Virus record (IMG/VR): IMGVR_UViG_3300003323_000567 | Location: 62,035-126,034 of that record | From: a virus | Reading direction: 5' to 3' (one strand) | Length of the DNA: 64,000 nt | Program-made: the position numbers and the translations under genes | The notes under the pieces: model-generated | What the model was told of the DNA's origin: nothing | The model's database searches: none | Seen by the model: only the letters and a program-made list of their open reading frames with translations | Shown: piece by piece, positions 1 through 64,000 of the stretch | Layout of the letters: every line of letters begins with the position of its first letter | How positions within the stretch are numbered: position 1 is the stretch's first letter

Positions 1-1005
1 GTACTTTACAGCCTCTGTAGTAGGCTTCTTAACCCATTGTGTGTATTTTTCCTGTAAGCCTTGACGCTTCAGGAATTTGCTCCTTACAAGGAGTGATAAA
101 GCACGTCCATGAATTTTGCTAAAGTCTATGCGATCCATCTTCTTTTGGGAGATGAGCTTTTGCCATTCATGGGCAGTGCCTGAACTTTTTAGCTTCCTGT
201 ACTTTTTGTAGCTGCGACCATTTGTGTTATAATACTCCTTATCTGACCCAAACGTGATGGGGCTCTTACCTTCCATAAAATCCTCCTTAGTTCCAAACAG
301 CAAAGAGCATATCCACTTGGCTACCATGTTGTCAGCTTGTGCTTCCACAGTAGTACATTTTGCATTTGTCTGGATACTTGGGAGATACTTTTTCACCAAT
401 TCACAGGTGTTCTTATCCCCAAGGGCAGATAGTAGGAATTTACCAATTACATCCCAAGGAAGTACTCTACCATTCCATCCATGATACATCAGGTCAGTTT
501 GGAGCATTGTAATAATGTCCTTCCATGATCCGAGTATCGGAATTATCCAAAGGTTCTCAACAAAAGCCTGACGATCTTTATGAGACAGCCATAGCAACCT
601 CATTATACCTTCATGCTTAAGCTCAGCACCCCTTTGGGTAATGGAGGTAGTTCTACCTAAAAAGTCAGTTGGTCTTGTAATTGTACGTATGTAGAAGGCC
701 ATTTTAACTGCCTTCAGTGGGTCTTCAGCCCATAAAGCCTCACAGTCCCTTGCTATTTCAGCAAAGGTTCTGGGTTTCTTATATTCACCCAATTTGCCAA
801 ACTGGTCCACAAAGGAATTTCCTGTTGTAGAATATTTAAGGGCATTGTTCCCAGAACGGGTCTCTGCTGCCTTTTTAAGCCCAGCCTGAACAAAAGCTTG
901 GTTTTTCTGAGCTTCTAAAGTACCATCAAGTACTTTATTAACTCCAGATGTCTTTCTGCTCCCCGAACGTGGGGAGAATAATTGAGTCTTTTTGCTGTCA
1001 AACAT
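1..1005 (-). CDS. DUF2828/TROVE-like protein (3' truncated by the window)
   Basis: Manually translated open frame from ATG 1005 to the window edge: MFDSKKTQLF...NALKYSTTGNSFVDQF...LWAEDPLKAVKMAFYIRTITR...RGAELKHE...GSWKD...VKKYLP. Resembles the DUF2828/TROVE-like N-terminus. Missing from the ORF track because it has no stop in the window. Confidence 0.7.
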   Translation of the reverse strand, partial: MFDSKKTQLFSPRSGSRKTSGVNKVLDGTLEAQKNQAFVQAGLKKAAETRSGNNALKYSTTGNSFVDQFGKLGEYKKPRTFAEIARDCEALWAEDPLKAVKMAFYIRTITRPTDFLGRTTSITQRGAELKHEGIMRLLWLSHKDRQAFVENLWIIPILGSWKDIITMLQTDLMYHGWNGRVLPWDVIGKFLLSALGDKNTCELVKKYLPSIQTNAKCTTVEAQADNMVAKWICSLLFGTKEDFMEGKSPITFGSDKEYYNTNGRSYKKYRKLKSSGTAHEWQKLISQKKMDRIDFSKIHGRALSLLVRSKFLKRQGLQEKYTQWVKKPTTEAVKY

Positions 1006-1014
1006 CTTCTTGGT

Positions 1015-1341
1015 TTAAAATGTCCCCAAAGTTAGGGAAACTGTTGGAATTCCTTCCAAAGATTCTTTGGCCAATCGAGATAGGCGATTTATTTCATCAG
1101 CAGGGTATCTTGAGGACATGCCTCCCCAATCCTCTATAACGTTTATATTATAACTTCTTTGATTAGGAGGAGTACCAATACTGAGCTTGTGCGAAGATAC
1201 CTGTACATAGGTATCAGGAAACATTCTCATTAATGCCTGCTGAAGAACACATCCCCTTTTTCCTGTACCGGCTCTAAAGCCATTGGGAGCATCCCTGAAA
1301 TCCTCAGGGATGATCTCCACTTCTAATACATTGCTGCCCAT
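1015..1341 (-). CDS. hypothetical protein
   Basis: 108 aa ORF in a tightly packed minus-strand gene run. Confidence 0.6.
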   Translation of the reverse strand: MGSNVLEVEIIPEDFRDAPNGFRAGTGKRGCVLQQALMRMFPDTYVQVSSHKLSIGTPPNQRSYNINVIEDWGGMSSRYPADEINRLSRLAKESLEGIPTVSLTLGTF

Positions 1342-1649
1342 ACCTTTTGCATTTCAGCTTGCTTAATGCGATCTTCTTCCTTCTCTTTGAGAAGCTCTGT
1401 AAGGTCAGGTTCTCCTGCCTTCAGAACTACTGTGAAGTGCCCGGGCACAAAGGTCACTCCAGGAATCTCTTCGAATTGCACTACGTTATAAAGTGTACAG
1501 CATACCCTCTCCTGTCCTGTCCAGCTTACTGTGAGATTTGAGGGTGCATCCGGGTATACATGCCTTACTATCCTAGCTCCTCTTTCCCAGAAAGCAGCAT
1601 TTACCAACGTATACCTTTCTCTCAGTTGAACAATGTCTCCCTTTTTCAT
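1323..1649 (-). CDS. hypothetical protein, paralog family A
   Basis: MKKGDIVQLRE...FEEIPGVTFVPGHF...LTELL, similar to 3077 and 3360 ORFs. Confidence 0.65.
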   Translation of the reverse strand: MKKGDIVQLRERYTLVNAAFWERGARIVRHVYPDAPSNLTVSWTGQERVCCTLYNVVQFEEIPGVTFVPGHFTVVLKAGEPDLTELLKEKEEDRIKQAEMQKVWAAMY

Positions 1650-1681
1650 AATTGATTGATTTTGAGTGTGTTTTGATAAAT

Positions 1682-2257
1682 TTAGGCTGATCTTCTATGA
1701 TCAGTAATAAGAATATCCCTAAGGGACATGAGAGATGATATAGTGCCAAAAGATAATGGGTAATAATCCCTTATATTAATCCCCACATCAATGCTCTTCC
1801 CCCAAGGGACTTTATCAAGGGTTCCATGAGAATGCCCATGTATGTTCCAAGACCCATGAGGGGAATTTGGCCATGCATACATTCTGCAGTGATTCAGAAT
1901 GATCTTTTGCCCATCTATAACAATGGTCAGCTGTTCTCCATGGTAGATACCACATCTATGATACAACCTTATAGTGTCTTCATGATCATGGTTACCTTTG
2001 ATGAAGTGCTTTATACCATTCATATCTCTGAGCATGAGCTCAGCCTCCTTTAGATCCCCAAGGGATAGATCTCCTAAAAACCAGAGGTGGTCGTTTGGTC
2101 TGACAATCTTATTGTGACATTCCACAATATATTTGTCGTGATCCTCAATGGTCTCAAATGGCCTGTTGTCATATTTGAGCACATTATTGTGACCCCAATG
2201 GTAATCAGAAGCAAAATAGTGCTCTACGGTCTTAGACCGAGTGAATTTTAGGCTCAT
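1682..2257 (-). CDS. calcineurin-like metallophosphoesterase
   Basis: Motifs SDYHWGH, LGD, GNHD, HGHSH. Confidence 0.9.
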   Translation of the reverse strand: MSLKFTRSKTVEHYFASDYHWGHNNVLKYDNRPFETIEDHDKYIVECHNKIVRPNDHLWFLGDLSLGDLKEAELMLRDMNGIKHFIKGNHDHEDTIRLYHRCGIYHGEQLTIVIDGQKIILNHCRMYAWPNSPHGSWNIHGHSHGTLDKVPWGKSIDVGINIRDYYPLSFGTISSLMSLRDILITDHRRSA

Positions 2258-2469
2258 TTTCTGTGTTTTAGCTTGATTTCATCACCTGTCTCGAGGAGCC
2301 AGTAAAAGATATAAGCCAAGGGTAAGCATTTTCCAAAATCAGGAATTAGGGAATGAGCAGCTGAATAAGCTATTGCAATATTCATTATCCAAGATATCCA
2401 GGAGACTAGAATTGTAAGTCTCTCAAGTGTTTTTTCTGTCATACTAGCTCCTTTTTTGTCTGGCTTCAT
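2254..2469 (-). CDS. small membrane protein
   Basis: Two hydrophobic stretches; overlaps neighbours in operon fashion. Confidence 0.5.
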   Translation of the reverse strand: MKPDKKGASMTEKTLERLTILVSWISWIMNIAIAYSAAHSLIPDFGKCLPLAYIFYWLLETGDEIKLKHRK

Positions 2470-2983
2470 CTCTTATTTTCATAAGAATTCTGCCAAGTTT
2501 GTTTAAGCCCGTACCATTGCATGTACCCCAATAGTCATCCCTCCACCAATTGGTCTCCTCCAAGTACTTATCTCCTGTCGAGAGGAGAAGATTTCTTAAA
2601 TAAGGATTGGAGAACTTGATGACATTAAGATCATACATTATCTTATCCCTTACCTGCAATATGAGCATCCCCTGGGAATCAGTGACCTGATCTTCCTGGG
2701 GCAACATGCTAATCCAATCAGCTCTAAGTGCAATTTGTCTACCTTTACTCTTAGCTTCACTAGGAGATAAGTCAACAAATGATTTTCTTGCTTCAGATCT
2801 GCTGGGATGTAATTTAGCTGCCTGGTAAGCATTTTCATTTGAGGGATACAGAATCCCTTCATATTCAATGGAATGCAAATGAAAATTGGATAAGAACCTA
2901 TGTTTGTCAAAAAACCCATAAACGTGGGTATCAGTGACTTTGTAAATTGCCTTTGCTTTGGTGGTTAATTCCATACTCCGCAT
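2444..2983 (-). CDS. NADAR (YbiA-like) family protein
   Basis: FLSNF, YPSNENAYQAAK, LLLSTGDKYLEE, DDYWG, GLNKLGRILMKIR motifs. Confidence 0.9.
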   Translation of the reverse strand: MRSMELTTKAKAIYKVTDTHVYGFFDKHRFLSNFHLHSIEYEGILYPSNENAYQAAKLHPSRSEARKSFVDLSPSEAKSKGRQIALRADWISMLPQEDQVTDSQGMLILQVRDKIMYDLNVIKFSNPYLRNLLLSTGDKYLEETNWWRDDYWGTCNGTGLNKLGRILMKIRDEARQKRS

Positions 2984-3076
2984 TTAAAAGGTAGAGAGCC
3001 AAGTACATGACCTGGCTCTAAACCAAGTTCTGCACATGAACTGACTCTTGAAGAAGAACACTGGGAGTCAATATCT

Positions 3077-3349
3077 TTAGGCCTCTAACAATGCTTCTAG
3101 CTTTACCTCTTCAGGCTTTTGGATCTCTTTGAAATGGTTTCCATTGAATAATAGACCAGGGAATTCCTCAAGCTCTATTCCTGGATGAGGTTTTCCACAA
3201 CCACTACAGATGTAATCCCGTGGGTTGTTTGACAGAGTATAAGGAGTATTGTGCAGTAACAGGGGATATCCATTTTCTGACATTACTCTTAGTTCCTCTG
3301 CGGCAGGGAAGAATTCTTCCCTTAGTTCAACGATACTTCCCTTTTCCAT
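3077..3349 (-). CDS. hypothetical protein, paralog family A
   Basis: MEKGSIVELRE...CSGC...LEEFPGLLFNGNHF...LEALL. Confidence 0.65.
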   Translation of the reverse strand: MEKGSIVELREEFFPAAEELRVMSENGYPLLLHNTPYTLSNNPRDYICSGCGKPHPGIELEEFPGLLFNGNHFKEIQKPEEVKLEALLEA

Positions 3350-3359
3350 ACAGATGATT

Positions 3360-3626
3360 TTAGGTTACCAGAATTTCATTTAGGTTGATTTGCATGGGTT
3401 CTTGCACTTCTACAAAGAAGGATGCATCAAATTCCCATTCGTCCAGCTCTTCTATCTGTATTGTAATAGCTCCTCTTTGTGTCATGTGACAACATGTCAA
3501 AGCGGGGCCCCTTTTTACAGTATAGATCTGTCCGAAATCTGGGAGGGGGATTCCGTACATGCTTCCCAATAGCATCCATTCTACCAGAAGAGGTTTGGCA
3601 AGCGTTATTAGACTGCCTTTCTGCAT
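3360..3626 (-). CDS. hypothetical protein, paralog family A
   Basis: MQKGSLITL...IEELDEWEFDASFFVEVQEP...LNEIL. Confidence 0.6.
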   Translation of the reverse strand: MQKGSLITLAKPLLVEWMLLGSMYGIPLPDFGQIYTVKRGPALTCCHMTQRGAITIQIEELDEWEFDASFFVEVQEPMQINLNEILVT

Positions 3627-3632
3627 GGGCTG

Positions 3633-4079
3633 TTAGTTTGAGGGTTCTTCAGCGTTGTTCTGTTGCGTATCCTCTGCCACAGCTTCCCCGAGGGTCTGAT
3701 AGTACTCACGTTCTATCTGATCCATTTGATGAATAATGGACAGAGCTGCATCAACCTTTTTAAGGAAATCCTTCTTTGCTTCGAGGATAACCTTCTTAAA
3801 CTCTCTTTCTTTGTCAGCTATTGTTTTATCGACCTTTCTTTTGTCTTCAACAAGAGCTACATAGGAGTTTTCGAACTGTAGAAAGAGCTCTTCTTTTTTC
3901 TTAGTGACAATCCTATTCATTAATTCGGGAAGGTCAACTTTTTCCAGTTTTTGAGATTTGGCCCAATTAGGATCACCTGTGAGGGCAGTCAGCTGCCTCA
4001 AAGATCGCTCATATCTAGCCTCGATCTTTTTGGCTTCTTTGCCTTGATCCTCAGTACTTTGAGATTTGTTTTCCTCCAT
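3633..4079 (-). CDS. coiled-coil hypothetical protein
   Basis: 148 aa charged helical ORF. Confidence 0.65.
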   Translation of the reverse strand: MEENKSQSTEDQGKEAKKIEARYERSLRQLTALTGDPNWAKSQKLEKVDLPELMNRIVTKKKEELFLQFENSYVALVEDKRKVDKTIADKEREFKKVILEAKKDFLKKVDAALSIIHQMDQIEREYYQTLGEAVAEDTQQNNAEEPSN

Positions 4080-4464
4080 GGTTCAAAGATTTTTTCAGCT
4101 CTAAAATCACTTTGCTCAACTCATAAGAAAACTTGTCCTGAAATTCCATAACATCTATTTCGAGCAAAGCTCCTTCCAGACCATCCAAAATCTGGTTTCT
4201 GAAGGTGGGAGTATAAGCTTGCCTCTCTTTAACGAAAGATAGACTTGCAATAAATCCCTTAGGGGTGAAAGACATAATAATGTGATCAGGCTTAATTGCT
4301 ACCCTGAGGTCTGTTGAGTCATATCCATCTCTAAGCCTGGTTATCAGCTTATTGTAGAATATACCTCTCAGCTCACTGGGAGCTATGGGTGCATTCACTT
4401 GTCTAACCACCCAATCACTGTAATCTATCAGGGCCCCGCTCAAAATAGTTGTGTGGTCAATCAT
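4051..4464 (-). CDS. hypothetical protein
   Basis: 137 aa ORF in gene run. Confidence 0.6.
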   Translation of the reverse strand: MIDHTTILSGALIDYSDWVVRQVNAPIAPSELRGIFYNKLITRLRDGYDSTDLRVAIKPDHIIMSFTPKGFIASLSFVKERQAYTPTFRNQILDGLEGALLEIDVMEFQDKFSYELSKVILELKKSLNHGGKQISKY

Positions 4465-4465
4465 T

Positions 4466-4681
4466 TTACATGTTTTTGAATGAGGTTACCCACGACGTTA
4501 CATAGCCATGGTACTTATGTAAGAAGTCAATTTTACCCCTCGATTTGATACCCACATCTCCTTTGGCCAATGACCCAAAGAGCATGTAGACAATCTTTCT
4601 GTCCCGAGGGATCAGGAGATCTGACTTCTGGTTCAGCTGGTTTACAACTGTTTCCTCCTGGTAGTTTCGCTTTTTTGCCAT
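4466..4681 (-). CDS. hypothetical protein
   Basis: 71 aa ORF abutting the next gene. Confidence 0.6.
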   Translation of the reverse strand: MAKKRNYQEETVVNQLNQKSDLLIPRDRKIVYMLFGSLAKGDVGIKSRGKIDFLHKYHGYVTSWVTSFKNM

Positions 4682-4827
4682 ATATCTTTAGCTCTAAACC
4701 TTAGCTTCAGAGCGTATCTTATCTCCCAGTATCTTTAACACCCTCTCATACCTCCATCTTTGCCAGTGCCAAGCGCAAAACATACCAGCACAGAAGGAGA
4801 GTCCTGAAAATAACCAGACAAGTGTTG

Positions 4828-5046
4828 TCATGATTGTTTGTTTTGGTCTTCTTTGACTTTTTCAATGTCAACCCACTTATTAGCAACAGCTATTCCAGTG
4901 AGTATTATGCCACCTACTATGCCCAATATAAGACCGAAGAAAAATCCACCCATAAGAAAAGTTTTTAATGTTAAGAAAAGATGTTCCCTGTCTGCCTTCC
5001 AGGGGCAGAGATAGTCCCAGTCAGCTATCACTGGGCGACTGTACAT
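4828..5046 (-). CDS. small membrane protein (true start probably internal, MGGFFF)
   Basis: Single long Gly-rich transmembrane segment. Confidence 0.5.
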   Translation of the reverse strand: MYSRPVIADWDYLCPWKADREHLFLTLKTFLMGGFFFGLILGIVGGIILTGIAVANKWVDIEKVKEDQNKQS

Positions 5047-5186
5047 TTGCTACCCTCCTTTCAGGAATGTCTCTGGAAAAGATATGAACTCCGTTGCAAG
5101 TGTGGATCTGCCTTCATTTCCCTCAGGGAGCAGGGAACAATAATGAGAGTAGTTAGCCCTCACTATTCCTAAACATGGAAGGATCT

Positions 5187-5837
5187 TTAATCATTTATAG
5201 CTGCCAGGAGCTTCTCAGTGATGGTTTCAGCACCCTCAAGCTTCTTGGTATCCACAATATCAAACTTGGCATTCATTTTAGGAACCAGTTCATCGTCCAA
5301 TTCCTGGAGGAATGCTGCTGCACTTGAGTCATTTCCTACCTGAAGGAAGGTAATGGCAATTTCTCCATCAGCATCTATGCTGTTGGCAGCCTTTACAAGA
5401 ACATTTTTGGTGGCCTTTCTGTCACTTGGCTCACCATCGGTTATAATAGCCAGAAGTACAGGTTTGGGATTTTTACCGGCAGCCTTGTCTGTCAAATATT
5501 TATCCACTACTTTGCTGATCATTTGATCTGTGGGTGTTCCACCATCGGGTTCATTTTCTGTGAAGATCTGATTGAGCAGTTCGTCAGTACCTGTGACGTT
5601 GTTGTACATCTTGACCATAGATCCTCCAAAGATACCTATGTCTATGCCATCAGTATCAATGGTGGCTGCCTTTCTGGCCAATGAGCCAGCTGCTTCTTTA
5701 GCAAAATCCCAGCGGGACTTTCCTCCTGTGGTGTCATCTTTAGTTCCCATTGAACCAGATCTGTCAATTGCTACTGTAATGTCATACTTTGCGAGGTCTG
5801 CCACTGTGGCTTGTGTTGTTTCCATGTTTTTGTTCAT
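5187..5837 (-). CDS. von Willebrand factor A (vWA) domain protein
   Basis: MIDAS DRSGS, GGTPT, IITDGEP, FLQVG, FLQELDD...FDIVDT. Confidence 0.9.
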   Translation of the reverse strand: MNKNMETTQATVADLAKYDITVAIDRSGSMGTKDDTTGGKSRWDFAKEAAGSLARKAATIDTDGIDIGIFGGSMVKMYNNVTGTDELLNQIFTENEPDGGTPTDQMISKVVDKYLTDKAAGKNPKPVLLAIITDGEPSDRKATKNVLVKAANSIDADGEIAITFLQVGNDSSAAAFLQELDDELVPKMNAKFDIVDTKKLEGAETITEKLLAAIND

Positions 5838-5857
5838 GTTTTATTGTTAATAATAGA

Positions 5858-6076
5858 CTATCCTTCCTTTTGATTCAGGGTTGCATCACTAACACCATCA
5901 CAGTTGTCCCCTTGGGCAGTGTGTGGGGCGAGGTGCCAAGTAGCAAGTATTCCAGCATAAATAGCTGGGTCCATTTTGCCACAAGAAAAGCCCCCTGGTC
6001 CTACTGTAAGGAATTTGCAGCATTGTGCTCCTTGGCCAATTTTACATATTTCTTGGAGCCAGTTTTCTATTTGCAT
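5858..6076 (-). CDS. small Cys-containing hypothetical protein
   Basis: CKIGQGAQCCKFL...FSCGK...GDNCDG. Confidence 0.6.
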   Translation of the reverse strand: MQIENWLQEICKIGQGAQCCKFLTVGPGGFSCGKMDPAIYAGILATWHLAPHTAQGDNCDGVSDATLNQKEG

Positions 6077-6077
6077 A

Positions 6078-6302
6078 TTATTTTAGGTTTGGTTCTTCTT
6101 CAGTTATTTCCCACTCAAGAGCTTCTTTCAGATCCTCTACGAATATTGGAAATATCAGACTTACTTCCCCCTCCTGAAAGTTCCCATTGGATAACCATAC
6201 ACCCTTGGGCCATTGAGATACCCAGTATCCAATTTGACCATCAGGGGTTTTGACTTTTATTCCTCCCAGATTGGTGCTAGGTGGCAATGCTTTTAGCTTC
6301 AT
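6078..6302 (-). CDS. hypothetical protein
   Basis: 74 aa ORF, Trp-rich. Confidence 0.6.
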   Translation of the reverse strand: MKLKALPPSTNLGGIKVKTPDGQIGYWVSQWPKGVWLSNGNFQEGEVSLIFPIFVEDLKEALEWEITEEEPNLK

Positions 6303-6389
6303 ATTGATTTACCTCCTTTTTTAAAAGAGAACAGGGATTTCTCCCTGTCTCGTGTTGTGTCAGTGTTTGGGGTAATGGACACAGTGTAA

Positions 6390-6638
6390 CTATTTGTCAA
6401 ATTTCTTGTGCATTTCAAAATCCATGCTGTCCAGGGAATAATTAACTGAATGGAGTTCGCCATTGGGCCCTAAAAAGACAAGATAAGTCATCTCCCCTCT
6501 ACGTTGTTCCACAGTTTGTATAGGAGGAAACTTACTAAGATATTTGGACTTTGCCCTGTCATAGACAAAAGTGCTCCACAGGTTACAGAAGATTACTACA
6601 GTGGCCATTACGATGAATACAATATTAAATGTTCTCAT
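6390..6638 (-). CDS. N-terminally anchored membrane protein
   Basis: N-terminal hydrophobic segment. Confidence 0.55.
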   Translation of the reverse strand: MRTFNIVFIVMATVVIFCNLWSTFVYDRAKSKYLSKFPPIQTVEQRRGEMTYLVFLGPNGELHSVNYSLDSMDFEMHKKFDK

Positions 6639-6976
6639 ATGTTTCTTTATATTTCACTAGTTAAAAGAGGAGTGTGGAAACACCCCTCATGCTTGGTTAT
6701 GGCTTTCGCCTGTTACAAGAAAGACCTCAATGTTTTGGCTCCAATACTTTGAATGTTTGGATGTGGCTTTACACGAAGGAAGGAAGCACCCAAAGATTCT
6801 CCTTCTCCCGGAATTCTTCAGGTACTAAGCTTCACTTCGTGTCATCAGCTCTGCCGATGTCTACTGTATAAAACTTTCCATGTACACGCTGCTGCGGAAA
6901 GCAAGTTTGTTCAGGTTAGTCAGTATCCAGTAGTTTCTGATAGTGCTACTAATCAGAAATGCTTTGATCATAGTGA

Positions 6977-7384
6977 TTACTCGGGAATTTTGACAGTAAT
7001 TATCACATTATTATTGTCAAATCTTACCCCCTCAATTGGGAATGCAAGTTCAAGCTTTTTTGGAGATCTGGGTAACATCTCTGCCATTGTCCTTAGATTA
7101 TCCCTTGTTTCTCTATCAGTCTGTGATTCATTTTCCCTACTTGCCCTTGGGCTGTCTATATTATTAGCCTTTCTTTTACGATTGGCCATAATGTAGGCAT
7201 CTACTTCTTCAGATAACCTGTTATTTTCAGCTATGAATTCATCCTTCATTTTTCTCCTTCCCCAATGGGGCTTTTCAAGGATCATTTGCAACTGTGTCAG
7301 TTCCTTGGCATTGAAGGGTTTCATCTCAATCGAGATGCCCTTGACTTTTCTTGAAACCTTTTTCTTGGTTTGGCCTTTTGACAT
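6977..7384 (-). CDS. basic hypothetical protein
   Basis: 135 aa ORF. Confidence 0.6.
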   Translation of the reverse strand: MSKGQTKKKVSRKVKGISIEMKPFNAKELTQLQMILEKPHWGRRKMKDEFIAENNRLSEEVDAYIMANRKRKANNIDSPRASRENESQTDRETRDNLRTMAEMLPRSPKKLELAFPIEGVRFDNNNVIITVKIPE

Positions 7385-7420
7385 TTTGTATGTGTTTGAT
7401 TAATAAGCAATTGATGAAAA

Positions 7421-7580
7421 GGGAGTAGGCACCTTATCCATTAGGATATCGTAGGCTTGTGGACTCAAGACCAAACCGCCGTCCACTCAAGCTCAATGTG
7501 TTCAGAATCACAGGGCCACATTCCCCTGCTTCCTTAGACACCAAGCGGACAAGCCCGATTATCTTGTCTGCCATACTCCC
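7421..7580 (-). ncRNA. putative rod-shaped structured RNA
   Basis: GC-rich intergenic stretch with nested inverted repeats (gggagtaggca/tgccatactccc; ggcttgt/acaagcc; aatgtg/cacatt), followed by a U-tract on the minus strand. Confidence 0.35.
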
Positions 7581-7783
7581 CCAGAGGGTTTCCACAGAGT
7601 GGAGAAACTTTGTTTCCCAATACCCGGATTTCTTCTTCCAACAATAAAACGTGCAGACAGATTTTAATGTGCCATACTACAGGTCTTTGCAATCATAACA
7701 ATAGCCAATATGGTTCCTACGATCCCCCAGAATGCGGGTTCTCGTGATTCTCTTTTCTTTTTTATATGTTTCATAAGGATTAG

Positions 7784-8626
7784 TTATGGGTATGGTTCCT
7801 TCTTTATCCATGAATGTCCGAAGGGATGTTTGATTCTATGCCAGGCTTTTCTGAAGAACCCCTTGGGGTAGGTAGTAAGGACTCTACAGCAGTCGTACAT
7901 TTGTATAGCATAGGGATCCTTTTCAGCCCCAATGTTTAGTTCAAAGTTTACTGTAATAGGTGGAGTAATTATGTAATGACCTAGTGCCTGAAATGTGATC
8001 TGACCTCTAACAGTCCCAGAACTATCAATAGGCATTCTGAATAGCTGCATGAATGTCACATTACTTCTATACTGTGGTATAGGACAGGAAGGAGGTTGTA
8101 ACCCCTCAGTTTCCTCATTATTTGCATATGCCAGATACTCCAGAACTACCATTTTTTCTACTGGTTTCATCACTGAAGATCTTTCGAATGTAACAATGGG
8201 AGAAAACGGGCACACATCCTGCATATTAGGTCCATATATCCACCATCCCCTGGTCACACTTGCTCTGAGTTGAAACTCAAAATGTGCTGCGTCTACTCTC
8301 ACAGCTTTCCAATCCCATATTACAGGGTTGACTTGAGCTTGACCCAGTAGAGGAATCAGTGCTACGAGAGCCACTAATACCCTTCCTTTAAAGGATCTTC
8401 CTTTGAATTTGTCTTCCCTTGGGGATTTTTGAAACTCACTTTCAGGGCCAAAAAGTGCTGAGAAGTCCTGTTCATCGAAGGTTCCAATACATTTGCGACT
8501 ATAGAAATTAAATACTTCCCATTGTCCATTTGATTGCTGCACAAAGACTTTGTCTCCCCGTGCAGTCAATATTCTCCGCCCATCAGGGTCAGTAGAAATA
8601 AAATCACTTTTAGCTCTGTAACGCAT
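7784..8626 (-). CDS. protein with DsbD N-terminal-like domain
   Basis: Internal signal-like segment VLVALVALIPLLGQAQ, then VIWDWKA...FQLRASVTRGWWIYG...Y...VTF.Q...VRGQITFQA, resembling Bacteroidota DsbD-N domains. Confidence 0.55.
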   Translation of the reverse strand: MRYRAKSDFISTDPDGRRILTARGDKVFVQQSNGQWEVFNFYSRKCIGTFDEQDFSALFGPESEFQKSPREDKFKGRSFKGRVLVALVALIPLLGQAQVNPVIWDWKAVRVDAAHFEFQLRASVTRGWWIYGPNMQDVCPFSPIVTFERSSVMKPVEKMVVLEYLAYANNEETEGLQPPSCPIPQYRSNVTFMQLFRMPIDSSGTVRGQITFQALGHYIITPPITVNFELNIGAEKDPYAIQMYDCCRVLTTYPKGFFRKAWHRIKHPFGHSWIKKEPYP

Positions 8627-8743
8627 ATTGATAAGTTGATTAATGTTAATGAAAAGGGAGAGTGGAAACTCCCCCTACGTAGTGTTTGATCTGCTCCTTA
8701 CGGAACTAATTTTGACTTTTTACTTTGGCCTCTAAATGTTCTT

Positions 8744-9631
8744 TTATTGGTTTTGTTCTTTCTTTTTTCTAACTGCATTGTTTCTTTTTGCGTACTGAAA
8801 CTTTATTCTCGCTTCAGCACTCTTTGGTTCTATATTCAACCTTTCCCTCCTCTCAAGAATTCTCTGTTTTGTCTCTTCCAGCATCTCCTCTGTTATCTGT
8901 TCCTTGGGAAGACCAGTTTTGCTACTGGCCACAAGTCTGAGGTAATTTGGAGACAATTTCTGAGATTGAGAGGCATATTTACCGTTTTTCTTTATGTCTT
9001 CTCTTCTTTTAAGAGTTTGTGCTCTTCTTTCTTCTATCATCTCTGGAGTAATATCTTCGTTCTTTATGCCTGAGAGCCTGAGTAATTGTCTTACATAACA
9101 ATCATCCAGATTATCTCTGTTCTTTCTTGTTGATCTTTTTGGGACTGCTCCTATCTTCTTAAGAGCTGCTAGTTTCTCAAGCCTTTCTCTTTCTGCTATT
9201 ATTTCGGCTCTTTTCTCATCAATCATCCATCGTTTAACATCCTTTGCTTTCATCTTCCCTCGGGCAGTGAGGAGCTTAATAATGTAGCTATCTTCGAGGT
9301 TTAATCTGGCCTTTTCAGCCTTGATTCTGGCATCTGCTCGTCTTTTACTAGCAAATACAGGATCCTCTCTTCTCTTCTGGGAGATCTTTTTGTTGGCTCT
9401 TTTTTGATAGACTCTCCTTTTGGACTTCTTGAAAGAAGGTCTATTTTTCTTAACACATTGCTTGCACATCTTGAGAGGTTTATGTTCACCATCTTTGTTT
9501 TTAACAAGATAGAACATATTGATGGGTAATACCCCATGTTTCTTGCACTTGGCATGTCTTAAGCCTGTTAGCTCAAATTTAATCCTGGCCTCTTCCTGGA
9601 CCTTTAGTAGCTTTTCTTCTGCTGTGGGCAT
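8744..9631 (-). CDS. highly basic repeat protein with putative Zn finger
   Basis: Likely start MPTAEEK at 9631; CKKH...CKQC; three repeats of D/N-x-Y-xxxL...I/V-T/K-x-E/W-M-I/L-x-E. Confidence 0.6.
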   Translation of the reverse strand: MPTAEEKLLKVQEEARIKFELTGLRHAKCKKHGVLPINMFYLVKNKDGEHKPLKMCKQCVKKNRPSFKKSKRRVYQKRANKKISQKRREDPVFASKRRADARIKAEKARLNLEDSYIIKLLTARGKMKAKDVKRWMIDEKRAEIIAERERLEKLAALKKIGAVPKRSTRKNRDNLDDCYVRQLLRLSGIKNEDITPEMIEERRAQTLKRREDIKKNGKYASQSQKLSPNYLRLVASSKTGLPKEQITEEMLEETKQRILERRERLNIEPKSAEARIKFQYAKRNNAVRKKKEQNQ

Positions 9632-20075: not shown

Positions 20076-20480
20076 ATGAGTAAATTCACAGATGACTTTT
20101 TTGCCTTTCCTATTAAGGTGTATGATGGCTTCTCTCTGAAGAAGGCCATGGATGAAGAGGATAAGGTAGGGACTGAAGCTCCTGTGCCAATTGACTGGGT
20201 AGCTGGATGGGTGAGGATACCTGTAAAGGATTTACCTAAGATGATGTGGCATGAGGGCTTTTCCAGGGAGAGAAGTGTAAAGGATGTGGCTGAGGAAGGC
20301 TTTGATCTGACTATTGTTATTACTGATAGTTATGGAGAGTTTGTGAGTACATGGCCAAGGAAGAAGTTCGAAGCTAAGCTGGATGACTTCATGGCTAAGT
20401 ATCAGACCAGGGCAAAGGACTATCTATCAAGCCCGAACCCCCATATTCTCGTTCAATCTATATCCCCTGAGGGACAATAG
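20076..20480 (+). CDS. hypothetical protein
   Basis: Start MSKFTDD chosen downstream of the promoter (ORF track 20004..20480). Confidence 0.65.
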   Translation: MSKFTDDFFAFPIKVYDGFSLKKAMDEEDKVGTEAPVPIDWVAGWVRIPVKDLPKMMWHEGFSRERSVKDVAEEGFDLTIVITDSYGEFVSTWPRKKFEAKLDDFMAKYQTRAKDYLSSPNPHILVQSISPEGQ

Positions 20481-20490
20481 AGAAAATAAA

Positions 20491-20522
20491 TTTGGAGAAT
20501 TGAAATCTTGGATCTATATTTG
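20491..20522 (+). promoter_or_regulatory. promoter of tRNA operon 1
   Basis: TTTG(20491)-20 nt-TATATTTG(20515). Confidence 0.85.
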
Positions 20523-20549
20523 CAGGATAAAATCTAAACAAAGAAGAAA

Positions 20550-20630
20550 ATGTACTATTCAATAGTGGATAATGGGATCATGAGAGGCGCAGAGAAATCT
20601 GCTCCAGGGGTCTCTTTGTCTACTATGTAA
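20550..20630 (+). CDS. attenuator leader peptide 1 (MYYSIVDNGIMRGAEKSAPGVSLSTM)
   Basis: 26 aa uORF between promoter and terminator; codons 5-16 match the tRNAs of operon 1. Confidence 0.8.
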   Translation: MYYSIVDNGIMRGAEKSAPGVSLSTM

Positions 20631-20652
20631 TTGATAAACAAGTAGTTAACCA

Positions 20653-20695
20653 AGATCCCTGGAGCACCAAAGAGCTCTGGGGATTTTTGCTTTAT
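20653..20695 (+). terminator. intrinsic terminator/attenuator 1
   Basis: atccctggagc-loop-gctctggggat plus T-tract; 5' arm also complementary to 20600-20613. Confidence 0.85.
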
Positions 20696-20766
20696 GCCCT
20701 CATAGCTTAATGGTAGAGCTCGAACCTTTTAAGTTTGAGATCCAAGTTCGATCCTTGGTGGGGGTA
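20696..20766 (+). tRNA. tRNA-Lys(TTT)
   Basis: Cloverleaf GCCCTCA/TGGGGGT; loop CTTTTAA. Confidence 0.85.
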
Positions 20767-20775
20767 CAGAAATAT

Positions 20776-20846
20776 TCCCTTGTAGCTCTAAGGTAGAGTA
20801 GATGACTCTTAATCATCGGGCGAAGGTTCGATTCCTTCCAGGGGAA
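20776..20846 (+). tRNA. tRNA-Lys(CTT)
   Basis: TCCCTTG/CAGGGGA; GATGA-CTCTTAA-TCATC. Confidence 0.9.
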
Positions 20847-20847
20847 C

Positions 20848-21024
20848 ATGGCAACTAAAGATAAGAAAATCAGGAAGCTGAAGGACAGGATAGAGAAGAT
20901 GGAAGCAGATATGTATAAAGAGTTGAGACAAAAGACATCTTCAACTGCAGAGATCAGCGTACATAAGTATCAAGCCAGATTGGCTCAAATGCATCTGGAG
21001 CTTCGGGAACTCGAAAAGAAATAG
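20848..21024 (+). CDS. 58 aa coiled-coil protein inside tRNA operon 1
   Basis: MATKDKKIRKLKDRIEKMEADMYKELRQKTSSTAEISVHKYQARLAQMHLELRELEKK (manual translation). Confidence 0.6.
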   Translation: MATKDKKIRKLKDRIEKMEADMYKELRQKTSSTAEISVHKYQARLAQMHLELRELEKK

Positions 21025-21025
21025 T

Positions 21026-21232
21026 ATGAAGATTACGTTTCAAGAGATGGCTCTAAGGGGTAAAGAGATCTTGTCTAGGCAGGGGCCTGTTACATTAGAG
21101 CAGGCTAGGGAGCAAGTAGAAAGACTTAAGAAGAATTCAAAATGCTCCATAGCACAGGGGTTGAGTGCATCTGCCTTACAAGCAGTCGACCTTGGTTCGA
21201 GTCCAAGTGGAGCAACCCAAAAGGAGTTATAG
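21026..21232 (+). CDS. small protein whose frame runs through tRNA-Val
   Basis: ATG directly after the previous stop; first ~39 codons look like protein, the rest overlap the tRNA. Confidence 0.4.
   Translation: MKITFQEMALRGKEILSRQGPVTLEQAREQVERLKKNSKCSIAQGLSASALQAVDLGSSPSGATQKEL
21143..21215 (+). tRNA. tRNA-Val(TAC)
   Basis: TGCTCCA/TGGAGCA; loop CTTACAA. Confidence 0.85.
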
Positions 21233-21294
21233 CTCAATGAATAGAGCCTCTGCCTTCTAAGCAGATTATCAAGGTTTGATTCCTTGTAACTCCT
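21223..21294 (+). tRNA. tRNA-Arg(TCT)
   Basis: GGAGTTA/TAACTCC; TCTGC-CTTCTAA-GCAGA. Confidence 0.9.
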
Positions 21295-21384
21295 CAGGTC
21301 TGTTTCCAGCTTCAGCGTGGAGTACAAAAGTTGGGGTTTTCAACTGCAGTGTATTACTTTCCATAAAGTGATCTCCTGCAGCCA

Positions 21385-21456
21385 GGACAGTTAGCTCAGA
21401 GGAAGAGCAAAGAGCTGTTAACTCTTAGGCCGGGATTTCGAAATTCCCACTGTCCT
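21385..21456 (+). tRNA. tRNA-Asn(GTT)
   Basis: GGACAGT/ACTGTCC; AAGAG-CTGTTAA-CTCTT. Confidence 0.9.
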
Positions 21457-21457
21457 C

Positions 21458-21745
21458 ATGAAAGAATATCTGTTGAGTATAGGTTTTGAACAGAAGTTAC
21501 CTTGGCAGTTTCACACTGATTCTTACATGGTAACTGAACTTGAAGAAGATTCCAACTCCATACCCCTCTGGAGCATCACAAATAAGAGGTATGATGAAAA
21601 AGTTTTCAGAGGAAGAATAAGGAGTGTTGAAGAGTTTAAGCAGATCTTTATGCTTGTGAAAGAGGATTATGACTTGACACAGGATGAAATAAGTTGGGCA
21701 ACAGCTATAAGAGGTAATGAAGAATTAAATAAGATTGCGGGGTAG
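21458..21745 (+). CDS. hypothetical protein inside tRNA operon 1
   Basis: 95 aa ORF filling the gap between tRNA-Asn and tRNA-Met. Confidence 0.65.
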   Translation: MKEYLLSIGFEQKLPWQFHTDSYMVTELEEDSNSIPLWSITNKRYDEKVFRGRIRSVEEFKQIFMLVKEDYDLTQDEISWATAIRGNEELNKIAG

Positions 21746-21809
21746 ACTGGAGAGGTGCCAGCTCAGTCTCATAAGCTGAATGACATGGGTTCGATTCCCA
21801 TCCCCGCAA
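21736..21809 (+). tRNA. tRNA-Met(CAT)
   Basis: TGCGGGG/CCCCGCA; TCAGT-CTCATAA-GCTGA. Confidence 0.8.
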
Positions 21810-21877
21810 CTAATCAGGTCTCCCACCCTGGTCCAGAGGGAGAGCAATGGGGCACTTGGGGACTGCCTACCTGATAT

Positions 21878-21948
21878 GCATCACAAGCATTGTGACGATG
21901 CTCCATCCTTCCAAGTTGGAGAGCAGGGTTTGATTCCCTGGTGGTGCT
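21878..21948 (+). tRNA. tRNA-Gly(TCC)
   Basis: GCATCAC/GTGGTGC; loop CTTCCAA; U73. Confidence 0.8.
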
Positions 21949-21949
21949 C

Positions 21950-22177
21950 ATGGATAAGAATGAAGTAAAGAAGAGATTATATAAGGAAAACCCAGGTGCA
22001 ATCTTACTGGAGGTAAGAGCAGATGGTATGTTATACCAAGCTCTCTTTAAAGGGGATGATGGGTTACCTGATATAAACCAAAAAGTAAAATTCCTTGTTC
22101 CCTTAGGGGAAATAGGAGAAGTAGTATGGAATAGGATAATGGATGCTAAATTATTAATAAGATGGTTACAAGATTAA
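21950..22177 (+). CDS. hypothetical protein inside tRNA operon 1
   Basis: MDKNEVKKRLYKENP...FLVPLGEIGE...MDAKLLIRWL. Confidence 0.65.
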   Translation: MDKNEVKKRLYKENPGAILLEVRADGMLYQALFKGDDGLPDINQKVKFLVPLGEIGEVVWNRIMDAKLLIRWLQD

Positions 22178-22195
22178 AAGAAGGTGAGGAGCTAT

Positions 22196-22268
22196 GCTCC
22201 CATCGTCTAATCGGTTAGGACGTTACTCTTTCAAGGTAAAAACGAGGGATCATAACCCTCTGGGAGTA
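22196..22268 (+). tRNA. tRNA-Glu(TTC)
   Basis: GCTCCCA/TGGGAGT; loop CTTTCAA; atypical T loop ATCATAA. Confidence 0.8.
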
Positions 22269-22366
22269 CAACATATTTAAGCTACATTGCGGACAAATGC
22301 TCTTAACTGAGCTGAGACCTGATAGGTTTCATACAGCAATTTGTCTGTCCGCCATGTGGCTAGTTC

Positions 22367-22436
22367 GAGGGTGTGGTGTAATGGTTGCATAACATCTTGT
22401 CACGGTGCAGGTTGGGGTTCGAGCCCCCCACTCTCG
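22367..22436 (+). tRNA. tRNA-Asp(GTC)
   Basis: GAGGGTG/CACTCTC; loop TTGTCAC; G73. Confidence 0.85.
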
Positions 22437-22444
22437 ACTTAAAT

Positions 22445-22520
22445 CGGCTCATAGTTTAAGAGGTCAAAACTCCCGACTCATAATCGGATGTTCCCAGATC
22501 ATGGCTGGGTGAGCCAACCA
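22445..22520 (+). tRNA. tRNA(CAT), probably Ile2 (lysidine type)
   Basis: CGGCTCA/TGAGCCA plus ACCA; anticodon arm CGA-CTCATAA-TCG as I recall for bacterial Ile2; ATA codon present in leader 1. The C1:A72 mismatch means an initiator identity cannot be excluded. Confidence 0.65.
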
Positions 22521-22602
22521 ATCTTGAGGGTGCATGTCCCTCAGGGACAACTAGAGGATAAAGTGGGGGAGGGTAAGAACCCCCTCTCCCCCTTTATCAA
22601 AT

Positions 22603-22674
22603 TGCCTGGTAACTCAGTGGTAGAGTGCCTCTCTGATACGGAGTGAGTGGATAGTTCGATTCTATCTCAGGCAA
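22603..22674 (+). tRNA. tRNA-Ile(GAT)
   Basis: TGCCTGG/TCAGGCA; loop CTGATAC. Confidence 0.85.
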
Positions 22675-22738
22675 CAGTAGGGACAGCTAAGTAACTGGAA
22701 GGGATGAAAGTTAGCCTTCGGGTTCTGTCCAAACACCA

Positions 22739-22812
22739 GGGGTTACATGTACCAAGGTTGGCGAGGGATCCTTGCAAGATCTCTGAGAAGAGTTCGATTC
22801 TCTTTAGCTCCA
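22739..22812 (+). tRNA. tRNA-Ala(TGC)
   Basis: GGGGTTA/TAGCTCC with G3:U70; loop CTTGCAA. Confidence 0.85.
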
Positions 22813-22820
22813 CAGATTTA

Positions 22821-22852
22821 TTTGGAAATCTCAAAAAGACTTCCTACATTTG
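22821..22852 (+). promoter_or_regulatory. promoter of tRNA operon 2
   Basis: TTTG(22821)-20 nt-TACATTTG(22845). Confidence 0.85.
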
Positions 22853-22859
22853 CAACATC

Positions 22860-22928
22860 ATGACAAAAGTATTATCATATTCCAGTCTATATCTCTTGAT
22901 CAAAGATCGAGCTGGGATGGTTATATAG
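22860..22928 (+). CDS. attenuator leader peptide 2 (MTKVLSYSSLYLLIKDRAGMVI)
   Basis: 22 aa uORF; codons 5-13 encode only Leu/Ser/Tyr, the amino acids of operon 2. Confidence 0.8.
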   Translation: MTKVLSYSSLYLLIKDRAGMVI

Positions 22929-22950
22929 TTTTTTTTGAAACCGTGGAGGT

Positions 22951-22986
22951 GCCCCAGCTTTTCTAGGCTGGGGTTTTTTGTTTTTA
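22951..22986 (+). terminator. intrinsic terminator/attenuator 2
   Basis: gccccagctt-ttct-aggctggggt plus T-tract; 5' arm complementary to 22909-22916. Confidence 0.85.
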
Positions 22987-22987
22987 T

Positions 22988-23060
22988 ACCTTGGTAGCCC
23001 AACGGAAGAGGCAGTAGTCTTAGGAACTACACAGTGTGGGTTCGAATCCCACCCTCGGTA
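22988..23060 (+). tRNA. tRNA-Leu(TAG), short variable arm
   Basis: GTAGT-CTTAGGA-ACTAC; T arm GTGGG-TTCGAAT-CCCAC; two acceptor mismatches. Confidence 0.75.
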
Positions 23061-23145
23061 CATGTTTATAATTTGTTTTGGAGAGTGTATGTGGCTAGTA
23101 GAGTTCAATGGACTGACTACTAATTGGTTATGCAGATTGGTATAA

Positions 23146-23220
23146 GTCCCTGTGATGTAATTAGGTAACCATACCAGACTTAAAATCTGGGTTTTGTAGG
23201 TTCAAGTCCTACCAGGGATA
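23146..23220 (+). tRNA. tRNA-Leu(TAA), short variable arm
   Basis: GTCCCTG/CAGGGAT; CCAGA-CTTAAAA-TCTGG. Confidence 0.85.
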
Positions 23221-23225
23221 CATAA

Positions 23226-23311
23226 GGAAGGTAGCACGGGATGCTCTGTAACTAGTCTTGAAAACTAGGCCAACGTGAAGAGCGTTGATGGTTGGACTCC
23301 ATTACCTTCCT
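23226..23311 (+). tRNA. tRNA-Ser(TGA)
   Basis: GGAAGGT/ACCTTCC; CTAGT-CTTGAAA-ACTAG; long variable arm CAACG/CGTTG. Confidence 0.8.
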
Positions 23312-23318
23312 CATATAA

Positions 23319-23402
23319 GGAGAGCAAACCTAAGAAGCCTTAGGAGCAGACTGCTAATCTGACTGTCCCTTAGGGGATGTGGATCGAGACCACTACTCTC
23401 CT
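23319..23402 (+). tRNA. tRNA-Ser(GCT)
   Basis: GGAGAG/CTCTCC; CAGA-CTGCTAA-TCTG; long variable arm. Confidence 0.8.
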
Positions 23403-23407
23403 CATAT

Positions 23408-23478
23408 TGAGTGGATGCCAGGGCAGCAGGCAATGTCTGTAAAACATAGGCACTAGGGTTCGAGTCCCTACCACTCAA
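23408..23478 (+). tRNA. tRNA-Tyr(GTA), short variable arm
   Basis: TGAGTGG/CCACTCA; ATGT-CTGTAAA-ACAT. Confidence 0.8.
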
Positions 23479-23484
23479 CTTTTA

Positions 23485-23516
23485 TTTGGTAGTCTCAAAT
23501 AACTACCATATATTTG
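23485..23516 (+). promoter_or_regulatory. promoter of tRNA operon 3
   Basis: TTTG(23485)-20 nt-TATATTTG(23509). Confidence 0.85.
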
Positions 23517-23520
23517 CATC

Positions 23521-23601
23521 ATGAATAAAGTATTTCGTCATACGTGGTTTACCTGTCAGCCTACTCAACCAGTGGGAAGGGGTGATGTCATGTATGATTA
23601 G
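23521..23601 (+). CDS. attenuator leader peptide 3 (MNKVFRHTWFTCQPTQPVGRGDVMYD)
   Basis: 26 aa uORF; codons 5-17 encode only F,R,H,T,W,C,Q,P, the amino acids of operon 3. Confidence 0.8.
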   Translation: MNKVFRHTWFTCQPTQPVGRGDVMYD

Positions 23602-23622
23602 AATATAAAGTTCTTGCATGCC

Positions 23623-23660
23623 AACCCCCTTTCTAACCAGATTGGGGGTTTTTCTTTTTA
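23623..23660 (+). terminator. intrinsic terminator/attenuator 3
   Basis: aaccccc...gggggtt plus T-tract; 5' arm complementary to 23573-23582. Confidence 0.8.
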
Positions 23661-23661
23661 T

Positions 23662-23733
23662 CTAGTTGTAGCCTAGAGGCCAGGCACTTGCTTTGGGAGC
23701 AAGATGACGCTAGTTCGATCCTAGCCAGCTAGA
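23662..23733 (+). tRNA. tRNA-Pro(TGG)
   Basis: CTAGTTG/CAGCTAG; CTTGC-TTTGGGA-GCAAG. Confidence 0.9.
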
Positions 23734-23738
23734 CATAC

Positions 23739-23812
23739 TCCAGATATGCTTTGATGGTGAAGCGCCTGTCTTGTAAACAGGAATAGAGAGTGTTCGAGTC
23801 ACTCATCTGGAT
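23739..23812 (+). tRNA. tRNA-Thr(TGT)
   Basis: TCCAGAT/ATCTGGA; CCTGT-CTTGTAA-ACAGG. Confidence 0.85.
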
Positions 23813-23817
23813 CATTT

Positions 23818-23890
23818 GGTGCTCAAGCAATTGTGGTCAATGCACCTGTCTGAAGAGCAGGCAAACTCAGTTCGATCCTGAGGGGTACCA
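23818..23890 (+). tRNA. tRNA-Phe(GAA)
   Basis: GGTGCTC/GGGTACC; CCTGT-CTGAAGA-GCAGG. Confidence 0.85.
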
Positions 23891-23897
23891 CTTATAA

Positions 23898-23969
23898 TGC
23901 CCTTTAGCACAATGGTAGTGCGTGAGTCTTTGGTCCTCATTATGTAAGGTTCGATTCCTACAGGGGCAT
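23898..23969 (+). tRNA. tRNA-Gln(TTG)
   Basis: TGCCCTT/AGGGGCA; loop CTTTGGT. Confidence 0.8.
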
Positions 23970-23971
23970 CT

Positions 23972-24044
23972 GTGGAGATACCAATTCGGTGAATGGGCTT
24001 GGCTGTGAACCAGGTAAGGCAGTTCGACTCTGCACTCCACCCCA
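23972..24044 (+). tRNA. tRNA-His(GTG)
   Basis: GTGGAG/CTCCAC, C73, CCA; CTTGG-CTGTGAA-CCAGG. Confidence 0.8.
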
Positions 24045-24115
24045 CTACCCTTCGTTCAAAGGAAGGACTTGAAGCTACGAACTTCAGGATATAGGTTCGA
24101 ATCCTATAGGGTAGT
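24045..24115 (+). tRNA. tRNA-Arg(ACG)
   Basis: CTACCCT/AGGGTAG; TGAAG-CTACGAA-CTTCA. Confidence 0.9.
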
Positions 24116-24118
24116 CAT

Positions 24119-24189
24119 ACATCTCTCAGGCCATGGGGGCCAAACAGTCTCCAAAACTGCAGGATAAGGTTCGATTCCTTAGAGGGGTG
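24119..24189 (+). tRNA. tRNA-Trp(CCA)
   Basis: CAGT-CTCCAAA-ACTG; T arm TAAGG-TTCGATT-CCTTA; 5' end uncertain by 2 nt. Confidence 0.8.
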
Positions 24190-24196
24190 CCGATAA

Positions 24197-24270
24197 GGCC
24201 AATTCGCCAAGTGGCAAGGCCGAGGCTTGCAAACCCTCTATCACCTGTTCGATTCAGGTATTGGCCTCCA
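24197..24270 (+). tRNA. tRNA-Cys(GCA)
   Basis: GGCCAAT/ATTGGCC, U73, CCA; loop TTGCAAA. Confidence 0.9.
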
Positions 24271-24305
24271 GGATCCTCTCTAATGAGAGGATTTTTGCTT
24301 TTTAT
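24271..24305 (+). terminator. terminator closing the tRNA array
   Basis: atcctctc-taat-gagaggat plus T-tract. Confidence 0.8.
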
Positions 24306-24377
24306 GGCATTAAGTCCCAGATACTTACATATTACTTCAAAAAAGGTCGTTAACTTTGTAAAAGAAAACCAAGCTAC

Positions 24378-24737
24378 ATGAAGGTAATTGTGCAGAAAAT
24401 ACGGAGAGAGGTAGCTTCTGACGTGGAAAAGGCAATAAGGTATTATTCTGTACTCCTTGCTCTGAATCAAGTTAAGCTTCCACAGAAGCAGCTATATCTA
24501 TTGGCATTCACTGCAGCCCGAGGGAGTATAACATCTCCTGCTGCAAGAAAGGAATTTGTAGAGATGTTTGATAGTTCCCTGGCATCTTTGGAGAACATGA
24601 AGCAAGAACTTGTTAAGTCTGGTTTTCTGGTCCAAACTGACATGAAGTATAGAGTTAATCCAAGCATTGCTCTGGATTTCTCAAAGGATATACAATTACA
24701 GATAAACCTAAAGGGAAGTGAAAAAGACCCAAGATAG
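24378..24737 (+). CDS. putative winged-HTH DNA-binding protein
   Basis: SLASLENMKQELVKSGFLVQ...YRVNP. Confidence 0.55.
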   Translation: MKVIVQKIRREVASDVEKAIRYYSVLLALNQVKLPQKQLYLLAFTAARGSITSPAARKEFVEMFDSSLASLENMKQELVKSGFLVQTDMKYRVNPSIALDFSKDIQLQINLKGSEKDPR

Positions 24738-25098
24738 TATAGCAACAGACAAGCTGAAAGCTGTATTAGTTACAAGGACTGCTATAAAGACTCTTGTTCC
24801 AGAAGACATAGTAGAGAAAGTTATAATGTTCCAGTTCAAGGATGCAAGAGATGCAATGACAGAACATGAGCAGGTGGAGATAACAGGCTTTGGAAAATTT
24901 ATGACCTCCCCTAATAAGCTCAAAAACCAAATACACAAACTGGAAGAGACACTCAAAAGCATGGAGGCAAAGTTCAGAGATAGGCCTAATGAAATCCCGG
25001 CAAGAAGATTAGCAGTCTGGGAAAAGCTCACAGAAGCCATAGAAGTTGAACTTGCTTGCCTAAAAACCAAAAAGGGGGGATATGAAAGTAAGCCTTAA
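24718..25098 (+). CDS. HU/IHF-like protein
   Basis: EKVIMFQF...EQVEITGFGKF. Confidence 0.6.
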   Translation: MKKTQDSIATDKLKAVLVTRTAIKTLVPEDIVEKVIMFQFKDARDAMTEHEQVEITGFGKFMTSPNKLKNQIHKLEETLKSMEAKFRDRPNEIPARRLAVWEKLTEAIEVELACLKTKKGGYESKP

Positions 25099-25402
25099 AG
25101 GAATATTGGAGGGAATATGGAACTCAGTATTCATAAAGAAAGAAATAGAAAAGATTGCCAAGGAGAGAGAGGATATCTGCAGAAATCATTGCCTCATGAA
25201 CTCCGATGCTCAGAAGGAAATGAACAACTATAAAACCTTCAGACCAGATTTCCATTGCACAGTCTGTGGATGCGACTTACATCTGAAGACCAGAGCCCTC
25301 TCTCAAGAATGCCCCTTAGGGAAATGGAAGGCCCAGATGTCACAGGAGGAGGAGCTTGAAGTAATTAAAAAGCTGGAAGATGAAGATAGCAAGACTAAGT
25401 AA
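25082..25402 (+). CDS. Zn-binding hypothetical protein
   Basis: ICRNHC...HCTVCGCDLHLKTR...CPLGKW. Confidence 0.65.
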   Translation: MKVSLKGILEGIWNSVFIKKEIEKIAKEREDICRNHCLMNSDAQKEMNNYKTFRPDFHCTVCGCDLHLKTRALSQECPLGKWKAQMSQEEELEVIKKLEDEDSKTK

Positions 25403-25568
25403 TGTTCCTATTAGAGACCTGCTGATAATCCTTACCAGACTGTCAATGCAGTATGATGCTGTAGATGTCATAATAGACATAGAAGGAAATAAGATCATCC
25501 TAGATCCTATAGATAGAATTCAGGATGATTCACAGATTACTGACGAAAATATTTATACACTTATTTAA
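25380..25568 (+). CDS. hypothetical protein
   Basis: 62 aa ORF in operon. Confidence 0.55.
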   Translation: MKIARLSNVPIRDLLIILTRLSMQYDAVDVIIDIEGNKIILDPIDRIQDDSQITDENIYTLI

Positions 25569-25583
25569 ACCAAAAACTACAAG

Positions 25584-25775
25584 ATGGGAGCACCAATCAA
25601 TTCATTCGAGATAGTCGAGTCAATCAGGTTCTTTGCACAACTAGTTGCAACAGAAGGAATAGACGACACTACAAAGTTCAAAGTAAACCAGTACATATCC
25701 AGATTGGTAGATGCACTAGAACCTAGTGTAGCCGACACTACAGCCAAAGCATCTGGTCTGACAATCGTAAACTAA
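25584..25775 (+). CDS. hypothetical protein
   Basis: 63 aa ORF in operon. Confidence 0.55.
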   Translation: MGAPINSFEIVESIRFFAQLVATEGIDDTTKFKVNQYISRLVDALEPSVADTTAKASGLTIVN

Positions 25776-25780
25776 AGAGT

Positions 25781-26059
25781 ATGGGAAAGAAAGCTACGCC
25801 TTATAATCAGGCAGTGCAAATACTGCTTGACCTTAAACGGGAATATCCCACTAATACTCTGGGACAACACATCGCCACTGCCCTTGGGGACTATGGGGAT
25901 ATATGGGGGTTGACAGATAAAGAATTTTTATTTGCCCTGGAGAAGTATAAAACTGAAATGGAACTAAACATTGTCTCTGACTCGGAAGTAGACAAGATAG
26001 TAAGGGACGCAGAAAACCTGGATACATTGTTCCAGGATGAGGAGGAAGATGGCTACTAA
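25781..26059 (+). CDS. hypothetical protein
   Basis: 92 aa ORF in operon. Confidence 0.6.
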   Translation: MGKKATPYNQAVQILLDLKREYPTNTLGQHIATALGDYGDIWGLTDKEFLFALEKYKTEMELNIVSDSEVDKIVRDAENLDTLFQDEEEDGY

Positions 26060-26345
26060 GAAACAGGAAAACAGCTATATAGGAATGGAGCTCGAGTGGC
26101 TTGACAAGAAGGCCACTGAGATCCGTGAATACTGTAATCAACCTATCCATCAGATAACTGACCGTAAAGACGGACAAAAAGTCATAGCAAAAAAAGAGGA
26201 TATAATCAAGTCCATAAGAGAAACTCTAAAGGACTACATCCAGATTATAGCAGCCCTCGATACTCTAAGGGAGAAAGAAGCATCTAAGACACCTTCAGTA
26301 AGGGGTGATCAGGAACTTTCCCCTCTTGAAAAAGGTGAGATCTAA
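26037..26345 (+). CDS. hypothetical protein, possible small terminase subunit
   Basis: Helical ORF overlapping the terL start (TAATG); function inferred from position only. Confidence 0.4.
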   Translation: MRRKMATKKQENSYIGMELEWLDKKATEIREYCNQPIHQITDRKDGQKVIAKKEDIIKSIRETLKDYIQIIAALDTLREKEASKTPSVRGDQELSPLEKGEI

Positions 26346-28447
26346 TGATAGACACTAAGTATACTCGACCAACTAAAAACATCTGGTTCCCAGATCAGGT
26401 AGAACCAGAGTATGATCCTGCAGATGAAGCTGTCATGGAAGTCTTTAAGGCTTACTGGGCAGAAGAGAAGCGCAGAATGAAGGAAGGCTTCTATCTAGCT
26501 GACGGTCAGGTTTTTATCTCAGGTTGGCTATATTGGCATACAGTATACTGGAATATCGCCATGTATATTGAAAATGAAAAGCTTGGTAAAAAAATCAGGG
26601 TAATAAAAACACCCTATCTCAGGGATATAGAATGGATCATAGCTAATGACTTTGTTCAATGTGAGAAGCTCGGGAAATTCTATCCATTAGTTGGATCTCG
26701 TGACTTCGGGAAATCTATTATAGCAGGATCCAGAGCTGGATATAATTATACCCTATTTGACAAATCAGAATCCATAATTAGTGCAGGGAATGCTACTTAT
26801 ATCAAACTAGCCACTGATAAAGTTGAAGATGGGCTCATTAATTTACATCCAATTCTAGCAAAGCAAAGGATAATAAATGACTGGAAGAAGGAAGTAAAGG
26901 CAGGATGGAAAGATAAGAAGACTGGAATAACTCATCCTAATTCTTCTCAATCCTCTATCCAGATAAGAAACTTTGAAGAAGGATCAAAGACAGATGCTGC
27001 TGTAGGAGCCAGACCTGGCTTTCATCTCATAGATGAAATTGGTACAATCAAAAACTTCATTGCCTGTTTAAAGGACTCTGAAGGAGCATGGTGGTCAGGT
27101 GTTACTGAAGGGGAGGTAGACAAACCCTCTTGTCTGGCAATGATAACTGGAACAGGAGGAGACATGGAAAAAGGAAAGGAGGCTGCAGAAGTCTTCACTC
27201 ATCCTGAAGCATATAACATGCTGGCATTTGACAACCCTGAGATCCCTGGTACCAAGATGGGAAGATTCATCAATGCTCTGATGGCAAAGATGAAGTACAA
27301 GGATCCAATGAAACTTTCAGATTATCTCGGGATACAACATCCTGATTTAGAGAAGATTGAGATTCTTGTTACTAATGAACAGAAGGCAAGAGAATGGTGG
27401 GATAGAGAACACTCCAGAGCCTTAAAGTCAAACAACCAGAAGACCTTATTAAAATTCAAGGCTTTTTGGCCACTTGTACCATCAGATAGCTTCCTGGTTC
27501 TCACTAAGAATGACTTCAATATAGAAGCTGCCAAGGCCCAGAAATCAAAACTAGCTGCCCTTGGGAAGACAGGAACTCCGGTTGAACTATATCATGACGG
27601 TGAGAAGATCTGTCATAAGTTCACTGATAAATTTCCAATATCAGAATTCCCAGCCAAAACTCTCGGCACTCTGGATGCTCCGGTAGTCATCTGGGAGTTT
27701 CCTATAGAAGATGAGCCCCCATTTGGCTTGTATATAGCCGGGGTTGACCCCTATAGACAAGGTAGGGCTGAGTATTCAGATTCCCTGGGGGCAGTATACA
27801 TCTTTAAGAGAATTCATGACATACAATCGGACAAATATCAGAACCTATTTGTAGCCTCATATGTAGCAAGGCCTGATAGCAAAGATAAGTGGAATGAGAC
27901 AGCCAGACTTCTGATCAAATATTATAATGCTTATACTCTTTGTGAGAATGATGAGTATAGCTTTATAGACTACATGGTAAAGAAAGGGGATGCTGCCAGA
28001 TATCTGGCCCCTCAGCCAAGCTGGCTTAGGGAGATTGTACCAAATACTTCAGTTAGAAGGGATTATGGAATTCACAGATCTAGTGACAGGATTAGAAATC
28101 ACCTGGATGGCTTACTAAAATCCTACCTGGATGATGTGATATATAGAGATGAAGAGAAAGGATATGAAACCCTAGGAGTAACAAGGGTATTTGATCCAAT
28201 GCTTCTGGAAGAGATTATTCACTTCAATTCAGAGGAAGGAAACTATGACCGCGTAGTAGCAGCTGAGCTTGCCATTGCCCTGGCGGACCATTTGAATCCT
28301 CAGTTCGTAGTAGCCTCAGATAAGAAGGATCCAAGATTTGAGGCATATTTCTCAGGAAAAAAGAGCTCCAATAAGGTAATAGATTTTTCAACATCAACAC
28401 CTATGATTTCCACAAGGGGAAGGTTAAGATCAAAATTATTTATATAG
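26345..28447 (+). CDS. terL: terminase large subunit
   Basis: Walker A-like GSRDFGKS, Walker B LIDEIG, TGTGG, nuclease YIAGVDPY, NYDRV. Confidence 0.92.
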   Translation: MIDTKYTRPTKNIWFPDQVEPEYDPADEAVMEVFKAYWAEEKRRMKEGFYLADGQVFISGWLYWHTVYWNIAMYIENEKLGKKIRVIKTPYLRDIEWIIANDFVQCEKLGKFYPLVGSRDFGKSIIAGSRAGYNYTLFDKSESIISAGNATYIKLATDKVEDGLINLHPILAKQRIINDWKKEVKAGWKDKKTGITHPNSSQSSIQIRNFEEGSKTDAAVGARPGFHLIDEIGTIKNFIACLKDSEGAWWSGVTEGEVDKPSCLAMITGTGGDMEKGKEAAEVFTHPEAYNMLAFDNPEIPGTKMGRFINALMAKMKYKDPMKLSDYLGIQHPDLEKIEILVTNEQKAREWWDREHSRALKSNNQKTLLKFKAFWPLVPSDSFLVLTKNDFNIEAAKAQKSKLAALGKTGTPVELYHDGEKICHKFTDKFPISEFPAKTLGTLDAPVVIWEFPIEDEPPFGLYIAGVDPYRQGRAEYSDSLGAVYIFKRIHDIQSDKYQNLFVASYVARPDSKDKWNETARLLIKYYNAYTLCENDEYSFIDYMVKKGDAARYLAPQPSWLREIVPNTSVRRDYGIHRSSDRIRNHLDGLLKSYLDDVIYRDEEKGYETLGVTRVFDPMLLEEIIHFNSEEGNYDRVVAAELAIALADHLNPQFVVASDKKDPRFEAYFSGKKSSNKVIDFSTSTPMISTRGRLRSKLFI

Positions 28448-28450
28448 CAG

Positions 28451-31039
28451 ATGCCTATAATCATACATTCAAAGGATCAGAATCTTGACTGGGCAAGATG
28501 GAATATTTACCCAGATCAGTTCGTCCCAGAGGCTGAGAAAAGAACAGATGATTGGATGAAATCCAATATGGACTATTTTGCCAATGTGGCTTATTCACAG
28601 TTCATTAAAGGTAAGGACACTTTCGTAAACAACTATAATCTGGTTAAAGGAATCCTAAGACCACAGGATTTTTATATCTCAGATACTGATGATCCTGAAT
28701 TAAGATCATTTGCTGACACAGTGGTCAGGGATGTGGAGTTACCAAACTATGTAAAGCACTATCCAATCCTGAATCCTCCTTTAAACACCATGTTAGGAGA
28801 ATTATCAAGAAGACCAGATGTAGCTAGGGTAAAAGCTTTTGATGAAGACTCAAAGAACGAGGAACTTCAATTTAAAACGGAGATTCTCCAACAGTTCATC
28901 CTGGAACAGGCCAAGTCTAAAATGACCACGCAGCTTGGAATACAGGGACAGGCTAATATGAGTGAGCAAGATCAGGAGCAGCTTACTATGGAAAAGGTGG
29001 CTGAGTACATGACTGATTATACCTCCCTGGCAGAGAAATGGGGAAATCACGTCCTGGAAGCTATGAAGATGCAGATGAACTTAAAGGAGATCTCAGAAGA
29101 TTGTTTTAGAGATCTACTGATTTGTTCAAGGGAGTTCTATCATATATATGAAGCTAATACTAAGCTCGGGGTAGCAGTAGAAAACCTGAACCCAAAGAAT
29201 GTATGGTTTCTCACACTGCCAGACAAGAAGTACATAAAGAATGCTTTCGCAGCAGGGACAGTACATGTAATGGAGCTATCTGAAATTCTTGAGAGGTTCG
29301 ATCTTTCCAAGAAGGAAGTTGACCACTTGAGGAAAGGAGTAAGAGAACTTTCCCTATTCTCCCCAAGGGAATCGAACTTTGAAAACCCTAATGTATCTGG
29401 TTGGGAATCAATCAAATACGATACTTATTCTCCATACATAGTCCAGCAGAGACTTCTGGTTGAATCTATGCTTAAAGAGAACGTGGATCCCCTGAATGAT
29501 TTCCTGGGTTTATCTTCGAACGTAAACACCTTTGGTAATAAATATGTGGTTGTACAAGCTTATTGGTGTTCTAAGAAGAAGGTCGGTAAACTTACTTTTA
29601 CAGATGAGGAAGGAGTAGAGCAAACAACGCTGGTAGATGAATCCTATAAGAAGATTCCAAATGAAGTATCAATTGAATGGAACTATGTGAATCAATGGTT
29701 TAAGGGGTACAAAATTGGATCTGATGTGTATAATGTAGAACCTTTCGACCTCCTGGAGTACTGCCCTATTATAGGAGTAGTGCATGAGATAAAGAACATC
29801 AACGAAGCTAAGAGCCTTGTAGATCTGATAAAGCCCTACCAGATCCTCTATAATGTTTGCATGAACCAGCTCTACAAATTGCTGGAAAAGGAAATAGGTA
29901 ATGTGTATCTGATGTCCATGAGACATATTCCTATCCCCAAGGATGGCGATGCTCAAGATGCATTGGAGATCTGGGAACAGGAAGCCAGAAAAAGAGGTGT
30001 GGTAATAGTAGATGATTCTCCAGAAAACCTGAAGAGCCCATCTAACTTTAACATGTTCAAGAACATAGATTGGACAAGGACAGCTGAAATACAATCAAGG
30101 TACACTCTGGCTATGCAACTTAAGCAGGAAGCTTGGGAACTCGTGGGGATTACCAGAGAGAGAACTGGTGGAGTAGCAGCCACTCAAACAGCTACAGGTA
30201 CTAATACAGCTCTATCTCAATCCTATGCCCAGACAGAACCCTACTTTGCACAGCATGAGTATGTATTAAATGATGTGTATCAGGCAGTTCTGGATGCAGT
30301 TCAGAGTATTGAGGTAAAGAAACCATGGTCAACAATCTCCTATATTAATACAGAAGGAGAACAAGCCTTCATTAGAGTAAACTCCCAAGACATCACCCTC
30401 AGGGATCTGCAAGTATTTGTTACTACTAGGGCAAATGATCAAAGGGCTTTCGAAGAGTTGAAACAGCTGGCCCAACCTATGTTACAGAATGGAGCTACTC
30501 CATATGAAATATCTGTTCTATATACTACCAACTCTATAAGGCAGATGAAGCAGGTCTTCAAGTCTCTCAAGGATAAGATAGACCAAATGCAACAACAAGA
30601 GCAACAGATCAAACAACAAGAGCTTCAACAGCAACAAGCTATGTTCCAGCATGAACAAGAGCAGGCTGCAATTCAAGATCAGCTAGATAAAGAGTTCGAA
30701 CATGGTGAAAATGAGCTGGATAGGTTGAATAAGAAAGAGGTTGCTCTGATAGCAGCTGCAGCTAAAGAAAGAAGTGCATTCAAGCCAGAACCAAATGCAG
30801 GAGATGAAGATATGGCTCTTGCAGCTGAAGCAGCTCAGGAAGGAATGTATAAAGATAGAGATTATCAGCTGAAGCTTTCCCAAATCCAGCAGAAAGCAAA
30901 AGAGTCAAATGACTATGTTGCAATGGAACTTAAGAAGATAGCTCTGGATAGAGAAAAGATACAGGCTCAGCTTCAGATGAAGAGAATGGATATCAAAGCC
31001 AAAAAGGCACAGGCAAAAGCCAAACCAAAATCTAAATAA
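28451..31039 (+). CDS. portal protein
   Basis: 862 aa directly after terL; SLVDLIKPYQILYN, ELVGITRERTG, Gln-rich C-terminus as in crAss-like portals. Confidence 0.85.
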   Translation: MPIIIHSKDQNLDWARWNIYPDQFVPEAEKRTDDWMKSNMDYFANVAYSQFIKGKDTFVNNYNLVKGILRPQDFYISDTDDPELRSFADTVVRDVELPNYVKHYPILNPPLNTMLGELSRRPDVARVKAFDEDSKNEELQFKTEILQQFILEQAKSKMTTQLGIQGQANMSEQDQEQLTMEKVAEYMTDYTSLAEKWGNHVLEAMKMQMNLKEISEDCFRDLLICSREFYHIYEANTKLGVAVENLNPKNVWFLTLPDKKYIKNAFAAGTVHVMELSEILERFDLSKKEVDHLRKGVRELSLFSPRESNFENPNVSGWESIKYDTYSPYIVQQRLLVESMLKENVDPLNDFLGLSSNVNTFGNKYVVVQAYWCSKKKVGKLTFTDEEGVEQTTLVDESYKKIPNEVSIEWNYVNQWFKGYKIGSDVYNVEPFDLLEYCPIIGVVHEIKNINEAKSLVDLIKPYQILYNVCMNQLYKLLEKEIGNVYLMSMRHIPIPKDGDAQDALEIWEQEARKRGVVIVDDSPENLKSPSNFNMFKNIDWTRTAEIQSRYTLAMQLKQEAWELVGITRERTGGVAATQTATGTNTALSQSYAQTEPYFAQHEYVLNDVYQAVLDAVQSIEVKKPWSTISYINTEGEQAFIRVNSQDITLRDLQVFVTTRANDQRAFEELKQLAQPMLQNGATPYEISVLYTTNSIRQMKQVFKSLKDKIDQMQQQEQQIKQQELQQQQAMFQHEQEQAAIQDQLDKEFEHGENELDRLNKKEVALIAAAAKERSAFKPEPNAGDEDMALAAEAAQEGMYKDRDYQLKLSQIQQKAKESNDYVAMELKKIALDREKIQAQLQMKRMDIKAKKAQAKAKPKSK

Positions 31040-31371
31040 TGAGTCTATTAAAGTTAAAGGCAAAAGTAAAGCTAGTATCCGAAGAAGATATGGAGCTTGA
31101 AGAGATGGATATGGGGATTATAGCCAAGTCCAAAGAGTGGGTATGGAGAGCTATAGCAGTACAAGTAATAGAAGTCTATAAGGTAATAGCCTATACCTCT
31201 ACCAAAAGTATTCTACAGATGTATGATGGAGAAAAGATTCTGGTAGCAGAATCATTTGAAGAACTCTGTGAAAGATGGGAAAAGGCAATCACTGAGCTAA
31301 GGTTAGGTGAGGGGGATTGGCCAGTCTATAACCAAACAGGTGAATCTTTCGATTCAGATGAGGAATCCTAA
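31039..31371 (+). CDS. hypothetical protein
   Basis: 110 aa, coupled to the portal gene. Confidence 0.6.
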   Translation: MSLLKLKAKVKLVSEEDMELEEMDMGIIAKSKEWVWRAIAVQVIEVYKVIAYTSTKSILQMYDGEKILVAESFEELCERWEKAITELRLGEGDWPVYNQTGESFDSDEES

Positions 31372-31478
31372 TGCTATATTAGGCAATATTACTCAGCGTT
31401 TTAGAGCTAAACTCTTTGACAGTATAATAATTAGACATAATTTTACACCTTGTTGAAAACCAATAAAATCAACTAAAT

Positions 31479-32720
31479 ATGGCGGACAGAGAACAATTCT
31501 CTTTCTCTGTAAGTGATCTTGGGATAATGTCTACTCAGGAGATTCAAGCAGAAGATTTCTTAAATTCTGATCCTGAGGACATTAAGGTAATCCAACCAAA
31601 GACAGATACAGTTGTAGAGACTGAAGAATCTCAAAAGAAAGCAGTAAAGAAACAACCTCTTAAGAAACAACCTATAGAAGAAGAGACTGAAGAGGAGGAA
31701 GATAAACCTGAGCCAAAGAAAGAGCTTAAGGATAAACATCTTTATGACGTTCTTGAGGAAAAGGGAGATGAAGAAACTGAGGAAGCAGATTCTAAAGAAG
31801 CCCCCAAGGGAGCAGAGGAGAATGCTGAAGAAGGTGACGAGAACCCATTTGGTACTATAGCTCAAGAGCTGGTAAACCATGGGATCTTTACTCTCGATGA
31901 AGATGAGGAAGGGATTGAACTATCTACCCCCGAGGAGCTACTCGAAAGATTCCAATACGAATCAAGGAAACAGGCGTCTATGGTAATAGACAAGTTCCTG
32001 AGTAGATTCGGAGACAATTATAGGGACATGTTTGAAAATGTCTTTGTAAAAGGAATAAATCCTGTAGATTATCTGAACCGCTATACTAAAGTAGAAGGAA
32101 TTAAAGATCTTGATTTGACCGACGAGGCCAATCAGGAAAGAATAGTAAGAGAACTGTACAGATCAGAGGGTAGGTCTTCTGAATATATCGAGAAAAAGGT
32201 CACACAACTTAAAAATTATAATGATCTTCTCGATGAAGCTACAGAGGCTCAAAAGATCCTTGTCACAAGAGAACAGCAACAAATTGATGATGCTGCAGCC
32301 AAGAAGCAAGAGGAGCTTACAAGAAGACAGCAGATTAGAACTGAATATGTCAATAATGTAGGTAAGATCTTAAATGACAAGATAAAGGCAAAAGACTTCG
32401 ATGGAATTCCTGTAGACAGAAAGTTCGCTGAGAATATTTATGGCTACTTAACTCAAGAAAGATTCCAAACCGCTGATGGAGAGCTACTTACAACTTTTGA
32501 TAAGGATATCCTGGATCTAAAGAGACCAGAGAATCATGAAACCAGAGTTAAGATAGCAATGCTCCTTCAACTTCTGAAAGAAGATCCCCAATTAACTAAG
32601 CTGGCCAAAAAGGCCGTTTCTAAAGAAAGTAACACTCTTTTCCAAGGTCTGAAGAAAACAGCTATGAAGTCTGGAAAAAAAGAGACTGAGAAAGAGCCTG
32701 AAGTTAAATCTTGGTTTTAA
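31479..32720 (+). CDS. acidic scaffold-like protein preceding the MCP
   Basis: Glu/Lys-rich N-terminus; position between portal and MCP. Confidence 0.6.
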   Translation: MADREQFSFSVSDLGIMSTQEIQAEDFLNSDPEDIKVIQPKTDTVVETEESQKKAVKKQPLKKQPIEEETEEEEDKPEPKKELKDKHLYDVLEEKGDEETEEADSKEAPKGAEENAEEGDENPFGTIAQELVNHGIFTLDEDEEGIELSTPEELLERFQYESRKQASMVIDKFLSRFGDNYRDMFENVFVKGINPVDYLNRYTKVEGIKDLDLTDEANQERIVRELYRSEGRSSEYIEKKVTQLKNYNDLLDEATEAQKILVTREQQQIDDAAAKKQEELTRRQQIRTEYVNNVGKILNDKIKAKDFDGIPVDRKFAENIYGYLTQERFQTADGELLTTFDKDILDLKRPENHETRVKIAMLLQLLKEDPQLTKLAKKAVSKESNTLFQGLKKTAMKSGKKETEKEPEVKSWF

Positions 32721-32746
32721 TCCTATAACAAAATAATAGAGCAAAG

Positions 32747-34291
32747 ATGGCTTTACAAACAATACCTGGTTTTACCGGTTTTGCCTATGCCAGGGTAGCA
32801 TCAATGGATAAGCGTGCGATTGGTAAACTCACAGACACAAACCACCTGGAGTCTTTCCACACCACTGATCCTGCGGACTACGACAAAAAGATCATATCCA
32901 TCTACACACAGAGTTCATTGTATGCCAATGACTTCTTGGACATGATCAACAAGTCTACTCCGTTCTACATTGACACTAACTCTGACGCATGGCAATGGGA
33001 GGTAGAAGTACCATATAAATTCCCAAAGATCATCGAGATTCCTACTTCAACCGTGAATTTAACAACTCCGGGTATTGATGGTCAAGAGTTTCAATTCGTG
33101 ATGGATTCAGCTGAGTTTACTCAGAACATGATCATCACTCCACACAAAATCTACGGTCAACAATTCGCAATTATCAGAGATCCACAACCTTATAATGCTG
33201 GATTCCTGTACACTGCAACTCTGGTATCTGCCAATCCAAAAGCAGAGTTCGTTGATCCAACCTTCTTACAGCCTGGTATAGAGTTCTCTCTTGTGAGCCA
33301 GTCTATTGGAGAGTTCGATGAAGATCTACCTGGTCTTCCTCGTATGGCTGAAAAGATTACTATGTATGAGTCTCTTGGTTCAGCTGTGGGTTACAAGCAC
33401 ACTATTACTGGTTGGGCTGATGACAGAATGCTCAAGAATAGTGATGGTATGCCTCTCGATCTGATGGTATACATTAATGGTAAGAGAAACGAAAAGCCAG
33501 TTACAAGACATGATGTTCGTTGGGAACCTTTCATCGAGTTCTGGATGAGAAAAGCAATGCTTGATCTGAAGGTTCAGAAGATGATCTGGGGTAAACCAGG
33601 TATCGTGAAGACAAGAGGTTCTAAGCAGGAAGTTAAGAAAGTATCTGCTGGTGTGTACTATAGAATGAGAAACAATGGTAACCTCGTTCAATATAACAGA
33701 GGTGAATTCTCTACAAATATCTTCCGTGCTGTGTTTGGAGACCTGTTCTACAGACGTGTGGACGTGAAAGACAGAAGAGTTAAGATCTACACAAATGAAG
33801 CAGGATTTGATGTATTCGACCAAGCTCTTAAAGATGATGCTCTGAACAGTGGTCTGACAATTATTGCAGACACAAGGTTCATCCAAGGCGCAGAGCAAAA
33901 GCTGACCCTGAACTATGCCTTCTCAAGCATGGTAACTCGTGAAACAGGTAGGATTGAGCTGGTTCACTTAAAAGAACTAGATTTACCTCAAAACAACCTG
34001 GAGTTCGGTCAGAACAAGAAGTCAACCCCATTATTCCTCGTGTTTGACGTATCTCCCGAAGGGGATGGATCTCTGAGAAACAATATCAGAGAGGTTAGAA
34101 TGAAGGGAAGACCTTCAATGACATGGGGATACATTGATGGACGTAGGCACCACCTTGGTTTTGCAAGATCTCAAGGTCACTCAGCTGCTAACATGTTTGA
34201 TGGTTATACCATCTTCATGGATGACAGATATGATGTGTTCATCGAAGATTTATCACGTTGCGTCGTAATAGAAGAAGTACCTCAATTCTAG
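32747..34291 (+). CDS. major capsid protein (crAss-like)
   Basis: 514 aa, LTDTNHL motif, codon usage suggesting high expression, conserved position. Confidence 0.8.
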   Translation: MALQTIPGFTGFAYARVASMDKRAIGKLTDTNHLESFHTTDPADYDKKIISIYTQSSLYANDFLDMINKSTPFYIDTNSDAWQWEVEVPYKFPKIIEIPTSTVNLTTPGIDGQEFQFVMDSAEFTQNMIITPHKIYGQQFAIIRDPQPYNAGFLYTATLVSANPKAEFVDPTFLQPGIEFSLVSQSIGEFDEDLPGLPRMAEKITMYESLGSAVGYKHTITGWADDRMLKNSDGMPLDLMVYINGKRNEKPVTRHDVRWEPFIEFWMRKAMLDLKVQKMIWGKPGIVKTRGSKQEVKKVSAGVYYRMRNNGNLVQYNRGEFSTNIFRAVFGDLFYRRVDVKDRRVKIYTNEAGFDVFDQALKDDALNSGLTIIADTRFIQGAEQKLTLNYAFSSMVTRETGRIELVHLKELDLPQNNLEFGQNKKSTPLFLVFDVSPEGDGSLRNNIREVRMKGRPSMTWGYIDGRRHHLGFARSQGHSAANMFDGYTIFMDDRYDVFIEDLSRCVVIEEVPQF

Positions 34292-34425
34292 TGAGGAAAC
34301 CTTCCGAGAAGAGAGCCCTGAAACTTCCCGCCTACAGGGCCTCTCCTCTCAAATACCCCTACCTGCAGAAGGCATTTGGCTCGAGACCATAGGGGGTACA
34401 GAATAAACCAAACAAAACTACATCA

Positions 34426-35379
34426 ATGGGTAAGATCGGTAAAATTAGTGTAATACCTAAGGACTATGATGGTGCATTCCCTACTATGGAAAAATCCCTT
34501 AGACAAAGGGGAATGAGTAGAGCTCCTGGTACTACCAAATTGATGCTTCCTTATAAGGAGCTCAGTGGTAAATACAGAACAGGCTTAGATATCAATGCCA
34601 AACATATCCTAAAAATAGAAGATCCTTCTTTAAGAAAGTTAGAGCAGGATAGAATAGCAGCTCTCAAAAAGAAGCTAGAGGAATTGACTGGAGTTGACCT
34701 TGGGCCTAACTCTGAGTATTACAACTATGTTTCTAAAAAGCCTGGTGTCCACGTAGAGCCTGTAAAGCTTGCGGACGGAGAAAACCTCTTCAACTTGGAT
34801 GATCCTTGGCAGCATATTACATACCTGTGGCTATCAGTAGACCCTCGTATTGCCTCTTCTTTGGCAGCTTACGAAAGAGGAGAATATCCACACGATACAC
34901 AGTACTATGTGAATGACGAGGATGTAGAAAGTTCTCTACAGTACAAAAAGAAGAAGACTGCTAATGATGCTATCATTAAATTCGATAGTTGGTCTTTAGA
35001 AAAACGCAAGAAGGTTGCCAGACTGCTTGATCTGCCCGTGGGTGAAGGAACAAGAGAAGAAGTGGTTTATAATCTAGTAGATAACTTCCTGAAAACCAAC
35101 CAGGTATCTGGTGGAGTACACAAAGGAAAAGATCCAATTAAAGTATTCACTTTGTATGCTGATCTGAAGGATGATATCCTTTATGTGAAAGATCTGGTTG
35201 AACAAGCTTTCAAACACCAGTTGTACAAGGAGAAGAAAGGTGGAAGAGTGTATGAAGGAGAACTGGAAGTCTACAGAGATAAAGAAGAATTAATTGAACA
35301 CCTAATGGATGAAAATAACCAGGAAGATTTACTCGAACTGGAAAAAAAGTTAAAAGTGAAAAAACTTGCTAGTGTATGA
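34426..35379 (+). CDS. conserved crAss-like structural-module protein
   Basis: GKYRTGLD, position after the MCP. Confidence 0.6.
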   Translation: MGKIGKISVIPKDYDGAFPTMEKSLRQRGMSRAPGTTKLMLPYKELSGKYRTGLDINAKHILKIEDPSLRKLEQDRIAALKKKLEELTGVDLGPNSEYYNYVSKKPGVHVEPVKLADGENLFNLDDPWQHITYLWLSVDPRIASSLAAYERGEYPHDTQYYVNDEDVESSLQYKKKKTANDAIIKFDSWSLEKRKKVARLLDLPVGEGTREEVVYNLVDNFLKTNQVSGGVHKGKDPIKVFTLYADLKDDILYVKDLVEQAFKHQLYKEKKGGRVYEGELEVYRDKEELIEHLMDENNQEDLLELEKKLKVKKLASV

Positions 35380-36104
35380 TCCCAGTAGAGAGCTTACTAT
35401 ACAAAATAGACCTTAAATTAAACAAGGTTGCAGCTCTCGAACATCAGATTATACCTCTGGAAAACAAGATCCTCGCTCTCAATGAAGCCCAGCTAAAGCT
35501 GGTTAAACTAAAGATGGACTCAAATAACACTTTGGGTCTCGGACTGGATAGCTTCAAAAAGAGATATGAGGATCTTGAAGTTTTAATAGAGCCCATGAGA
35601 GAGCACCCATTAGATCTTACTCTTACAGACCCAGATCTGAATAAGTGGACTGCTGATCTAACTCTCTTGTCTCCTGAGTACATGTTCTACATAGATTCTT
35701 ACATCATAGCCTCCAAGGGAGGATGTAAAGACAAAGTGATCTACGTAAACAAAGATCTGGTAAAACACTCAGATGTGATAAGTCTGCTGATAAATACGAA
35801 TTACAGACCTTCCTTTGAGTACGAAGAAACTTTTAGTTCAATAGCTCAATTCAACTTAAGTATCTACACAGATGGAACCTTTACACCAAAGACCATTTAT
35901 GTTAGCTACATAAGATACCCACAAAAAATAGACTTCCCAGGATACATAAAGTTCGATGGTACTGCATCCACCCGAATGGACAGTGAGCTACCCGAATATC
36001 TTGAGGATGAATTACTTAACCTTACAATACAGGAACTAGCTATGGATACAGAAAATAATCCAGCAGTCCAGTATACTCAGGAGAGAATAAGAACATCTGA
36101 ATAA
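35376..36104 (+). CDS. putative head-tail ring/adaptor protein
   Basis: ALNEAQ, YVSYIRYP, SELPEYLEDEL. Confidence 0.6.
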   Translation: MIPVESLLYKIDLKLNKVAALEHQIIPLENKILALNEAQLKLVKLKMDSNNTLGLGLDSFKKRYEDLEVLIEPMREHPLDLTLTDPDLNKWTADLTLLSPEYMFYIDSYIIASKGGCKDKVIYVNKDLVKHSDVISLLINTNYRPSFEYEETFSSIAQFNLSIYTDGTFTPKTIYVSYIRYPQKIDFPGYIKFDGTASTRMDSELPEYLEDELLNLTIQELAMDTENNPAVQYTQERIRTSE

Positions 36105-36126
36105 ATAACATAAAATCTATATCTAA

Positions 36127-37290
36127 ATGGATTTCTCACTAACAACGTTGTTTGTTGCTACATCTGGAACTCTCGCTTCAAGTGGATCTACCCAAGACCT
36201 TACACCAGGTCAGATAGGTCTATTCCGCCCAGACTATTCTATTGCAACATCTGGTAACATTGCAGCAGCAAAATACTTCTATATCGCCCAAGGGAGAATA
36301 GAAACACTTCCTTCTAACAATGCAGCAGGACTGCTTCCAGCAGGAAGTACCAATCAGCTTGGAAGCAAAAGATCTGACAAGATCGCTGCAACCAAAGTTA
36401 TTGAGTGGTATAAAGTTTGTGCCATCTCAAATGTCCCAACACAAGTTCAGTCAATAAGCAGCTGGAATCTCGAGTGTAGTGAGCAAATCACATTTGCTTT
36501 CAGACTCCACTCAAGCTACATTGACACAGGGTTCTTCAATGGACTATCAAAATCATTTGTAGTAAATACTCCATGTTGCTCTTGTGGAGCCAATCCGTGC
36601 TCTGATGTGACAGGTACTGCTCTACAGAACTTCGTAGATCAGGTAGTTGCAAAGGGTAATGCAGATCCTCAATTGTCAGTATTCCTGACTTTCTCAAGAT
36701 TCGGAACAGGATCAAGCTCTCAGCTGTATATCACTGAGAAACCTCTGACAGTGTATGGAAATGCTTGTGACTTCGAGGCATACCCATGGGAATATGACAG
36801 ACTATGGTTCAGAGCATTCGTGATCAAAGGCCCTGTTACAACTCAGGACTTTATAGTGAACAATGCCTGTGACATAGTAGCTACTTCTACAGTAGTTCAA
36901 AGATCAGACTATGGTACTGGATCTTCTGCAGAAATCAAGCAATTAGAAAAGAACCTTTGGAGCTATCAGGTTAATCAGTTCAAACACCAATACAAGTACA
37001 ACAGCTGGAACCAGCTATTTACCAGCTATGTAACTGATGGAACTTACTATGATACATATTATATTAAATTCTATCCGTATGATGAGTATCTTGATACCTG
37101 GAACCCTGGAGTCCCACAGGATTCTACAGTAATCGTGGCTTTCCCAACAGGAACTGGTGGAACTTTCGAAACAGCTATTACAGCTGCATTAGGAGCAGTA
37201 ACTGATGTATGCGCAACTAACCCAACAACCACAACAACAACTTCAACAACATCTACTTCAACAACAAGTACTACAACCCTAATCCCATAA
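36127..37290 (+). CDS. structural protein with C-terminal poly-Thr/Ser tail
   Basis: 387 aa; position in capsid module; CCSCGANPC; ends PTTTTTTSTTSTSTTSTTTLIP. Confidence 0.65.
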   Translation: MDFSLTTLFVATSGTLASSGSTQDLTPGQIGLFRPDYSIATSGNIAAAKYFYIAQGRIETLPSNNAAGLLPAGSTNQLGSKRSDKIAATKVIEWYKVCAISNVPTQVQSISSWNLECSEQITFAFRLHSSYIDTGFFNGLSKSFVVNTPCCSCGANPCSDVTGTALQNFVDQVVAKGNADPQLSVFLTFSRFGTGSSSQLYITEKPLTVYGNACDFEAYPWEYDRLWFRAFVIKGPVTTQDFIVNNACDIVATSTVVQRSDYGTGSSAEIKQLEKNLWSYQVNQFKHQYKYNSWNQLFTSYVTDGTYYDTYYIKFYPYDEYLDTWNPGVPQDSTVIVAFPTGTGGTFETAITAALGAVTDVCATNPTTTTTTSTTSTSTTSTTTLIP

Positions 37291-37309
37291 TAATCTGAAC
37301 CAGGAAGTT

Positions 37310-37350
37310 AAGGAGAGCAGAGCAATTCAAGGCTCTCTCTCCTTTTTTAT
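37310..37350 (+). terminator. intrinsic terminator
   Basis: aaggagag..gagc/gctc..ctctcctt plus T-tract. Confidence 0.7.
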
Positions 37351-37365
37351 TTTAAAAAACCACTA

Positions 37366-37878
37366 ATGAGACATAAGAAATCAGAAGAAAGAGTAAAGCT
37401 CTTACATCCCAAGATAAGAGATGAGGTGAAGAGCCTGATAGAAAAAGCAGAAGTGCTTCTTCCCAAGAACGTAGCTATAGCTGTCCCTCAGGGGTTAAGG
37501 ACAATAAATGAGCAAAATGCGCTATATGCTCAGGGAAGGACAACTCCAGGACAGATTGTCACAAATGCCCGTGGTGGCAGTAGCTATCATAACTACGGAC
37601 TTGCTTTTGACTTTTGCTTAGTTATAGATACTAATGGCGATGGAGTATATGACGAAACTTCTTGGGATATCAAGAAAGATAATGATAAAGACGGCACAGC
37701 AGACTGGTTAGAAGTTGTAAAAGTATTTGAAGCTGCAGGTTGGGAATGGGGAGGAAAATGGTCTTCTATCAAAGATTATCCTCATCTTCAGAAAACATTT
37801 GGTTACACCTGGCAGAGACTTCTTGAGAAGTACAATAAAGAGGATTTTATCCCAGGAACAAAATATGTAAATATCTAA
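37366..37878 (+). CDS. endolysin, M15 L-Ala-D-Glu peptidase
   Basis: RTINEQNALYAQGRT, SYHNYGLAFD, WGGKW, DYPHLQ. Confidence 0.92.
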   Translation: MRHKKSEERVKLLHPKIRDEVKSLIEKAEVLLPKNVAIAVPQGLRTINEQNALYAQGRTTPGQIVTNARGGSSYHNYGLAFDFCLVIDTNGDGVYDETSWDIKKDNDKDGTADWLEVVKVFEAAGWEWGGKWSSIKDYPHLQKTFGYTWQRLLEKYNKEDFIPGTKYVNI

Positions 37879-38450
37879 TGGCTATTCCAGAAACTTCACC
37901 AATATTGGACTTTACAGTAGTTGATACCCATAATACCCTAACTCTGGGGATTGCGGATATATCATTCTATCCAACCAACTTTGCAGTGACTAATGCTACT
38001 TATGAAATAACCCCACCTGGTTTTATTAAGGCCACTGTAGATTATGCAAAAAGTGAAGTTCTGTTCCTGAATAGTAACACACTAAACATAACTTGTGTTG
38101 CTGACCCAAGCATGCTTACCCCACTTCCCGATGGGATATGGACAATAAAACAATCTATAAGTCCTGCCATAGATTTCAATGTTGAAAAGACTTTCCTGAG
38201 AACCACTCAAATAGAACAGAAGTTTGGGAAGGCATTTCTGAAGACAGATCTAATAGAATGTAATCAGGATGTAAGAGTAGAACAGATGAAAGTCTTAGAT
38301 GAGATCTGGTTCTATATCCAAGCAGCCATATCAGCTTCGAATCAATGTAACAACATACTGGCCATGAAGCTTTATAGTAATGCAAATACCATGTTAGATA
38401 ACTTTATCAGAGGTAGATGTAGAGGAACTACGAATACTCTCTGGTGCTAA
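37878..38450 (+). CDS. hypothetical structural protein
   Basis: LPDGIWTIK motif, Cys in C-terminus. Confidence 0.6.
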   Translation: MAIPETSPILDFTVVDTHNTLTLGIADISFYPTNFAVTNATYEITPPGFIKATVDYAKSEVLFLNSNTLNITCVADPSMLTPLPDGIWTIKQSISPAIDFNVEKTFLRTTQIEQKFGKAFLKTDLIECNQDVRVEQMKVLDEIWFYIQAAISASNQCNNILAMKLYSNANTMLDNFIRGRCRGTTNTLWC

Positions 38451-38461
38451 AACCAAGAATT

Positions 38462-38614
38462 ATGGGATGCCAATCAACAAAATGCAAGAACCCAGAATGC
38501 AACACTTATATGGCAGCTTGCCAGCTTATAAATGGCTACTGCAGAGATTGCTGGGAAAAGATGCAACAAAAAAGCACCTACAAACTATTAATTAGATGTT
38601 TAGCTTTCTTCTAA
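38462..38614 (+). CDS. 50 aa Cys-rich protein
   Basis: MGCQSTKCKNPECNTYMAACQLINGYCRDCWEK... (manual translation). Confidence 0.5.
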   Translation: MGCQSTKCKNPECNTYMAACQLINGYCRDCWEKMQQKSTYKLLIRCLAFF

Positions 38615-39492
38615 AGACCTGTACAGACTGTGACAACCTTGAGGATGCTATATGTTCCATTGATGCAGTTCTTGCTCAGTATGGTAAAAATGCCTGGCAG
38701 AACACTGCTTTCATGACCATAAAGCCAACCCCCCATGTAAGGATGAGGCAGCTCCTGTATTATAAGGAGATTCTAAACAACCTAAGGTGGAATCAGGATT
38801 TTTACTGCCCCTGGGGGTTTCCTCAGATAGTCTCTAGGGTGAAAGCATTAACTGGAGGAGAATTCAGAATAGCAAGAAGGATGAAAGTGGGACCATTTAC
38901 CACAACTACTTCTACTACAAGTACCTCCACAACTAGTACAACAAGTACTACTACGTCTACTACTACTTCTACCACTACAAGTACAACTACTTCTACTACG
39001 ACATCTACTACTACTAGCACTACAACAAGTACTACGACAAGTACCAGCACAAGTAGTACTACTAGCACTACTACAACAACTACTACAACTACTCTACCAC
39101 AATTAGTAGTAACTAACAACGCTACAACAGGTGGAGTTGCTCTCTTAGCCATTACTTACGATAACTATCCTCCTAATAATCCACAATTTGCAGTAGGAGC
39201 TTATCCTGTTCTGGCAGGTGATTCTAAAACTACAGGTATACAGCCTAGCTTTATACCAGGTTCATTCTCTATTTCAGTAGATGGAGACCCATTTGGAACA
39301 ATAACTGTAACAGGAAGTAATGGAGTAGCTCAGTGCCAGAATTACAATGGTCTCAGTCTATACACTTTTACAGGGGTAGTCGTAAATTTAAGCAATCCTG
39401 TAACCATCATTATATCTGACACAGGCACAGTTTGCACAACTACTACAACAACCACATCTAGTACTACCACAACAACAACAACAACACCATAA
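38596..39492 (+). CDS. protein with long Thr/Ser tract
   Basis: ~60-residue T/S run plus C-terminal poly-Thr. Confidence 0.65.
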   Translation: MFSFLLKTCTDCDNLEDAICSIDAVLAQYGKNAWQNTAFMTIKPTPHVRMRQLLYYKEILNNLRWNQDFYCPWGFPQIVSRVKALTGGEFRIARRMKVGPFTTTTSTTSTSTTSTTSTTTSTTTSTTTSTTTSTTTSTTTSTTTSTTTSTSTSSTTSTTTTTTTTTLPQLVVTNNATTGGVALLAITYDNYPPNNPQFAVGAYPVLAGDSKTTGIQPSFIPGSFSISVDGDPFGTITVTGSNGVAQCQNYNGLSLYTFTGVVVNLSNPVTIIISDTGTVCTTTTTTTSSTTTTTTTTP

Positions 39493-40538
39493 TGGCTTGT
39501 AAAGATTGTCTAATTAATTGTCCTGATATAGTCTCAGACCAGTGTGTTCAATATACTGGGCCTGCAATCCCTCTTTTAGGGATTTGTCCAGGAGATCCTT
39601 TATCAAACTTTGAAGCAGCAATAGCAGCTGAGGTAATAGGAATCTTGGACGGAACAGGAATTGAGCCTGCAAATGTAACCATAAGTTGTACTTTCTTACA
39701 AGATATCATTGGGGTAGCTTCACCTACTCTGAGTAATATCTTACAGATGCTCATTACAGCTTCCTGTACTCTTAAGCAGCTTGTAGATACTATAAATGAT
39801 CAGATAGCAGACAATCCTGTTTTTAACACGAGCTGTTTAACTGGACTTCCGGCAAATCCTACAAGAGATGATATTCTTCAGGCTACAGTTAATCTTGTAT
39901 GCTCTATCAAGAGTACTGTTGATGCTATCCCAACAACATATGTTAAAAATTCTGATCTAACAACCCTTGTTACTCAGATAATTAACAACATTAATGGAGG
40001 TGGAGGAACTGTTGTCCAGAACAGTACCAAGATGATTCCTTATACTGTTGTAGCCTACTTTGGTCCGCTGTCAAACTTTGATGCTGGTGGTATAGGTATA
40101 GCTTCTCTTGGGTTTGATAAAATCTATATCTGTAATGGTGATAATGGTACTCCTGACCTTAGGGGTAGGGCTATAGTGGGCGCCGTTAGAGGTGTCCCTG
40201 GGGGAGTATTGGATTCAGCTGTTGATCCAGCAAATGGTAATCCCAACTGGGCTCTGAATGACAGATTAGGAGAGAATACACATACTCTGACAGTTGCAGA
40301 GATGCCAACCCACACTCACGGAGTAACTGACCCTGGACACAAACACCAATCAAGATATAGACAAAACATGGCTCCTCAGTCAGGTAGTTCTACTCAATGC
40401 TGGGCTAACTTAAATGACCAGTTTGTGGATACAACTACTACCTTTACAGGAATTACCCTGCAGACTACAGGTGGAAGTCAGCCTCACAACAACATTCAAC
40501 CTTCTTATGGTGCTTACTACATCATGTACATTCCATAA
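39492..40538 (+). CDS. Cys-rich tail fibre protein with tail-collar domain
   Basis: ICNGDNGTPDLRGRAIVG, GENTHTLTVAEMPTHTH, PHNNIQPS. Confidence 0.8.
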   Translation: MACKDCLINCPDIVSDQCVQYTGPAIPLLGICPGDPLSNFEAAIAAEVIGILDGTGIEPANVTISCTFLQDIIGVASPTLSNILQMLITASCTLKQLVDTINDQIADNPVFNTSCLTGLPANPTRDDILQATVNLVCSIKSTVDAIPTTYVKNSDLTTLVTQIINNINGGGGTVVQNSTKMIPYTVVAYFGPLSNFDAGGIGIASLGFDKIYICNGDNGTPDLRGRAIVGAVRGVPGGVLDSAVDPANGNPNWALNDRLGENTHTLTVAEMPTHTHGVTDPGHKHQSRYRQNMAPQSGSSTQCWANLNDQFVDTTTTFTGITLQTTGGSQPHNNIQPSYGAYYIMYIP

Positions 40539-40548
40539 ACCCTTATAA

Positions 40549-41949
40549 ATGGCTTGCACTAATTGCACACAATCATCTCCTTCTGTAACGGGCTTTTTAC
40601 CAAACACTTGCCTGGAGCAAAACCCTTGTTTCCTGGATGCAGGTTGTGTGGTATACACAGGGCCTACACTGAGCTGTTCTGGGATCGTTCCTAATACCAA
40701 TCTGGAGACTATTCTTCAGACAATAGATCCTTTGCTTTGTGCAGCCACTGGAGACTATTCTACATACAATACTTATTGTTTAGCTCCCATAACCACTCAG
40801 AAAGAGTTTGTAGAGACTATATCAAATTATGTATGTACTCTAAATACAACTGTAAGTACTTTTATAGAAACAACTTATGTTACTGACCAGAATGCCTTAA
40901 AAGCAAGAGTTGCTGCTCTTGAGGTTCCTGGAATCACTTGTGGATCTGCAGGGGTAACAAACACAGACACTCTCCAGCAGGTTCTGAGCAAGTATTGTAC
41001 AAAATTTGGCACTATAGATGCTGCTCTTAACCCCTCAGGGGCTAACTGGGGCAGTTGCTACACTGTAAGTCCTGCTCCTACAACAATCGTGGGTGGCTTC
41101 AATACTCTTATTTCTCAAATCTGTATTCTAAAGGGTCTTGTAGAGAGTGGAACTTCTTCTCTTCCCACCTTTAATAATGTAGGGAGCTGTTTACCTGCAC
41201 CCCTTACAGCAGCAGATACTCTTGTAGATACTGTAAATAAGATCAAGGTAAGGCTTTGCCAGACAGGTACAATTGATACCACAAGCTTGACATTTGGTTG
41301 CGTAAGTAACTCAGTATCAGGAGGTCAGGATCTTCAAGGAACTCTTCAAAATATTCTTACAAAGGTTACTCAGATTGCTCAAACTCTTCCTACGACATGG
41401 TCAGCTGACTTTAATGTGACAAACGTTAATAATGGAAACCTTTGTCTAGGTAAATCAGTTCAACTTGCAACTCCCTCTACTCAGGATAGATTTGTGGCAG
41501 CAACTGCTTCTGACATGTCTCCAGGGACTCTCCAACAAAAGTTGGTTCCAGGCACTGGGGTAACTCTTGATTACATATCTTCCCCTGGGTTTGTGGTAAT
41601 CAGCAGTTCTGGAGGATCAGGTTCTGGAGACCATAAAGTAGCAGTAAATTCTACTGATCCAAGTCCAGATTATCTTGGAGTAAAGATAGTCACAGGAGGA
41701 GCTGTGAATGGCATACAGGTAACCCCTTCAGTAGATACTATTAATAATGTAGTTCTACTAAATGTTAGTGTAAATCTGGTTACTTTGTTCCAATCTTTGA
41801 TTGATTCTCTGACCAGTGATTCTGGACTATATGCAAACTTCTGTGCTGCTGTGTCTGGATGTCCTTCTCCTTGTGATGCTCCAACAAATGTTACTGTGAC
41901 TTATCAGAGCGGCACTACATCTACCACTACAACCACAACTACTACGTAA
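40549..41949 (+). CDS. Cys-rich fibre/structural protein
   Basis: CVVYTGP motif shared with 39492; poly-Thr C-terminus. Confidence 0.65.
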   Translation: MACTNCTQSSPSVTGFLPNTCLEQNPCFLDAGCVVYTGPTLSCSGIVPNTNLETILQTIDPLLCAATGDYSTYNTYCLAPITTQKEFVETISNYVCTLNTTVSTFIETTYVTDQNALKARVAALEVPGITCGSAGVTNTDTLQQVLSKYCTKFGTIDAALNPSGANWGSCYTVSPAPTTIVGGFNTLISQICILKGLVESGTSSLPTFNNVGSCLPAPLTAADTLVDTVNKIKVRLCQTGTIDTTSLTFGCVSNSVSGGQDLQGTLQNILTKVTQIAQTLPTTWSADFNVTNVNNGNLCLGKSVQLATPSTQDRFVAATASDMSPGTLQQKLVPGTGVTLDYISSPGFVVISSSGGSGSGDHKVAVNSTDPSPDYLGVKIVTGGAVNGIQVTPSVDTINNVVLLNVSVNLVTLFQSLIDSLTSDSGLYANFCAAVSGCPSPCDAPTNVTVTYQSGTTSTTTTTTTT

Positions 41950-41954
41950 AAACC

Positions 41955-43040
41955 ATGAGTAGCATAGCAAACATATGCTGGGATTTTGTACCTGGTTCAT
42001 TAAGTACACTGATCGAATATAGGGTGAGTGGAGATACTACATGGATTCAACCAAGCTCTCCAAACAATCCTACCACGAATAATTGTTATCCTATAACAAT
42101 CGAGGATAATGTTTATTATGATGTTAGGCTGACAACCAATGGAATAAGATGTGCCTCCAAATCAAGGACCATTCAGATTGTAAGACCTCTAGGATGTTGC
42201 CCTTCTGGATACGTGCTATCTCCTGATGGTACTTTTTGTCAGCAAACAAATGAGACTGATGCTACACCACCAAGTTCTCCAGAGGCTACAGTAGCAAAAA
42301 CCAGTAGTTTCTATTCAGACTGTGGAACTTATATATATTCTCCAGGATATTCTTCGAATGGTACGGGAACTTCTACCCAGATTTCAACAAGTAACAGTTT
42401 CTGGAAGAATGGTTCAGGTACATGTGCTGCAGATGGGAATACTTCTGATGGTCCAATGAATAGATGTGCCCTATGGGCGACGACTACTCTTAGTAACCAG
42501 GACATTGGATTCTCGATTTGTGTGAACATAACCACTCCCCAAACCTACTATATAGCCTTTGGGTGTGATAATTATGGAATCCTGAGAATAGATGGGAATA
42601 CTATAATACAACAGGACGCATCAGCCCTTGACATCCAATATGGTATAGTAGGAGCACCTTTCCACGTATGGCATATTTATCCAGTGGATCTTACAGTAGG
42701 ACAGCATATAATAGAAATGGTTGGTCATAATGTTGCTCCCCCCGCAGCCCTTGGGGCAGAAATATATCAGAATACCCCAGCAGAGATAATAGCTGCTACC
42801 TCCTATGGTATGCTAAATGTTGTGTTTTCAACCAAGGATTATGTAGGACAAGACGTACAGCTAGGTACAGATGGTGTAGGCTATACTTGCCCCTCTGGAT
42901 ATTCTCTGGTATTCTGTGAAGGACCAGCTTTCTGTAGACAAGTTCTTACAACAGCACTTGTACCCTGCACTACTACCACCACAACGACAACCACTACTAG
43001 TACTACATCTAGCACTACTACAACCACAACCACTCCATAA
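41955..43040 (+). CDS. FN3-like plus PA14-like structural protein
   Basis: IEYRVSGDTTW FN3-like N-terminus; GCDNYGILRIDG; poly-Thr C-terminus. Confidence 0.55.
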   Translation: MSSIANICWDFVPGSLSTLIEYRVSGDTTWIQPSSPNNPTTNNCYPITIEDNVYYDVRLTTNGIRCASKSRTIQIVRPLGCCPSGYVLSPDGTFCQQTNETDATPPSSPEATVAKTSSFYSDCGTYIYSPGYSSNGTGTSTQISTSNSFWKNGSGTCAADGNTSDGPMNRCALWATTTLSNQDIGFSICVNITTPQTYYIAFGCDNYGILRIDGNTIIQQDASALDIQYGIVGAPFHVWHIYPVDLTVGQHIIEMVGHNVAPPAALGAEIYQNTPAEIIAATSYGMLNVVFSTKDYVGQDVQLGTDGVGYTCPSGYSLVFCEGPAFCRQVLTTALVPCTTTTTTTTTTSTTSSTTTTTTTP

Positions 43041-43282
43041 TGGCTAGCATAGTAATAAATTATACAATCCCCTTTGGGGCAAGCATCAGGATAGGCTACA
43101 GGATTCAGAGTTCTTCTGCAGCCTTTACCTACCTTACTACTTTCCCCACATATAATCAATCCCCCTACACCATCTCAGGTTTACCTATAGGGAACTATGA
43201 GGTTGAACTGACCACAATTTGTCCTAACTGTACGGGGGGGATATTTGCAGAACCTGCAGTATATCCAGCAACGAGTCAGTAA
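43040..43282 (+). CDS. small FN3-like protein
   Basis: IGYR...YTISGLPIGNYEVELTTIC. Confidence 0.55.
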   Translation: MASIVINYTIPFGASIRIGYRIQSSSAAFTYLTTFPTYNQSPYTISGLPIGNYEVELTTICPNCTGGIFAEPAVYPATSQ

Positions 43283-43311
43283 TACCCTTGTTTTTTGGTT
43301 TTTCAGGGGTA

Positions 43312-43347
43312 GCCCGGTAGTGTCTACTACTGGGCAATTCTTTTTTA
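43312..43347 (+). terminator. intrinsic terminator
   Basis: gcccggtag/ctactgggc plus T-tract. Confidence 0.6.
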
Positions 43348-43447
43348 ATGGGGTAGGTTTAAACATAGAAGGTTAACTATTGGAAATCTCGGGAATATTA
43401 TCTAACTTTACATCCCGTATAGTATTCATAACGAGTAAATTACGCAA

Positions 43448-44662
43448 ATGACTGAAAACCAAGCTCTTATTGAGCAACTAAAAAAACTTATAGGCCAGAA
43501 GAAGTCAAAAGACTTCTATGCTAAGAGATTAGGATTGACCTCTGAAGAGGTAGGAAAACTTATGGATGAGATAAAAGCCGGAAAAACTCCAGAGAAGACA
43601 GGTAACAAATTCACTATCCTGAGTTTCAATGAGGATCTAAAAGAGAATAATGCTCAGGTAATAGGAAAATCAGATGAACAGATAAAAAGTCTGGAAGAGC
43701 TGATTGAGAAGTGTAAGATTGATACAAAAGTGTGGAACATTGACAGATATGTACAGAATATATGGGCAGGAAACTGGCAGGTTAAAGCATGGTTGACAAG
43801 GAAAACCCAAGGAGAAAACTTCCAGAAAAACTTCGTCGAGTTTCTAAAATCCTATACTCCTAAGGTATTCCAACAACCCGCCCCAGCAATATCCCACTCT
43901 CTTCCCCGAGGGTGCCTAGTGATAAATAAGCAAGACCAGCATATTAATAAGTACGATATCTTGGGAGGAAATTCGATAGGAAAAAGGTTTAATGCAATCT
44001 ATGATAAAGTTAGAAAGATTCTAACACAGGGAACTACCTCCAATAAGCTTGACAAAATTTACTACATTATAGGAAGTGATCAGTTCAACTCAGAATGGAC
44101 AGGGACTACAACCAGGGGAACTAAGATGGAGAATCTGTCCACATATCATCAGACTTTTGAGAGCATATGCAATCATGAGATCAATATGATCAATCTACTT
44201 TTAGCTTACTCAAGTGATGTAGAAATCTTATATGTCTCTGGAAATCACGATGAATATGCAGGATGGCACCTGATAACCTGGTTAAAAGCTTACTACAATG
44301 GAGCTACAGACATCACATTTGATACATCTCCCCGTTATAGGAAATATGCTAGGTATGGGAAAAATGCTCTCATGTTTAACCACGGGGATGCTATTAAACC
44401 CCCTAAGCTGGCAAATATGTTCCCCATTGAGTTTAAGCATGAATGGTCTAGCTGCGATAATTACTATATATTTACAGGAGACAAACACCATGAGATAACT
44501 ATGGACTTCAATGGCATCATGTTCTATCAACTACCTGCATTATCCAAGGCAAAGTCTTTCTGGGATGACAAGCAGGGGCATACTTGTACAAAGGCCGAGC
44601 TTCAAGCCTTCCTGATAGATGAGAATGATGGGATAACAGGAATATTGAAACAGAAAGTATAA
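43448..44662 (+). CDS. metallophosphoesterase-like protein with N-terminal HTH
   Basis: DQH, GSD, GNHD, HGD, GDKHH. Confidence 0.75.
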   Translation: MTENQALIEQLKKLIGQKKSKDFYAKRLGLTSEEVGKLMDEIKAGKTPEKTGNKFTILSFNEDLKENNAQVIGKSDEQIKSLEELIEKCKIDTKVWNIDRYVQNIWAGNWQVKAWLTRKTQGENFQKNFVEFLKSYTPKVFQQPAPAISHSLPRGCLVINKQDQHINKYDILGGNSIGKRFNAIYDKVRKILTQGTTSNKLDKIYYIIGSDQFNSEWTGTTTRGTKMENLSTYHQTFESICNHEINMINLLLAYSSDVEILYVSGNHDEYAGWHLITWLKAYYNGATDITFDTSPRYRKYARYGKNALMFNHGDAIKPPKLANMFPIEFKHEWSSCDNYYIFTGDKHHEITMDFNGIMFYQLPALSKAKSFWDDKQGHTCTKAELQAFLIDENDGITGILKQKV

Positions 44663-45360
44663 TGAGCACAGTAAGACAAATGGTCTCAAGAGTCAGATCT
44701 CTGAACAAGATGCTAAATGCAGATAATACAGTGACTGACAGAGTCGTAGCAAGCGAACTGAAAAGCAAGGCTACCTTCTATATCAGAAGAGAAACTGATA
44801 AAAGGAAGCTTTGGAACACTGCTACCATCTTCACCAATATTCCTTGCGTGGAGATGGTACAGGTTCCTACAGCGGACTGCTGTGATTATGTCTCAGATCA
44901 GTTTGTTGCAAGGAGCAAGTTTAGACTACCAAAGATTTCTGATGGGATATATGGCCTTCTAATACATGGAGTTTTCTCAGTAGATAGCTCAAGAAGGCTA
45001 AAGGAGATTACCCTAAGCAGATATATAAACCTCCTTAAGCTTGGGCTCCCGACCAATGATATATACTACTGGATATATGATAGATACCTTTATATATCTT
45101 CTCCAAAAGTCGAAGTAGCTAGTATATGGGCTTATTTCGAGGAAGATGTTCCAAATGAGCTTCTCTACCCAAGCTGCCCTTGCACAAACCAAGATAAGCC
45201 TAATCCATGCATGAATCCTCTGGATCTGGAGTTTAAATGTCCTGGTTACCTTGAGGATGTTGTGGTGAAAGATGTCCTGCAAGTTCTACTCCAGACTTAT
45301 TATAGAATCCCTGTCGATCAAACATCAGATAATAAAGACGATCAAGTAAACAAAGTTTAA
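44662..45360 (+). CDS. putative tail ring protein
   Basis: Position in crAss-like tail module; YYWIYDRYLY. Confidence 0.55.
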   Translation: MSTVRQMVSRVRSLNKMLNADNTVTDRVVASELKSKATFYIRRETDKRKLWNTATIFTNIPCVEMVQVPTADCCDYVSDQFVARSKFRLPKISDGIYGLLIHGVFSVDSSRRLKEITLSRYINLLKLGLPTNDIYYWIYDRYLYISSPKVEVASIWAYFEEDVPNELLYPSCPCTNQDKPNPCMNPLDLEFKCPGYLEDVVVKDVLQVLLQTYYRIPVDQTSDNKDDQVNKV

Positions 45361-45542
45361 TGGATAGTTTGGACGTTCTAATGAGAAAGGGGTACAGGAT
45401 CTACAAGGTAGATATGAAAATTACCCAAAATGTAAAGAACTACTTTAGGTCCAGAAAGAGGCTTCTAGTAGAATATCATGAAGTTCTAAAAGTAATTACA
45501 GTCAGAGATGCGCGTGAAAGTGAGTTACAGAACGGGATCTAA
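45360..45542 (+). CDS. hypothetical protein
   Basis: 60 aa, coupled to neighbours. Confidence 0.4.
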   Translation: MDSLDVLMRKGYRIYKVDMKITQNVKNYFRSRKRLLVEYHEVLKVITVRDARESELQNGI

Positions 45543-45993
45543 GGAGGCATACAAGAAGTTCTGTGCTGCCAATCCTTCTATAAACCTCCCCTTCGAAAAA
45601 TGGAGTGAGATTATTTATACTTTCAATCACAATTTCAGAGATCACATTCTTGAGACGGGAGATAGATGCAAGCTCCCTTGGGGATTTGGGACATTCACAG
45701 TTAGCAAGAAGAAAAGCAAGAAGTTCGTTACTATAAATGGTAAGGAATATATAAACCTCGCTGTAGATTGGGTCAAAACTAACAAGGTTGGCAAGAAGGT
45801 ATACCATCTGAACACTCATACAGATGGATATAGATATAAATGGATCTGGTTTAACTGTGATGCCAGATTCCAATACTCAAAAGTATGGGTCTGGAAAGCC
45901 TCCAGATCTACCTCCAGAAAACTTGCAGAATATCTGAAACGCCCCAACTCTCATTTTCCCCAGATCTACAGGGAGTGGGATAGGAGAAAATAA
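45508..45993 (+). CDS. IHF-like protein of the crAss tail module
   Basis: KLPWGFGTF, VDWVKT, NTHTDGY. Confidence 0.65.
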   Translation: MRVKVSYRTGSKEAYKKFCAANPSINLPFEKWSEIIYTFNHNFRDHILETGDRCKLPWGFGTFTVSKKKSKKFVTINGKEYINLAVDWVKTNKVGKKVYHLNTHTDGYRYKWIWFNCDARFQYSKVWVWKASRSTSRKLAEYLKRPNSHFPQIYREWDRRK

Positions 45994-45999
45994 CACAAA

Positions 46000-46944
46000 A
46001 TGTCATACTACTACAAGTATAAGTTCACATCTCCAGATTCTTTATATGCACGGGTGAAAGAAGAAATGAAGAGTTATTTTGATGCCAATGCTGTAGATGA
46101 TCTGATGTTTCCAATATGGACTTCAAAATGTCTTCAAAAGCTGGGAAGGTCTTCCTATAAGATCATTCCAGCATTGTTATTTATGGATAACTTCGAAGCC
46201 AAGCTACCTCCTGATTTCATTGCCCCAAGGGAAGTATGGTTAACGGCTCAAATATTATCTCCTGAGTTTAGAAAACCGGGAGCCTACTACACTCAAATAA
46301 CTACCACTCTAAATAGGCCATATGATCCCTGTAATCCCGAAACGAATTGTGATCCTTGTAATCCTGACATTACTACTGTTGTAACAAAGACTCAGACAGA
46401 AGTAACCCAGCCTATAAGACTGAAATACCTTCTAAAGCCAGGAAATATTCATGCAAAAGAGAATTGCCAACATCTAGGATGTATGAATGTGAATGCAAGG
46501 ACATTCGGAATGTGTCATGATGAACTTACTTTTGATATAAGAGATGGTAAGCTTATAACAAACTTCAGGCAAGGAGATGTCTTCTTGATCTACTATGCAG
46601 ATGAGAGAGATGAGTCTGGTCAACAGCTTATTCCAGACAACTACAGGATCATGGAATTCATAGAAGCTTTCCTGAAACAGAAGATATTTGAACAGCTCTA
46701 CAATCAGATTACTGATGAGACTTTCAACCAAATTGAGAAGAAGTACTTGTTTTATAAACAATTGGCAGACGAGGCTTACATTCTTGCAGATATCGAAATA
46801 AAAAAGAAGACTATATATGAAAAAGCCATGGAAATTAGGAAAGACAGACATAGATTTGACCCTTATACAGCTCAAATGTATGGCAATTCCTGGAGATGGA
46901 GGGGCGGAACTTGGCCAGCAAGCTCATGGGGACTAAACAATTAG
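46000..46944 (+). CDS. tail tubular/ring protein
   Basis: KLPPDF, LITNFRQGDVFLIYY, LIPDN. Confidence 0.6.
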   Translation: MSYYYKYKFTSPDSLYARVKEEMKSYFDANAVDDLMFPIWTSKCLQKLGRSSYKIIPALLFMDNFEAKLPPDFIAPREVWLTAQILSPEFRKPGAYYTQITTTLNRPYDPCNPETNCDPCNPDITTVVTKTQTEVTQPIRLKYLLKPGNIHAKENCQHLGCMNVNARTFGMCHDELTFDIRDGKLITNFRQGDVFLIYYADERDESGQQLIPDNYRIMEFIEAFLKQKIFEQLYNQITDETFNQIEKKYLFYKQLADEAYILADIEIKKKTIYEKAMEIRKDRHRFDPYTAQMYGNSWRWRGGTWPASSWGLNN

Positions 46945-46954
46945 TTAATCAAGA

Positions 46955-49900
46955 ATGGGAGAAATCAGACCAAATAATGCATATCTGGGGCTAAACCTAG
47001 ATTCAATAATAAGCCAGGTAAAGCCAGGACAGGTTACTTATGCTCAAAATGCACAGACTACAGGTATAGAGGGGAATTCGATAATCTATCAAAATGAGCA
47101 GTCTAATGAGCTTTGCATCACTATCCCCGAGGGATTTAGGGTGATCGGTACTCATAATATTGTAGAGAGAGATCTGATTATTCTCTTTCTTGTCAATCCT
47201 AGCACAGGTGATTCTGAGATAGGGAAGGTAGTAGGCTGTACTTACAGTACTATTATAAATGCTAAATGCCTGAACTTCAATTTGAACAATCCTATCCAGA
47301 AAGTTGTTCACAAGATCACAAATTGTAGCCTGGAAATATACTGGGCAGATGGACTTAATAAGATGAGATTCATCGACTTAAGTAACCTTCCCTTTAAAGA
47401 AGTTGTTCAGGGAACAGGATCTAATCCTTGTGATGTTGTAACTACTTCAGAAATAGATTGTAATAAGCTGAATGTGAGACCAAACTTCTCCATTCCAACA
47501 ATCACCTATAGAAGTGTTCAGTCTGAAGGACAGACCATCTCAGGAACATATCAGTTTGCAATTCAATATACCAACTCCCTCGGGGAAGCCTATACATCTT
47601 ATTTTGGAGTATCTGATCCTCTTCCTATCTATAATCCTTTTATAGTCACTCCTAACTTCAACTACCCAGTAGGAAAATCAATAATATTTGATATTGAGAA
47701 TATTGACACTTCTGGAGTATTTGATTTTATCAATGTAGCTGTAATTAAGACTATCAATGATATCTCGTCTGTGGATATTGTTGGAACCTTTCAGATTCAA
47801 GGAAGCAAAAGGACTATCACCTATACAGGACAGTCAAAGAGTGGGGTTACCGGTACAATAGAAGAGATATTTGAGAAGTTCCCTGTATATGATACTGCTG
47901 GAGATGTGACTACTATTCAAGATGTTATTGTATGGGCAGACCTAACTTCCACAGAGAGAATAAGCTACCAAAAAATAGCCAACCAAATTAAGCTTCAATG
48001 GGTTAGCTGGAAACTCCCTCCAACCAAGAACCAATATGCAGACGAGATAAATGCTGCCACCCTTAGGGGGTACATGAGAGATGAGGTCTACGCATTTGAT
48101 ATAGTATTTATCCTTAAAAATGGATATCAAACAGATAGATTTCACATTCCAGGAAGGAAAGCTCTTCCCTCAGACTTAGTGATAGTAGATAACCCTGACT
48201 CAAACTTTGGAACAGATGTATGCAGCACAGAGCCAGGAAAGCCTAGATGGCAGGTCTATAACACAGCAGGCCTTAGTGGAACAGATCCATCATTTGATCC
48301 AAGCGACCCTTGTTACCAGGGCCCTTATCAATTCGGTACTTTTGCCTATTGGGAATCCACAGAGACATATCCTTGCAATGTAGATGTATGGGGAGATCTG
48401 CAGGGTACTCCAATCAGGCACCACAAGTTTCCAGATAGCTCTGTAACCCATCATCACGATGGTAATGGCAATATATTCCCCCTAGGGGTTAGGGTAGATA
48501 TTGGTTCTATCTTAAAGCTCATAAATGATTCTGATCTTACCCAGGAGCAAAAAGATAACATTGCTGCTTACAAGATAATAAGATCCAATAGAGCAGCATC
48601 TAAATCAGTGATAGCCAAAGGGTTATTATACAATGTTGGTAGATATGCCAAGCAAGACAGTGTATATTTCTATCCAAACTACCCTTTCAATGATCTTAGA
48701 GAAGATCCATTTATCCTGAATGCATCTAATAATGATATAGGAGCCCAGATTTTCTCCTCTTTCGATACAATTCAGAGCATAGATGGAACCAATACTCTGA
48801 TGTATAGCGCTCCTATAGTAGCAGATCAATGGAGAAATACTGGAGATCTAGTGACATTTATATATCAAGGATCCTTTGGGGGAACCACTCAAGTACCAAA
48901 GGTGCTTTCCATTAGGTTTGATGGAAATCAGGTATATAGCAGTGGTAATCTGAATGTTGCATCTACTGATCAGTTTAATCTGACTATTGGACTGAAGAGA
49001 AATGGTAATGATAGAATTGACCTGAAGGCTAGATTGCAGGTGTTTGGACAAAACACACTGGACAGAACCACAACTTTCCCTATAACTTCAGTTAATTTTG
49101 GAGCTGCTCACACGGTAGATTTCTATGCACAATCCCTACCTGGGTTTGGGATTCCTCCTGTAAGTCCACAGGATGGAGATGTGACTGCTACAAATGGAGT
49201 TGCAGGATTTAAAGCTGCTCCTGTAAATGGAACAAGTGATCTTCTAAATGGATTCAGCACAGCAGAAAGCCAAAACAGGTTTACTTTCCACTCTCCTGAC
49301 ACCAGTTTCTACCAACCTTTTCTAGGAACCCAGCTGAAGCTTGAGAGTGTGGAATATGGTACCACAAGATCTCACTTTGTACAAGTAGACAAGCATGCAA
49401 GGTACAGATTCCCATCCCTGGAATCCTTCCTAACCGCCCTTGGGGTAGGTATAGCCATTGGGTTTGCATCAGGTACCTATGGTGTATCTACTAACCCATT
49501 CAATGGTTCTGCTGCCTTCACAGCCTTCCAGGTATTCAATGATGTAGTATTCAGGCTTCTTCCAAAGAAGAACATGGCCTATTCATTTAATTCTCTAGGA
49601 AACTATACCACACCTAAAGTGCTTCCTAATGATACTGGAAACAAGATCAGAATGCTTGATATTGCCAGTTATCTAATCAGTGGGATCCAGGGAGTTGGAG
49701 ATACTCATACTGTAAACAACTTCCAAAGGGAGTCATCAGTTTATCTAAGGTCTACAGGCACACTTCCTTTCCCAAGTAGCATTGCAGGGGTTCCGGTAGA
49801 CAATTCAAGGTTTACCCTAGGGCAAGTAGGGTGTGTAGAGAACTTCTATACAAGGCAAATATCATCATATTATGCTTCAATTAAAAACGTAGTACCGGAT

Positions 49901-51883
49901 CAATATGGACAAATATTCTCATATGAGTCCCTGGACACAGCGTTTCAGGTACAGGTTGACCTCACTGCTCAGCTCGCTACTAACACTTTTAGAGACGTAT
50001 TTGGAGGTGACACCTTTATTAATAAATTTGCTTTCAAGAGGAAACTTCCTTTCTTCATAGACAATAGAGTGAATTTTCCAGATGATTCTGACGTATTCTA
50101 TGATGAGCTAGGAAATATAGGTTTCCCAAAGTACTGGTTCTCAACAGATGTGAGGAAAGGAGACGGGGGGGCCTTTAATGTAGGATCTCTATTTGGGGTT
50201 AAGGTAAATAACTTCGATTGTGAGAATTCAGCCTTCTTCTATGATGCAGGTAAGATCTATCTGTTTGCTTATGGGATTGTAAACTTCTTTGTGGAAAGCC
50301 AGATCAATGTGAGCCTGAGACAGGCTTATAATAACAAAGAAGGAGATTACTGGCCACATGTAAGTGGGGATGTACCTGATCAGTGGCTACAAGAGGCTTA
50401 TGTATCAATAGCTTATGATAATACATATACTTATAATGCAACTTTCTCAAAACAGAACAAGGAGAATACCTTCACTACCTTACCTGTAGATTTCGACCCA
50501 ACTCAAAAATGTGTGTTCAGCTTCCCCAATAGGGCTATTTATTCAGAGAGACAGGAGGAAGTAGTATACTATAAGAAAAATAACTGGAGAATATATAGAC
50601 CAGCAGCTTTCTATGATTTTCCACTAACCTATGGAAAGCTGACATCAGTAGATGGGATAGAAACAAGACAACTTCTGGCACGTTTTGAGACTCAATCTCA
50701 ACTCTATAATTCCCTTCTAACAGCCAATTCTACTATAGGAGAAGTATATTTGGGACAACAGATTTTCAATAGGAATGTCCCACCAGTAGACTTCTTCCAG
50801 ACAGATTTGGGATATTCAGGAAGCCAGCACAAGTTCCTCTTAGCAACAGAATTTGGTCATGTTTGGGTAGACGCCCTAAGGGGAGATGTGTTCATGTTGA
50901 CAGGGCAAGGAGTTACTAATATATCAGATGAGGGGTGCAGACTCTTTTTGACAAACAATCTTCCATTCCAGATTCTGGAAGCATTCCCTAACTACCCTGT
51001 TGACAACAACTTTAAAGGAATAGGTTTACATGGAGTCTTTGACAACAAGTATAACAGGATCATCATTACCAAGCTTGATTTCAAGCCTACTGTTAGTGGA
51101 ATTACGTATAATAGCACAACAGATAGTTTCTCCCTGGACGGAGAAGCAATTCAGCTTGGCGACCCAGCGTACTTTTGCGATGTATCCTTTACTATTTCAT
51201 ATTCTCTTATGTCGAAATCATGGATTTCATTCCATAGTTACCTGCCCAATTTCTACATTGGAGGAATCAGTAAGTTCTACACAGGAAGAAGTGATCTTGA
51301 ATCAATATGGCTCCACAATACCGTAGAAAACTCATATAATGGATTCTATGGGCAGACAGAACCCTATATCATAGAAAGTCCCTTTGCTTATAAGTATCAA
51401 GATGAGATATTGCAGTCCGTGAAAGACTACAGCAAAGTGAATCTGATGACCAACACACAGACCTTTGTGCAGACCAATAGGGATTTCTTCAATAAGGCAA
51501 TCATCTATAATGATCAACAGTGTACAGGGATTCTGAATCTGGTTCCAAAGCCTCTGAATAATCTATCATCATATCTGCAATATCCTAAATATAATACAGA
51601 CAGCAGAGATATTCTGTTTGTGAAATCAGATAATTTCTACAACTATAATGGCTTCTGGGACATTGTAAAGGATTACACAGAGCCCATTTGGTTACCTGAT
51701 TGTACTGCTAACACAGAAAATAAAGTTCTGAATACTTCAAATCTGGATTATGCAAGTAGATCCTTTAAGAAATACCCCCTAAGGGCTAAGGATTGCAGGA
51801 TAAGGCATATCTTGGATAATAGGACTGATATAAGAATAACTTCTCAATTCATTGCAACAGAAACTCAAATCTCCTACAAGTAA
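46955..51883 (+). CDS. tail stabilisation (muzzle) protein
   Basis: 1642 aa; GYMRDEVY, IRHHKFPD, GGDTFI, SWISFHSYLP motifs typical of crAss-like Tstab. Confidence 0.75.
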   Translation: MGEIRPNNAYLGLNLDSIISQVKPGQVTYAQNAQTTGIEGNSIIYQNEQSNELCITIPEGFRVIGTHNIVERDLIILFLVNPSTGDSEIGKVVGCTYSTIINAKCLNFNLNNPIQKVVHKITNCSLEIYWADGLNKMRFIDLSNLPFKEVVQGTGSNPCDVVTTSEIDCNKLNVRPNFSIPTITYRSVQSEGQTISGTYQFAIQYTNSLGEAYTSYFGVSDPLPIYNPFIVTPNFNYPVGKSIIFDIENIDTSGVFDFINVAVIKTINDISSVDIVGTFQIQGSKRTITYTGQSKSGVTGTIEEIFEKFPVYDTAGDVTTIQDVIVWADLTSTERISYQKIANQIKLQWVSWKLPPTKNQYADEINAATLRGYMRDEVYAFDIVFILKNGYQTDRFHIPGRKALPSDLVIVDNPDSNFGTDVCSTEPGKPRWQVYNTAGLSGTDPSFDPSDPCYQGPYQFGTFAYWESTETYPCNVDVWGDLQGTPIRHHKFPDSSVTHHHDGNGNIFPLGVRVDIGSILKLINDSDLTQEQKDNIAAYKIIRSNRAASKSVIAKGLLYNVGRYAKQDSVYFYPNYPFNDLREDPFILNASNNDIGAQIFSSFDTIQSIDGTNTLMYSAPIVADQWRNTGDLVTFIYQGSFGGTTQVPKVLSIRFDGNQVYSSGNLNVASTDQFNLTIGLKRNGNDRIDLKARLQVFGQNTLDRTTTFPITSVNFGAAHTVDFYAQSLPGFGIPPVSPQDGDVTATNGVAGFKAAPVNGTSDLLNGFSTAESQNRFTFHSPDTSFYQPFLGTQLKLESVEYGTTRSHFVQVDKHARYRFPSLESFLTALGVGIAIGFASGTYGVSTNPFNGSAAFTAFQVFNDVVFRLLPKKNMAYSFNSLGNYTTPKVLPNDTGNKIRMLDIASYLISGIQGVGDTHTVNNFQRESSVYLRSTGTLPFPSSIAGVPVDNSRFTLGQVGCVENFYTRQISSYYASIKNVVPDQYGQIFSYESLDTAFQVQVDLTAQLATNTFRDVFGGDTFINKFAFKRKLPFFIDNRVNFPDDSDVFYDELGNIGFPKYWFSTDVRKGDGGAFNVGSLFGVKVNNFDCENSAFFYDAGKIYLFAYGIVNFFVESQINVSLRQAYNNKEGDYWPHVSGDVPDQWLQEAYVSIAYDNTYTYNATFSKQNKENTFTTLPVDFDPTQKCVFSFPNRAIYSERQEEVVYYKKNNWRIYRPAAFYDFPLTYGKLTSVDGIETRQLLARFETQSQLYNSLLTANSTIGEVYLGQQIFNRNVPPVDFFQTDLGYSGSQHKFLLATEFGHVWVDALRGDVFMLTGQGVTNISDEGCRLFLTNNLPFQILEAFPNYPVDNNFKGIGLHGVFDNKYNRIIITKLDFKPTVSGITYNSTTDSFSLDGEAIQLGDPAYFCDVSFTISYSLMSKSWISFHSYLPNFYIGGISKFYTGRSDLESIWLHNTVENSYNGFYGQTEPYIIESPFAYKYQDEILQSVKDYSKVNLMTNTQTFVQTNRDFFNKAIIYNDQQCTGILNLVPKPLNNLSSYLQYPKYNTDSRDILFVKSDNFYNYNGFWDIVKDYTEPIWLPDCTANTENKVLNTSNLDYASRSFKKYPLRAKDCRIRHILDNRTDIRITSQFIATETQISYK

Positions 51884-54800
51884 TGGCTAAAAAGATCAAT
51901 AAAAAGAAAGCTCCCAAAGCAAAAGCAGGATATTGGCTGCAGGTAAATCCTGAAAAACTTACGTATGAAAATTTGCCATGTGTAGGTTGCAAAGATAAGC
52001 TGATGGCAGCAGCAGGAATGTATATGGATCCTGGTCCTAAAATACCTGGACTTGCTCAAAGTATATCAGATTATTATGGAGGATATCCAGAATCAGACCT
52101 TTCTCCCTCGAGAGTACAGGGCCCTGTTCCTATTGGAACACCACCAGACACCTCCAAGGTAAAGCCAGGAAAGCCTCTTGGACCAGAAGCTTTGCAATCG
52201 CCTGCTAAAAAACAGGGACAAGGATACAACGCAGGTAATATGGCCTTAGCTGCCATGACTGCTTTTGATGCCATTCTTCCAAATAGAGTATCAAAACAAC
52301 AGGTTGTTCAACCCCAAATGGCATATAACCCCATGCCTTATGGATATGGCTCTCAAGCTCTTATGCAAGATGGAGGCTCTGTTCCAATGCCAAAAACTAC
52401 CCTAAAACCTGAACAAGAAAAGAGTTATCAGGAATGGAGAACAAAGCTTCCAAAGAATCTTCAAAGTGAAGACAACTATAACCTTAGACAGTTATGGCTT
52501 GAGAATCCTGGAATAAAGCCATCTGCTAACATGCACTTTCCAGATAAGTATAAATTACCAAATCATCCTACCTTTTCTAGTGAGAGCATGTATTTCAATC
52601 CAACAAATCAATACATGGCAGGGCGCTGGAATGAGACAGATAGTTCATGGAACTACATACCATACAATAGTCAATTTAAGCAGCCTGTTGTAGAAATGAA
52701 GAAAAACGGAGGATTTGTTCCAAAGGCAGATCAAGGATACTATATGGGAGAAGATGAAAATAACAGTCCGAGTGCTAAAAATGGTAAAACAATGAAGTCA
52801 AAAAAGACTAAAAAATATGATGATGGGGGAGTAGCACCAGCTCTCTTCGGTCTAATGGACACCTTTTACGGAGAACTTGGAAATGCAAAACAAGGACTCC
52901 TAAATGCCTTTACAGGAGGAGCTGGAGGAGGCCTGCCAATTCCTATGGCCCTTGGGGGTACTTTGGAAGATAAGCTTATGGAGGCAAAGGATGGTCACTG
53001 GATCCAGAAGGCAGTGAATCCTGCACACAAGGGATATTGTACTCCTATGACAAAGTCTACATGTACACCTCGTAGGAAAGCTCTTGCTAAGACATTCAAG
53101 AAGATGGCTAGAAATAGAAAGAAAGATGAAGGGGGATTCATACAGCCAGGTTATGATCAGTATAAAGAGGGGGGAATCATTCCTGATAATATGAGCATAT
53201 TTAGCCCTCACGATTATGAGAATGGGGGGAATGTAAATGGAGGAGCAAAGATCAATATGGTTGATGCAAAATACCCTAATACTGATCTAATGGAACAGTG
53301 GTTGCTTTACGAGCAAGGAGGGAATGTTAATGGGGGAGCCAAGCTTAGAGAAGTGGGAGCCACCTACCCAAATGCCGATTTGTTAGAACAATGGCTACTC
53401 TATGCTAATGGTGGAGACTTGAAGCCTAGTGCTGTAAAGGATAGTGATAATAGAATGAGCCTTGGAGGCAAGAAAGTTAAAGTATACAATACTGCTCGGG
53501 AAAGGGACGTAAAATACCGTGATGATGGAAGTGCTCTGGCACCAATGAGTTTAGTAGAATATAATCCTGGCTATAATGCAAACATTCCTGAACCAGGATA
53601 TAATCCGGCAAACTTAAACCCTAAGACAGACTACTCTGTTACGTTCCCCCAGGGGTCGTCTCAGCAGACTTCCTATTTCCCCAACTACTCAGCATGGAAC
53701 TCCTTTGTAAACAATAATTCTAACTTGCTGATCAGCTCACAGGAAAGACCAGGAAGTGGTTCTGCTGCGTTTAAAAACAGGCCAATGGAACAAGGTGGAA
53801 ATGTAAATGGTGGTGCTGATATAAGGGAGGTTGGGGCTAATTATCCTAATACAGACCTCATGGAACAATGGCTTCTGTACAAAGATGGTGGAACTCTGAG
53901 TTCAGATAAAGCTAAGGAAATGCTGAGAGATGGTACAGCTCATGGAAAGAAGCTTACCAAGAAGCAGAAGCAGTACTTTGGTATGGTAGCTGCTGGAAAG
54001 GCTCCTACAGGAACCACTCTCTTTGGAAGTGGGGATCCAAAGCCTGCAAGCCCACAGGTAGATCAATCTCACTTTAGCTTTGGCAACACACCAATTGATA
54101 GAGATGCTCTTTTAGCAGATAGAATTGGTGAAATTATAGGAAATGCCTATGATCCATATAGCAAGGAAGGTAGAGCAGTTTTGAGTCAGATTCAGACAGG
54201 ATGGAATAATCCTCAATTTGCTTCTGATTTAGGAGTCAGAATTAAGTCACTTCAAATGGATCCCACTTTTCAGAAGCTCACGCCAGAACAAAGGATAACC
54301 AGGTTTTATGAAACTGGAGCTACTGGAACAAGTGGGCTAGATGATTTCATAAGAAGAAGCAAGCATATAGGAGGAAACCCTGCTGCATATTGGCAAGGAA
54401 ATTTTGCCAACAAGCAAAGGATGAATAGAGCAATACCTACTGTAACATTTGAACAAGGTGGAGTAATGTATGATGATGGTGGTCAAATAGACACAATGTG
54501 GGGGGGATCTGCAGACCTGGAGAGCTACAATCCTTATGATGGGGGAACTGTGGAGTTCAACGGGGACTCACATGCCCAGGGGGGTATAGGAATGGCCTAT
54601 AATGGAAATCCGGTTGAAGTTGAAGGGGGAGAATATGCCTCAAAAGATGGAGATGGAAATCTCACAATTTATGGTAATATGTTAATACCAGGAACAAAAA
54701 CAAAGTTCAAGAAAGCAGCTAGTGCAATAGCTGATAGAGAAAAAAGGTACGACAGACTGGTTACCAAAGGTTCAGACCTTGTAAATGGAGCTAATCCTGC

Positions 54801-56301
54801 AAGCAAATTTGAGCAGCTCAAATTCAATGCTGGAAAAGTAATGATGCAGGGGGGACAAATGGGAATGGCTGATCTTGCCTCAAAGAAAGAGAAGCTTGCT
54901 TCCCTACAAAGAGCTATGCTTGATATGGCTGAGCAGCATGGTCTTGATCCAAATGCAATGTCACAGGGAAAGATGAAGAAAGCCAAGGGAGGTGCTTCAA
55001 TCCCTTTTTATCAAAATGGAGGGGATCCAGATCAAAATGATCCTACCAGAGCAGATAGAAATATGAATCCTGGTAATATCAAATATGGAACCTTTGCTAA
55101 GAAATATGGAGCCAAAAAAGACAAGGATGGGTTCGCCATATTTCCTTCGAAAGAAGTGGGAGAAAAGGCTATGAGAGATCTTTTTACTGGGGAGAACTAC
55201 AAGAATATGTCAGTTAGTGAGGCTATTAAAAAGTGGACTGGTGGACATCCTTATAGGTATGACTTAGGGCCTCTGACTGACAAAAAGGTGGCAGAACTAG
55301 GACCAGATGAACTGGATATAGTTATGTCAACAATGCAGAAAGGAGAAGGAACAAGATATGGAATTGGTCCTAGACCTCTTCCCGGAACTCCAAAAAATAC
55401 TCCAATTCCAGAGATATCTAACCCAGGACCATTTACTCCCTACACAATACCTGAAATGAGTGTGACTCCAGAGATTCCACAGACCAAACCTGTGAACCCT
55501 GAAGCTCCTTATGACAGGCTAAATGTGCCAAATAGAGGGAAGCTCCCAAGTAATGTGGAGGGCCTGAAGTTCAATCAGATCCTTCCTGAACTGTATGCAA
55601 TGGCAACCAACAAAGTTGAGCCAGTACCTGCACAAAGGTATGAGCCTCAATTATATACACCTTATCAGGTTAGTTTCCAGGATAGACTGAACCAAAATCA
55701 GGCAGCTTTCAACGCTCAAATGAGAGCCCTTGGGCCTTATAACCCTTCAGCAATGGGAACTTTGGCAGCTCAGAAATACCAGGCAGACCAGGCAGTTCTT
55801 GGAGACCAATTCAGAACAAATCAATCAATAGCCAATGATATTACTAACAAGAATATCGCTCTGGTAAATGATGCTAATCTGAAGAACTTAGGTTTAGCTG
55901 ATACTCAAATGGTTAGACAATCTCAGGCAAGATCCAATACCAAGGCTCTCAATCAAACAATTCTCAATAGCTTATCGAGCAAATATGCTCAAAATGATCT
56001 TGAGAATAAGAGACTTGCTGCCTATGAAAATCTGTATGATTACAGATTTGTACCAACAGAGGATGGTGGTCAACAAGCCACTTATTTCGGACCTAATGCA
56101 ATGTTCAACTATAGTGGTAGGAACACTACGGGACAGAAGGCTCAGGATGTCAGAACCATCAGTAGATATGATGCCCAGGGGAACCTAAAGGGATATAATG
56201 AGTACGATGAATCTGACCTAAGGGAGATGCAAAGAATCCTGGATATCCGTAATAAGCAGAACAAGATGGCTCTCACGCCACAGCTCTCTCCACTAAAATA
56301 A
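51883..56301 (+). CDS. large virion cargo polyprotein with GG-motif repeats and lysozyme-like domain
   Basis: Many xxxGG motifs; LPNHPTFS; HAQGGI...VEVEGGE; RNMNPGNI...FAIFPS. Confidence 0.65.
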   Translation: MAKKINKKKAPKAKAGYWLQVNPEKLTYENLPCVGCKDKLMAAAGMYMDPGPKIPGLAQSISDYYGGYPESDLSPSRVQGPVPIGTPPDTSKVKPGKPLGPEALQSPAKKQGQGYNAGNMALAAMTAFDAILPNRVSKQQVVQPQMAYNPMPYGYGSQALMQDGGSVPMPKTTLKPEQEKSYQEWRTKLPKNLQSEDNYNLRQLWLENPGIKPSANMHFPDKYKLPNHPTFSSESMYFNPTNQYMAGRWNETDSSWNYIPYNSQFKQPVVEMKKNGGFVPKADQGYYMGEDENNSPSAKNGKTMKSKKTKKYDDGGVAPALFGLMDTFYGELGNAKQGLLNAFTGGAGGGLPIPMALGGTLEDKLMEAKDGHWIQKAVNPAHKGYCTPMTKSTCTPRRKALAKTFKKMARNRKKDEGGFIQPGYDQYKEGGIIPDNMSIFSPHDYENGGNVNGGAKINMVDAKYPNTDLMEQWLLYEQGGNVNGGAKLREVGATYPNADLLEQWLLYANGGDLKPSAVKDSDNRMSLGGKKVKVYNTARERDVKYRDDGSALAPMSLVEYNPGYNANIPEPGYNPANLNPKTDYSVTFPQGSSQQTSYFPNYSAWNSFVNNNSNLLISSQERPGSGSAAFKNRPMEQGGNVNGGADIREVGANYPNTDLMEQWLLYKDGGTLSSDKAKEMLRDGTAHGKKLTKKQKQYFGMVAAGKAPTGTTLFGSGDPKPASPQVDQSHFSFGNTPIDRDALLADRIGEIIGNAYDPYSKEGRAVLSQIQTGWNNPQFASDLGVRIKSLQMDPTFQKLTPEQRITRFYETGATGTSGLDDFIRRSKHIGGNPAAYWQGNFANKQRMNRAIPTVTFEQGGVMYDDGGQIDTMWGGSADLESYNPYDGGTVEFNGDSHAQGGIGMAYNGNPVEVEGGEYASKDGDGNLTIYGNMLIPGTKTKFKKAASAIADREKRYDRLVTKGSDLVNGANPASKFEQLKFNAGKVMMQGGQMGMADLASKKEKLASLQRAMLDMAEQHGLDPNAMSQGKMKKAKGGASIPFYQNGGDPDQNDPTRADRNMNPGNIKYGTFAKKYGAKKDKDGFAIFPSKEVGEKAMRDLFTGENYKNMSVSEAIKKWTGGHPYRYDLGPLTDKKVAELGPDELDIVMSTMQKGEGTRYGIGPRPLPGTPKNTPIPEISNPGPFTPYTIPEMSVTPEIPQTKPVNPEAPYDRLNVPNRGKLPSNVEGLKFNQILPELYAMATNKVEPVPAQRYEPQLYTPYQVSFQDRLNQNQAAFNAQMRALGPYNPSAMGTLAAQKYQADQAVLGDQFRTNQSIANDITNKNIALVNDANLKNLGLADTQMVRQSQARSNTKALNQTILNSLSSKYAQNDLENKRLAAYENLYDYRFVPTEDGGQQATYFGPNAMFNYSGRNTTGQKAQDVRTISRYDAQGNLKGYNEYDESDLREMQRILDIRNKQNKMALTPQLSPLK

Positions 56302-56365
56302 ACCCATCTGGTTTAACAACTCTGCTAAACCCTTGATTTATAACGAAAAAGGTGTATATTTGCAA

Positions 56366-57100
56366 ATGGCTTGTATTTACAAGATAGTTAATCTCATTAA
56401 TGGTCATCTTTATATAGGATCTACAAGCAGATCCCTAAAGAAGAGAAAGGTAGATCATCTTTATCATCTCAGAAGAAATTCCCACCATTGTGCTCATCTT
56501 CAGAATGCTTGGAACAAATATGGGGAGGAGAGCTTTTCATTTGAAATTGTTGAGGATCTTTTATTCCCAAGTGACAGCTCTAAAGATTATATAAATGAAT
56601 ATCTTATAAATCAAGAAATTTATTATATCACTTCCCTTGAAGCAGAGTACAATACTTGCAGAGAAATAAACAGAGGAAGGCTTGGTAGAGAAAAAAGCCT
56701 TGAAGAGATACAAAAGTGGAGAGATAGTAGAGGAGAAACAAAAGAAGAAACAAGAAGAAGGATAAGAGAAGCCAGATCAAAACAAACTATCACCTCGGAG
56801 CATAAACAAGCCATTTCAAGAGCCCTGAAAGGGAGATGTACAAAACCTGGTGGGTGGAAGCACTCCAGTGAGACGATAGCTAAAATGGTTTCTTCAACTT
56901 TAGCCTCGAAAAAAGCTAATCCAAAGCGCCCTTTTGAGGTATATACATCTGATGGAAAAACTCTTTTGTACCAATTTGACTTACTACCCGAAGCAGAGGT
57001 AGCATTAAATATGGACAGAAGAATAATATGGAGAGTGTTAAATAATAGCAAATCTCATATTACCAGAGGATATTTTTTCAAATATAAAGAGAAAATATAG
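56366..57100 (+). CDS. GIY-YIG homing endonuclease with NUMOD-like repeats
   Basis: CIYKIVN...LYIGS...R...HLQNAWNKYGE...E...YN; start at 56366, 3 nt after TATATTTG. Confidence 0.88.
   Translation: MACIYKIVNLINGHLYIGSTSRSLKKRKVDHLYHLRRNSHHCAHLQNAWNKYGEESFSFEIVEDLLFPSDSSKDYINEYLINQEIYYITSLEAEYNTCREINRGRLGREKSLEEIQKWRDSRGETKEETRRRIREARSKQTITSEHKQAISRALKGRCTKPGGWKHSSETIAKMVSSTLASKKANPKRPFEVYTSDGKTLLYQFDLLPEAEVALNMDRRIIWRVLNNSKSHITRGYFFKYKEKI

Positions 57101-64000: not shown

Follow-up and report, generated by a model that had tools for sequence, protein, structure and literature searches.

tRNA blocks and their upstream cassettes

What decides when a phage transcribes its tRNA genes, if each group of them lies behind a short ORF and a terminator? 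The window analysed here, 64,000 nucleotides (64 kb) forming part of a 126-kb crAss-related virus record, carries 25 tRNA genes on the + strand, grouped as three blocks whose pooled amino-acid sets comprise all 20, as the initial annotation had claimed from the letters alone and had proposed to check with ARAGORN. This program called 23 tRNAs (20696–24270, + strand), most of them also matched by the Rfam tRNA family, and tRNA-Ala(TGC) (22739–22813) was called solely at the lower threshold of -ps90. The 25th gene, Ser(GCT) (about 23320–23405), was missed by ARAGORN at all thresholds tried and by Rfam (E<=1); it is assigned by homology only, since it aligns with ARAGORN tRNA-Ser(gct) elements of relatives, with an invariant anticodon loop.

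Block 1 (20696–22813, ARAGORN and Rfam, Ala at the lower ARAGORN threshold) consists of Lys(TTT), Lys(CTT), Val(TAC), Arg(TCT), Asn(GTT), Met(CAT), Gly(TCC), Glu(TTC), Asp(GTC), a CAT tRNA, Ile(GAT) and Ala(TGC), and the second CAT tRNA is probably Ile2. The tRNAs of this block are interspersed with small ORFs and non-tRNA inserts. Block 2 (22988–23479, ARAGORN, with Ser(GCT) by homology) holds Leu(TAG), Leu(TAA), Ser(TGA), Ser(GCT) and Tyr(GTA), and block 3 (23662–24270, ARAGORN and Rfam) holds Pro(TGG), Thr(TGT), Phe(GAA), Gln(TTG), His(GTG), Arg(ACG), Trp(CCA) and Cys(GCA). A terminator at 24270–24305 (hairpin 24270–24295, then a T-run) closes the array. These features and those described below all lie on the + strand.

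Each block is preceded by a Bacteroidota-type promoter, an ORF of 22–26 codons and an intrinsic terminator, and all three elements of the cassette first described from the letters were located in front of all three blocks. The pattern TTTG-N17-23-TAnnTTTG has six matches on the + strand of the 64 kb, three of which start at 20491, 22821 and 23485, and the terminator hairpins end 9–13 nt ahead of the first tRNA.

In the first cassette, the promoter match (20491–20522) lies 27 nt 5′ of the ATG of a 26-codon leader ORF (20550–20630, from the ORF list). Codons 5–16 form the sensor run (20562–20597), delimited by run match and fold, which also supplies segment 1, the 5′ side of the leader hairpin. 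The predicted antiterminator strand (segment 2, 20600–20614), placed within the 3′ part of the ORF by folds, duplex energy and covariation, has as its partner either segment 1 or the 5′ arm of the terminator, the latter duplex being worth −25.5 kcal/mol. The terminator (20652–20692; hairpin 20652–20687, arms 20653–20665 and 20674–20686, then a T-run) ends 9 nt 5′ of tRNA-Lys. The second cassette comprises a promoter match at 22821–22852, a 22-codon ORF (22860–22928, ORF list), a matched run at codons 5–13 (22872–22898), an antiterminator strand (22908–22917; duplex with the terminator 5′ arm −14.8 kcal/mol) and a terminator at 22951–22980 (arms 22951–22960 and 22965–22974, then a T-run). The third comprises a promoter match at 23485–23516, a 26-codon ORF (23521–23601, ORF list), a matched run at codons 5–17 (23533–23571), an antiterminator strand predicted by folds (23573–23590; duplex with the terminator 5′ arm −15.0 kcal/mol) and a terminator at 23623–23656 (arms 23623–23634 and 23639–23650, then a T-run). 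The start codon follows the −7 box by only 7 nt in cassette 2 and by 4 nt in cassette 3, so that the transcript of the former would be leaderless or nearly so, and both leaders would need leaderless or near-leaderless initiation. In Flavobacterium psychrophilum leaderless mRNAs make up 5.5% and are a minority mode (PMC9723704), which counts against an attenuator role of these two leaders.

Leader codons and downstream tRNAs in the window

The match between leader and block was measured as the longest stretch of leader residues using solely amino acids of the downstream block. The 12-codon run of leader 1 contains 10/10 amino acids of its block {I,V,D,N,G,M,R,A,E,K}, the 9-codon run of leader 2 contains 3/3 {L,S,Y}, with codons of both Leu boxes and both Ser boxes, and the 13-codon run of leader 3 contains 8/8 {F,R,H,T,W,C,Q,P}. 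The earlier observation that each run is confined to the amino acids of the downstream tRNAs and includes every one of them thus stands, and so does its extension to isoacceptors: leader 1 carries AGA and its block Arg(TCT), and leader 3 carries CGT and its block Arg(ACG). Among random peptides drawn with the amino-acid composition of the window, few equalled or exceeded the observed run and covered the whole set (190/2,000,000 for leader 1, 1/300,000 for leader 2 and 0/300,000 for leader 3), so the match is non-random.

Folding and predicted switch geometry

Folds of the window cassettes, computed with a mask standing for the ribosome, followed trp-type logic: no ribosome, or a ribosome beyond the run, gave the terminator, and a ribosome held within the run gave the antiterminator. 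The two pairings are mutually exclusive, and the 3′ part of the ORF was indeed seen to pair with either the 5′ part of the ORF or the terminator 5′ arm, an alternative that the initial annotation had described and proposed to examine by folding. Predicted terminator probability without ribosome was 0.94, 0.97 and 0.96 for leaders 1, 2 and 3, respectively. With the A site at codons 5–14 of leader 1 or 9–14 of leader 3, it fell to 0.07 or below and the antiterminator reached 0.78–0.93; with the ribosome at codons 5–8 of leader 3, the antiterminator was not freed at equilibrium. For leader 2, equilibrium favoured the terminator whatever the ribosome position (probability 0.91–0.97), and antitermination arose only in a kinetic model, in which transcripts are truncated ahead of the terminator 3′ arm. 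In this model the antiterminator stayed at about 0.8–0.9 through codon 14–15 in leader 1, 13–14 in leader 2 and 16 in leader 3, and then collapsed. A suspected weakness, that a late stall would partly mask the antiterminator, proved real: the strand begins 2–10 nt 3′ of the last run codon in the window cassettes, so that a ribosome stalled at any of the final one to three codons of the run would overlap it in part.

Cassettes in related phages

We gathered 26 cassettes, with leaders of 19–36 codons, from 12 phages including the cultured Cellulophaga phage phi4:1 and Leptolyngbya phage Lbo-JY46; these relatives share phylogeny, so the 26 cassettes amount to far fewer than 26 independent events, and five amino-acid assignments are our own reading of degenerate tRNA-like sequences. 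Run lengths summed to 277 when the tRNA sets came from ARAGORN alone and to 293 when they were curated. When blocks were permuted among leaders, as had been suggested as a covariation control, the mean was 110–114 and the maximum 185–190, and 0/20,000 permutations reached the observed sum. Within genomes, runs against the own block measured 7–17 and those against mismatched blocks 1–9. The run included every block amino acid, Met ignored, in 22/26 cassettes, and 189/200 tRNA genes had a cognate codon in it. Conversely, 289/293 run codons would be readable by a block tRNA if U34 reads all four family-box codons, and 239 under strict wobble.

Could such runs be a chance resemblance in AT-rich intergenic DNA? 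Long runs do occur among 1160 control small ORFs, eight of which had a run of at least 10 against some block set (maximum 18), so that for the large class-1 sets run length by itself is not extreme. The in-frame mean over the 26 cassettes was nevertheless 11.3, against 2.4 and 2.5 in the two alternative frames of the same DNA, and the pattern recurs in 12 phages. Together with the Monte Carlo counts and the block permutations, these composition and frame controls refute chance, whose probability we regard as negligible.

Relocated tRNAs were accompanied by their codons. In L052 (TerL 36% identical), the block membership of Asp, Asn and Arg(ACG) differs from that in the window, and the corresponding leaders contain the codons for them. 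In Lbo-JY46, Cys lies in block 1, and Cys codons are present in leader 1 and absent from leader 3; one gene of this phage is called Cys(ACA) in some tRNA predictions and Val(TAC) in others. A block of three tRNAs in L031 (Pro, Gln, His) is preceded by a six-codon run of exactly these three. Phage phi4:1, with a TerL 26% identical, has a wholly different tRNA partition: the run of 11 codons ahead of block {P,E,Q,H,L,R} and that of 10 codons ahead of block {Y,S,N,W,F} encode exactly the amino acids of the respective block, and the 16 codons of the run ahead of block {A,K,I,G,M,D,T,V,R} stay within its set. ATA was present in 7/7 leaders of blocks containing Ile(GAT) and a CAT tRNA.

Mismatches were also observed. 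Met lacks a codon in 5/7 leaders of Ile-holding blocks, leader 1 of L092 has a single off-set Leu codon within its run and leader C of phi4:1 an off-set Thr codon. The L043 leader carries Thr, Cys and Ile codons 5′ of the matched run without such tRNAs downstream, and leader 2 of Lbo-JY46 has Tyr and AGT codons though no Tyr or Ser(GCT) gene was detected. The cassette was absent from six related arrays in which it was looked for (crAss001, L017, L018, L167, L168 and L173).

The sensor boundary, that is, the last A-site codon still permitting the antiterminator, was calculated from structure alone. It fell at most 2 codons from the end of the tRNA-matched run in 24/25 cassettes (Pearson r 0.73, p 3e-5); in the 26th (L005, ORF 7047), whose profile was read by eye, boundary and run end were both at 16. 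These data bear on the idea that the short ORFs are generic translation-coupled switches, signalling only that ribosomes are at work, so as to time the infection or sense host shut-off, with no codon specificity and a composition that owes nothing to the tRNAs. Global translation slowing would affect any leader-peptide attenuator too, and the fold logic itself needs no particular codons. Leader composition, however, follows block tRNA content where tRNAs have moved and also in a distant phage whose tRNAs are divided differently, down to the Arg isoacceptors, where CGN and AGR codons concur with the presence of Arg(ACG) and Arg(TCT) in 15/15 cases; moreover, the run ends where stalling ceases to be productive. 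We therefore hold a generic switch to be quite unlikely.

The 3′ part of each ORF also matched its own terminator. Duplexes with the own 5′ arm averaged −16.3 kcal/mol against −9.7 with the arms of other cassettes, and 0/20,000 permutations reached the own-arm energy. In an alignment of six class-1 cassettes, 6/14 antiterminator pairs showed two-sided changes, and 76% of cells were paired, against 47% and 63% with the partner slid by one column. As judged from these comparisons, the antiterminator co-evolves with its own terminator. That complementarity weighs against the ORFs encoding functional micropeptides with the hairpins as ordinary terminators of the upstream gene, as does the presence of an own promoter in each cassette. 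GenBank lists one such ORF, phi4:1 gp075, as a hypothetical protein, but composition is conserved where peptide sequence is not, versions of leader 2 varying in order and length; a micropeptide appears very improbable.

We consider it likely that the window holds three ribosome-mediated (leader-peptide) transcription attenuators, one per tRNA operon, with sensor codons that mirror the downstream tRNAs. This reading, put forward by the initial annotation, is supported computationally by the chance controls, the fold geometry and both covariations, that of antiterminator with terminator and that of leader codons with tRNA content. The latter, followed over 12 phages including a distant cultured one, is at the level of sequence comparison the decisive test for it. 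The reading assumes that the leaders are translated and that their translation is coupled to transcription, and we infer from it that they respond to tRNA shortage.

Proposed mechanism

Transcription would begin at the Bacteroidota-type promoter, and a ribosome would translate the short ORF as RNA polymerase advances. If all run codons are decoded fast, the ribosome would reach the 3′ part of the ORF or its stop codon and mask the strand that partners the terminator arm; the terminator would then form and the tRNA genes stay untranscribed. With no ribosome, the 5′ and 3′ parts of the ORF would pair together and the terminator would form as well. When a cognate charged tRNA is scarce, a ribosome held at any run codon would leave the 3′ part of the ORF free to pair with the terminator 5′ arm, and polymerase would read into the block encoding the scarce tRNA. 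Once tRNA supply is up, the stall would disappear and the operon close again. Cleavage of tRNAs by host anticodon nucleases (PrrC, RloC, PARIS), to which the initial annotation tied the system, would be a speculative trigger.

Attenuators of this type cannot distinguish a missing tRNA from an uncharged one. The cassettes might thus sense amino-acid starvation, as in the trp, his and thr operons, with the tRNA operons as a starvation response. The anatomy would be the same for uncharged and absent tRNA, and classical attenuators answer to charged-tRNA levels (textbook; part of PMC3082878). Extra tRNA, however, would presumably not cure an amino-acid shortage, so that the one-to-one match of sensor codon and tRNA gene would lack a pay-off, and sensors that read as many as 10 or 11 amino acids, each at one or two codons, would differ from the single-residue runs of starvation sensors. 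We regard starvation sensing as unlikely, and retain attenuation responding to tRNA supply.

Relation to known systems

Multivalent attenuators exist in enterobacteria, where the thr leader reads Thr and Ile and the ilvGMEDA leader Ile, Val and Leu; the anatomy of these and of the trpL and hisL attenuators is well established. Like them and pheL, the phage cassettes have a short ORF, control codons in segment 1, a terminator before the regulated genes and, here by folding, exclusive 1:2, 2:3 and 3:4 pairings. Unlike them, they would regulate tRNAs and not biosynthetic enzymes, and their sensors cover from 3 to 10 or 11 amino acids, each at one or two codons, where the enterobacterial leaders have runs of one to three; leaders 2 and 3 of the window would moreover be leaderless or nearly leaderless. 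The pheM leader of pheST attenuates an aminoacyl-tRNA synthetase operon by reading cognate codons and likewise places a translation-machinery gene under a codon-reading leader peptide, but it senses a single amino acid and belongs to a cellular gene with a protein product. T-box leader RNAs similarly report the state of a specific tRNA through a terminator/antiterminator switch; they differ in binding uncharged tRNA directly, without ribosome or ORF. Neither the T-box nor any leader family of Rfam matched positions 20000–25000 of the window at E<=1.

In Anabaena sp. PCC 7120, the tRNA L-array (trn operon) is described in PMC8421152 as supernumerary, horizontally spread and silent until translation is impaired; the phage blocks would resemble it as a tRNA array induced when translation falters. 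Its control lies at the promoter, where direct repeats are bound by the repressor TrcR (passages of PMC8421152 and PMC10272220), in contrast to the attenuation proposed here, and the terms ‘leader’, ‘attenuat-’ and ‘terminator’ are absent from the main text of PMC8421152. Leaderless short ORFs are also reported as attenuators in mycobacteria, where, according to bioRxiv 10.1101/834739, polycysteine ORFs are amino-acid-responsive attenuators of downstream genes; they differ in reading one amino acid and in having protein-coding targets. No description of leader-peptide control of tRNA genes was found in the literature searched. Leader-peptide attenuators 5′ of amino-acid operons are reported in Flavobacterium psychrophilum (part of PMC9723704), and PMC3082878, where the pheL leader-peptide attenuator is described, states in one passage that the E. 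coli pheA attenuator was derepressed 6- to 7-fold on losing one tRNA-Phe gene. These two cases lend plausibility to the mechanism in the host phylum and for tRNA sensing.

Unlike in the enterobacterial leaders, signal and product would be one molecule in the phage cassettes, hence a direct feedback. With at least one sensor codon for nearly every block tRNA, they would exert on-demand, product-feedback control of tRNA supply, and each tRNA set is probably produced only while ribosomes are slow on its codons.

A tRNA array in a crAss-related phage

The window corresponds to positions 62035-126034 of an IMG/VR virus record that is 126 kb long and rated complete. Among its proteins, the large terminase, the portal and the major head protein have PHROG matches. 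Terminase comparison puts Leptolyngbya phage Lbo-JY46 closest among cultured phages (35% identity), followed at about 26% by Cellulophaga phages phi4:1 and phi17:2, Flavobacterium phages and crAss-like Bacteroides phages. Because of these terminase relatives, we classify the phage as crAss-related and its host as very probably a member of the Bacteroidota. A DNA-similarity search of GenBank phages with the window returned only tRNA-sized matches, and the 158-aa protein encoded upstream had no relatives in an IMG/VR scan.

ARAGORN predicted 23 tRNA genes in the interval 20696-24270 of the + strand. Ala(TGC) (22739-22813, +) was called at a lower threshold only, and Ser(GCT) (about 23320-23405, +), missed by all callers tried, was recognized by homology to elements that ARAGORN names Ser(gct) in relatives. 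The 25 genes jointly serve all 20 amino acids and lie in three blocks, as the initial annotation had claimed.

Several other features of the region were recorded. Four more Rfam tRNA-like matches, three of them 95-108 nt long, lie outside the array on the opposite strand (window 10011-10118 and 11863-11967; G000:C1:51961-52018 and 55542-55636 in the record); ARAGORN -ps90 describes 10010-10092 as a SeC(tca)-like tRNA. These matches may represent tRNAs with introns, a suppressor tRNA or tRNA-like elements. In block 1, small ORFs starting at 20848, 21458 and 21950 directly adjoin tRNA 3′ ends at 20847, 21457 and 21949, so that tRNA processing would release leaderless mRNAs in a tRNA-punctuated arrangement. 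An equivalent junction, an Asn tRNA followed immediately by ATG, is found near 5177 of the related locus L003. Between tRNA genes there are also stretches of 60-100 nt that are neither tRNA nor ORF (21297-21384, 22270-22365, 22521-22602, 22676-22738 and 23062-23145), some G+C-rich and structured in appearance; save for weak chance matches, they gave no Rfam family at E<=1.

Cassette architecture in the window and in related phages

Pattern matching placed TTTG-spacer-TAnnTTTG promoters at 20491, 22821 and 23485 (+), one before each block; the pattern occurs six times in all on the window's + strand. They are of the Bacteroidota -33/-7 type, with a terminator between promoter and tRNAs. The leader ORFs have 26, 22 and 26 codons, and their start codons lie 27, 7 and 4 nt past the -7 box; leaders 2 and 3 would need leaderless or nearly leaderless initiation. 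Each terminator, a G+C-rich hairpin with a T-run, ends 9-13 nt 5′ of the first tRNA. With promoter pattern, ORF and hairpin located at all three sites, the proposed succession of promoter, short ORF and terminator before each block was borne out.

For comparison, a search gave 1041 TerL relatives at E<=1e-20, and from these we examined 76 IMG/VR and 80 metagenome loci with 10-kb flanks, 15 of which carry at least three tRNAs near the terminase gene (two are duplicates). One locus from a pattern scan and three cultured GenBank phages were added, and whole-record tRNA searches covered 37 records. The resulting set comprises 26 cassettes in 12 phages, 23 found by an automatic detector and three by coordinates. 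A 14-base leader 3 pattern hit 72 IMG/VR loci, 4 of which were real cassettes; the matches at L111, L125 and L140 were discarded as chance matches to this pattern. No cassette was found in six related arrays (crAss001, L017, L018, L167, L168 and L173). In crAss001 (L231, MH675552.1), positions 1640-1682 hold a Bacteroidota-type promoter and a 4-codon ORF ahead of the tRNAs and no terminator, so the syntenic array of this well-studied relative is without the attenuator.

A short ORF between promoter and regulated genes is common to the 26 cassettes, and in 25 of them the hairpin and T-run end 6-17 nt before the first tRNA. The exception is leader 1 of L052, where the next ARAGORN tRNA is 83 nt off and a degenerate Lys-like tRNA lies between. 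Terminator hairpin energies range from -14.6 to -22.7 kcal/mol. The stop codon is 18-36 nt from the terminator 5′ arm; a terminating ribosome would therefore cover the antiterminator strand, not the terminator. At two loci a further reading frame separates promoter and leader ORF, namely a 42-aa protein-coding ORF in L031 (185-313) and a longer gene in L005 (6010-6445), which would place the attenuator inside an mRNA and not at its 5′ end.

Leader codons follow the tRNAs of their own block

In all three window leaders the run from codon 5 uses only, and all, the amino acids of the downstream block: 12 codons for 10 amino acids in leader 1, 9 for 3 in leader 2 and 13 for 8 in leader 3. Random peptides of window protein composition equaled these runs in 190 of 2,000,000, 1 of 300,000 and 0 of 300,000 trials, respectively, so the match noticed in the initial annotation is rarely reached by chance. 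Over the 26 cassettes, runs averaged 11.3 codons in frame against 2.4 and 2.5 in the other two frames. As a further control, each of 1160 other small ORFs from the same loci was scored with whichever block set suited it best. The 99th percentile of these runs is 8, a length reached by 23 of the 26 leaders; eight control ORFs have runs of at least 10 (maximum 18), and such long runs are mostly possible because the sets of block-1-type cassettes hold half of all amino acids.

The initial annotation had proposed a search of related arrays for co-variation of leader codons and anticodons, and the 26 cassettes answered it positively. The summed run of leaders against their own blocks is 277 with ARAGORN sets and 293 when five degenerate tRNAs are curated, whereas permuting blocks among leaders gave a mean of 110-114 and a maximum of 185-190, and the observed sum was not attained in any of 20,000 permutations. 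Within genomes, own runs measure 7-17 and mismatched ones 1-9. A chance resemblance was rejected on the basis of random peptides, block permutations and the other frames. That the leaders are instead functional micropeptides was also rejected, since their composition is conserved and their peptide sequence is not.

The correspondence extends to codons. When U34 is allowed all four codons of a family box, 289 of 293 run codons are readable by a tRNA of the block, and for 189 of 200 tRNA genes the run contains a cognate codon. The claimed match down to isoacceptors is upheld by Arg, whose codon family agrees with the Arg anticodon in 15/15 cases across all cassettes. Similarly, ATA occurs in 7/7 leaders of Ile-holding blocks and ATG in 2/7, which predicts that one CAT tRNA in each of these blocks is an Ile2 tRNA.

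Leaders also follow genes that have changed block. L052 has its Asp and Asn genes in the Pro-headed block and Arg(ACG) in the first; accordingly, Asp and Asn codons are present in the leader of the Pro-headed block and absent from the leader 1 run, which carries both AGA and CGC codons. In Lbo-JY46 the Cys gene sits in the first block, and Cys codons are found in leader 1 with none in leader 3. The reduced blocks of L031 (Pro, Gln and His only) and L043 (Pro, Asp, Phe and Gln) are each preceded by a six-codon run of only these three or four amino acids. In phi4:1, with a terminase 26% identical, 23-25 tRNAs are partitioned quite differently and the three leaders follow. Since the cassettes are related by descent, independent events are small in number; we count the different partition in phi4:1, the gene moves in L052, the relocation of Cys in Lbo-JY46 and the small blocks of L031 and L043.

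Exceptions to the match are that Met is usually uncovered, that L092, L043 and phi4:1 contain single codons for amino acids outside the block set, and that leader 2 of Lbo-JY46 has Tyr and AGT codons without detected genes. Four degenerate tRNAs that ARAGORN missed or left unnamed were each predicted by the leader peptide and assigned by their anticodon loops: Lys-like (L052, 4352-4425), Gln-like (L052, 6385-6455) and two Cys-like (L151, about 958-1030, and the L230 slice of phi4:1, 4475-4549).

Alternative RNA structures and ribosome position

We distinguish the run region in the ORF 5′ part (segment 1), the antiterminator strand in its 3′ part (segment 2) and the two terminator arms (segments 3 and 4). 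In MFE folds of the window leaders, the run region pairs with the ORF 3′ part (1:2) and the terminator is formed (3:4). Ribosomes were then represented by a mask that, counted from the first base of the A-site codon, began 15 nt upstream and ended 9 or 12 nt downstream. On equilibrium refolding with a ribosome on codons 5-14, the terminator of leader 1 (0.94) gave way to the antiterminator (0.83-0.93), and leader 3 made the same switch at codons 9-14; in leader 2 the terminator prevailed throughout at equilibrium, antitermination being seen in the kinetic model only. In the kinetic model, which takes transcripts ended just before the terminator 3′ arm as the state of decision, a stalled ribosome freed the antiterminator in all three leaders (about 0.8-0.9), up to codons 14-15, 13-14 and 16 in leaders 1, 2 and 3; it vanished in each once the ribosome passed these limits, which lie within one or two codons of the run ends (codons 16, 13 and 17). 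Both pairings predicted for the ORF 3′ part were thus recovered, 1:2 with 3:4 in the folds and 2:3 on ribosome masking. The earlier caveat on the last sensor codons also stands, for a ribosome at the final one to three codons of the run would partly cover the antiterminator strand.

For the wider set, a permissive range of ribosome positions was defined from structure alone. Of 25 cassettes for which it was computed, 24 have a range that ends at most 2 codons from the run end (r 0.73, p 3e-5). The sole outlier is leader 1 of L092, whose run is interrupted by a single off-set Leu codon; for the 26th cassette, the profile read directly gave 16 and 16.

Pairing favors partners from the same cassette. 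The 2:3 duplex with the own terminator 5′ arm averages -16.3 kcal/mol against -9.7 for mismatched arms, and the 1:2 duplex -22.9 against -15.0 kcal/mol; no permutation reached the observed 2:3 or 1:2 sum (0/20,000 each). The own terminator arm was the best partner in 14 of 26 rows. In a MAFFT alignment of six class-1 (block-1-type) cassettes, 76% of cells at the window's 14 antiterminator pairs can pair, compared with 47% and 63% after a one-column slide; for the terminator the figure is 90%. Six of the 14 pairs changed on both sides, a level matched by 14 of 500 shuffles. Six sequences being few, this alignment co-variation may serve as supporting evidence only.

Cassettes in cultured phages

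The cassettes are present in Cellulophaga phage phi4:1 and in Leptolyngbya phage Lbo-JY46, both of them cultured, so the idea is open to direct experimental test. Lbo-JY46 (L229, PP438436.1), reported from a cyanobacterium, has TTTG/TAnnTTTG promoters at positions 551, 4114 and 4843 of the locus and a crAss-related terminase; none of its three leader ORFs is annotated in the record. Either Bacteroidota-type promoters function in its host or the productive host deserves re-examination. In phi4:1 (NC_021788.1), gp075 (87989-88108), a 39-aa hypothetical protein, corresponds to the second leader, annotated from a start that falls within the promoter; GTG at 88025 would be a start more consistent with the transcript. 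Neither of the other two leaders is annotated in this record. The three leaders occupy 87065-87133, 88025-88108 and 89771-89869.

Relation to known attenuators

Mechanistically, the three leaders are quite likely leader-peptide attenuators: the defining features that can be examined in sequence were all found, the stall geometry in part. They differ from known attenuators in that the target is tRNA genes, the sensor reads as many as 10-11 amino acids through one or two codons apiece, signal and product are identical and the setting is viral. Membership in the Rfam leader families (Trp, His, Thr, Leu etc.) or the T-box was rejected, as cmscan of 20000-25000 at E<=1 gave no covariance-model match to them; it returned tRNA-clan matches and weak chance matches only.

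In function, the inducible tRNA array of Anabaena comes closest. The accessible text on this array describes repression of its promoter by TrcR (PMC8421152, PMC10272220), that is, a repressor acting at the promoter, and an identical mechanism was rejected on this ground. E. coli pheV was likewise set aside as a precedent, since in the K-12 record the promoter immediately precedes the tRNA and neither a leader ORF nor a terminator is present. The attenuator reading is made plausible by two reports, as far as their available text goes: in an E. coli pheR mutant missing one of two tRNA-Phe genes, a pheA attenuator reporter was derepressed 6- to 7-fold (PMC3082878), and signs of leader-peptide attenuation have been described in flavobacteria (PMC9723704). 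A search of the full-text literature, with most subscription journals and old scans outside its reach, found no description of leader-peptide control of tRNA genes, in agreement with the initial annotation, which knew of no precedent.

Putative function and significance

Statistics, fold geometry and co-variation together lend good support to the original reading of the leaders as leader-peptide attenuators, which we regard as probably correct. Judged from sequence and modeling, the three leaders would probably act as ribosome-mediated attenuators whose sensor codons mirror the tRNAs of the block. A purpose can be proposed only tentatively, and we consider it rather doubtful in this full form: the leaders might gauge the usable tRNA pool codon by codon, and the phage might replace, block by block, tRNAs lost to host anticodon nucleases or to its own shut-off, so that spare tRNAs are paid for only when needed, the split of the 20 amino acids then reflecting tRNAs that fail together.

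The finding bears on the regulation of phage tRNA genes and on the reason for near-complete sets. In this case the control element declares what it would measure, each operon being preceded by a peptide made up of the amino acids that the tRNAs behind it carry, and the leader may thereby aid annotation by predicting the tRNA content of a block, including degenerate tRNAs that gene finders miss. If the reading is true, the sensor of attenuation would widen from one to three amino acids to 10 or 11 and its target would shift from enzyme genes to tRNA genes; the circuit would be a direct product feedback on the translation apparatus, and the cassettes a natural, modular sensor for the availability of individual tRNAs.

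Follow-up and report, generated by a model that had tools for sequence, protein, structure and literature searches.

A likely codon-matched leader-peptide attenuator in front of the first tRNA block of a crAss-like phage

The stretch of phage DNA analysed here, 64,000 nucleotides long (the window), comes from a crAss-like phage and contains a 205-nt region (20491-20695) with a Bacteroidota-type promoter, a 26-codon open reading frame (ORF) and an intrinsic terminator. This region is followed by the first of three blocks of tRNA genes, and the other two blocks are preceded by cassettes of the same layout. The features on which the analysis rests are the following:

20491-20522, + strand: promoter, identified by pattern match, with -33 TTTG, 20 nt and -7 TAnnTTTG (Bacteroidota type)
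20550-20630, + strand: leader ORF, 26 codons plus TAA
20562-20597, + strand: sensor run, codons 5-16 of the leader, reading Ile(ATA), Val, Asp, Asn, Gly, Ile, Met, Arg(AGA), Gly, Ala, Glu, Lys
20562-20626, + strand: proposed anti-antiterminator hairpin, made up of 20562-72 paired to 20616-26, 20574-79 paired to 20609-14, and an inner helix of 20589-93 with 20598-602
20600-20613, + strand: 5' strand of the antiterminator, inside the ORF (codons 17-22), pairing with 20653-20666
20652-20692, + strand: intrinsic terminator, stem of 20652-20665 with 20674-20687 (14 pairs), then a T run
20696-22813, + strand: block 1, 12 tRNA genes with small ORFs between them
22821-22987, + strand: sister cassette 2, with promoter, 22-codon leader from 22860 and terminator at 22951-22974, before tRNA genes for Leu, Leu, Ser, Ser and Tyr
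23485-23661, + strand: sister cassette 3, with promoter, 26-codon leader from 23521 and terminator at about 23623-23650

The promoter, whose -7 consensus is quoted in PMC4747536, is presumably read by the host RNA polymerase. A -7 box accompanied by a -33 TTTG occurs only four times between 19900 and 24500, each time preceding a gene or a leader, and in eight relatives the promoter columns TTTGG and TA..(T)TTG are invariant or nearly so. Pattern and terminator scans detected no promoter motif and no + strand terminator inside block 1. The terminator ends 8 nt before the first gene of the block, tRNA-Lys(UUU), which starts at 20696. The whole 205-nt region folds with a z of -3.41.

The relatives used for comparison came in part from a 15-mer scan of viral_contigs, which returned 34 loci. 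We dropped 31 of them as chance matches without the cassette and kept L027 and L047; L032 proved to be a known relative cut at its edge. Searched against GenBank phages, the DNA of the region matched only unrelated tRNAs, and the protein of the upstream gene (20076-20480), searched alone, found no relative in viral_contigs or GenBank phages. The upstream gene has 54 homologues; some 20 long contigs from Logan, ENA or NCBI carry such homologues, and they are left out of the clade comparison. A homologous leader ORF of 24-36 codons was present in 8/8 clade members. Its start codon keeps a fixed place across the clade, and in the first 20 codons the alignment has gaps of 3 or 6 nt only, that is, in frame. 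The core of the leader peptide is similar among the relatives, and its C-terminal half is free to vary as long as the pairing is preserved.

Block 1 encodes tRNAs for Lys(UUU), Lys(CUU), Val, Arg(UCU), Asn, Met, Gly, Glu, Asp, a CAU tRNA read as Ile2, Ile(GAU) and Ala(UGC). The block thus has 12 tRNA genes and not 11: tRNA-Ala(UGC), at 22739-22813, is overlooked by ARAGORN with default settings but recovered when the threshold is lowered, and it can be aligned with tRNA-Ala genes that were called in relatives. With this gene in the block, the GCA codon of the leader is also cognate. The leader codons 5-16 read exactly as they had been listed in the initial annotation, which had described them as roughly one per block-1 tRNA with AAG as the sole missing cognate. 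Counted against the complete block, 12/12 sensor codons are cognate under loose wobble and 11/12 under strict wobble, and 11 of the 12 tRNAs are matched; Lys(CUU) alone has no cognate codon in the run, so the statement about AAG holds. No codon of the run is cognate to blocks 2 or 3. The 126-kb genome has 136,727 windows of 12 codons without a stop, and of these the sensor run alone reaches its score; the window lengths in this test were taken from the observed runs. Each sensor codon occurs only once or twice, and sensitivity to any single tRNA may for that reason be low. Of the six clade leaders tabulated together with their tRNA blocks, only two have an internal Met codon in the sensor, while the L027 leader has an ATG just before its sensor run and one Leu codon inside it.

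The antiterminator had been proposed as a 14-bp helix with a single G-U between 20600-20613 and 20653-20666, and we find precisely this helix, uninterrupted. It takes up the 5' arm of the terminator, which both structures have in common. When the leader was shuffled 5000 times with its dinucleotides preserved, the longest helix had 13 bp and 14 bp was never reached. In eight related phage contigs 93.2% of cells are paired and compensatory changes on both sides are seen at 8/14 pairs (14 cells), a level that 0/500 shuffles reach on four of five measures and that slid controls, at 57.8% or less, do not approach. Each of the 8/8 clade members has its own complement of 9-14 bp between leader and terminator. 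The terminator itself has 93.6% of cells paired in eight sequences, with double changes at 4/14 pairs. The competing structure that had been described, 20562-72 with 20616-26 enclosing an inner 5-bp hairpin with a GAAA loop, is also predicted here: both elements are in the minimum-free-energy fold. Its conservation is more modest: 78.7% of cells are paired in six sequences (slid controls, 48% at most), its covariation is weak, being reached by 28-30/500 shuffles, and the inner hairpin is lost in L014 and L016.

We modelled the switch by equilibrium folding with a ribosome mask, the A site being moved along the leader codons. The terminator has a modelled probability of 0.96 without a ribosome, of at most 0.04 while the A site is at codons 5-14, and of 0.94 from codon 15 on, so that the stall-responsive window (codons 5-14) coincides in the model with the sensor run. 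A similarly broad modelled window was obtained for 7/8 clade members; in L003 it is narrow (codons 10-11). The same equilibrium model gave no switch for the second leaders of the window phage, L019 and L016, for the three leaders of Leptolyngbya phage Lbo-JY46 or for the two of Cellulophaga phage phi4:1, and for leaders without a modelled switch we do not claim an antiterminator.

The two sister cassettes repeat the arrangement with other codons. In cassette 2, 9/9 sensor codons are cognate and 5/5 tRNAs matched, and the run is unique among 157,097 codon windows (loose wobble); its putative antiterminator has only 8 bp, which 32/1000 shuffles reach. Cassette 3 precedes tRNA genes for Pro, Thr, Phe, Gln, His, Arg, Trp and Cys. 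Here 13/13 codons are cognate, 8/8 tRNAs are matched and the run is unique among 130,808 codon windows, with a 10-bp complement (reached by 0/1000 shuffles) and a modelled switch at codons 9-14. When the three leaders are crossed with the three blocks, the cognate codons number 12/0/0, 0/9/0 and 0/0/13. As peptides the three leaders are unrelated; the cassette layout is what they have in common.

The distant phages Lbo-JY46 and phi4:1 partition their tRNAs differently, and their leaders follow the partition. Block 1 of Lbo-JY46 includes the tRNA-Cys gene, and leader 1 contains six Cys codons (two of them in the sensor run) while leader 3 contains none. In phi4:1, leader A has 11/11 cognate codons and 7/7 matched tRNAs, and leader B 17/17 and 10/11. 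The sensor runs of both phages are each unique in their locus. On the other hand, the complement between leader and terminator is only 6-7 bp in these two phages, a length that 185-712/1000 shuffles reach. Leader 2 of Lbo-JY46 keeps Tyr and AGT codons, and no tRNA-Tyr or tRNA-Ser(GCU) was found in that record. Lbo-JY46 also gives matches to Thr_leader below threshold, scoring 25.0 and 23.4 bits where 55 would be required. The term purine-start codons, under which the sensor had been introduced, describes the block of the present clade well but is not required by the mechanism, given that phi4:1 sorts its tRNAs differently.

These observations support the proposal that the leader is a codon-matched attenuator, and every prediction of it that could be tested at the level of sequence was borne out, though covariation is only weak for the anti-antiterminator hairpin; translation, stalling and regulated termination remain inferences. 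We consider it likely that 20491-20695 is a multivalent leader-peptide (ribosome-mediated) attenuator through which this crAss-like phage of a Bacteroidota host exerts feedback control on its first tRNA operon. In the absence of RNA data, we can say that block-1 tRNAs are probably made only when ribosomes read the matching codons slowly. What the analysis shows is the anatomy, the codon match, the covariation of the helices, a conserved ORF and promoter, and a switch that is feasible on thermodynamic grounds. Leader translation, stalling, the coupling of transcription and translation, and how strongly and in which direction the block would respond are inferred, there being no expression, ribosome or termination data, and coupling in the host is assumed.

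According to the proposed mechanism, host RNA polymerase would initiate at the -33/-7 promoter (20491-20522) and a ribosome would start the 26-codon leader at 20550. If decoding were fast, the ribosome would run over the antiterminator strand (codons 17-22) and the terminator (20652-20687) would form. It would likewise form if no ribosome were present, because the 20562-20626 hairpin would then sequester the antiterminator strand. Either way, transcription would stop about 5 nt before tRNA-Lys. Slow decoding at any of codons 5-14 (or up to 16), each read by a different block-1 tRNA, would instead leave a stalled ribosome covering the 5' strand of the hairpin, whereupon 20600-20613 could pair with 20653-20666. 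The terminator would then be blocked and the polymerase would read into the 12 tRNA genes. More tRNA would mean faster decoding of the leader, and the loop would be closed.

The closest known relatives of such a device are the enterobacterial thr leader, with its Thr and Ile codons, and the ilvGMEDA and ilvBN leaders, with Ile, Leu and Val codons. As in these, a short promoter-proximal ORF holds the regulatory codons, a terminator precedes the structural genes, antiterminator and terminator helices (and, as proposed for the phage, an anti-antiterminator) are mutually exclusive, and several codons could each open the switch. Four features that define this class are present: a short ORF lies directly 3' of a promoter and 5' of the controlled genes, both being conserved in 8/8 relatives; the regulatory codons correspond to the controlled genes (12/12 cognate; 11/12 tRNAs); an antiterminator helix has a strand in common with the terminator; and the ORF is separated from the first structural gene by an intrinsic terminator. 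A further feature, an anti-antiterminator pairing over the regulatory codons that only a stalled ribosome would relieve, rests on the minimum-free-energy fold and on a mask model that behaves as expected, with weak covariation. The phage cassette differs from thr and ilv in that the element is viral, controls tRNA genes and not biosynthetic enzymes, and uses a run of about one codon per tRNA species (11/12) in place of repeats for one to three amino acids. The feedback would be direct, unlike that of thr and ilv, since the cassette yields the very kind of molecule that it senses. Furthermore, the antiterminator strand lies inside the phage ORF, with the stop codon after it. The four-segment logic of such attenuators has been described for pheL (PMC3082878).

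Control over a component of the decoding machinery, and not over amino-acid synthesis, also occurs at pheST, the operon of phenylalanyl-tRNA synthetase, whose leader attenuator (pheM) has a run of Phe codons. There, however, one amino acid is sensed and a protein gene controlled, whereas the phage cassette has many codons and controls tRNA genes. Attenuator-like leaders may also precede tRNA-Phe genes of E. coli, but a literature search on this point listed only papers on genomic islands and we base no claim on it. In T-box riboswitches, too, the status of tRNA sets the choice between terminator and antiterminator, with codon-like specifiers, but T-boxes, whose architecture is conserved, recognise uncharged tRNA by direct binding that involves no ribosome. 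The T-box model (specifier loop, T-box sequence) had no match in the window, and none of the Rfam leader families (Thr_leader, His_leader, Trp_leader and others) was found there at gathering score or at E up to 0.5. The long tRNA array of Anabaena sp. PCC 7120 is similar in being supernumerary, horizontally moving, silent by default and induced by impairment of translation (PMC8421152); that text contains 0 mentions of a leader peptide, attenuator or terminator and describes no codon-matched ORFs. Large phage tRNA sets that replace or supplement those of the host have been discussed as codon compensation or as a counter-defence against tRNA-cleaving systems (PMC10264068, PMC11464382, PMC11555353). 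As far as these three sources were available, they concern what the tRNAs do and apparently not how their genes are regulated.

The region might also answer any slowing of ribosomes, whether by starvation, inhibitors or host shut-off, as a general switch on translation status in which the codon match is a by-product of ancestry or codon usage. Any stall within the modelled window would indeed open the terminator whatever its cause, the codons are present only once or twice each, and the Anabaena tRNA array is induced by a general impairment of translation (PMC8421152). Nevertheless, we regard this explanation as unlikely, because the codon sets of the three leaders are disjoint, each matching its own block only, and because the match tracks tRNA genes that have moved between blocks in Lbo-JY46 and phi4:1, which a non-specific sensor does not predict.

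Less room still is left for readings without codon sensing by a ribosome. The terminator might merely serve the upstream gene (20076-20480) without any regulation, the small ORF beside it being unrelated or a product of chance; the lack of any other terminator for that gene and the commonness of short ORFs would fit this. Such a reading is most improbable in view of the conserved promoter between gene and ORF, the uniqueness of the sensor run in the genome, the covarying antiterminator, and the recurrence of the cassette three times in the window and again in distant phages. It could also be imagined that the RNA switches without any ribosome, the antiterminator being stabilised by tRNAs that attach to the codon-like run themselves, as in a T-box; the one codon per tRNA and the existence of the antiterminator/terminator alternative would fit such a switch. 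Yet no T-box or other Rfam cis-regulatory family appears at threshold, the run lies inside a conserved ORF with a fixed start codon and in-frame indels, and we know of no precedent for twelve different tRNAs binding one short stretch; we hold this switch to be scarcely credible. Equally hard to sustain is a functional 26-residue micropeptide behind a terminator that is leaky by default: the peptide core is similar across the clade, but the three leaders share the cassette layout without being related as peptides and the C-terminal halves vary wherever pairing is kept; the RNA helices and the codon match explain leader conservation. The chance ORF, the plain upstream-gene terminator, the T-box-like switch and the micropeptide were each rejected on the evidence given against them.

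What phages gain from carrying tRNA genes is a matter of decades of debate, in which the regulation of these genes has hardly been raised. Our literature searches, which did not cover supplements, found no published account of such codon-matched leaders for phage tRNA genes. If the attenuator reading is correct, the phage gauges the speed of decoding at the codons of its own tRNAs and makes these on demand, a demand-driven supply that bears on the codon-compensation and counter-defence hypotheses alike. The known reach of leader-peptide attenuation would then take in RNA genes, viruses and Bacteroidota, with a new sensor design in which about one codon per tRNA species acts as an OR gate. Whether large phage tRNA arrays are generally controlled by a layer of codon-indexed attenuators that has so far gone unpublished, switching on exactly the block that is short, seems to us an evenly balanced question. 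Under that broader reading, one ORF per block would serve as a table of contents with which the adequacy of charged tRNA is checked codon by codon. The shortage could arise from degradation of host tRNAs by the phage or from anticodon-nuclease defences, and the cassette could then be a counter-defence sensor and actuator. As the cassette is present in the cultured phages phi4:1 and Lbo-JY46, these ideas are testable at the bench.

If the attenuator reading holds, the leader is also of use in annotation, since it predicts which tRNA genes lie behind it, and here it pointed to tRNA-Ala and tRNA-Ser(GCU), both overlooked by default tools. It further bears on the CAU tRNA at 22445-22520, for which the ATA codon had been taken as independent support of a lysidine-modified Ile2. 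That support stands only as indirect evidence, and the lysidine modification itself is inferred. An alignment of this tRNA with those of the relatives is suggestive only: the D-arm resembles that of the L016 tRNA-Ile(UAU), and the T arm of the window copy is odd. ATA heads the sensor run in 8/8 clade leaders, three ATA codons are present in the Lbo-JY46 leader, and one relative has a tRNA-Ile(UAU) at the array position occupied in the window by the CAU tRNA.

The window, which is the second half of the 126,034-base IMG/VR record, codes for a major capsid protein of crassvirus type (Pfam Crass_capsid, E 1.4e-35), a portal like that of P22 and a large terminase, and from the types of these three proteins we therefore assign the genome to a crAss-like phage. 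Genes lie on the minus strand up to ~19,250 and on the plus strand from 20,004 onward; the divergent intergenic region 19260-20004, where gene strand and GC skew both switch sign, may be a phage origin or regulatory hub. Just past the first plus-strand gene (20076-20480, here the upstream gene) and immediately 5' of a tRNA array lies cassette 1, the foremost of three units of one kind (promoter, short leader ORF and terminator), each of which stands in front of one of three tRNA blocks.

Features of the three cassettes and the tRNA array
20491-20522, plus strand: cassette 1 promoter, fits TTTG, 20 nt, TAnnTTTG
20550-20630, plus strand: leader 1 ORF, 26 codons plus TAA
20652-20687, plus strand: cassette 1 terminator from the terminator scan, 14-pair stem followed by a T run
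20696 (start), plus strand: tRNA-Lys(UUU), first gene of block 1
22860 (ORF start) and 22951-22974 (terminator), plus strand: cassette 2, with promoter, short ORF and terminator
23521 (ORF start) and ~23623-23650 (terminator), plus strand: cassette 3, with promoter, short ORF and terminator
24270-24295: final terminator of the array

PMC4747536 quotes TAnnTTTG as the -7 consensus of Bacteroides promoters. A -7 box accompanied by a -33 TTTG occurs only four times in 19900-24500, 5' of the upstream gene and of each of the three short ORFs. Motif search and terminator scan found neither a promoter motif nor a plus-strand terminator inside block 1, which is therefore a single unit ending at the cassette 2 terminator. 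The -7 box lies 8 nt upstream of the start of leader 2, 5 nt upstream of that of leader 3 and 6 nt upstream of that of leader A of Cellulophaga phage phi4:1, so that these three mRNAs are probably leaderless or close to it; ahead of leader 1 there is an A-rich 5' UTR of ~20 nt.

The initial annotation had described cassette 1 as an attenuator with a 12-codon sensor, an antiterminator, a competing hairpin and a terminator, and this observation was confirmed in every part. Codons 5-16 were recovered as listed when the ORF was read again; complementarity between 20600-20613 and 20653-20666 extends without a break over 14 pairs, including one G-U; and the minimum-free-energy fold contains both the competing hairpin (20562-20626), with its inner 5-bp hairpin closed by a GAAA loop, and the 14-pair terminator stem with its T run. 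The fold of 20491-20695 has a z-score of -3.41, and in 5000 dinucleotide-preserving shuffles of the leader the longest complement was 13 bp, one short of the 14 bp observed.

ARAGORN with default settings called 23 tRNAs in the window. Two further genes, both predicted from the leader codons, were missed by default ARAGORN and by Rfam at gathering score: tRNA-Ala(UGC) at 22739-22813, which ARAGORN calls at a lowered threshold and which aligns with tRNA-Ala genes called in relatives, and a tRNA-Ser(GCU)-like gene at ~23318-23403, aligning with tRNA-Ser(GCU) genes called in the related loci L003 and L019. The array therefore comprises 25 tRNAs in blocks of 12, 5 and 8. As read here, the acceptor stem of tRNA-Ala(UGC) has a G3-U70 pair. 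The second CAU tRNA (22445-22520) has a T arm that is unusual against its counterparts in L003, L019 and the Leptolyngbya phage Lbo-JY46; in the related locus L016 the same array position is occupied by tRNA-Ile(UAU), which would fit the reading of the CAU gene as Ile2. Small ORFs lie among the block 1 tRNA genes (20848-21024, 21026-21232, 21458-21745 and 21941-22177) and would be co-regulated with them; L003 lacks part of this inter-tRNA material, and there Lys, Lys, Val and Arg are closely packed. Outside the array, Rfam gives a 108-nt tRNA match of 34.3 bits on the minus strand at 10011-10118 that ARAGORN does not call.

We then compared leader codons with block tRNAs, assigning codons by wobble rules and scanning all six frames of the 126-kb genome. 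Under loose wobble, which lets U34 decode each of the four codons in a family box, codons 5-16 of leader 1 are cognate to block 1 in 12 of 12 cases and match 11 of its 12 tRNAs; under strict wobble 11 of 12 codons are cognate. Both leader 1 values are reached by a single one of 136,727 stop-free 12-codon windows genome-wide. Codons 5-13 of leader 2 (9/9 cognate, 5/5 tRNAs) are likewise alone among 157,097 windows, with 11 windows reaching these values under strict wobble, as are codons 5-17 of leader 3 (13/13 cognate, 8/8 tRNAs) among 130,808. When only the 23 default tRNAs are used, 3, 12 and 1 windows qualify for leaders 1, 2 and 3. Because the scan lengths were set to those of the observed runs, these figures look better than they should. 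Against blocks 1, 2 and 3, the sensor codons score 12/0/0 for leader 1, 0/9/0 for leader 2 and 0/0/13 for leader 3. Three runs unique in the genome, each within ~100 nt 5' of its own block, cannot reasonably be due to chance. The sensor codons of the window never sample Lys(CUU) specifically. An internal Met codon occurs in the sensor run of only two of the six tabulated clade leaders, and the related locus L027 has a Leu codon within the run and an ATG just 5' of it. The leader/block table is incomplete for L011 (block 1), L019 (block 2) and L016 (blocks 2 and 3), where the locus ends within the block or a tRNA is uncalled.

Relatives were collected from IMG/VR and metagenome loci with the terminase and an alignment of upstream-gene homologues (54 clusters) as queries, and two more by a 15-mer scan. 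After merging identical copies (L003 = L010 = L012; L014 = L013; L016 = L015 = L017), eight distinct versions of cassette 1 remained: the window, L003, L011, L019, L014, L016, L047 and L027. Each version has the promoter motif (L027 with a variant -7 box), an ATG at the matching place and an ORF that is 24-36 codons long, followed by a terminator and tRNA-Lys(UUU); alignment gaps in the first 20 leader codons are of 3 or 6 nt. In the eight-sequence alignment pairing holds in 93.2% of 103 antiterminator cells, and both sides have changed at 8 of 14 pairs (14 cells); no shuffle out of 500 reached the observed value on four of five measures, and slid controls gave at most 57.8%. With six sequences the values are 92.4% and 6 of 14 pairs. 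The terminator is paired in 93.6% of cells over eight sequences, with double changes at 4 of 14 pairs. The anti-antiterminator hairpin has less support: six sequences give 78.7% pairing, and 28-30 of 500 shuffles reach the observed covariation. For the individual sequences, the longest stretch of the leader that is complementary to the 5' arm of the terminator measures 14, 13, 14, 12, 12, 11, 9 and 12 bp, always in codons 17-24, and is reached by 0, 2, 0, 8, 1, 1, 26 and 0 shuffles per 1000. In L016 (7620-7640 and 9735-9750), leaders 2 and 3 have no promoter of their own and each overlaps the stop codon of the preceding ORF (174 aa and 32 aa), an arrangement that suggests translational coupling from that ORF into the leader.

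The RNA 3' of a ribosome was folded, in an equilibrium model, with the A site at each codon in turn. As the edge of the ribosome footprint, the first free base was placed 13 nt 3' of the first base of the A-site codon; 10 and 16 nt were also tried. The modelled terminator probability in the window is 0.96 without a ribosome, 0.95 with the ribosome at codons 1-2, at most 0.04 at codons 5-14 and 0.94 from codon 15, and moving the footprint edge by 3 nt moves the responsive stretch by one codon. This stretch is broad in seven of the eight clade members, while in L003 it covers only codons 10-11. In the model, then, stall-responsive codons coincide with the sensor run, indicating that the switch is feasible, without demonstrating that it operates. 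The same model gave no switch for leader 2 of the window, of L019 or of L016, or for the leaders of Lbo-JY46 and phi4:1.

We propose that host RNA polymerase would initiate a few nt past the -7 box and that a ribosome would then translate the leader. With fast decoding, the ribosome would move over the antiterminator strand and the terminator would form; without translation, hairpin 20562-20626 would hold that strand and the terminator would form as well. Slow decoding at any sensor codon would free 20600-20613 to pair with 20653-20666, allowing polymerase to go on and transcribe block 1 with its 12 tRNA genes, whose products would speed leader decoding and so close a negative feedback loop; the tRNAs of the block would act as the inputs of an OR gate. 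The anatomy, codon match, covariation, conserved ORF and promoter, and thermodynamic feasibility are shown by the sequence and folding analyses. They support the original interpretation of a codon-matched leader-peptide attenuator, and we think it likely that cassette 1 does attenuate the tRNA block, its response in vivo being inferred.

Such a device would work in the way known from the thr and ilv operons, which have multivalent leader-peptide attenuators, but it differs from these in four respects: it is directed at tRNA genes, it has roughly one sensor codon for each tRNA species, the antiterminator strand is contained in the ORF, and the element belongs to a virus. Except for the weakly supported anti-antiterminator, the features that define the class at the sequence level are met; the four-segment scheme of such attenuators is described for pheL in PMC3082878. 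A T-box identity was rejected, as the Rfam search of the window gave no T-box match, and in that search cassette 1 belonged to none of the leader families. In a search that left out most subscription journals and supplements, we found no paper describing attenuation by leader peptides upstream of tRNA genes or of tRNA arrays in phages. The nearest paper concerns a tRNA array of Anabaena that translational stress induces (PMC8421152), and a word search of its text gave no occurrence of attenuat-, leader peptide or terminator.

Distant phages partition their tRNAs differently from the window, and their leaders follow the partition, which we regard as the strongest argument that the codon match has been selected. 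Lbo-JY46 (PP438436.1), the nearest GenBank phage by terminase (35% identity), has three cassettes matching the layout of the window, with a promoter motif of matching kind. Its tRNA-Cys(GCA) is in block 1 and absent from block 3; of the six Cys codons in leader 1, two fall inside a 17-codon run (17/17 cognate, 11/12 tRNAs), and leader 3 (11/11 cognate, 7/7 tRNAs) has no Cys codon. The window and L003 have their Cys gene in block 3 and their Cys codon in leader 3. Both Lbo-JY46 runs are unique in that locus. Leader 2 of this phage retains Tyr and AGT codons; no Tyr or Ser(GCU) tRNA was found in the whole record, where Leu(UAA) is the sole tRNA outside the array. The recorded host is cyanobacterial, yet the cassettes (1780-6250) carry the Bacteroidota-typical TTTG / TAnnTTTG motif and the phages nearest to it are crAss-like; either its assigned host or the polymerase reading these promoters merits closer attention.

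Phage phi4:1 (NC_021788.1), whose terminase is 26% identical, has a 23-gene tRNA array on the other strand, with two cassettes, each after a repeated promoter motif. Leader A has an 11-codon run (11/11 cognate) matching all seven tRNAs of block A (Pro, Glu, Gln, His, Leu, Leu, Arg). Block B comprises Ala, Lys, Ile, Gly, Met, Asp, Thr, Val, Arg, Met and Tyr, and leader B has a 17-codon run (17/17 cognate, 10/11 tRNAs), provided that one CAU tRNA reads ATA. Each run is unique in the 30-kb locus. Leader and terminator arm are complementary over only 6-7 bp in both Lbo-JY46 and phi4:1, a length not above that of shuffles. The phi4:1 leader 5' of tRNA-Pro carries no annotation. Leader B falls within annotated gp075 (39 aa, TTG start; 9271-9390, minus strand), of which the codon-matched leader is the later part, and the annotated start of gp075 lies inside the repeated promoter motif.

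What the first reader, a model, noticed from the sequence alone, without database searches (positions are those of the whole stretch)
22821..22986. Attenuator 2: Leu/Ser/Tyr sensor ahead of the class II tRNA block
Codons 5-13 (22872-22898) are TTA TCA TAT TCC AGT CTA TAT CTC TTG. They sample both Leu boxes and both Ser boxes, matching tRNAs Leu(TAG), Leu(TAA), Ser(TGA), Ser(GCT) and Tyr(GTA). The layout is the classic four segments: segment 1 (~22874-87) pairs with segment 2 (22909-22, gagctgggatggtt); segment 2 can instead pair with aaccgt...cccagctt (22939-60); segments 3:4 form the terminator. The ATG lies only 7 nt after the -7 box, so the mRNA is nearly leaderless. The three amino acids are exactly the standard bacterial class II tRNA set.
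Basis: partly seen in the sequence, partly recalled or inferred. Interest (0 to 1): 0.85.

Follow-up and report, generated by a model that had tools for sequence, protein, structure and literature searches.

The report
Leader-peptide switch gating phage Leu/Ser/Tyr tRNAs
A crAss-like phage puts its leucine, serine and tyrosine tRNA genes behind a tiny test gene written only in those three amino acids and wired to a switchable transcription stop, so it probably makes these tRNAs only when ribosomes read those codons slowly.

Summary
At 22821-22986 there is a Bacteroidota-type promoter, a 22-codon ORF and an intrinsic terminator that ends 13 nt before the first of five Leu/Ser/Tyr tRNA genes. 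Codons 5-13 of the ORF are only Leu, Ser and Tyr. The RNA can form the classic 1:2, 2:3 and 3:4 hairpins.

The same cassette heads the Leu/Ser/Tyr block in five further phage contigs. Their run order and codons differ, but each run is 9-12 codons of only Leu/Ser/Tyr. Each ORF tail matches its own terminator better than the others' (3 of 720 permutations).

In another phage fragment, where Leu tRNAs sit with Val/Cys and Tyr with Pro/Gln/Thr/Gly/Lys, the two leaders follow those sets.

My reading is a ribosome-mediated attenuator that gauges decoding of the codons served by the tRNAs it controls. No expression data exist.

Two corrections. In this phage only the Ser tRNAs keep a long variable arm. 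Grouping by tRNA class II is not general.

Ten literature searches found no description of such control of tRNA genes. Earlier notes of this scan report the same device on this genome and on many other phage genomes.

The parts
22821..22852 (+). Bacteroidota sigma-A-type promoter: -33 TTTG (22821-22824), 20-nt spacer, -7 box TAnnTTTG (22845-22852). Inferred +1 at about 22857.
   Evidence: The pattern occurs 5 times in the window against 1.10 expected (0 of 100 shuffles reach 5). Three of the five head the three leader ORFs. There are also only 5 in the whole 126-kb genome. The -7 box position of -12 to -5 is taken from passages of PMC9723704. The TSS itself is inferred.
22860..22928 (+). Leader ORF of 22 codons (ATG 22860, TAG stop 22926-22928)
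   Evidence: An intact ORF of 22-30 codons sits at the same place in 6 of 6 cassettes.
22872..22898 (+). Regulatory run: codons 5-13, only Leu (4), Ser (3) and Tyr (2). It samples the TTR, CTN, TCN, AGY and TAY codon boxes.
   Evidence: This is one of only 3 such runs of 9 or more codons in six frames of the genome. Estimated chance of such a run in a 22-codon ORF is about 4e-6.
22878..22885 (+). Segment 1, inside the run. It pairs with segment 2.
   Evidence: MFE folds. RNAalifold also recovers the 1:2 hairpin on six sequences.
22909..22919 (+). Segment 2, in the ORF tail. 22912-22919 pair with segment 1, or 22909-22916 pair with segment 3.
22929..22936 (+). Run of eight T directly after the stop codon, a possible RNA polymerase pause site
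   Evidence: Sequence. A run of six or more T lies within 25 nt after the stop in 4 of 6 cassettes. Its function is inferred.
22951..22960 (+). Segment 3: 5' arm of the terminator. 22953-22960 can pair with segment 2 instead (antiterminator).
22965..22986 (+). Segment 4: 3' arm of the terminator (22965-22974) and the T-tract
22988..23061 (+). tRNA-Leu(TAG), 74 nt, short variable loop, two mismatches in the acceptor stem
   Evidence: (49 bits)
23146..23221 (+). tRNA-Leu(TAA), 76 nt, short variable loop
   Evidence: (59.6 bits)
23226..23312 (+). tRNA-Ser(TGA), 87 nt, long variable arm
   Evidence: In Rfam it appears only as a sub-threshold tRNA-Sec match.
23317..23403 (+). Divergent tRNA-Ser(GCT)-like gene with a long variable arm and an unusual hairpin in the D-arm position
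   Evidence: Neither ARAGORN nor Rfam calls it. It aligns with the called Ser(GCT) genes of L013, L030 and G001, and the anticodon loop is invariant.
23408..23479 (+). tRNA-Tyr(GTA), 72 nt, short variable loop. It is the last gene of the unit; the next cassette's promoter starts at 23485.
   Evidence: Rfam does not list it at E <= 1.

Best explanation
This is a ribosome-mediated (leader-peptide) transcription attenuator. Its controlled genes are tRNA genes and its test codons are the codons those tRNAs read.

Proposed sequence of events:
1. Host RNA polymerase starts at the Bacteroidota-type promoter, and a ribosome loads on the almost leaderless AUG.
2. If Leu, Ser and Tyr codons are decoded quickly, the ribosome runs to the stop codon and covers segment 2. 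The 3:4 terminator forms and transcription ends 13 nt before tRNA-Leu.
3. If any of these codons is decoded slowly (too little charged Leu, Ser or Tyr tRNA), the ribosome stalls in the run and covers segment 1. Segment 2 stays free and pairs with the terminator's 5' arm as that arm emerges.
4. The polymerase then reads on through Leu(TAG), Leu(TAA), Ser(TGA), Ser(GCT) and Tyr(GTA).
5. The new tRNAs speed up decoding and shut the switch again, which gives negative feedback.
6. Without any translation, 1:2 forms and the terminator acts.

Shown here: the parts and their geometry, conservation of the run's composition, and co-variation of the alternative pairings. Inferred: that the ORF is translated, that stalling causes read-through, and that tRNA shortage is the natural signal.
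For: 1. Anatomy.
- A promoter, a 22-codon ORF and a strong terminator are present, with no room for a promoter between the terminator and the tRNA.
- Mutually exclusive 1:2, 2:3 and 3:4 hairpins form.

2. Geometry. In all 6 cassettes a ribosome masked at the run leaves a 2:3 hairpin of -10 to -25 kcal/mol that holds the terminator's 5' arm. A ribosome at the stop codon leaves only the terminator. An untranslated full-length RNA gives 1:2 plus the terminator.

3. Composition is under selection.
- 6 of 6 distinct cassettes have 9-12 codons of only Leu/Ser/Tyr. Their neighbour protein is 90, 80, 61 and 44% identical to the window's in four of them; it was not measured for G001.
- Order, codons and flanking residues differ between them.
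- Every run samples all five codon boxes of the five tRNAs.
- The gaps MAFFT places in the first 75 alignment columns are multiples of three.

4. Co-variation. ORF tail against terminator 5' arm gives a mean of -14.4 kcal/mol for own pairs and -9.6 for foreign pairs. Only 3 of 720 permutations do as well. RNAalifold finds both-sided changes in 10 of 21 consensus pairs.

5. Internal replicates. The two other cassettes of the array carry runs that cover 10 of 10 and 8 of 8 amino acids of their own blocks. In 16 of 17 leaders from seven contigs the least probable run belongs to the leader's own block.

6. Natural swaps.
- In fragment G002, a leader run of only Leu/Val/Cys precedes Cys, 3 Val and 6 Leu tRNAs.
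- In the same fragment, a 17-residue run of only Lys/Thr/Tyr/Gln/Pro/Gly precedes tRNAs of exactly those six kinds.
- In L019 the third block is cut down to Pro/Gln/His, and the leader run is made of those three only.

7. Translation context. In three cassettes the ORF sits 4-7 nt after a -7 box. In three others it follows an upstream ORF's stop codon, overlapping it or lying 5 or 17 nt downstream. The ATG and the reading frame are kept in both settings.

8. Host plausibility. A Flavobacterium transcriptome paper reports clues to leader-peptide attenuation upstream of amino-acid operons and counts 5.5% of mRNAs as leaderless (passages of PMC9723704).
Against: - There are no expression, ribosome-profiling or termination data. 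No sequencing run was listed for this DNA.
- The 1:2 and 2:3 hairpins taken alone are only mildly better than shuffles (z -1.71 and -1.69; 14 and 11 of 200 shuffles fold as well).
- At equilibrium the terminator wins in most masked folds once segment 4 is present, so antitermination must be kinetic.
- In the duplex matrix three own pairs are not the best of their row: L030 -7.1 against -11.0, L013 -12.8 against -15.5, and L015 -13.3 against -13.8.
- The six cassettes are homologous, so they are not six independent trials. The G002 cassettes share the same G-rich pairing motif and may be distant homologues too.
- 14 of the 65 run codons are read by the phage tRNAs only through four-way U34 wobble. 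For four contigs one Ser tRNA that ARAGORN did not call was assumed.
- One leader breaks the rule: in G001's first cassette a Leu interrupts the run.
- Leaderless mRNAs are a minority in flavobacteria.
- With only 2-4 codons per amino acid, the switch may respond weakly to shortage of a single tRNA.
Confidence: 0.75

Rival explanations
1. The device is the same, but the natural signal differs. It reports amino-acid starvation or general translation stress of the host (uncharged tRNA, slow ribosomes), not a shortage of tRNA molecules. The tRNA block would then be part of a stress programme rather than a supply feedback.
For: A stalled ribosome cannot tell missing tRNA from uncharged tRNA; that is established knowledge of trp/his attenuation. 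The tRNA array of Anabaena is induced by translation inhibitors (passages of PMC8421152).
Against: Extra tRNA does not relieve amino-acid starvation, so matching each leader to the content of its own block would be pointless. The match nevertheless follows the block when the partition changes. The Anabaena array is controlled by promoter repeats, and that paper has no occurrence of 'leader peptide', 'attenuat' or 'terminator'.
Confidence: 0.12
2. The ORF encodes a small hydrophobic protein with a job of its own. The terminator simply ends that gene, and the tRNAs are made by constitutive leak-through or from unseen promoters.
For: Leu/Ser/Tyr-rich peptides look like membrane peptides. Small protein genes do lie among the tRNAs of the first block. 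The terminator is strong.
Against: - The peptide outside the run is not conserved, while the composition of the run is.
- Three cassettes in one array each match their own block.
- The terminator ends 13 nt before the tRNA, which leaves no room for a promoter.
- The ORF tail is complementary to its own terminator arm.
- Leaders follow different tRNA sets in G002 and L019.
Confidence: 0.06
3. An RNA-only switch. The leader binds tRNAs or a protein directly (T-box-like or protein-mediated antitermination), and the open reading frame is incidental.
For: The T-box precedent shows that tRNA can control antitermination without a ribosome (recalled knowledge). A short stretch inside segment 1 is invariant at the nucleotide level in all six cassettes.
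Against: - No Rfam family, T-box included, matches at E <= 1. The only non-tRNA hit on the cassette is Spot 42 at 22.3 bits against a gathering score of 80, E 0.48.
- An intact ATG-to-stop frame is kept in 6 of 6 cassettes, and indels come in whole codons.
- Run positions change between Leu, Ser and Tyr and between codon boxes, but never leave the set.
Confidence: 0.04
4. Chance: a short ORF that happens to be rich in three common amino acids, next to an ordinary terminator.
For: Leu, Ser and Tyr together make up 18.6% of residues in the phage's long ORFs.
Against: Only 3 runs of 9 or more codons exist in six frames of 126 kb. The estimated chance is about 4e-6 per ORF. The feature recurs in 6 of 6 related cassettes and in the two sister cassettes. 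Mismatched leader/tRNA-set pairs reach p < 1e-3 in 66 of 1940 draws, against 16 of 51 matched pairs.
Confidence: 0.01

Closest known systems
Multivalent leader-peptide attenuators of enterobacterial amino-acid operons (thr leader with Thr and Ile codons; ilvGMEDA and ilvBN leaders with Ile/Leu/Val codons); recalled textbook knowledge
   Same: A short translated leader carries regulatory codons for several amino acids. Alternative 1:2, 2:3 and 3:4 hairpins are present, with an intrinsic terminator before the first controlled gene and the ribosome's position as the sensor.
   Different: The controlled genes here are tRNAs, not biosynthetic enzymes. The codons match the isoacceptor set encoded downstream, covering all five codon boxes. 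The element lies on a phage, uses a Bacteroidota promoter and has an almost leaderless ORF. There is no sequence similarity to any Rfam leader family.
   Same: Leader-peptide attenuation applied to a component of the translation apparatus, responding to the charging level of one tRNA.
   Different: It controls a synthetase, senses one amino acid, and is cellular. Here the product is the tRNA itself, so the loop closes directly on decoding speed.
T-box riboswitches
   Same: They read the state of a specific tRNA and decide between a terminator and an antiterminator in front of translation-related genes.
   Different: A T-box binds the tRNA directly and needs no ribosome or ORF. No T-box match was found here, and a conserved ORF is present.
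Inducible long tRNA gene array of Anabaena sp. PCC 7120 (PMC8421152; passages read)
   Same: An accessory tRNA array is kept silent and switched on when translation is impaired.
   Different: [quoted passage not shown] The text has no occurrence of 'leader peptide', 'attenuat' or 'terminator'. Here the control sits after initiation and is specific to each block.

Membership tests
Ribosome-mediated (leader-peptide) transcription attenuators | Short ORF in the transcribed leader upstream of the controlled genes | tested here: met
   A 22-codon ORF at 22860-22928. An intact ORF is present in 6 of 6 related cassettes.
Ribosome-mediated (leader-peptide) transcription attenuators | Regulatory codons, tied to what the operon supplies, are concentrated in the ORF | tested here: met
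   Nine consecutive Leu/Ser/Tyr codons in the window and 9-12 in relatives. 16 of 17 leaders match their own block best.
Ribosome-mediated (leader-peptide) transcription attenuators | Intrinsic terminator between the ORF and the first controlled gene | tested here: met
   Stem 22951-22974 plus T-tract, with the tRNA starting at 22988.
Ribosome-mediated (leader-peptide) transcription attenuators | An antiterminator that excludes the terminator, and an upstream hairpin that excludes the antiterminator and overlaps the regulatory codons | tested here: met
   Pairing with own versus foreign arms: 3 of 720 permutations do as well. The consensus 1:2 hairpin is recovered.
Ribosome-mediated (leader-peptide) transcription attenuators | Read-through depends on translation of the leader and on the supply of the cognate charged tRNA | not testable with these tools
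   No RNA run was listed. This needs reporter or in vitro assays.
Ribosome-mediated (leader-peptide) transcription attenuators | Controlled genes are amino-acid biosynthesis, transport or synthetase genes (the classical scope) | tested here: not met
   The controlled genes are five tRNA genes.
Rfam leader families (for example Leu, His, Thr and Trp leaders; names recalled) | Match to a curated covariance model | tested here: not met
   cmscan of 20000-24600 at E <= 1 finds no leader family. The only hit on the cassette is Spot 42 at 22.3 bits, far below its gathering score of 80.
T-box riboswitch | Match to the T-box covariance model (stem I, specifier loop, T-box sequence) | tested here: not met
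   No match at E <= 1.
   In the window only Ser(TGA) (87 nt) and the Ser(GCT)-like gene have a long arm. Leu is 74 and 76 nt and Tyr 72 nt. In relatives L015 and G001 all are 81-88 nt.

The most novel reading that the evidence does not exclude
Phage tRNA arrays are demand-driven. This phage carries three multi-codon ribosome gauges that together cover all 20 amino acids. Each gauge opens only the tRNA block whose codons are being read too slowly. This would let the phage detect which part of the host's decoding capacity is failing and replace only that part. The failure could come from anticodon-nuclease defences, from host tRNA decay during infection, or from a mismatch in codon usage. Attenuator 2 would be the Leu/Ser/Tyr channel of this system.
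Probability: 0.35. Interest if true: 0.9.

Novelty: new variant of a known kind. Interest (0 to 1): 0.8.

Why it matters
Leader-peptide attenuation is a textbook mechanism, but in its known forms it controls enzymes that make, move or charge amino acids. Here the same logic appears to act on tRNA genes themselves, with the test codons matched to the encoded isoacceptors. That would be a direct feedback on decoding speed.

If it holds:
- It explains how large phages keep costly tRNA arrays silent until they are needed.
- It gives a sequence-readable prediction of which tRNAs form one regulatory unit.
- It offers a way to study tRNA-targeting defences and phage counter-measures.
- It provides a compact, modular sensor of specific tRNA pools for synthetic biology.
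- It shows ribosome-coupled attenuation at work on almost leaderless mRNAs in Bacteroidota, a phylum that lacks Shine-Dalgarno-led initiation.

Tried and rejected
- blastn of the array against the phage collection gave only tRNA-level matches, with 0 of 160 records covering 80% of the query or more. tblastn of the neighbouring 119-aa protein found nothing there.
- A scan of viral contigs with a 17-mer of tRNA-Leu(TAG) gave 8 stretches, of which only the one on the contig of L002 (listed as L010) was related.
- A 14-mer of leader 3 gave 72 stretches. Four have a tRNA within 400 nt downstream. Two of those are relatives (L038 and L045) and two are chance matches inside another phage's array (L064 and L092, of which I inspected L092).
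None of the 117 newly fetched loci had a tRNA within 300 nt downstream.
- The genome-contig scan found no relative.
The long contigs behind the 64 homologues of the neighbouring protein could therefore not be fetched, and the comparison rests on six cassettes.
- Sequencing runs: none was listed and no RNA holder was listed.
- RNAalifold on the MAFFT alignment gave a weak consensus energy (-3.01 kcal/mol), because the terminators are poorly aligned. I relied on per-sequence folds and duplex energies instead.
- The weak Rfam hits on or near the cassette (Spot 42 at E 0.48; tmRNA at 16.8 bits on the tRNA-Ala-like gene) were rejected as chance or as tRNA-likeness.
- A second sensor in the leader's tail was considered, because in the window the tail is nine residues that all belong to the first block's set. 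I dropped it: the estimated chance is about 0.1 and relatives do not keep it.
- Literature: ten searches found no paper that describes leader-peptide attenuation of tRNA genes. I read listings and abstract starts of those searches, and passages of PMC8421152 and PMC9723704. Subscription journals and older work on the T5 tRNA region (only a vague recollection) are not covered.
- No supplements were opened. The supplementary list of structured 5' regions in PMC9723704 might bear on whether cellular tRNA genes carry such leaders.
Full report
What is there.
The window is the right half of a 126,034-nt virus record. The record has a crAss-type major capsid protein and a P22-like portal. ARAGORN finds 23 tRNA genes on the + strand between 20696 and 24270. 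A relaxed run adds a tRNA-Ala(TGC) at 22739-22813. Alignment with relatives adds a divergent Ser(GCT)-like gene at about 23317-23403.

The cassette under review is laid out as follows.
- A -33 TTTG lies at 22821-22824 and a -7 box TAnnTTTG at 22845-22852.
- A 22-codon ORF runs from ATG 22860 to the stop at 22926-22928.
- A T8 run follows the stop codon.
- A terminator stem at 22951-22974 has 10 pairs, 6 of them G-C, and a T-tract behind it.
- tRNA-Leu(TAG) starts at 22988.
- Then come Leu(TAA), Ser(TGA), the Ser(GCT)-like gene and Tyr(GTA). The next cassette's promoter starts at 23485.

More than chance.
- Leu, Ser and Tyr make up 18.6% of residues in the phage's long ORFs. The six-frame translation of the whole genome holds only 3 Leu/Ser/Tyr-only runs of 9 or more codons and none of 10 or more. 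One of the three is this run.
- The strict promoter pattern occurs 5 times in the window against 1.10 expected (0 of 100 shuffles reach 5), and 5 times in the whole genome. Three of these head the three short ORFs of the array.
- The leader RNA folds at -38.7 kcal/mol against -26.7 +/- 3.8 for shuffles. One of 200 shuffles folds as well.

The RNA switch.
- The minimum-energy fold of the full leader pairs 22878-22885, inside the run, with 22912-22919, and forms the terminator.
- Without segment 1, 22909-22916 pair with 22953-22960. That is the terminator's 5' arm.
- Taken alone, these two hairpins are only mildly better than shuffles (z about -1.7).
- I imitated a ribosome by masking the RNA up to 13 nt past the A-site codon. 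A stall in the run leaves a 2:3 hairpin (-16.8 to -19.1 kcal/mol in the window) once the 5' arm is made. A ribosome at the stop codon hides segment 2 and leaves only the terminator.
- Once segment 4 is present, the terminator is usually the equilibrium winner. Read-through must therefore be decided kinetically, as in classical attenuators.

Relatives.
The neighbouring 119-aa protein has 64 homologues in the large protein collection. Scans of viral and metagenome contigs gave five further distinct cassettes in front of a Leu/Ser/Tyr block:
- L002, neighbour protein 90% identical to the window's;
- L013, identical to L016, 80%;
- L015, 61%;
- L030, same contig as L038, 44%;
- G001, a 165-kb record whose array wraps over its terminal repeat (neighbour identity not measured).

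What the six cassettes share and where they differ:
- All six have an intact ORF of 22-30 codons with a run of 9-12 codons made only of Leu, Ser and Tyr.
- The order of residues, the codons, the first three or four residues and the whole tail differ.
- Each run samples the TTR, CTN, TCN, AGY and TAY boxes. These are the five boxes of the five tRNAs.
- Of the 65 run codons, 27 are read by Watson-Crick pairing, 24 by standard wobble, and 14 only if U34 reads all four bases. For L002, L013, L015 and L030 I assumed one Ser tRNA that ARAGORN did not call.
- In three cassettes the ORF sits 4-7 nt after a -7 box.
- In the other three it follows a different upstream ORF. It overlaps that ORF's stop codon in G001, lies 5 nt after it in L030 and 17 nt after it in L015.
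- Keeping the ATG and the frame in both settings argues that the ORF is translated.

Co-variation.
- Terminator sequences differ between genomes, and in each genome the ORF tail is complementary to its own terminator 5' arm.
- Duplex energies average -14.4 kcal/mol for own pairs and -9.6 (sd 3.0) for foreign pairs. Only 3 of 720 permutations of the assignment do as well.
- Three own pairs are not the best of their row: L030, L013 and, narrowly, L015.
- RNAalifold on a plain MAFFT alignment still recovers the 1:2 hairpin and the terminator. Ten of 21 pairs are kept through changes on both sides, but the energy is weak because of misalignment.
- The same three-state behaviour under masking is seen in all six cassettes.

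Replicates and natural swaps.
- The array has two sister cassettes. The first leader's run covers 10 of 10 amino acids of its 12-tRNA block. The third leader's run covers 8 of 8 of its block.
- Over seven contigs, 16 of 17 leaders have their least probable run in their own block's set. The exception is a run interrupted by one Leu in G001.
- A scan with a tRNA-Leu anticodon-arm 16-mer brought in 120 mostly unrelated phage loci.
- I ran a simple detector over 337 loci. It looks for a terminator abutting a tRNA, with a short ORF ending just before it. It found 51 cassettes.
- Matched leader/tRNA-set pairs reach p < 1e-3 in 16 of 51 cassettes. Mismatched pairs do so in 66 of 1940 draws.
- Outside the window's clade, 2 of 22 cassettes score. 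Both lie in one 20-kb fragment, G002.
- In G002, a run of ten residues of only Leu, Val and Cys precedes Cys, three Val and six Leu tRNAs. A run of 17 residues of only Lys, Thr, Tyr, Gln, Pro and Gly precedes 15 tRNAs of exactly those six kinds.
- The first G002 cassette shows the same stall-dependent antiterminator.
- In L019 the third block is reduced to Pro, Gln and His, and the leader's run is six residues of those three.
- So the leader follows the block when the partition changes. This is the strongest argument that the match is functional.

The class II point.
- Leu, Ser and Tyr are the bacterial tRNAs with long variable arms (textbook knowledge).
- In L015 and G001 all genes of the block are 81-88 nt long.
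- In the window, L002, L013 and L030 the Leu genes are 74-77 nt, and the alignment shows an 11-12-nt gap where the arm would be.
- Tyr is 72 nt in the window, L013 and L030. The Ser genes stay long.
- G002 groups Leu and Tyr with class I tRNAs.
It does not describe the genes in this window, and it is not a general rule.

Mechanism.
I read the element as a ribosome-mediated attenuator that gauges how fast Leu, Ser and Tyr codons are decoded and releases the matching tRNA genes when decoding is slow. The feedback is negative.
- The published -7 box position (-12 to -5) in Flavobacterium psychrophilum puts +1 at about 22857, which leaves a 3-nt 5' UTR.
- The same paper counts 5.5% leaderless mRNAs and reports clues to leader-peptide attenuation upstream of amino-acid operons in that host group (passages).
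- Shown: the parts, the geometry, the conservation and the co-variation.
- Inferred: translation of the ORF, stall-dependent read-through and the natural trigger.
- Candidate triggers are host tRNA cleavage by defence nucleases, tRNA decay during infection, and codon-usage mismatch. These rest on recalled literature and were not tested.

Compared with what is known.
- The device works like the multivalent leader-peptide attenuators of the thr and ilv operons, and like the pheST attenuator (recalled). It meets the structural criteria of that class.
- It fails the classical scope, because the controlled genes are tRNAs. It matches no Rfam leader or T-box model.
- The inducible Anabaena tRNA array is controlled by promoter repeats, not attenuation.
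- Ten full-text searches found no description of this control of tRNA genes.
- Earlier notes of this scan describe the same kind of device on this genome and on many other phage genomes. I used them as leads only. One of them pointed me to the Anabaena paper.

Limits.
- The six cassettes are homologous.
- The G002 cassettes may be distant homologues, because they share the same G-rich pairing motif.
- There are no expression data.
- The host is uncultured and unknown. It is inferred to be a member of the Bacteroidota from the promoter type only.

Noticed in passing
window 22988-23061, 23146-23221, 23408-23479; L015:1164-1605; L101:667-1473: In the window, L013 and L030 the Leu and Tyr tRNA genes lack the long variable arm (72-77 nt). 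L002 lacks it in its Leu genes but keeps a long-arm Tyr gene (86 nt). Relatives L015 and G001 keep the arm in all these genes (81-88 nt), and the Ser genes keep it everywhere. From memory, this fits the arm being essential for seryl-tRNA synthetase but not for leucyl-tRNA synthetase.
   Followed up: partly
window 22739-22813 and 23317-23403: Two tRNA genes are missed by default callers. One is an Ala(TGC) with G3:U70, found only at a relaxed ARAGORN threshold. The other is a Ser(GCT)-like gene with a 6-bp hairpin in the D-arm position; L002 has the same hairpin.
   Followed up: partly
window 23062-23145: An 84-nt spacer lies between the two Leu tRNA genes. It has no Rfam or ARAGORN match. In L002 the two genes are 4 nt apart.
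   Followed up: no
window 20849-21025, 21027-21142, 21459-21735, 21951-22177: Small protein-coding ORFs lie among the tRNA genes of the first block. That unit would therefore be a mixed mRNA/tRNA transcript behind the first attenuator.
   Followed up: no
L101:368-520 and L030:3517-3663: An ORF of about 50 codons encoding a very basic peptide lies inside the arrays of G001 and L030. In G001 its stop codon overlaps the start codon of the Leu/Ser/Tyr leader.
   Followed up: no
whole genome G000; window 20029, 20491, 22821, 23485, 50000: The strict Bacteroidota promoter pattern occurs only 5 times in 126 kb, and 3 of the 5 head the tRNA leaders. The tRNA units may be among the few units of this phage read by unmodified host RNA polymerase.
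   Followed up: partly
G002 (L304 plus L338), minus strand; reverse-complement coordinates 8128-11182 and 13002-17543: A 20-kb fragment of another phage (CheckV completeness 6%) holds two leader cassettes with different tRNA partitions: Cys/Val/Leu and Pro/Gln/Tyr/Thr/Gly/Lys. Several isoacceptors are present in duplicate.
   Followed up: partly
window 22899-22925: The nine residues after the run all belong to the amino-acid set of the first tRNA block. The estimated chance is about 0.1, and relatives do not keep this feature.
   Followed up: yes
L045 and L101 (G001): In the 165-kb relative the block order is 3, 1, 2, and the array runs across the terminal repeat. Each leader stays with its own block, which shows that the cassettes move as modules.
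   Followed up: partly

Follow-up and report, generated by a model that had tools for sequence, protein, structure and literature searches.

Leader-peptide attenuation is a textbook device of amino-acid metabolism, and several enterobacterial attenuators are multivalent: the thr leader contains codons for Thr and Ile, and the ilvGMEDA leader contains codons for Ile, Val and Leu. In the pheST attenuator, a Phe-rich leader precedes the genes encoding phenylalanyl-tRNA synthetase. To our knowledge, arrays of tRNA genes are common in phages, and the control of their expression is largely unknown. Leader-peptide attenuation has been reported in Flavobacterium (PMC9723704), and the main text of PMC8421152 describes the trn operon of Anabaena sp. 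PCC 7120 as a supernumerary, horizontally spread tRNA array that remains silent until translation is impaired. That main text contains none of the terms 'attenuat-', 'leader peptide' and 'terminator', and describes no codon-matched ORF. A literature search that left out about 1.7 million PMC articles as well as subscription journals and supplementary files identified no paper describing the control of tRNA genes by a leader peptide and, within the same limits, none dealing with phage Lbo-JY46. As far as could be searched, leader-peptide attenuation of tRNA genes is unreported.

Here we describe a phage locus where this device appears to regulate tRNAs themselves, through a composite sensor that lists the whole repertoire of one tRNA block. 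The phage unit shares with the enterobacterial attenuators a short leader ORF, a run of codons for multiple amino acids, the 1:2, 2:3 and 3:4 helices, and a terminator before the first gene. It differs from them in that the downstream genes encode tRNAs rather than biosynthetic enzymes, the mRNA is probably leaderless, and the context is viral. Moreover, the phage unit samples eight amino acids, mostly once or twice each, whereas the enterobacterial leaders contain long runs of codons for one to three amino acids. In common with pheST, a component of the translation apparatus, not biosynthesis, would be subject to leader-peptide attenuation, but pheST encodes a synthetase protein and involves one amino acid, whereas the product here is tRNA, which would create a direct feedback loop on decoding. 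As in T-boxes, tRNA status would control the choice between terminator and antiterminator upstream of translation-related genes; a T-box, however, needs no ribosome and binds one uncharged tRNA directly via its specifier codon and T-box motif, whereas the codon run of the phage lies within a conserved ORF. The Anabaena L-array resembles the phage arrays in being a supernumerary tRNA array but, according to the main text of PMC8421152, it is induced by translational stress via tandem direct repeats that overlap the promoter and TSS.

The window, i.e., the whole 64-kb stretch of DNA analyzed here, makes up the right half of a viral record of 126 kb in IMG/VR, and it encodes terminase, portal and major head proteins with matches to crAss-related PHROG families. 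The terminase shows no more than 35% identity to that of any GenBank phage, the nearest ones coming from Leptolyngbya phage Lbo-JY46, Cellulophaga phages and crAss-like phages. The source is a crAss-related phage of Bacteroidota. Its tRNA array consists of three blocks (Table 1). At its default setting, ARAGORN misses the gene for tRNA-Ala(tgc), which is recovered at a threshold of 88-90%; spurious minus-strand calls were discarded. The unit of primary interest, that of leader 3, occupies the 182-nt gap between tRNA-Tyr and tRNA-Pro, and the same arrangement, a promoter followed by an ORF of 22-26 codons and a terminator abutting the first tRNA gene, also precedes blocks 1 and 2.

Table 1. Positions of the tRNA array and of the elements of its predicted attenuators in the window
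Feature	Position	Strand	Content or basis
Sister unit 1	20491-20695	+	Promoter, 26-codon leader (20550-20630), 12-codon run, 12-bp antiterminator, terminator
tRNA array	20696-24270	+	ARAGORN, 23 tRNAs at default
tRNA-Ala(tgc)	22739-22813		Found by ARAGORN only with relaxed threshold
Sister unit 2	22821-22987	+	Promoter, 22-codon leader (22860-22928) with Leu/Ser/Tyr run, terminator
Ser(gct)-like class II gene	~23313-23407		Read by eye; 82% blastn match in L003; ARAGORN-called counterpart in L009
Promoter of unit 3, Bacteroidota sigma-A type	23485-23516	+	-33 TTTG, 20-nt spacer, -7 box TAnnTTTG; consensus match
Long hairpin, anti-antiterminator (1:2)	23516-23621	+	Leader-only fold -31.4 kcal/mol, z = -3.2
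Leader ORF 3	23521-23601	+	26 codons, ATG start, TAG stop (23599-23601); ORF listing, translation inferred
Sensor run	23533-23571	+	Codons 5-17; only Phe, Arg, His, Thr, Trp, Cys, Gln and Pro, each at least once
Antiterminator hairpin (2:3)	23573-23635	+	23573-23583 with 23625-23634 (5' arm of terminator), plus inner helix
Intrinsic terminator (3:4)	23623-23660	+	Hairpin 23623-23650 and T-rich tail; -14.9 to -15.2 kcal/mol
tRNA block 3	23662-24270	+	Pro(tgg), Thr(tgt), Phe(gaa), Gln(ttg), His(gtg), Arg(acg), Trp(cca), Cys(gca); ARAGORN
Terminator closing the array	24270-24295	+	Simple terminator scan

The promoter consensus TTTG-N20-TAnnTTTG occurs at five sites in the window, compared to 1.1 expected, a number not reached in any of 100 shuffles, and three of these five sites are located upstream of the three leader ORFs of the array. 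The spacer contains an inverted rather than a direct repeat, an observation not backed by a repeat search of the three promoters. In Flavobacterium psychrophilum, the sigma-A box TAnnTTTG is positioned at -12 to -5 (PMC9723704), and the same consensus along with the -33 TTTG is given for Bacteroides (PMC7366714). The ATG of leader ORF 3 (23521) lies 4 nt past the -7 box, as stated in the initial annotation of this locus; with the box at -12 to -5, this spacing makes the A of the AUG position +1, so that the predicted transcription start is 23521. The same 4-nt spacing recurs in 10 of the 28 leaders identified in this and other phages (see below), with 2, 7 or 8 nt in five more and 17-31 nt in eight, namely, leaders of the block-1 type and unit B of phage phi4:1; no recognizable promoter box was found in five leaders. 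The proposal that the mRNA is probably leaderless thus gains support from promoter geometry, including the recurrent 4-nt spacing, but from nothing else, given that there are no TSS data. Leaderless mRNAs are a minority in such bacteria, 5.5% and about 3.7% according to PMC9723704 and PMC7366714, respectively. Transcription of the leader-3 mRNA is predicted to start at or next to the AUG, making this mRNA probably leaderless.

Codons 5-17 of leader ORF 3 are TTT CGT CAT ACG TGG TTT ACC TGT CAG CCT ACT CAA CCA, exactly as listed in the initial annotation, where they were taken to cover all eight tRNAs of block 3; ARAGORN finds precisely those eight in the block. At the amino-acid level, all 13 codons are cognate to the block-3 tRNAs, and 10 of the 13 are cognate to the anticodons under strict wobble rules; the other three (ACC, CCT and ACT) need the U34 tRNAs of the block to decode whole four-codon boxes. 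The eight amino acids account for 29.2% of the residues in the long ORFs of the window, and the probability of a run of at least 13 such residues among 25 is 1.05e-6, in agreement with the earlier judgment that coincidence is unlikely. Among the 489 ATG-initiated ORFs of 15-60 aa in the window, leader ORF 3 ranks first with its run of 13, compared to 8 for the runner-up.

The two sister units show the same correspondence. Unit 1 precedes the genes for Lys, Lys, Val, Arg(tct), Asn, Met, Gly, Glu, Asp, Met, Ile and Ala tRNAs, and unit 2 precedes those for Leu, Leu, Ser, the Ser(gct)-like gene and Tyr. The longest runs of residues served by the leader's own block are 12, 9 and 13 in leaders 1, 2 and 3, respectively, and residues of block 2 or block 3 form runs of only 1-3 in the wrong leaders. 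The amino-acid set of block 1 covers 57% of the residues, so that it is uninformative in the tails of leaders 2 and 3, where it forms runs of 9 and 7, respectively. The match extends to the choice of the Arg codon, which is AGA in leader 1, preceding the block with Arg(tct), and CGT in leader 3, preceding the block with Arg(acg).

The RNA structures required for attenuation are also predicted. The minimum free energy (MFE) fold of 23515-23665 (-53 kcal/mol, z = -5.2, with none of 200 shuffles as good) contains the long hairpin that had been proposed for the ORF, with both of the helices originally described; it pairs 23516-23565 with 23571-23621. The sensor codons supply the 5' arm of this hairpin, and the 3' arm is built from the 3' portion of the ORF, to which the G-rich strand belongs. 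In the same fold, the long hairpin is followed by hairpin 23623-23650 and a T-run. The alternative pairing of the G-rich strand with the terminator arm, which was part of the same proposal, holds up as well: the duplex between 23573-23583 and 23625-23634 has an energy of -14.4 kcal/mol (p = 0.007, 300 dinucleotide shuffles). Together with its inner helix, the antiterminator hairpin reaches -24.4 kcal/mol, compared to -14.9 kcal/mol for the terminator, and among 25 terminator arms, the cognate one ranks first for the antiterminator strand of leader 3. The terminator ends about 11 nt upstream of tRNA-Pro.

We modeled the folding of the leader in different translation states, with a stalled ribosome represented by masking the sequence to 14 nt beyond the A site. 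In the absence of a ribosome, the long hairpin forms (-31.4 kcal/mol), followed by the terminator. When the A site is stalled at codons 6-14, the antiterminator (23573-23635) is the MFE structure, even with the whole terminator present. A stall at codon 16 masks the G-rich strand and leaves little of the antiterminator, and once the ribosome has reached the stop codon, the MFE fold is that with the terminator. In this model, only stalls at approximately codons 5-14 would antiterminate; the last sensor codons lie too near the antiterminator strand for a stall on them to have this effect. The prediction that the MFE fold of the ribosome-free leader consists of the long hairpin plus the terminator implies that any read-through requires translation. 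This would also fit positive control, in which the long hairpin is opened whenever the leader is translated, the codon match makes tRNA expression dependent on tRNAs that are already available (feed-forward), and stalling plays no role. We find this scheme improbable: it does not account for the return of the terminator as the MFE fold once the ribosome reaches the stop codon, and the layout itself is stall-dependent, with the antiterminator strand directly 3' of the sensor run and the stop codon 22 nt upstream of the terminator in leader 3 (22-37 nt across the homologues).

Altogether, 28 leaders were identified in 13 phage loci, two of which belong to cultured phages. These loci are the window, L003 (= L082), L016 (= L105), L083, L086, L009, L056, L047, L035, L151, L181, L200 (Lbo-JY46, GenBank PP438436.1) and L201 (Cellulophaga phage phi4:1, NC_021788.1, with the array at about 87.2-90.9 kb). 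The relatives come from an alignment-based search with the large terminase subunit (TerL), which yielded 75 viral and 60 metagenome loci, most of them without tRNAs near TerL; a search with the single TerL protein retrieved only two loci. Among 60 loci in viral contigs that matched a 16-nt leader pattern, the relevant ones were only L016, L151, L174 (same contig as L003) and L181, which added two more arrays; the remaining matches were due to chance. There was no megablast match of the array to GenBank phages, the 158-aa protein encoded upstream of the array led to no relatives, and a generic scan (short ORF, T-run and match) of all other loci with tRNAs produced no further case. Seven related loci (L022, L099, L100, L108, L115, L137 and L138) contain tRNA arrays interleaved with ORFs and lack such a leader, so that the device is evidently optional. 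Homologues of leader ORF 3 are present in 11 other phage loci, and the ORF is kept in all 12 homologues.

Across these phages, the codon content of the leaders follows the content of the tRNA blocks. For the 26 leaders with complete blocks (leader 1 of L151 and leader 1 of L181, with blocks cut by the locus end, were excluded from all Fisher tables), the presence of an amino acid in codons 3-17 was compared with the presence of the respective tRNA in the leader's own block, yielding the contingency table 159/9/74/278 (odds ratio 66, p = 7e-63). Restricting the comparison to the 12 leader-3 homologues and to the nine amino acids whose tRNA is found in only some of their blocks gives 72/0/11/25 (p = 3e-16). 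The leaders are related by descent and hence are not independent, so that these p-values overstate the evidence; when the blocks were shuffled among the 12 leader-3 homologues, the observed match was reached in a fraction of 1e-4 of 20,000 trials.

The individual changes are specific. Where the block lacks tRNA-Arg (L056, L047 and L035), the run of the leader-3 homologue contains no Arg codon, and where tRNA-Trp is lacking (L047 and L035), there is no Trp codon. Where tRNA-Asp (L056 and L047) or tRNA-Asn (L056) has been gained, Asp or Asn codons appear in the leader. The block of L035 comprises only Pro, Gln and His, and the run in its leader is six codons long and limited to these amino acids. 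In Lbo-JY46, tRNA-Cys belongs to block 1, and Cys codons are found in leader 1 and not in leader 3. The Arg codon is AGA in leaders preceding Arg(tct) and CGT or CGC in 9 of the 10 leaders preceding Arg(acg), the exception being L083, which lacks any; leader 1 of L056, whose block includes both Arg tRNAs, contains one AGA and one CGC. There are mismatches as well: the leader of L047 contains Thr, Cys and Ile codons without matching tRNAs in the block. The mismatches involving Cys in L083 and Gln in L056 probably reflect tRNAs missed by ARAGORN, as judged by eye and without blastn support.

This dependence on tRNA gene content is relevant to the nature of the signal. A ribosome senses only charged cognate tRNA, so that charging and abundance cannot be told apart on the basis of the sequence, and the anatomy of the unit is identical to that of attenuators of amino-acid operons. 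The same mechanism could therefore respond to amino-acid supply rather than to tRNA abundance, with the extra tRNA being a side effect or serving some other purpose. We consider this unlikely because the regulated genes encode tRNAs rather than biosynthetic enzymes, and leader content follows the tRNA genes of the block down to the Arg codon family, as a decoding sensor would. Nevertheless, a stall caused by amino-acid starvation would not be cured by more tRNA, and the device cannot distinguish the two causes.

Because the run offers codons for each tRNA of the block, uncharged tRNAs might alternatively pair with it directly, in a ribosome-free, T-box-like mode of sensing. A search of positions 20300-24500 against Rfam (E <= 1) returned only tRNAs and weak chance matches, with no T-box or other riboswitch model and no leader family, the classical Trp, His, Thr and Leu leader families included. 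In the same search, the tRNA model matched seven of the eight tRNAs of block 3 (all except Trp), and Rfam misses several tRNAs that ARAGORN calls. Direct pairing further leaves unexplained that the run is always in frame within an ORF, with the start at a fixed distance from the promoter and the stop before the terminator, and that synonymous codon changes across the phages preserve the sensor amino acid. We know of no precedent in T-boxes for thirteen adjacent specifier codons. Taken together, these observations make T-box-like sensing a very poor candidate.

Apart from the codons, the RNA elements are conserved across the phages through compensating change. A G+C hairpin followed by a T-run lies 5' of the first tRNA gene in all 28 leaders, about 10-14 nt before it in 27 of them, and the terminator is part of the MFE fold in each of the 25 full leaders. 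An upstream hairpin with the sensor run as the 5' arm has z < -2 in 16 of the 25. The antiterminator strand is located inside the ORF, directly 3' of the sensor run, and shows complementarity to the terminator's 5' arm, which is better than in dinucleotide shuffles in 20 of the 25 leaders (median z -3.1) and not in the other 5; in phi4:1, the complementarity is significant in two of the three units, with unit B not better than shuffles. For leader 1 of Lbo-JY46, the end of the sensor was misplaced in the shuffle test and was set by hand in the cognate-arm test.

The terminators differ among the phages, and the upstream antiterminator strand differs accordingly. The leaders are too diverged for a gap-free alignment, which precluded a formal alignment-based count of covariation, and a test of cognate versus non-cognate pairing was used in its place. 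Pairing with cognate terminator arms averages -14.9 kcal/mol, compared to -8.9 kcal/mol with non-cognate ones, and none of 100,000 permutations reached the observed mean. The cognate arm ranks first of 25 for 11 of the 25 leaders and within the top three for 15.

These findings have to be weighed against the trivial possibility of a chance ORF beside a constitutive terminator, or beside a structure for RNA processing that separates two tRNA operons. Expression data to counter it are lacking, and a simple terminator scan of the window lists the terminators of units 1 and 2 and that at the end of the array, and not the leader-3 hairpin, because the 7-bp G+C stem of the latter encloses an internal loop and a small helix. 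Chance is nonetheless very unlikely. The run alone has a probability of about 1e-6, and the pattern recurs in 28 leaders, with codons that track block content and antiterminator strands that track terminators, so that the comparative pattern as a whole would have to be an artefact of leader selection.

Thus, all sequence-level hallmarks of a leader-peptide attenuator, namely, an ORF, regulatory codons, a terminator, an antiterminator and an anti-antiterminator, are present, mutually consistent and kept in relatives by compensating change, which supports the reading of this locus as an attenuator in the initial annotation. We conclude that leader 3 and its sister units are likely ribosome-mediated attenuators of the trp/thr type with a composite sensor, exerting negative feedback on the decoding capacity of each block. 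Direct observation covers the anatomy, energetics and statistics of the unit and the co-variation across 13 phages, whereas data on expression, TSSs and termination are lacking. The case is carried by the comparative evidence, in that leader codons and antiterminator strands change together with blocks and terminators, respectively.

Under the proposed mechanism, where translation of the ORF, the transcription start, stalling and regulated read-through are all inferred, transcription would start at or beside the AUG of the 26-codon ORF, and codons 5-17 would sample each amino acid served by the eight downstream tRNAs. If decoding is fast, the ribosome would reach the stop codon, the sensor would re-pair with the G-rich strand, and the terminator would form, halting RNA polymerase about 11 nt before tRNA-Pro. 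If a charged tRNA is scarce, the respective codon would be decoded slowly, and the stalled ribosome would keep the sensor region open; the freed G-rich strand could then pair with the 5' arm of the terminator, and the polymerase would enter the tRNA genes. The predicted outcome is block-by-block negative feedback on decoding capacity, with the sister units governing the other two blocks.

More tentatively, the three units together might constitute a virus-encoded gauge of host decoding capacity, codon by codon, with each block switched on when its host tRNAs run short during infection, so that the phage would replace exactly what is missing. We give this broader possibility less than even credence. 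The shortage might result from host shut-off, from the codon demand of late genes, or from tRNA-cleaving defence nucleases, and the partition of the tRNAs into blocks would be expected to evolve together with the texts of the leaders. If correct, the attenuation scheme would amount to direct feedback on decoding capacity and would account for the splitting of the arrays into blocks. It would furthermore provide a sequence rule for predicting the codons monitored by a given phage, a natural reporter of how fast specific codons are translated, and a testable tie between phage tRNAs and the depletion of host tRNAs.

The two cultured phages, phi4:1 and Lbo-JY46, allow ordinary bench work on the device and, with phi4:1 and its Cellulophaga host in culture, the gauge itself is directly testable. 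In phi4:1, the tRNAs are partitioned differently among the three blocks: unit A precedes Pro, Glu, Gln, His, Leu, Leu and Arg(acg); unit B precedes Ala, Lys, Ile, Gly, Met, Asp, Thr, Val, Arg(tct) and Met; and unit C precedes Tyr, Ser, Ser, Asn, Trp, Phe and a Cys-like gene. Of the 15 residues at positions 3-17 of each leader, 11, 14 and 12 (units A, B and C, respectively) are served by the leader's own block, compared to 0-4 served by the other blocks.

The GCA codon in the leader ORF preceding tRNA block 1 and the AGT codon in the leader of block 2 are accounted for by two tRNA genes of the window array, Ala(tgc) and a class II gene resembling Ser(gct), respectively, both of which escape detection at default settings (see the table). 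Neither ARAGORN nor Rfam called a tRNA in six inter-tRNA spacers of 60-95 nt in this array.

Features of the window array and of the related phi4:1 locus
Feature	Sequence	Coordinates	Remarks
Small protein ORFs between block 1 tRNAs	window	20848-21024, 21026-21232, 21458-21745, 21941-22177	
Inter-tRNA spacers, 60-95 nt	window	21296-21384, 21811-21877, 22270-22365, 22521-22602, 22676-22738, 23062-23145	
Ala(tgc) tRNA gene	window	22739-22813	missed at default ARAGORN settings; recovered at relaxed threshold
Ser(gct)-like class II tRNA	window	about 23313-23407	missed at default settings; read by eye
Inverted repeat, 6 bp, inside 20-nt promoter spacer	window	23487-23508	flagged by terminator scan
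Three codon-matched leader/terminator units	Cellulophaga phage phi4:1 (NC_021788.1)	4400-8400 of locus L201, minus strand	

In phi4:1, the partition of the tRNAs among the three units is a different one. Of the two phi4:1 genes annotated as tRNA-Pseudo, one looks like Asn(gtt) by ARAGORN and the other, judged by eye, like Cys(gca), a reading consistent with the Asn and Cys codons in the leader of unit C. Unit B coincides with an existing annotation, the hypothetical protein gp075, which is assigned a TTG start further upstream; units A and C are not annotated in NC_021788.1.

Block 1 of the window also includes small protein ORFs, some of which begin only 1-2 nt past a tRNA end, and one is also conserved in the related locus L003. 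These ORFs would be expected to be co-regulated with the tRNAs through attenuator 1, the proposed attenuator at the block 1 leader. In another related locus, L047 (3005-3305), tRNA-Met is driven directly by the promoter and the leader ORF follows this tRNA, so that the 5' end of the leader mRNA would be either the tRNA itself or an end freed by tRNA processing.

All three leaders of Leptolyngbya phage Lbo-JY46 (PP438436.1, locus 1780-6800) are preceded by Bacteroidota-type promoters (TTTG, 20 nt, TAnnTTTG-like). The recorded host of this phage is cyanobacterial. Either these promoters are functional in that host, or the host assignment merits re-examination.

The other leader promoters also hold inverted repeats in their spacers, and in several leaders of the relatives an inverted repeat of different sequence is kept at the equivalent position. 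Such a repeat could be an operator or could form a hairpin in read-through RNA coming from the upstream block.
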